Below, piece by piece: positions 1-19,949 of a stretch of DNA of 19,949 bases (position 1 is the stretch's first letter; every line of letters begins with the position of its first letter). Source of the stretch: Hormoscilla sp. (lineage in GTDB: Bacteria > Cyanobacteriota > Cyanobacteriia > Cyanobacteriales > Desertifilaceae); the NCBI GenBank assembly GCA_051439505.1, contig JBFRWI010000121.1:1-19949 (forward strand), in the 5' to 3' direction. A program made the translations under genes and the position numbers. The notes below the pieces were generated by a model. The model ran no database searches. It was not told the DNA's origin and worked only from the letters and a program-made list of their open reading frames with translations.

Positions 1-491
1 GTCAACTTGTGAAATTTTAGCAGAGACTCGCTTCCCCGGCGATCGGACTGGATACTGAGGCGATGTTTTTGCAAGCCTGTATACTCTTTTGCGAAGGGAT
101 AGGTAAATCCTAAGGCCGCACTAGAACCTTTGAATGTTGATAAATCAGTCAACATTCCCGCGATCGCATCCTCAACATTACCATCGCCGGCAGCATCCCG
201 CAGCAGTTGGCCCAGGCGATCGCGGATTTGGCGGATGCGATCGGCAAAATTTTCTTTTGAGCTAAAATTCACAGTAGCCATCTTGACGCCGCTTTTCAGG
301 GCCAAAGGATTCTGCACTCGTGCAGTCGCCACCGCAAAAGCGATGCGATCGACATCTATTTGGAGTCTCTCGCGACGGTCCGAAAACTTGAACGGGTTTT
401 TCTCCTTGGACAGCACCGACAATATTTCTCCCAGCAAACTGCTATAGTCTAAGGGAGGCAGTTGGTTGTCACCTAGTTCTAGAATGTTCAT
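1..491 (-). CDS. Hypothetical protein, 5' part only (runs off the left edge)
   Basis: Manual translation from ATG at 491 gives MNILELGDNQLPPLDYSSLLGEILSVLSKEKNPFKFSDRRERLQIDVDRIAFAVA...LGFTYPFAKEYTGLQKHRLSIQSDRRGSESLLKFHKL, open to base 1 (about 163 codons). It is absent from the ORF track because no stop lies in the window. No domain recognised. Confidence 0.8.
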   Translation of the reverse strand, partial: MNILELGDNQLPPLDYSSLLGEILSVLSKEKNPFKFSDRRERLQIDVDRIAFAVATARVQNPLALKSGVKMATVNFSSKENFADRIRQIRDRLGQLLRDAAGDGNVEDAIAGMLTDLSTFKGSSAALGFTYPFAKEYTGLQKHRLSIQSDRRGSESLLKFHKL

Positions 492-654
492 GACCAATTG
501 TCCGTTTGTCGAATATAATCATGCTATACCATTTTGGGTAATTCTGGTACATTTTTTTTGAATTGCGATCTTCGTCGGTGTTAAATCAGATATTGCACCA
601 TTCTCAATATGTCTCCTGGCGTCAGACCCCAAACCGGCCCAGTCCTGGCCGGAC

Positions 655-705
655 ACCACAGGTAATGGATTACTCCCAGTATACCCTATGCGATCGCATC
701 TCACT
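655..705 (-). promoter_or_regulatory. Copy 1 of a duplicated ~50-bp upstream element, containing a TATACT -10-like box on the minus strand
   Basis: accacaggtaatggattactcccagtataccc-tatgcgatcgca-tctcact matches 3707-3759 (29/32 identity over the first 32 nt). It lies upstream of the minus-strand gene starting at 491. Confidence 0.55.
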
Positions 706-932
706 TTAGCCGGACCCTTTAGGGTACCGTTGCCCAAGGTCGGGAGTTAGCAAAGGGGGGGGTAAGGTGAAAGAGGCGACGGCTATTTTCCACCGGGCAT
801 TGAAACTGGAACCAGATATCGACCTCAACCCAGATACAGAGGAGATAGAAAACGACCCAGAAGCACTAGCGCGACAGTTGGCACCGTCAAGAAGGCACTA
901 AGCTGTCACCCGTTAAAATGCGATCGCGCGGG

Positions 933-1333
933 CCGGGGCACGGCGTTACAGAATTTTCGGTTGGGTCTAGTGAGGTTATGGATGCCGTGCCCCTACAGGA
1001 TTTTTTATATTCTGCCATGTTTTCCGAAAAAATGCGATCGCAATATAACTGTAGGTGTACGGCATCAACAAATGAGAGGTTAAGATGAAAATATTATTTA
1101 CGCCGTGCCCCGGTTGTGCCCCGATCGGATGCAAAATGTTATATTAACTGTGGACAGAGAAAATGCGATCGCGCTGGCGATGTCCAGATTATTGGCGATC
1201 GCAATAAAAATGTAGGGGCACGGCATCAACAGATGATCGGTAAAAATGAAAAGGTTATTTACGCCGTGCCCCGGTTGTGCCCCGATCGGACGCCAAATGT
1301 TATATTAACCCCGTGCCGAAAAAATGCGATCGC
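933..1333. repeat. Cluster of three GTAG-family REP-like palindromic units; two form a 139-bp direct duplication
   Basis: Arms GTAGGGGCACGGCATC...ACGCCGTGCCCCGG around ~32-nt AT-rich loops at 933-996 (minus), 1051-1113 and 1212-1274 (plus). Segments 1034-1172 and 1195-1333 are imperfect direct repeats, each bounded by HIP1 sites. Confidence 0.8.
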
Positions 1334-1344
1334 AAACGAAGAAT

Positions 1345-3606
1345 CTATCGCCGCCGAACGTGATACGTGGGAAAGGTGCCATAACCCTTAGCTAAAGGAG
1401 TTTGTCCCACATAATCGCAAGCAAATTCCCGCACTCTTTCCGAAGAGGCGATCGCGGCAAATTCCCGACTAGCGTAAACCTTGCCGGGAGGGGCGATCGG
1501 TTCTATGCGGGCCGCGTGACTCACGTGGGTACCACCATAGCCGATCTTTCCAGTTAGAGGATTAGAGTATCGGTACACCGGTCCCGCGTGCAAACCAATG
1601 CGCAAATTAAACTCTGGGGGCAATCCTACCTTAGCCCAATCGGTATTGCTGACGAAATCGCACAACTCCAAGGCAAACAAACCCGCATCCCGGACGCTGG
1701 GAAAAACATAATATAAAGCATCTCCCCAGGTATTCTTCGCCACGGATTGATAGTCAGATTTCGCCTCTAACTCCGCTACGCCACCGAAGAAATAGCGCAC
1801 GAAGGCGGCTATTTGATTTTCTTTTAATTTAGAATAGCCCTTCACATCCCCAAACAACAGGGCCATTATTAAACGTTCTCCGGACTCTGGGGCTACGCTA
1901 TCCATAGGTTGCTGTTCCAGATTGTTTGCAGTTGCCCCGATCGCACCACTTGAGAGTAACAAAGATTCCAGATCGATAATTTCAATCCCATCGTGCCACT
2001 GCTGCCAATATTCTACAGCGGTTGCCGTACCGCCTGCACCCCCTGGTTTGCCGTTCCAGACCGCCAGAGGTAGCAGTTCCGTATCTAAATGTTCCGATCG
2101 CATTTTCGCCAAACCGTAAAGCACGCGATTTGTGTATTCGTAGATGGCGCTGCTTTTCTGTCCTAGATTATAATGATCGGGAACGATCGTCTCCGTGGCC
2201 CGTTCCATAAGGCGATCGAACCGTTGCCGCCAATTGCCATCGGGGATAATATCAACGGATTCTTTGATAAACTGTTCCCGTTCGTAGGGGAGAACGATGT
2301 GAAGTTCGCCTCCCAGTTCGGCGAGGGCTTCCAGAAACAAAATATCGCTGCCACAAGCAGCAGAAGCGTAACCCAAACGGGCATCCAGTTTTATCAGGCG
2401 ATCGCGGATAGCTTCGTAAACCCGGGACTCCAGTTCGGCAGGAAACCTGGGAGTCTGGCGAGCGGGTGTATCGATCATATGACCGCTAAACACCGCCACC
2501 AGAGGAATTTGAAACCATTTTTTAATTAAATCTAAATCCCCATCAATGTGCTGTAAAATCGCCATAGCATTGCGGCGAGTCGAGCTAATTTTCCCAAACT
2601 GTCCCCGGGCCAGTTCCACAGCTTGAGAATAGCAATCTTCTGCCGCCGGGCGATCGCCCATTATCAAAGCCGCCTCTCCCAAAGTTGCCAGCAACCAATA
2701 TTCGCTGCTACTAAGTTTTCCAGAAGGTAATTCTTGCAAGCATTTCTGGCGCACCTCAGAGGCAATAATTTTAGCATCCTCTGGTTTTCCCTGCAACAAA
2801 GTCATCGTCGCCGCATTAATACCCGGGTAATAGCTGCCATTTTGATGATAAGCTTGTGTGTAACGTTGGGCAGCCAAAGCTAAATGGCGGTTGGCTGTGG
2901 CGCGATCGCTTGCCTGCTGCCAGAGGTCTTTTTCAGTGCGGGCCAAAAGACTAACAGTTTCCTCATCGGACTGTCCCGACTCCACCAACTGCAACAGCAT
3001 GGCATTTGCCCGATGGGTAGCCCCGCTGCGTGCCAAGGCCAAAGCCGTCAATTGTTGCAAAGGCATGTCTAGGGGCCAACTTCGCAACCCTTCTGCTAAA
3101 ATATCGTAAGCCATCAAAGGTTCCCCCAAGCTGAGGATCGAGTCCCCCAAAACTCGGTAAATATCCGGCATCGCCGGTTTAATATTAATAGTTTCCCGGC
3201 GAATTTGTTGCAAGCTGGATAAATTCAATTGGGATGAATTTTGCAGACTTGCCAGTATCAGGGACAAATTACTATTATCTACCGCTGCTGTCGGTTCTCC
3301 TCCTGTAGCTTCCAGTTGATATCCCAAAGCTAACAAAGTTTTGATGACACCCACGGAGATCACGCGATCGTATTCTTTTTCCGACTCCGGCAAATCTTCG
3401 TAAGGCACCAAACCCGGATGTTCTTTTTTAGCATCGTCCCGTTGGGGCCCGTATTTCCACCCTTCAGCCAAGCGCTGAACTGCCCAAAGATCGTGAGTAT
3501 TTTTGGCAAGCAACTCCGTGATTTGTAAATGTTCCGTCCCGAGAGTAACTCCCTCAGTGTCTATAGGTTGAGGTTCGTAATTCAAGGTTGTATTCTCCTT
3601 TGACAA
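1345..3606 (-). CDS. Multidomain class III nucleotide cyclase: RyR domain + TPR-sensor/DUF4071-like (MAP3K TRAF-binding-like) + SLOG-like domain + adenylate/guanylate cyclase domain
   Basis: RyR motif (YEPQPID...LAKNTHDLW...GWKYG...HPGLVPYEDLPESEKEYDR); TPR-S/DUF4071-like motifs (SLLARTEKDLW, YYPGINAAT, YWLLATLGEA); SLOG-like motifs (VFSGHMID, ACGSDILFLE, AVWNG...GGT); cyclase motifs (LLFGDVKGYS, TWGD, LRIGLHAGPV, AARIEP). TTG start. Confidence 0.88.
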   Translation of the reverse strand: MSKENTTLNYEPQPIDTEGVTLGTEHLQITELLAKNTHDLWAVQRLAEGWKYGPQRDDAKKEHPGLVPYEDLPESEKEYDRVISVGVIKTLLALGYQLEATGGEPTAAVDNSNLSLILASLQNSSQLNLSSLQQIRRETINIKPAMPDIYRVLGDSILSLGEPLMAYDILAEGLRSWPLDMPLQQLTALALARSGATHRANAMLLQLVESGQSDEETVSLLARTEKDLWQQASDRATANRHLALAAQRYTQAYHQNGSYYPGINAATMTLLQGKPEDAKIIASEVRQKCLQELPSGKLSSSEYWLLATLGEAALIMGDRPAAEDCYSQAVELARGQFGKISSTRRNAMAILQHIDGDLDLIKKWFQIPLVAVFSGHMIDTPARQTPRFPAELESRVYEAIRDRLIKLDARLGYASAACGSDILFLEALAELGGELHIVLPYEREQFIKESVDIIPDGNWRQRFDRLMERATETIVPDHYNLGQKSSAIYEYTNRVLYGLAKMRSEHLDTELLPLAVWNGKPGGAGGTATAVEYWQQWHDGIEIIDLESLLLSSGAIGATANNLEQQPMDSVAPESGERLIMALLFGDVKGYSKLKENQIAAFVRYFFGGVAELEAKSDYQSVAKNTWGDALYYVFPSVRDAGLFALELCDFVSNTDWAKVGLPPEFNLRIGLHAGPVYRYSNPLTGKIGYGGTHVSHAARIEPIAPPGKVYASREFAAIASSERVREFACDYVGQTPLAKGYGTFPTYHVRRR

Positions 3607-3706
3607 TCTGCTATTATTTTATCAGATATCTAGCCTAAATAGTTGACATTTTAGATTTTTCAGTAAAACAGGATAAGTGGTGGCCGGACCCCGATCGGGC
3701 AACAGT

Positions 3707-3759
3707 ACCACAGGTAATTGATAACTCCAAGTATACCCCAACGCGATCGCATTCTCACT
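3707..3759 (-). promoter_or_regulatory. Copy 2 of the duplicated ~50-bp upstream element
   Basis: accacaggtaattgataactccaagtataccccaacgcgatcgcattctcact, about 100 nt upstream of the cyclase start. Both copies are also preceded by tggccggac (646 and 3681). Confidence 0.55.
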
Positions 3760-3819
3760 GCCCAAAATCTTAAATAAATCTAAAGACTTTTTATATGAGA
3801 TGCACCCATTGTGAATGGC

Positions 3820-4512
3820 TTAAATTTTTCGGCCTTCAGCTAAAACCTGTAGCTGTTCTCTGTTTAACAAGGTAATTCGAGAACCATTAATGTCAATTAT
3901 ACCCGACTGACTCAGTTTAGCAAAAACTCTGGATAGAGTCTCGGGAATTGTGCCTAACAAAGCTGCTAGTTGACTCTTCGTCATATCTAATTTTATCTCA
4001 TCGCCGTCTGCCCGATCGCCCAAAAACAAGAGATAGGCGGCGAGTCTGCCGGGGACTTCCTTGAAAGAAAGATCCTCAATAAGCTGGGCAAAGCGACGCA
4101 GGTGTCGGGAAAAAATTGCTAGCATATTGATGGCGATCGCGGGGTATTGTTCTAGCAAATGCAAAAAAGAAGTGCGGGGAAAGAACAAGAGTTTAGTTTG
4201 ATCCAAGGCAGCAGCATAAGCAGGAAAGCATTGACCGTCAAAAGCGGCCACTTCAGCAAAATGTTCGCAAGGACCAAACAGGTGTAAAATCTGTTCCTTG
4301 CCCTCAACAGAGAGTTTGAAGACCTTGACCCTGCCCGATCTAACGACGAAAAAGCCCGTACCCCGATCGCCTTGGGCAAAGATCATCTCGCCTTTAGCAT
4401 AGGTACGGGCGATCGAGATGTTCGCCAAAGCATCCAACTGGTCTGGCGGCAGGCCCTGCCAGAGTTGGATACCGGCCATAAATTCTCTCAATTCTCCTAA
4501 TTGATGATTCAT
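3820..4512 (-). CDS. Crp/Fnr-family transcriptional regulator (HcpR/Dnr-like)
   Basis: cNMP-type beta-barrel (IFAQGD...FFVVRSGRVKVFK...GKEQIL) and C-terminal HTH (TKSQLAALLGTIPETLSRVF). Divergent from hcp. Start placed at ATG 4512 (MNHQ) because the longer ORF-track start lies within a repeat element. Confidence 0.92.
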   Translation of the reverse strand: MNHQLGELREFMAGIQLWQGLPPDQLDALANISIARTYAKGEMIFAQGDRGTGFFVVRSGRVKVFKLSVEGKEQILHLFGPCEHFAEVAAFDGQCFPAYAAALDQTKLLFFPRTSFLHLLEQYPAIAINMLAIFSRHLRRFAQLIEDLSFKEVPGRLAAYLLFLGDRADGDEIKLDMTKSQLAALLGTIPETLSRVFAKLSQSGIIDINGSRITLLNREQLQVLAEGRKI

Positions 4513-4555
4513 ATACTTTAAAAGGGATCGACTTGAGAAGAATGGAGAAGAACGT

Positions 4556-4727
4556 GTCATTGCGAGGGGGGGGCGCCTCATCTGTAACGGTGGTAAGCAA
4601 AACTATCAGACCCCCCCGAAGCAATCTCCTGCCCAGCACTCGGGAGATTGCTTCGGGGGGTGTTACTCTTAAATTACAAGGATATCGTTATTTAGCTCCC
4701 CCCACGCTGCGCGAAAAATCGCAATGA
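4556..4727. repeat. Nested palindromic interspersed element (GTCATTGCGA...GAAGCAATC / GATTGCTTC...TCGCAATGA type)
   Basis: Outer arms TCATTGCGA (4557) and TCGCAATGA (4719-4727). Inner perfect stem CCCCCCGAAGCAATCTCC / GGAGATTGCTTCGGGGGG spanning 4612-4660. Confidence 0.75.
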
Positions 4728-4790
4728 GATATTGGCTGCATTCCATCAGGGCAGTTCCTGACCTTAGCAGTATAGCTGAATTGGGAAAAA

Positions 4791-4804
4791 TTGATCTAAG
4801 TCAA
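4791..4804. promoter_or_regulatory. FNR/Dnr/HcpR-type binding box upstream of hcp
   Basis: TTGAT-CTAA-GTCAA, one mismatch from TTGAT-N4-ATCAA. TAAAGT at 4827-4832 sits at the spacing expected for a class II (-41.5) promoter. Confidence 0.75.
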
Positions 4805-4865
4805 GGAAATAAGTACGATGCTGTCATAAAGTAGGGAAAGAACTCAAGAGAAGGAGACGAAAAGC

Positions 4866-6515
4866 ATGTTTTGCGAACAATGCGAACAAACGGCCAGCGG
4901 ACAAGGATGCCATCAATGGGGAGCCTGCGGTAAAAGCCCGGAAGTGAATGCAGTCCAAGATTTGTTAGTATATTGCCTGCGGGGCATAGCGCCAGTGGCA
5001 CTCAAGGCCCGGGAGTTGGGCATACCGACCCAGGAAGTCGATCGCTTTACCTGTGAGGCCCTGTTTGCCACCATGACCAATGTCAACTTTCACAAACAGC
5101 GGTTTGCAGACTACATCCGCCGGGCGATCGCCCACCGGGAAAACCTGAAAGGCCAAATAAGTCAAGCTACAGACAATAATATAGAATGGTCTGGCCTGTC
5201 ATGCTTTGAACCAGACTACAGTGAAAGCTTAGTCGCACAAGGTATAGAAGTGGCCTTGGATGCGATCGCCCGATCGGGCAGCAACGCGGACATATTCTCC
5301 CTGAAACTGACCGTCCTTTATGGGGTCAAAGGTCTAGCATCCTACAGCTTCCACGCCCAAGAACTAGGTCAAGAGGACGAAAAAGTTTATGCCTTTTGTC
5401 AGGAAGCATTAGTAGCAATCGATCGGCAAGACTTGAGTCTGGAGGACTGGGTAAACCTGGCCTTAAAAGTAGGGGAAATGAACCTGCGGGCAATGGAACT
5501 CTTGGATGCGGGTCACACCAGCAGTTACGGTCATCCCGTTCCGACCCCAGTACCCCTGAATGCCAAACAAGGTAAGGCAATCTTAGTGTCCGGTCACGAT
5601 ATCAAGCAACTGGAAGCATTGCTGAAACAAACCGCAAACAAGGGCATCACAGTCTACACCCACGGTGAACTGCTACCTGCCCACGGTTACCCCCTATTAA
5701 AACAGAAATACCCTCATCTTTACGGTCACTACGGCACCGCTTGGCAAAACCAGACCCGAGATTTTGCCAAATTCCCCGGTGCGATCGTCATCACCACCAA
5801 CTGTCTGATGCCACCCCACGATAATTACGAAGAGAAACTGTTCAATATCGGGCCAGTGGGATATCCAGGCATCACCCATCTTCCCGACGGGGACGCGGAT
5901 ATTCCCGACTTCACCCCCGTCATCCAAAAGGCATTAGCAATGCCAGGTTTCCCAGAAGATGGCCAACCGCGCCAAGTGACCACGGGTTTTGCCCGCAATG
6001 CGGTCCTGAATGTGGCAGATAAAGTCATCGAAGCAGTCAAAAAAGGAGAAATTCGTCACTTCTTCCTGGTGGGGGGCTGCGACGGGGCAAAACCCGATCG
6101 CAACTACTATACTGAATTTGTGGAAAAAGTCCCCGAAGACTGCGTGGTCCTGACCCTCGCCTGCGGGAAATTCCGCTTTTTCGACCAGCAACTGGGAGAA
6201 ATAGGCAGCATTCCCCGGTTAATGGATGTCGGTCAATGTAATGATGCCTACTCAGCGATTCAAATAGCCCTGGGTTTGGCGAATGCCTTTAATATGGACG
6301 TGAATGAATTGCCTTTGTCCATGATTCTTTCCTGGTACGAGCAAAAAGCAGTCGCCGTGCTGTTAACATTACTTTACCTGGGAATTAAGGACATCCGCTT
6401 GGGACCGACACTGCCCGCCTTTATCACTCCCAATGTATTTAATTTCCTCTCCCAGAATTACAATTTACAGGCGATCGGGACTCCCGATGAAGATTTAGCA
6501 GCTTGTCTCGGTTAG
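4866..6515 (+). CDS. hcp: Hybrid cluster protein (hydroxylamine/NO reductase), class I-type
   Basis: N-terminal MFCEQCEQT...GC...GACGK (C-X2-C-X8-C-X5-C); motifs SGHD, YTHGE, TTNC, VGGCDG, TLACGK, GQCNDAYS, SWYEQKA; 549 aa; AGGAG RBS upstream. Confidence 0.98.
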   Translation: MFCEQCEQTASGQGCHQWGACGKSPEVNAVQDLLVYCLRGIAPVALKARELGIPTQEVDRFTCEALFATMTNVNFHKQRFADYIRRAIAHRENLKGQISQATDNNIEWSGLSCFEPDYSESLVAQGIEVALDAIARSGSNADIFSLKLTVLYGVKGLASYSFHAQELGQEDEKVYAFCQEALVAIDRQDLSLEDWVNLALKVGEMNLRAMELLDAGHTSSYGHPVPTPVPLNAKQGKAILVSGHDIKQLEALLKQTANKGITVYTHGELLPAHGYPLLKQKYPHLYGHYGTAWQNQTRDFAKFPGAIVITTNCLMPPHDNYEEKLFNIGPVGYPGITHLPDGDADIPDFTPVIQKALAMPGFPEDGQPRQVTTGFARNAVLNVADKVIEAVKKGEIRHFFLVGGCDGAKPDRNYYTEFVEKVPEDCVVLTLACGKFRFFDQQLGEIGSIPRLMDVGQCNDAYSAIQIALGLANAFNMDVNELPLSMILSWYEQKAVAVLLTLLYLGIKDIRLGPTLPAFITPNVFNFLSQNYNLQAIGTPDEDLAACLG

Positions 6516-6522
6516 CATACAT

Positions 6523-6584
6523 CCGGGCAGGGGATCCGCCCGCCCTACGTTTTCCCCCCGGGCAGGGGATCCGCCCGCCCTACG
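6523..6584. repeat. Two identical 27-bp REP-like hairpin units between convergent genes (possible terminator)
   Basis: CCGGGCAGGGGATCCGCCCGCCCTACG at 6523-6549 and 6558-6584; reads GTAGGGCGGGCGG... on the minus strand. Confidence 0.8.
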
Positions 6585-6585
6585 C

Positions 6586-8094
6586 CTAAGAAACGTTTCC
6601 TGCTGTTTCTAATTTATTCTGGATTTCCATCGCTTTGCTAAAACAGGCGATCGCCTCCTGATACTTTTGCAAACCTGCCAGGGCCGTCCCCCGACTGCGC
6701 CAAGATTCATAATCATGCTGGTTCAGGGCGATCGCCCGATCGTAGGAAGCGATCGCCTCTTGATACCGTTGCATTTTTTCCAGAACGACACCGCGACTGT
6801 GCCAAATTTGGGGATAGTCTGGTTGGAGAGCAACTACTCGGTCGTAACAGGCGATCGCCTCTTCATAGCGCTGACTTTTGGACAGCAACACCCCCCGATC
6901 GTACCACAATTGGCAGTCATCAGGTCGAATAGCAGTAGCTTTGCCATAGGAAACCAAAGCTTCCGAATAGCGTTGCAATCTTTCCAAAGCCTTACCGCGA
7001 TCGTACCAGAGTTCGTACCTACTTGGTTCCAGAGAAATTGCCAGATCGTAGCACGCGATCGCCTCAGCATCCCGTTGCAACTTTCCCAATACCCACCCTC
7101 TGCTATACCAAACCTGATATTTTTCTGGGAAGATCGCGATCGCCTTATCATAGTCTGTGATAGCCGACTCGTAATCTTGCAATCTTGCCAATAAATTTCC
7201 TCTATTATACCACCCTTCATAGGAATCAGGTTGAATTTGAATTGCCCGGTCATAAATAGCGATCGCCTGTTCGTATTTGCCTTCAAAAGCCATACTTTTT
7301 GCTTGAGCGACCAAATTATCAGCCAAATTTTCATTTCTCCGCTCATTTAATTTAGTTCCAGGCAGAAAAACATCTGGGGCCGTTAGCTGATATTTTCGAT
7401 CGCCTGATTCCAACTGGTATACTTGTTCTTGAATAATTTTACCTATTTGCTGTTGAAAGCTAATGCCTAAGTCTTCAATTTGCTGCCGAATTTGCTGTTT
7501 GAAATCCTTGCTGTTATCAGCATAATGATTGAATTCTTGCCACTTAGGTTTGATGCCGTTGGAACTTTTTTCTCTGGGAGTAGCATCTATTTCTTGATTG
7601 AGTTCAGTAACTAAATGACGAGCAGTTTCTGTAGTATTCTGGAGGTGAAGATCGGTTTGAGCGATTTTATCCAACTGAGATCTAAGTTGTTCTACTAACT
7701 GATTAACTACCCGGCGATAGAGAAGCCAAAACAAGCTGCATCCCCCGATGGTAAATAGAGTAAAAATTAAAATAAAAGCATTCAGAAGCGTCCGGGTACG
7801 GTCGATTTCGGACAGGCGATCGCGCCAAAAATTACGTTGCTTGACCCGTTCGGACTCCAGCTTTTCTTCAACAGTTTCTGCGATCGTTTGTTTCAGTTCC
7901 TCCAAATCTCGTGCAGGGGTCGCAGCTTGAGATACGATCATTTCCGGAGGGCTAATAGAAGTGGATCCAGGTGATATGCGATCGCGTTTCATCTCTGACC
8001 CTGCCGATGGGCGAGACTCAGGAGAAGACGCGATCGGGCTAGCTTGAATATCAACATCCGGGGCAGCGATCGCCGCCATAGTCAAAATAGTCAC
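6586..8094 (-). CDS. Tetratricopeptide-repeat protein with one predicted transmembrane helix and a coiled coil
   Basis: Hydrophobic segment LLNAFILIFTLFTIGGCSLFWLLY, followed by about 7 TPRs of the type WYNRG..L..L..YE.AI..YD.AI. The start codon is uncertain. Confidence 0.9.
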   Translation of the reverse strand: MTILTMAAIAAPDVDIQASPIASSPESRPSAGSEMKRDRISPGSTSISPPEMIVSQAATPARDLEELKQTIAETVEEKLESERVKQRNFWRDRLSEIDRTRTLLNAFILIFTLFTIGGCSLFWLLYRRVVNQLVEQLRSQLDKIAQTDLHLQNTTETARHLVTELNQEIDATPREKSSNGIKPKWQEFNHYADNSKDFKQQIRQQIEDLGISFQQQIGKIIQEQVYQLESGDRKYQLTAPDVFLPGTKLNERRNENLADNLVAQAKSMAFEGKYEQAIAIYDRAIQIQPDSYEGWYNRGNLLARLQDYESAITDYDKAIAIFPEKYQVWYSRGWVLGKLQRDAEAIACYDLAISLEPSRYELWYDRGKALERLQRYSEALVSYGKATAIRPDDCQLWYDRGVLLSKSQRYEEAIACYDRVVALQPDYPQIWHSRGVVLEKMQRYQEAIASYDRAIALNQHDYESWRSRGTALAGLQKYQEAIACFSKAMEIQNKLETAGNVS

Positions 8095-8297
8095 AGTTGG
8101 TACTAGACTAACAGGCTTAGGTTTAATTGTTCCGTAATACCAGCAGATGGTGGTAAATCCGGAAAAAATGTCAGTTCACGATGCCGAGCGCGACTCAAAT
8201 CTCTGGCACGAGCTATACTTATGGGGTCACACCCCACACCCCCGAGACTGGGGGGAAGGTCGGGTACTGAAGCTAATCATATCCCTGATGTAGAGCT

Positions 8298-10430
8298 ATG
8301 TGTAGAGCCAAATCCATCTCGAATCTGGAGAATAGCCAGCTGACGATCGCGCCCACCGATACTGGCAACGGCAGTTCGTCAAAGGCAGCAGCGGCCATGG
8401 TAGCAGGGCCCTCACCCAATGGATCGGCTTCGTGGCAGTTCGGGCGATCGAGGCGCCTATTGATGGCAGCGATATCCCCCGATACCTTTACCATCGCCTC
8501 TGGGAACGACGCTTTTTGCCATCTAGTTGGTAAATCTGTAGCAGAGTCCCAGTTGTGGGATCTGTTGTCAGAAAAGGACCAATCTCTATTCCAACAACTG
8601 TATGAGCGTCACATTTGGCATCAAGTCAGAAAACAACAGGTCGAACAAAAGGGGCAGGATCTAGAGAACCCCCAGGATGAGGAAGATTCAGTAGTAGTAT
8701 CTCTGTCAAGTCCTCTGTATCCAGAACCGCGCTTTGTCCAATTATGGATCGACTGCGACGATCTGAAAATTACCCCCATCAACCCCGAAAGCGAACTGGG
8801 GCTGGAAAATTACCGCGTAGAAGGAAAGCTGCTATTAGAAGGGATAGACGTAACCGCATCGGAGAAAATTCGCCAGTTGCTCGACCAGTTAATTGACCGA
8901 GATGCCCTAGTAAATCCCCCAAAATTTCAGCAGATTAACCAACAGTTGCGATCGCTGTTTCGGGCCAGTAACATGTTGATTATCAGGGCCGAGAGTAGCC
9001 AAGCCCAACTGTCCTTCGGCACGGATTATCACAGCTTAAATCGCACGGTTTATAACATCGAATGTCTGCAAGATTCTCACTTTTTCCGGGCGGCCAAAGC
9101 GGCACAAGTATGTAATGTCCCCGATTTGAGCCAGGATTGTCAAACCGATTGCGAGCGATCGCTCCTAGATCTGGGAGTGCGTTCTTTATTGTTAATTCCC
9201 CTGGACATCTTAGCAGTTGACCAAGGCCCAGAGAGTCATCAAATGCTAGGATTGGTAGGACTGACGAGCGATCGGCCCCATAATTTTACAACCTTTGACT
9301 GCCACAGAGCTGCCGAATTAATCCCGGCCTTAACCTGTGCCCTGCGTCAGGCATCTGGGCAACAATTCACCCACATTCATCCTGCCGTAGCCTGGCGTTT
9401 TTTGCAAGAAGCGGAACGGAGAAGCTGGGGGTTGCCTCCAGAACCCATTGTCTTCACCAATGTCTACCCCTTGTATGGCATCTCCGACATTCGCGGCTCT
9501 TCCAAGGAGCGCAACCGGGCCATCCAAGCAGATTTAATCGCCCAGTTTCGCCTCGGTTTAGCAGTCGTTGAAGCTGTGTGCCAATGCCAAGAAAGCTCCT
9601 TAGCCGAGCAACTCAAGTTGGACTTACTCAATTATATCAAAAGCTTAGAAGAAAAAGTCACAGTCGATGCCGAAGTCACGGCAATTGAGTATCTCAGAGG
9701 ACATCTCGAACTCTACTTTGATTACTTTCGCGCCTGTTCGGAAGCGGCCAGATCGGCTGTAGACCGCTACCAAGAGAGTTGCGACAATGATAACCAATGC
9801 ATTTACCAGGCAAGGCGTCAATATGACCGGATGATTAAAGCCATTGATGCCCAACTGCAACAGACTTGGGAAAGCTGGCAAGAGCGGATGCAGAAAATCA
9901 TCCCCCATTACTGCGACATCGAACTTACAGATGGCATGGATCATATGATCTACACCGGAAAATCCATCAACTCCGCTTTCAGCAAATTCCATCTCCACAG
10001 TCTCCGTTACGAGCAGTTGCGTACTGTTTGCGACTGCGCGCGCACGGCATTTAGAATACAAGGGCAATACGAGACCCAATTGCAACTTACACATTTAGTG
10101 TTAGTGCAGAATGTGACCGTGGATATTTTCCATGACGAAAAAACAGAAAAACTCTTTGATGTTCAAGGAACCCGCGATATCCGCTATGAAATCATCAAAA
10201 AGCGGATTGACAAAGCTGTAGATGCCAATACCCGCGATCGCATTACCCAACCAGGCATGTTAACCATAGTCTACTCCACCGATGAAGAGTGGGAAGAATA
10301 CCAACAATACATGCATTATCTGGAACGGGAAAAATGGATTGCTCCAGGAATAGAATCAGGGCCCGTAGAGCCATTACAAGGAGTTGAAGGTCTCAAGTTT
10401 GCCCGCGTCCGCGTTTTACCAGAATCATGA
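8298..10430 (+). CDS. PAS-like/GAF domain protein with a C-terminal region resembling a divergent class III cyclase
   Basis: PAS-like start (GNDAFCHLVG); GAF motifs (NVPDL...LGVRSLLLIPL...LGLVGL.S..P.NF); C-terminal motifs LYGISDIRGSS, TDGMDH, FDVQG, KKRIDK, QPG, LQGV. The gene and GAF calls are firm; the cyclase resemblance is inference. Confidence 0.85.
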   Translation: MCRAKSISNLENSQLTIAPTDTGNGSSSKAAAAMVAGPSPNGSASWQFGRSRRLLMAAISPDTFTIASGNDAFCHLVGKSVAESQLWDLLSEKDQSLFQQLYERHIWHQVRKQQVEQKGQDLENPQDEEDSVVVSLSSPLYPEPRFVQLWIDCDDLKITPINPESELGLENYRVEGKLLLEGIDVTASEKIRQLLDQLIDRDALVNPPKFQQINQQLRSLFRASNMLIIRAESSQAQLSFGTDYHSLNRTVYNIECLQDSHFFRAAKAAQVCNVPDLSQDCQTDCERSLLDLGVRSLLLIPLDILAVDQGPESHQMLGLVGLTSDRPHNFTTFDCHRAAELIPALTCALRQASGQQFTHIHPAVAWRFLQEAERRSWGLPPEPIVFTNVYPLYGISDIRGSSKERNRAIQADLIAQFRLGLAVVEAVCQCQESSLAEQLKLDLLNYIKSLEEKVTVDAEVTAIEYLRGHLELYFDYFRACSEAARSAVDRYQESCDNDNQCIYQARRQYDRMIKAIDAQLQQTWESWQERMQKIIPHYCDIELTDGMDHMIYTGKSINSAFSKFHLHSLRYEQLRTVCDCARTAFRIQGQYETQLQLTHLVLVQNVTVDIFHDEKTEKLFDVQGTRDIRYEIIKKRIDKAVDANTRDRITQPGMLTIVYSTDEEWEEYQQYMHYLEREKWIAPGIESGPVEPLQGVEGLKFARVRVLPES

Positions 10431-10443
10431 TATAATTTTTCTG

Positions 10444-10467
10444 CGGACGGGCGTCCCCGCCCGTCCG
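10444..10467 (+). terminator. GC-rich hairpin just after the GAF gene (terminator or RNA-stabilising stem)
   Basis: Perfect 10-bp stem CGGACGGGCG / CGCCCGTCCG with a 4-nt loop, 13 nt after the stop. No U-tract follows on the plus strand. Confidence 0.45.
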
Positions 10468-10702
10468 GCGGTTGCCTGGGGCGGCCCCGCGATGTATCGC
10501 CGGTGTCACTTGACCTCCTATGAGCGATCGGGACTTAGGAATTTTCTCAGGCCAAAATAGGTCGAAGATGCTAAAATCGCTTAAACCCTGAGCCTGCATC
10601 CAAATAGACCCGATCGACGTTATCATAGAAATGCCTAGCCGCGATGTCCTGTCTGAGGAACCCTTAAAAAGATGCTGTGGGCGAATTACCAATTCCAGGC
10701 GT

Positions 10703-10805
10703 TAAGCTGTCGCGCATTGAAATTGCACAGGCCGAAACGCCGAAACCCCTGTCGTCAATTGCTTTCCAAATTTTGAATTCTGAATTTTGAATTTTGAATT
10801 GCTTA
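10703..10805. repeat. Heptamer tandem repeat (AATTTTG)n within a possible MITE-like remnant
   Basis: AATTTTG AATTCTG AATTTTG AATTTTG at 10769-10796. The segment begins TAAGC (10703) and ends GCTTA (10805), a 5-bp inverted terminus. Confidence 0.55.
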
Positions 10806-10961
10806 TGAGGGGGTTCCCGGAGTGAGGCGGAAAGTCAAGCTCAATCATCACTATTTTGCGGATAATGGGTCAGACCCCCCAGTCAATTACCCCAGAGTAT
10901 CTTAAAATAACGTTGCACCAGGCAATTTGTAACAATGGTGATTCAAGGGAGATAATAGATA

Positions 10962-12725
10962 GTGAATTTACCCCAGAAAATGCGTTCGGAATTTAGTTGG
11001 GATGAGGCGATATTTCTCGCCCAACTCTCTAAAGAAGTCTATGAAGTATTTCAGCAGAAAAAGAATCTCGAAGGCACGGAACTACTGGAACTCTATAACC
11101 TGCTTTATCCCAAAGAGGATTGGGCTCTCGTTCACATTATTAGCAATAACGATACCAATATCCGAGGCTTAAATTTCAAGCACCAGAGTTACCATCAGTA
11201 TGCTGTGGTTTTCCGAGGTTCCATTTTGACAGAGAATGGCCTATTAGAACTGACTGATATGGCCACAGATGTTCAGTGGGATTTGGTGAAATATGGGGCC
11301 ACAAGTTCTCAGAAAATCCGCGCTGTCCAAGGTTTTTTATCTGCTTATGAGTCCGTAGCAGATCAAATTAATATCTTTTTCAAAACCTTGACTGGGCAAC
11401 TTGAAACAGAAGACTTTCAGGAACTCAAACAGCTAAACATTGAACGGCGCTTAGCTTCCGTAGGGGCGATCGCCGATGCGGGAGCAGTCCGGTTAGGGGC
11501 GAGTTTTGGCCAGCAAGTTCGAGAATCGATTTTCCAGGGATTAAAAAATCAGGGAATTTCTAGCAACAATGGAGTGCAATCGACTCTCGACTTAGAACAG
11601 TCTTTGATTGAGTTAGGACCAGTCACCGATCGCCTGGAAGTTTATGTCACGGGACATAGTTTAGGGGGCTGTTTGGCAAACTTTTGTGCTTTATCCTTAA
11701 AGCAGCAAATCAAAAACGATCGTTTACACCCCAAAGTCTATACCTTTGGCACGCCTAAGGTGGGAAATCAGTTTTTTGCAGATTATTACGATGGAGAAAT
11801 TGGCAAGGGTTTTAGCTATCGGATCGAGAACAGTTTAGATCCCGCTCCCCATATTCCCCTCCCTTTACCCTTCCCCCTCAATCTGATTGCGGGCAGCGGC
11901 ATCCGCGTGGGAGAATTCTATTTGGGGGATTATGCAGGGGTTGGCGAGCTTCATACTGTAACGGGTTTAGGGTCTCAAGGGGTCTCTGTCAATTTTGGTG
12001 GGGCCCTGGAGTTTTTAGGAGGGATTCCTTTTCCCCATAGCTTTGATACCTATATTCAACTGCTGGAGCAGCAACAACAACTTTGGACAGATTTGCTGCG
12101 TCCCGTCAGAAGTATTATGGCAGATTTAATCGGTCAGCTTTTACAAGGGCAAAACACTGAAATTACCGATAATTTACAACAGGAAATTAAAGGAATTCAA
12201 GCGTCCGTGGATGAGATGATCAACCAAATCCAAGTTTGGCAACATCCCTCCCTAGAAGTCCTACCCCAAATCGATAGTCAGGAAATTCTCGGTGTAGCTT
12301 TACCTAGGCTCAAACCAGATCTGGTGGCCAAGTTGGCCCCCAAAGTACAGATTTTGACCTATGCTCCAGGATCTGCGATCGTGCGTCAGGGAGAGCAAGC
12401 CCATCGATTTTACATTATTGCCCGGGGACAAGTTGAGGTGATCCTCGACAATCCCAACGGTGAATCTCGCCTGCTTCGAGAAATGGGTCCGGGAGAATAT
12501 TTTGGTGAAATTGGTCTGTTATCTGGGGGCATTCGCACTGCCACCGTGCGGGCAAAAAACTCCGAAGAAGTCCAAGTTTTGGCCCTGGATGGAGAAACCT
12601 TTAGGATGATGATTTCTGAGTCTGAAGTCACTGCCATGCAACTAGCCTATAGGCTGGCGACACGGGCAATGACCGGGTCAAGCTCGACTGCGTTGACGGT
12701 GTTTTCACATGATATCCAGAGCTAA
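10962..12725 (+). CDS. Lipase class 3 family protein fused to a C-terminal cyclic-nucleotide-binding domain
   Basis: Lipase motifs AVVFRGS, VTGHSLGG (nucleophile Ser), YTFGTPKVGN, DPAPHIP (Asp) and PHSFDTY (His). CNB motifs IVRQGE...FYIIARGQVEV...GEYFGEIGLLSGGIRTATVRA. GTG start with a GGAG RBS. Confidence 0.9.
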   Translation: MNLPQKMRSEFSWDEAIFLAQLSKEVYEVFQQKKNLEGTELLELYNLLYPKEDWALVHIISNNDTNIRGLNFKHQSYHQYAVVFRGSILTENGLLELTDMATDVQWDLVKYGATSSQKIRAVQGFLSAYESVADQINIFFKTLTGQLETEDFQELKQLNIERRLASVGAIADAGAVRLGASFGQQVRESIFQGLKNQGISSNNGVQSTLDLEQSLIELGPVTDRLEVYVTGHSLGGCLANFCALSLKQQIKNDRLHPKVYTFGTPKVGNQFFADYYDGEIGKGFSYRIENSLDPAPHIPLPLPFPLNLIAGSGIRVGEFYLGDYAGVGELHTVTGLGSQGVSVNFGGALEFLGGIPFPHSFDTYIQLLEQQQQLWTDLLRPVRSIMADLIGQLLQGQNTEITDNLQQEIKGIQASVDEMINQIQVWQHPSLEVLPQIDSQEILGVALPRLKPDLVAKLAPKVQILTYAPGSAIVRQGEQAHRFYIIARGQVEVILDNPNGESRLLREMGPGEYFGEIGLLSGGIRTATVRAKNSEEVQVLALDGETFRMMISESEVTAMQLAYRLATRAMTGSSSTALTVFSHDIQS

Positions 12726-12802
12726 AGCTGCCACCAGACCTAGAGCAGATGACTACTAATATTATGTCCGATCTATAGCCAAAAGATAAAAATTTCATCA
12801 CC

Positions 12803-12880
12803 CGTAGGTTGGGTTGACCCACGTTACCCAACCGTAGTAAGCCCTGTTGGGTAGAGCGCGAGCGCTCTACCCAACCTACG
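12803..12880. repeat. GTAG-family REP doublet between convergent genes
   Basis: CGTAGGTTGGGT...ACCCAAC and GTTGGGTAGAGCGCGAGCGCTCTACCCAACCTACG; the termini are inverted. Confidence 0.8.
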
Positions 12881-12943
12881 CAGAGATCTTTTTTATTACG
12901 GTTAATCATCCGGACATGATATAACAAGCTCCCGATCGCAATT

Positions 12944-13786
12944 CTACTTTTTGCCAGAGCGAGCTGGTGGAGTAACATTGATAAAGGGCAAAGTTCCATT
13001 TCCAGTCATCACTGTGGGGAACCTGCCATCCCACTTTTCAATTGCTTGCTTTTGCAGCAGTTCTGGGGTAATAGTTTGCCTGACCAATCTCTGGGCTTCT
13101 GCTTGCCCTTTAGCGCGATTAATTTCCGCTTGAGCTTCCTGTGTAGCCTTCTGAGCGATAAACTCAGCCCGTTTAGCTTCTTGTTCGGCAATTTGCTTGG
13201 CTTCAATGGCCTTGGCAAATTCCGGGGAAAAGGTGACATCAACTAAGGAAATATCCTGGACTAGCAACCCATAAGGGGCGAGGCGTTCTTTGATTTTATT
13301 GTCAATTTCTTGTTTCAATTCCGTGCGCTTGGTGATGATTTCCTCAGCATTCTTTTTCGCCGTAGCGGCTTTCACCACTTCAGCTACCGCTGGACTGATA
13401 ATTCGCAACACGATTTGTCGTTCATCTCCGATCTGCTGGAAAACATTATTTACCTGCTTGGGGTCAATACTCCAGTTGAGGGCTACATTGATTTTAACAT
13501 CTTGCAAGTCTTTGGAAGCCGCCGCCGCCGGAATGTCGTTCTTTTGCACCCGCACGCTGAGGCTTTTGACCGTGGTAACGATCGGCATAATGGCGTGGAT
13601 CCCTTCATCCAAGATAACATCCTGAACCTTGCCGAACTTCATCACTACGCCCCTTGTGCCTGCATTGACGATCGCAAAAGGCTTCAGTGCCGTGGCCAAG
13701 ATCAATATGAAGAGTCCTCCCACTACCGCCCCACCAATGGAGAGAATTGTTTTAGAATTGTCATAAGAAATATTTCTGGATCGCAT
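12944..13786 (-). CDS. SPFH/band 7 (prohibitin-family) membrane protein
   Basis: N-terminal TM segment, GTRGVVMKFG, ASKDLQDV, FSPEFAKAIEAKQIAEQEA coiled coil, IEKWDG..P. Confidence 0.95.
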   Translation of the reverse strand: MRSRNISYDNSKTILSIGGAVVGGLFILILATALKPFAIVNAGTRGVVMKFGKVQDVILDEGIHAIMPIVTTVKSLSVRVQKNDIPAAAASKDLQDVKINVALNWSIDPKQVNNVFQQIGDERQIVLRIISPAVAEVVKAATAKKNAEEIITKRTELKQEIDNKIKERLAPYGLLVQDISLVDVTFSPEFAKAIEAKQIAEQEAKRAEFIAQKATQEAQAEINRAKGQAEAQRLVRQTITPELLQKQAIEKWDGRFPTVMTGNGTLPFINVTPPARSGKK

Positions 13787-13893
13787 GTTTTTTGCCTGCT
13801 ATTGTTTGCTTATGCTGTTGGTATCTGTCGCAATACTTCTCGGTTTAGCACCCAAGACGACTCCGGAGTCCGCAGTGCTAAACATTATATCTT

Positions 13894-13932
13894 TCCTTGT
13901 CCCCTTGTCCCCCAAGTCCGCCTTGTCCACCC
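13894..13932. repeat. Degenerate short tandem repeat (CCTTGTC-like)
   Basis: tccttgtccccttgtcccccaagtccgccttgtccaccc. Confidence 0.5.
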
Positions 13933-13995
13933 AAGCAGAGTACCGTTTCTTCAAATAAGCGCGAAGTATTGGGATCTGTCGAGTCTATCGGGTAG

Positions 13996-14036
13996 CCCAA
14001 GAAACCCGGTATGGAACAAAAACCGGGTTTCTTGGG
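13996..14036. repeat. 15-bp perfect inverted repeat (AGAAACCCGGT-type element; possible terminator of the 14063 gene)
   Basis: CCCAAGAAACCCGGT / ACCGGGTTTCTTGGG with an 11-nt loop. Confidence 0.7.
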
Positions 14037-14062
14037 GACCGTTCACCACCGTTCACCAATGC

Positions 14063-14443
14063 CTAGGCCATAACTTCACTGGCCAGCTGGCGGCAAGCCT
14101 TTAGTCCCAGATTCGGATTTTGGCGATATTCGGCCTCTGGCTGCCAAACCGTAACAGTGTAATCTGAAGCGATCGAGTAGAGGTAATCTACATCTGGATG
14201 ATAATGGATGCCCACCCGCAAGTTAGAAAAATCGTCCTCACATATTTCAAAGCCAAAGCGGACGACAACTTGAGCTAGCAAGCACTCCGGTGTATCGCAG
14301 TATTCACCAGCGGTTTCTCGTTCTTCGCCAAATATCTCTAGAAATTTGTTAAGTCGAGGCAGAACCTTGGCAGGGATGCCGTTTCTACTAGCGTACAAGA
14401 TCGCGGGATTGCCTTCGACGATGATGTGACAAGGTGTAGCCAT
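14063..14443 (-). CDS. Hypothetical protein
   Basis: Open frame co-oriented with its neighbours (MATPCHIIVEGNPAILYASRNG...FSNLRVG..YHPDVDYLY). ATG 14443 is preferred over TTG 14461. Confidence 0.75.
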   Translation of the reverse strand: MATPCHIIVEGNPAILYASRNGIPAKVLPRLNKFLEIFGEERETAGEYCDTPECLLAQVVVRFGFEICEDDFSNLRVGIHYHPDVDYLYSIASDYTVTVWQPEAEYRQNPNLGLKACRQLASEVMA

Positions 14444-14511
14444 TGCTTGACTGCTGGACAATATTTGACTTCCTGTTTCGATTTTAATGCGGCAACATAA
14501 AAATCGTCTCG

Positions 14512-14919
14512 TTATTTGCCCACAGCATTACAACCCACGGGGTAAGGGGATTTATAGGTGCTTTCCCGCTTGCCGAATAAGGCGTAACGGTTGTCCCGCA
14601 CTTGGGCGTACAGGCGATCGCCCGTCCATTTCAGCCCCGGCAGGGCGCGATATGCCTTGACAAAAACTTCCCCATATGGTATTATATAGCCTATCTCTTC
14701 TGCTGCATCGCTACCTTGCCAACGTCGATCGGGCATTTTCGCATCTATTAAAATCATTCCCATTTGACAATCATTCTGCGTGACATTGAACTGCTTGAGG
14801 GTATCTTCATCCTGCATGGGGATGTAATCAAACTGTTGACCGCGATCTAACTTTTTCAGCAGCTGCACCAGGGTGACGCAGAGATTACAATTGCCATCGT
14901 AAATCACGTGATAATCCAT
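14512..14919 (-). CDS. DCC-family thiol-disulfide oxidoreductase (DUF393)
   Basis: MDYHVIYDGNCNLC (DxxCxxC) and NRYALFG. The ATG at 14919 has an AAGGAG RBS. Confidence 0.92.
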   Translation of the reverse strand: MDYHVIYDGNCNLCVTLVQLLKKLDRGQQFDYIPMQDEDTLKQFNVTQNDCQMGMILIDAKMPDRRWQGSDAAEEIGYIIPYGEVFVKAYRALPGLKWTGDRLYAQVRDNRYALFGKRESTYKSPYPVGCNAVGK

Positions 14920-15284
14920 AATTTTTATCTCCTTATTTGATCGTAAAAAATTATCTAAATATACAAAAGCAACATAAAAAAGGCTGAAACCCTTGATTTT
15001 GTGTAGCGATCGGGAAAACTGATAACCCAAAACTCAGGATCCCCCATAATTTATGCTATAATATTATGTATCGTTCATCATTTACCTTGCTTGTACCGGT
15101 CCGAGCCCGATCGCCCCTTCATGAATCCCCTGTAGGATAACTGAGTAGCGCACTCGCGGCCCAGTAACGACCACCGGTAGCTGATCGCTCGACAGATCAT
15201 CTTTCCTTTTTCTTGACTTTTCACTCCTATACATAGTAGGCGATCGCAATTAAGCTCAAGGTGATATTTTTTTGTTAAACCCCA

Positions 15285-16337
15285 ATGAGTCCACAGAAAC
15301 ACCAGAGTTCTAACTCATCATCTACCGATACCAATTGGTCTTTGCCTCTTGGTGAGAATAATGGCAATGATGGTAAAATGCTGCATGGGTCGGCCATAGC
15401 TGTTCCACTAGACCAGATCGAATTACCACCATATCAACCCCGTCAACATTTTGATGAGGAGAGTATGGAGCAACTAACCGCCAGTGTCAAGCAACATGGC
15501 ATTCTGCAGCCACTTCTGCTCCGACCGGTGGGCAAAGAGCAATACGAACTGGTGGCAGGAGAGCGGCGGTATCGGGCGGCCAAAGGGGCTTCACTGACAT
15601 CGGTACCGGCGGTAATCAAAGAGCTGAGTGCCAAGGAGGCGACAGAACTGGCTCTATTGGAGAATCTCCACAGAGAAGACCTCAATGCTATTGAGGAGAC
15701 AGAAGGGATTTTGCAACTTTTAGCTCTCACTCTCGAATGTGAGGTCGAAAAGGTGCCCCAGATCCTTTACAAGTTGAAGCATCATGTAGATAAGTTGTCA
15801 AGGGACTCGACTGAGTCTGGGCAAAACATTTTGCCCAAGGAGGAGAAGGCCAGTGCCGAGAAGGAAAATAATATTGGGCCATTTCTGGCCCAAGAGTTGG
15901 AAAAAGTGAAGTCGGTATTTGACAGTCTCAACCGGATGAGTTGGGAATCTTTTGTCAAAACTAGACTTTCTTTACTGAATTTGCCGGCAGATGTTCTGGA
16001 TGCAGTGAGGAAAAATCAGCTCAAATACACGAAAGCACAAGCGATCGCGCGAGTCAAGGATGACGAAGCACGCGGTCGTTTATTGTCCCAGGCGATCGCC
16101 TCCGGATGGTCTCTCAAGCAAATCAAGGAACAGATAAAATCTCAGATGGGGGAAAAAGGGACCGAGTCCCCAAGTTATATGTTGACCCGTCTGGATGAAA
16201 CTTACAAACAAATCAAAACCAGTATGAAAAAAAATATCTCGATTTGGCAAGAACCTCAAAATCAAGAACGGTTGGAGGCCCTGTTGACTGAACTAGAAAG
16301 GTTGCTTTCGACTCAAGCAGAAGAGGAAACCAGATAA
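15285..16337 (+). CDS. ParB/RepB/Spo0J-family protein (no parA in the window)
   Basis: YQPRQHFD, SVKQHGILQPLLLRP, ELVAGERRYRAA (CTP-binding GxxR motif), ENLHREDLNAIEE, RLSLLNLP. Confidence 0.92.
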   Translation: MSPQKHQSSNSSSTDTNWSLPLGENNGNDGKMLHGSAIAVPLDQIELPPYQPRQHFDEESMEQLTASVKQHGILQPLLLRPVGKEQYELVAGERRYRAAKGASLTSVPAVIKELSAKEATELALLENLHREDLNAIEETEGILQLLALTLECEVEKVPQILYKLKHHVDKLSRDSTESGQNILPKEEKASAEKENNIGPFLAQELEKVKSVFDSLNRMSWESFVKTRLSLLNLPADVLDAVRKNQLKYTKAQAIARVKDDEARGRLLSQAIASGWSLKQIKEQIKSQMGEKGTESPSYMLTRLDETYKQIKTSMKKNISIWQEPQNQERLEALLTELERLLSTQAEEETR

Positions 16338-16372
16338 GCTCTATTGATAGTGAAAACGGGACCCGACGAAAT

Positions 16373-18112
16373 ATGAAAAAGAATACCTATGCGACATTGA
16401 TAGATATATTAAGGGACAGAGCGATCGGGCAATCCAACCAGAAAGCTTATACATTTCTCAAAAATGGGGAAGCTGAATCAGACAGCCTGACTTATCATGA
16501 ACTGGATCTTAAGGCAAGGGCGATCGCAGCCCAGCTCCAATCTTGGCAAGGGGAACGGGCTTTACTCTTGTATCCTCCAGGGTTAGACTTTATTTGTGCA
16601 TTTTTTGGCTGTTTATATGCTGGGGTAATCGCTGTTCCTGCTTATCCACCTCGCCGCAATCAAAAATTATCTCGTTTGCTTTCTGTTGCTGAAGATGCTC
16701 AAGCGGCGATCGCCTTAACCAACACATCGGTATTGAACGGGATCCAATCTCAGGGGACAGAAAATCAAGAATTAGCTAAATTAAATTGGATAGCAACGGA
16801 TAAAATAGATCTGGTTTCTGTGGACTGGACACCCAAACGGATAAAACCAGAACAATTAGCCTTTTTGCAATATACTTCCGGTTCAACTGGAATACCCAAG
16901 GGGGTAATGATTAGCCACAGTAACCTGATGCACAACTTGGCGATAATTTATCAGTGCTTTGGGCATAGTGATAATAGTAAAGGGATAATATGGTTACCTC
17001 CTTATCATGATATGGGGTTAATTGGTGGCGTTCTACAGCCTATTTATGGGGGATTTCCCGTGGTACTGATGCCATCAGTATATTTTCTCCAAAAACCGAT
17101 TCGATGGTTACAGGCAATTTCCCGATATCGAGCAACCACCAGTGGGGGACCGAATTTTGCTTATGACCTTTGCCTTCGCAAGGTTAAGCCAGACCAGTTG
17201 GCAAGTCTAGACTTGAGTAGTTGGGAAGTGGCTTTTACGGGAGCAGAACCTATCCGTGCTGAGACACTAGAGCAGTTTGCAGCTAAATTTAAGTCCTGTG
17301 GCTTCCAAAAAGAGGCATTATACCCCTGCTATGGGATGGCAGAAGCTACATTATTTGTATCTGGGGGATTGAAAACAGAGCCACCCATTATCTGTTCAGT
17401 GGAAGAGATGGCACTACAAGAAAACCAGGTAATACCTCTCTGGAGGGATGTGACAGGCAGCCGTAAGGTTGTATGCTGTGGTCATGCATGGTTAGATGAA
17501 AAAATTGCCATTGTTAATCCCGAATCCTTAACCGAGTGTCCCTCTAACCAAGTTGGAGAGATTTGGGTATCGAGTTCAAGTGTCGCTCAAGGTTATTGGC
17601 GAAAACCAGAGGAAACAGAACAAACGTTTCATGCCTACATAGCAGATACGGTCGAGGGTCCATTTCTGCGGACTGGAGATTTGGGATTTGTCCTAGATGG
17701 GGAGTTATTTGTCACGGGTCGCCTCAAAGATGTTATGATTATCAGAGGTCGCAATCATTATCCCCAAGATATTGAATTGACCGTGGCTCGGAGTCATCAG
17801 GCACTCAAACCAAATTGCGGATCTGCTATATTAATAGAGGTGAAGGGTGAAGAGCGACTGGTCATTGTTCAGGAAGTGGAGCGGAGTTACCTGCGAAAGT
17901 TAGACACAGAGGAGGTGGTCAGACATATTCGTAGAGCAGTAGCATCCGAACACGAACTCCAGGTTCATGCTGTAGCTTTGCTCAAACCGGGGAGTATACC
18001 TAAAACTTCCAGTGGCAAGATTCAGCGTTACCGTTGTCGAGAAAATTTTCTCAATGGAACTTTGGATGTGTTAAATTCAGCAGAATATGAGAAAGAGCTA
18101 TGTCGATGTTAG
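16373..18112 (+). CDS. Fatty acyl-AMP ligase (FAAL)
   Basis: LAFLQYTSGSTGIPKGV, WLPPYHDMGLIG, SGGPNFAY, YGMAEATL, FLRTGDLG, GRNHYPQDIE, IPKTSSGKIQR; followed directly by an ACP gene. Confidence 0.95.
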   Translation: MKKNTYATLIDILRDRAIGQSNQKAYTFLKNGEAESDSLTYHELDLKARAIAAQLQSWQGERALLLYPPGLDFICAFFGCLYAGVIAVPAYPPRRNQKLSRLLSVAEDAQAAIALTNTSVLNGIQSQGTENQELAKLNWIATDKIDLVSVDWTPKRIKPEQLAFLQYTSGSTGIPKGVMISHSNLMHNLAIIYQCFGHSDNSKGIIWLPPYHDMGLIGGVLQPIYGGFPVVLMPSVYFLQKPIRWLQAISRYRATTSGGPNFAYDLCLRKVKPDQLASLDLSSWEVAFTGAEPIRAETLEQFAAKFKSCGFQKEALYPCYGMAEATLFVSGGLKTEPPIICSVEEMALQENQVIPLWRDVTGSRKVVCCGHAWLDEKIAIVNPESLTECPSNQVGEIWVSSSSVAQGYWRKPEETEQTFHAYIADTVEGPFLRTGDLGFVLDGELFVTGRLKDVMIIRGRNHYPQDIELTVARSHQALKPNCGSAILIEVKGEERLVIVQEVERSYLRKLDTEEVVRHIRRAVASEHELQVHAVALLKPGSIPKTSSGKIQRYRCRENFLNGTLDVLNSAEYEKELCRC

Positions 18113-18167
18113 ATAGTAAAACAGCAATGCTATCGTAACCACAAAAATTATCGAGGATTTGAAAACA

Positions 18168-18506
18168 ATGGAAACTAAAAATCTTGAAGTTCCCCATATG
18201 CCAACAGATTTAGTACCTAACACTGATAATGGTCACGTAGCTGCTCCGAAATCTCCTCCAAGTGTAACAGAAATTAAAGCTTGGTTAGTCTCCTATGTGG
18301 CGGAAATGCTAGAAATTGAACCATCGGAGGTCGATATTAGCTTGGAGTTTAATGACTATGGTCTGGATTCGAGTGCAGCTGTTGGAATTACGGGGGACTT
18401 AGAGGAATGGTTAGAGCGCGAACTAGATCCTACCCTTCTTTATGATTACCCAACTATTGAATCTCTAGGGCAGCATTTAGCCTCCGAACTAAAAATAGAG
18501 GCTTAA
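18168..18506 (+). CDS. Stand-alone acyl carrier protein
   Basis: IKAWLVSYVAE...DYGLDSSAAV (phosphopantetheine Ser)...PTLLYDYPTIESL. ATG 18168 is chosen; TTG 18159 is possible. Confidence 0.93.
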   Translation: METKNLEVPHMPTDLVPNTDNGHVAAPKSPPSVTEIKAWLVSYVAEMLEIEPSEVDISLEFNDYGLDSSAAVGITGDLEEWLERELDPTLLYDYPTIESLGQHLASELKIEA

Positions 18507-18572
18507 ATGGCATTGATTTGTAGCCTTGATTGAGTCGAAAAAAAATGTTAATTAAAATCACAGGAAAAGACG

Positions 18573-19949
18573 ATGGTAGATACTATCTCAACTCAAAACA
18601 TAAACGGTAAAACTTCAAACCAAGGAAAAACGCCGAAGCATTTGACCTTAATTGAAAGAACATTTCAGAGTAATGTTAAGTCTGACTATACCGAGAAAAT
18701 AGAGGCTCTGGGTAGAAACTTTAAATATGAGGTAGAGCGCGATGTTTATTGGGGCGACCCAGAACTGTCTGTGCTATACGGTACCCCCATTTACCAAGCT
18801 GCCTCACCTGCGCAAAAAATTGCGCTCAATCATCTGTTCTGGGTTTCGCAGTACAATAATACAGCTGCTACCGAAGCGGCAACGATCTTTTACAACCAAG
18901 TCACAAAAGGCGTTTTTCTAAAAGTTGGCGTTTACGAAACCCTCTGCGGCGAATTGGAAATCGAAACAGATCAAGAACGCTACCACATTAAAACATTTCA
19001 AAAGGTTGGTTACAAGACTAAACAGGCGCTGTTGGGCAAAGCCATATTAAAAAATTCCATCCAGGGAAAATGGTACAAATCGCAGCAACAGGGCGAGGGC
19101 CGAGGAAATATTTTGGCCTCCTTAGAGGAGAAGTTACCCTTCTCCCTTGACTGGGACAAAACCTGGCGCTGGACAGTAGAAAAAATGCTCCCTCAGCACA
19201 AAAACTGTCGTTCAACCTATTTGGAGGAATTAGTGCAGAGAAATGAGCCAATTCCTGGATATGCAGACGGGCTAGCAGGACGATTAGCTCCTAGTCGGTA
19301 TATGCGGCAGTTCTTTACCTATAATTGGGGAAGTTCGCCATTCTTGGCTTCTCAATACTATACCTTGCGCTACATTGCTAATTTGGCTCTCAAAAGTAAG
19401 GAACATTCCTATTTCAAGTATTTTAAAAACTTAGACAAGAGATCTGAGTTTATTCCCACCCCCACAGCGATTTCCCACTTCCATTTGTTAGATGAATCGT
19501 TTCATACCACGATTTCCCAGACAATTGGTCACGACTTATACAAAGACTTTGCCCCGCCAACAGCCTATGAAAAATTTGTAGCAAATATGGCGGTCTACAT
19601 GATGCAACGTAACGTTTTGAACGGAATTTCTTGTATATTACCCAGTGAGCCATTGTTAGACGATCCGCTGATTATGTTGTTGTGCTACAAAATACTGCGA
19701 TCGCAGATATTCGGAATGTCTTCAGAGGAAGCGCTCCATTGTATGCAGCAAAGTTTGTGTCAAGAAAATGAGGCATTTCACGTCAGCCTCAAGTACCACC
19801 AACGCCTGCTGTCCGATATTCGCCGGTTTGTTCATGATATTGACTACCTCTGGCCAGTCAACCGAGAAATGCGCCTGATGAACTCAGGGGCTAATATCGA
19901 TCGGGCGATCCAAGCAAATATCAAAACCTTTAAGCAATTTGCTCAGTCC
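18573..19949 (+). CDS. CylC-like dimetal-carboxylate halogenase (ferritin/AurF-like fold), 3' end beyond the window
   Basis: Manual translation gives 459 open codons: MVDTIST...YWGDPELSVLYGTPIYQAASPAQKIALNHLFWVSQYNNTAATEA...ETDQERYH...NWGSSPFLA...HFHLLDESFHTT...EAFH...YLWPVNREM. ExxxExxH and HxxDExxH metal motifs are present, and the gene order is FAAL-ACP-halogenase. Not in the ORF track because no stop lies in the window. Confidence 0.9.
   Translation, partial: MVDTISTQNINGKTSNQGKTPKHLTLIERTFQSNVKSDYTEKIEALGRNFKYEVERDVYWGDPELSVLYGTPIYQAASPAQKIALNHLFWVSQYNNTAATEAATIFYNQVTKGVFLKVGVYETLCGELEIETDQERYHIKTFQKVGYKTKQALLGKAILKNSIQGKWYKSQQQGEGRGNILASLEEKLPFSLDWDKTWRWTVEKMLPQHKNCRSTYLEELVQRNEPIPGYADGLAGRLAPSRYMRQFFTYNWGSSPFLASQYYTLRYIANLALKSKEHSYFKYFKNLDKRSEFIPTPTAISHFHLLDESFHTTISQTIGHDLYKDFAPPTAYEKFVANMAVYMMQRNVLNGISCILPSEPLLDDPLIMLLCYKILRSQIFGMSSEEALHCMQQSLCQENEAFHVSLKYHQRLLSDIRRFVHDIDYLWPVNREMRLMNSGANIDRAIQANIKTFKQFAQS

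Follow-up and report, generated by a model that had tools for sequence, protein, structure and literature searches.

A cyanobacterial PAS-GAF protein with a predicted class III nucleotidyl cyclase fold split by a helical insert

Introduction

Class III nucleotidyl cyclases act as head-to-tail dimers with the active sites at the interface. Adenylyl-type specificity is marked by a Lys four residues before the second metal-binding Asp, together with an Asp, Thr or Ser three residues before the Gly of beta5. The lid between beta7 and beta8 carries a phosphate-binding Lys, and alpha4 carries a transition-state Asn and Arg, four residues apart. The K/R and D/E base pair is described as the ATP pair (PMC6592433), and guanylyl-type enzymes have a Glu four residues before the second Asp, as in the Glu497/Asp501 pair of CaGC (PMC7384201). 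The PycTM effector family has been tied to cyclic mononucleotides (PMC11224242). Cyclase counts per genome rest on PF00211 (e.g. Table 1, PMC4284465), a profile that misses the family described here.

We analysed a gene of Hormoscilla sp. within a window of 19,949 nucleotides, the whole stretch of DNA under study. The gene is present as a single copy in the assembly (Table 1). The original prediction placed a hidden class III cyclase fold behind its GAF domain on the basis of motifs in the canonical order, and all of these were found in that order in ORF 8298-10430 (+): LYGISDIRGSS at residues 392-402 (D397), IELTDGMDHMIYTG at 541-554 (D545), THLVLVQ at 598-604, FDVQG at 620-624, KKRIDK at 634-639, TQPGMLTIVYS at 650-660 and LQGVEG at 693-698.

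Table 1. Features of the gene, with positions in the window.
Feature	Positions	Strand	Basis
Whole gene, 710 aa: PAS-GAF-transducer helix-class III cyclase-like domain (predicted)	8298..10430	+	ORF
N-terminus, residues 1-45, disordered	8298..8432	+	pLDDT <50
PAS domain (predicted), residues 51-185	8448..8852	+	structural match
GAF domain, residues 186-357	8853..9368	+	structural match 3trc
CxxxC pair C281/C285 in GAF, with H261	9138..9152	+	conservation counts, cyanobacterial clade
IHPAVAWRF helix, residues 358-376, likely cyclase transducer element	9369..9425	+	structural alignment, motif spacing
Cyclase core part 1: beta1 with D397 (9486-9488), phosphate loop G400-S401-S402, alpha1 with R405	9447..9524	+	
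Helical insert, net ~104 aa, ~residues 410-513, edges approximate; D412 and E459 conserved	9525..9836	+	
Cyclase core part 2, residues 514-706	9837..10415	+	
Base slot 1 (I541), clade-specific E542, second putative metal Asp D545 (9930-9932)	9918..9932	+	
FDVQG, beta5: base slot 2 (D621) and invariant G624	10155..10169	+	
alpha4, longer than canonical; near-invariant E631, K634, K635, R636, D638, K639; transition-state residue region	10173..10214	+	
beta7-beta8 lid LQGVEGL; predicted contact with partner's alpha1 (S402) and insert	10374..10394	+	

Results

The C-terminal half is predicted to adopt a class III cyclase fold

The model of residues 355-710 (pLDDT 93.5, pTM 0.87) supports the proposed fold. 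All matches listed by Foldseek for this model are class III cyclases, nine of them at E<=0.001 (best 1e-4), and a VIA structure search of 48,161 chains placed class III cyclases in all of the top 22 positions, with Z-scores of 9.3-12.0 and near-complete domain coverage. The match to Cya2 (2w01), for example, has a Z-score of 12.0 with 183 of 201 residues aligned at 2.9 Å rmsd, and the Pycsar PycC structures 8jsz, 8jsf and 7r65 score 9.8-11.2. The class III match recurs in the full-length model, for which the artificial phytochrome-cyclase 6fht is the top Foldseek match. Sequence identity in most of the structural alignments to cyclases is 8-14%. GGDEF chains are not found among the best 50 VIA rows, and neither a GG[DE]EF nor a GGDD motif occurs in the 710-residue sequence. 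The modelling suggests that the C-terminal half of this GAF protein has a class III cyclase fold split by an insert of ~104 residues.

Sequence profiles miss the domain

As had been proposed, sequence searches do not recover a cyclase. Pfam and NCBIfam gave no cyclase match, and PF00211 gave no match at E<=1 to the full protein or to the cyclase domain, which is absent from the 20 ordinary PF00211 matches of the genome. The PDB, searched by single sequence and by profile, returned GAF matches only. PADLOC and PHROGs had no match for the 710-residue protein. In the Atlas, the C-terminal half reached only 'hypothetical' clusters (0.91, 0.84) and the PAS region returned nothing. PF27174 'YeeD', from a newer Pfam release, may already describe the cyclase-like domain; compared through its listing on homologues, it appears on 34 of 120 non-cyanobacterial homologues, on none of 120 close homologues and on roughly one in three proteins of the two Atlas clusters that lie closest to residues 381-710.

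The insert had been held responsible for this failure, and it is a partial cause. Profile-profile alignment by hhalign against 18 cyclases of the genome gave E ~0.04-0.05 without the insert and 0.24 with it. Since the insert-deleted profile still reaches only E ~0.04, the insert is not the whole cause and the cyclase core itself is very divergent. The hhalign alignment pairs G546 with the G of 'GD', a shift of two residues from the covariation-based register. A relaxed ordered-motif pattern, written after the data had been seen, selected five of the genome's 2370 frames that run for 300 aa or more without a stop, namely this protein and four true cyclases; the pattern gives weak support because it caught only 4 of the 20 PF00211 matches.

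Both putative metal-binding aspartates are invariant and flank a helical insert

The putative metal-binding residues D397 and D545, which were expected to be retained, are invariant in all 384 aligned homologues, a property shared only with D412, G546, Y552 and G624. Within the first 242 rows, three of the 22 Asp of the cyclase domain are invariant. R405, K634, R636, K639 and R648 are each present in 383 of 384 rows, down to 31% identity. The positions of the two aspartates fit the predicted secondary structure and the covariation register: the best beta1-beta3 pair, 394:549 (rank 34-49 of 61,776, at a low depth of Neff 208-233 and with several top pairs lacking an explanation), sets D397 across from G546, as in the canonical arrangement of the Asp pair. 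The aspartates are separated by 146-153 residues (148 in 368 of 384 rows), against 42-45 in 18 cyclases of the same genome, giving a net insert of ~104 residues. The earlier figure of ~140 was too long because native alpha1, alpha2 and beta2 had been counted in.

The homodimer prediction scored 0.54, against 0.00 for the best of three controls. Of the solved pairs, 20 of 30 attained the mark for this score, as did 1 of 23 single chains; these counts hold only roughly here because the run included ATP/Mg and a custom alignment, and resemblance to solved cyclase dimers may account for the pass. Agreement of contacts among the runs was at least 78%, with pLDDT at least 85. In the predicted dimer, alpha1 (S402) meets the partner's beta7-beta8 lid and the insert loop 453-461 touches the same lid, so that the modelling points to a homodimer with the insert against the partner's lid. 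T544 is the only confident contact from the beta2-beta3 region, and none comes from beta5. The predicted dimer contacts agree with two covariation pairs, 399:693 (rank 43-46) and 464:663 (rank 38-55).

The base pocket differs between the cyanobacterial clade and its relatives

This protein has I541 and D621, and thus not the adenylyl-type pair. The assignment of residue 541 as the base slot follows from the E-K-Y pattern of non-cyanobacterial members, whose F-E-K-Y-K-T-D-G aligns with L-D/E-K-Y/F-I-G-D-A in the cyclases of this genome; similarly, F-D-V-x-G aligns with their Y-D/T-x-x-G. D540, first read from the secondary-structure string as the guanylyl-type Glu, was rejected because an acid five residues before the Asp is usual in these cyclases (D/E in 11 of 18). 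Residue 541 is K/R in 237 of 262 non-cyanobacterial rows and in 0 of 122 rows of the cyanobacterial clade, where it is I, V, L or T and the guanylyl-type Glu is absent. All 122 clade rows have an acid at 542, one place off the guanylyl slot, and 24 positions are conserved differently between the clade and the other relatives. The specificity residues had been called non-standard; this holds for the cyanobacterial clade and fails for most non-cyanobacterial relatives, 193 of 262 of which keep the K/R541 and D/E621 pair.

The lid Lys, present in 17 of 18 cyclases of the genome, is replaced. Residue 694, a Gln here, is Q in 335, P in 26, D in 10 and E in 7 of the 384 rows, with no Lys among the common residues. 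The beta4 phosphate Arg would map, through covariation 396:599, to Q596, a position dominated by E, Q and D. N-x-x-x-R is absent from this protein, and the candidates D/N627 and K635/R636 are 8-9 residues apart. Reading N/D627 as the Asn would put E631 at the Arg position, and R636-I-D fits R-L-E but would put I632 at the Asn position. D627 is found in all 122 clade rows.

The sensor half combines a predicted PAS and a GAF domain

In the full-length model, the PAS domain matches KinA PAS-A (Z 11.1, rmsd 2.0, 90 of 93 aligned) and BMAL1 PAS-B (Z 11.2); the Pfam search did not detect this region. The GAF domain matches 3trc (Z 14.4, rmsd 2.9, 156 aligned) and scores E 0.016 against Pfam GAF, below the cut-off. 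C281, C285 and H261 occur in 71, 76 and 79 of 85 cyanobacterial rows, respectively, are absent from the common residues of 59 other rows, and could form a metal, haem or redox site. Bilin binding was considered and lacks profile support, since the GAF profile did not match bilin-binding GAFs significantly. A sensor-regulated system for comparison is 1ykd, the tandem GAF from an adenylyl cyclase of cyanobacterial origin.

H361 and F368 of the IHPAVAWRF helix are conserved in 383 of 384 homologues. Cyclase chains with a transducer helix align from residue 1-7 of the 355-710 model, and the distance from the motif to the first Asp is 37 residues, against 29-35 from the ILPxxI-type motif of the genome's own cyclases. 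The helix is likely the cyclase transducer element.

The cyanobacterial clade has lost a conserved neighbour

The family is large, with 3495 and 7119 matches at 90% clustering, and the whole-protein profile finds 981 clusters at 50% identity (E<=1e-30). Named matches come from cyanobacteria, Bacteroidota, Spirochaetota, Desulfobacterales, Fusobacteriota, Rokuibacteriota and Entotheonella. The stem of the cyanobacterial clade is long, at 1.48 (support 1.0); among the other internal branches the longest measures 0.53. At 80 Bacteroidota-like loci, an HD-PycTM gene adjoins in 64 and a metallophosphoesterase gene in 47. None of 21 cyanobacterial carrier genomes has PycTM over the cut-off (four have HD-only partial matches), no PycTM/PycTIR effector occurs among the neighbours of 80 cyanobacterial carrier loci, and no conserved nucleotide-receptor neighbour was found across the cyanobacterial carriers examined. 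The base Lys, kept in most non-cyanobacterial relatives, and the HD-PycTM neighbour, seen at most Bacteroidota-like loci, are both lost in the long-branch cyanobacterial clade, which is the new observation here.

The adjacent lipase-cNMP-binding gene (10962-12725) was considered as an effector; its adjacency looks incidental because it was not found in 20 other carriers by this query. A role in defence or on mobile elements was also set aside, with no match in phage records or viral contigs, only two plasmid records with a match, and only weak BFVD matches, ordinary viral cyclases among them. RNA runs with a match number two, with small shares (0.15, 0.05); in one, a 4.9-kb contig of a close relative spans most of the gene, which does not imply transcription. 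Promoter (6 versus 3.4 shuffled) and terminator (3 versus 3.0) counts are near the shuffle level.

Discussion

We favour, with confidence about evenly balanced, a homodimeric class III nucleotidyl cyclase under PAS-GAF control that would turn an NTP into a 3',5'-cyclic nucleotide and whose base choice in cyanobacteria has probably moved off, or relaxed from, adenine. A ligand or redox state, perhaps sensed through C281/C285/H261, would move the GAF output helix and the IHPAVAWRF helix. The two cyclase domains are predicted to close head-to-tail, with S402 of alpha1 meeting the partner's lid (Q694-L699) and the insert clamping that lid. D397, D545 and the G400-S402 loop would hold two metal ions and the triphosphate, and R405, K634/K635/R636, K639 and R648 could take over from the phosphate-binding residues that are replaced. 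In the base pocket K541 is lost and E542, R623 and R626 are new, changes seen in the sequences that would alter base choice. Loss of the ATP-selecting Lys (0 of 122) suggests from sequence that the cyanobacterial enzyme likely makes a signalling nucleotide still to be named. A single product, if one had to be named, would be cGMP, a guess at long odds.

An unlikely rival keeps the same fold and metal site for other chemistry (cyclic or linear dinucleotide synthesis, NMP transfer or NTP hydrolysis) in a larger site to which the longer sheet and alpha4 would contribute together with the Lys/Arg cluster and the insert. Consistent with it, beta1, beta3 and beta4 each appear to exceed those of the genome's own cyclases by ~2 residues and alpha4 by ~4-5, many invariant residues lack an equivalent in ordinary cyclases (D412, E459, Q532, Y552, R570, Q573, E631, R648), the Bacteroidota-like neighbours are HD and metallophosphoesterase proteins, and the related palm fold of Cmr2 is in the VIA list (Z 7.7, rank 34). 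However, the strong structural matches, well above Cmr2, are all mononucleotide class III cyclases, the K/D purine pair is kept in 193 of 262 relatives, and PycTM effectors are associated with cyclic mononucleotides (PMC11224242).

Less credible still is a disguised ordinary adenylyl cyclase making cAMP, in which R623 or R626 takes the place of the lost Lys. The family as a whole is adenylyl-like, and where K541 is lost, D/E621 is kept in 122 of 122 rows with R/K at 623 in 109 and at 626 in all 122; atypical cyclases such as Rv1900c function without the Asn (PMC4886424). The new invariant acid at 542 and the 24 clade-differing positions on a very long stem look instead like a shift in function.

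We are more doubtful again of a pseudo-cyclase that binds metal-nucleotide and signals by shape change or through a partner, without turnover. The replaced lid Lys, the apparently replaced beta4 Arg, the unmappable Asn/Arg and the base Lys lost in the clade would fit this, as would an insert covering the cleft, the lack of a linked receptor gene in cyanobacteria and the presence among the matches of the class III-like 6yii, titled 'ATP-binding protein', though PMC11224242 makes it a clade A PycC. Against it stand both aspartates, invariant with a ring of invariant basic residues, and a protein with no other output domain, no longer fusion being found in a weak search of 1429 candidates. Finally, that the cyclase likeness is a prediction artefact, or the domain a GGDEF/Cas10-type palm, would agree with the lack of significant sequence or profile similarity and the modest Foldseek E-values (best 1e-4), but is barely credible given that both models are confident, that class III ranks first in three structure searches and that nearly all of the class III domain is covered, including the C-terminal strands and transducer helix.

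More broadly, the favoured cyclase may belong to a large, unannotated bacterial family of sensor-controlled class III enzymes with the insert as a built-in lid clamp, whose cyanobacterial branch left the HD-PycTM circuit, gained a Cys-based GAF sensor and rewired its base pocket for a messenger new to cyanobacteria, either a cyclic pyrimidine with a housekeeping role or a dinucleotide, cyclic or linear; taken whole, this scenario is improbable. Should the family prove active, a sensor-driven nucleotide signal would have gone uncounted in many bacteria. The two clades amount to a natural experiment: one keeps the ATP-type Lys/Asp and a PycTM-domain neighbour, and the other has lost both.

Comparison with known systems

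The order of sensor, helix and cyclase is that of other cyclases with GAF or PAS-GAF input, and the PAS-GAF order matches the chromophore modules of phytochromes. Unlike phytochromes, the modelled protein has no PHY domain; phytochromes and cyanobacteriochromes carry a bilin-binding Cys in PAS-GAF, and the cyanobacterial clade here conserves the C281/C285 pair. DUF2652 proteins set a precedent, as they too are cryptic and class III-like, were recognised through remote homology and have a putative function, some with Ile for the Asn, but are ~250 aa and single-domain (PMC4886424, where neither 'GAF' nor 'insert' occurs), and DUF2652 has no Pfam match on the 710-residue protein.

Relative to the class III cyclases of PF00211 (Cya2 2w01, CyaB 3r5g, CyaC 1wc1, mammalian AC and sGC), the protein differs in its ~104-residue helical insert between alpha1 and alpha2, T-D-G in place of G-D-A, longer strands and alpha4, a lid Gln for Lys, an unmappable Asn/Arg pair and escape from PF00211 detection, and its cyanobacterial clade lacks Lys or Glu at base slot 1. 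It shares with them the predicted fold (~180-210 residues at ~3 Å), the two Asp at the end of beta1 and in the beta2-beta3 turn, the likely transducer helix in front, the predicted symmetric dimer in which alpha1 faces the lid of the partner and, in most non-cyanobacterial relatives, the K/D base pair. Pycsar PycC differs from the present protein, which has PAS-GAF input, no PADLOC match, no PycTM over the cut-off in 21 carriers and a single chromosomal copy often adjoining ffh, khpA and phoH; the two are alike in that their class III fold has diverged and their base residues have changed, and the Bacteroidota-like relatives adjoin a PycTM-domain gene.

Predicted class III cyclase fold and domain order

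The cyclase-like gene is a single copy in the 6.47-Mb assembly, whose named close relatives are cyanobacteria. Every motif named in the original prediction is found in its protein, in the canonical order, and profile searches overlook the cyclase domain as proposed: the sole Pfam match to the 710-aa protein is a sub-threshold GAF (E 0.016), and searches of NCBIfam, PADLOC, PHROGs and PDB sequences return nothing relevant for the C-terminal half. We further note that a newer Pfam entry, PF27174, is annotated on some homologues. Full-text literature searches, with strict terms and outside subscription journals, returned no description of the family, a weak negative.

The AlphaFold2 model of residues 355-710 (96-row alignment; pLDDT 93.5, pTM 0.87) bears out the proposed fold; class III homology is nearly certain. 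Class III cyclases occupy all rows listed by Foldseek against the PDB (nine at E≤0.001; best Cya2, 1e-4) and ranks 1-22 of a VIA comparison with 48,161 chains, led by Cya2 (Z 12.0, rmsd 2.9, 183/201), CyaB (11.9), CyaC (11.5) and the uridylate cyclase 8jsz (11.2). Non-cyclase chains first appear at 9.2, with a helical bundle that matches the insert; Cmr2 scores 7.7. Because rows at most 1 Z apart count as tied, this ranking does not separate adenylyl from guanylyl cyclases.

The full-length model (144 rows; pLDDT 87.5), in which the cyclase match recurs, predicts a disordered start followed by PAS (51-185) and GAF (185-357) domains. The helix preceding the catalytic domain of class III cyclases is termed the cyclase transducer element. 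IHPAVAWRF is likely this element, because cyclase chains that include the helix align starting at model residue 1-7. PMC7384201 also uses the term. Between the GAF end and IHPAVAWRF, 85 cyanobacterial rows show a spacing of 12, 15 or 17, against 23 for 59 other rows; a phased signalling helix would fit this pattern. At window ~8790 (residues 160-170) the PAS domain is without ~25-35 residues found in most homologues, and a close relative has 27 additional bases there, within the PAS region.

Predicted active-site residues and the helical insert

Our 384-row alignment, extending down to 31% identity, comprises the query, 240 matches that two homologue searches supplied, a single plasmid protein and a further 142 representatives clustered at 50% identity that were new to the set. 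Six residues are invariant in all 384 rows (D397, D412, D545, G546, Y552 and G624), confirming that both putative metal-binding aspartates, D397 and D545, are retained; these would bind the metal. The canonical class III site, as described in PMC6592433 and PMC7384201, has two aspartates, two base residues, an Asn and Arg, and a phosphate-binding Arg and Lys. Alignment by hhalign to the genome's own class III cyclases shifts the aspartate register by two residues. The best beta1-beta3 covariation pair is 394:549 (rank 34-49 of 61,776; 393:550 ranks 488-767; Neff 208-233), which supports placing D397 opposite G546.

Specificity residues had been described as non-standard, and this holds for the cyanobacterial clade, defined by identity as the 122 rows at least 50% identical to the query (named members are cyanobacteria), and not for most relatives. 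Outside the clade, base slot 1 (residue 541, four residues N-terminal of D545) is K or R in 237/262 rows, together with D/E621 at base slot 2 in 193/262. K/R541 occurs in 0/122 clade rows, which have I, V, L or T; an acid is fixed at 542, and R/K has been acquired at 623 and 626. Gln replaces the lid Lys, and the beta4 phosphate-binding Arg is apparently replaced. In alpha4, E631, K634, K635, R636, D638 and K639 are near-invariant; the N-x-x-x-R pattern is absent from this helix, and the Asn and Arg positions do not align in one register.

The insert is shorter than the ~140 aa originally estimated. The two aspartates lie 148 residues apart in 368 of the 384 rows, versus 42-45 in 18 of the genome's 20 PF00211 matches (two truncated by contig ends were excluded), pointing to a net insert of about 104 aa. 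Conservation is lowest in this region (0.49 versus 0.66-0.76), but it contains D412 (384/384) and E459 (381/384).

Predicted homodimer

The two-copy model with ATP and Mg scores 0.54 (best control 0.00), passing a mark that 20/30 solved pairs and 1/23 single chains pass, counts that apply only roughly here. Runs have at least 78% of contacts in common and pLDDT of at least 85. This pass may stem from resemblance to solved cyclase dimers. The most confident predicted contacts join S402 to Q694'/V696', and insert residues 453-461 to the partner's lid (694-699) and 660-661. PMC7384201 describes a solved GTP complex in which the lid Lys of one subunit contacts phosphates bound by the other's loop, and the S402-Q694' contact would thus fit the canonical arrangement. 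Covarying pairs 399:693 and 464:663 agree with the predicted dimer contacts and may also arise within the chain (Neff just 208-233).

Distribution and gene neighbourhoods

In a FastTree phylogeny of 193 representatives, the nine clade members are monophyletic (support 1.0; stem 1.48 versus 0.53 for the next-longest internal branch). The gene is patchy and dispensable, since it is present in 21/301 genomes of the phylum (nearly always one copy) and 13/31 near relatives, and among four other genomes of the genus only a fragment occurs, in one. It appears as two ORFs (451 and 365 aa) in one long-read-only assembly (L081) and as a 396-aa ORF in another (L055), each an assembly error or a real split. 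An Actinomycetota-labelled record (L053) with a cyanobacterial-type gene (66% identity) and Microcoleus-like gene order is probably mis-binned.

Features of the window
Feature	Position	Strand	Remarks
753-aa protein	1345-3606	-	RyR, TPR-S/MAP3K TRAF-binding and divergent class III cyclase domains; PF00211 barely above cut-off
Crp/Fnr-type regulator and likely hybrid-cluster protein gene	3820-6515		divergently oriented; second assignment presumed from its sequence
Cyclase-like gene	8298-10430	+	710-codon ORF; cyclase-like region is 3' half
Dispersed repeat, ~105 bp	~10703-10808		between cyclase-like and lipase-cNMP-binding genes
Lipase class 3-cNMP-binding domain fusion	10962-12725	+	immediately downstream of cyclase-like gene
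132-aa protein	14063-14461	-	frequent neighbour of cyclase-like gene elsewhere
DCC1-like protein	14512-15030	-	frequent neighbour of cyclase-like gene elsewhere
Likely fatty acyl-AMP ligase, likely acyl carrier protein, then AurF-like protein	16373-19949	+	first two from sequence

Base slot 1 of the 753-aa protein is Asn. Two ordinary class III cyclases elsewhere in the genome (contig C165, 6938-7474 and 2841-3377) have Glu there and are therefore candidate guanylyl cyclases. The dispersed repeat has up to ~140 overlapping BLAST matches genome-wide. The lipase part of the downstream fusion has a paralogue on another contig (C115), and as a query it found none in 20 other carrier genomes. The AurF-like match is under the Pfam cut-off (E 5e-4); the region looks like the beginning of a fatty-acid-tailoring cluster that includes a CylC-type dimetal enzyme.

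Among 80 cyanobacterial genome loci (the best 80 of 293, heavily Microcoleus), neighbours include ffh (21), PhoH (11), a KH protein (10) and a mixed kinase cluster (43). Often found directly after the gene are a 143-aa protein (20), the 132-aa protein (16) and a DCC1-like protein (9); the first is absent from the window, and neither of the first two matches Pfam, NCBIfam or PHROG. In 80 metagenome loci (the best 80 of 554) closest to one Bacteroidota-like homologue, a placement suggested by its 55% identity with a protein of Chondrinema, an HD-PycTM gene adjoins the cyclase-like gene in 64/80. A large metallophosphoesterase (~1230 aa) comes after HD-PycTM in 47/80 (for example locus L121, 4112-7795) and a second (~300 aa) lies upstream in 15/80; both are candidate signal-degrading partners. 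Two annotated plasmid loci have neither HD-PycTM nor metallophosphoesterase neighbours. The HD-PycTM link is absent in cyanobacteria, as PycTM scores above cut-off in 0/21 carriers and 0/20 non-carriers, and the HD-PycTM protein as query gives short HD-only matches, nothing more, in 4/21 carriers.

Functional assignment

The protein very probably has some catalytic activity and may be under sensory control. A cNMP is the favoured product, and the narrower case of a cNMP made with changed or relaxed base choice stands at roughly even odds. Kept out of PF00211 and of the adenylyl and guanylyl cyclase classes because of its residues at the lid Lys position and base slots, the protein is classed in a divergent class III-fold family and is predicted to operate like a class III cyclase.
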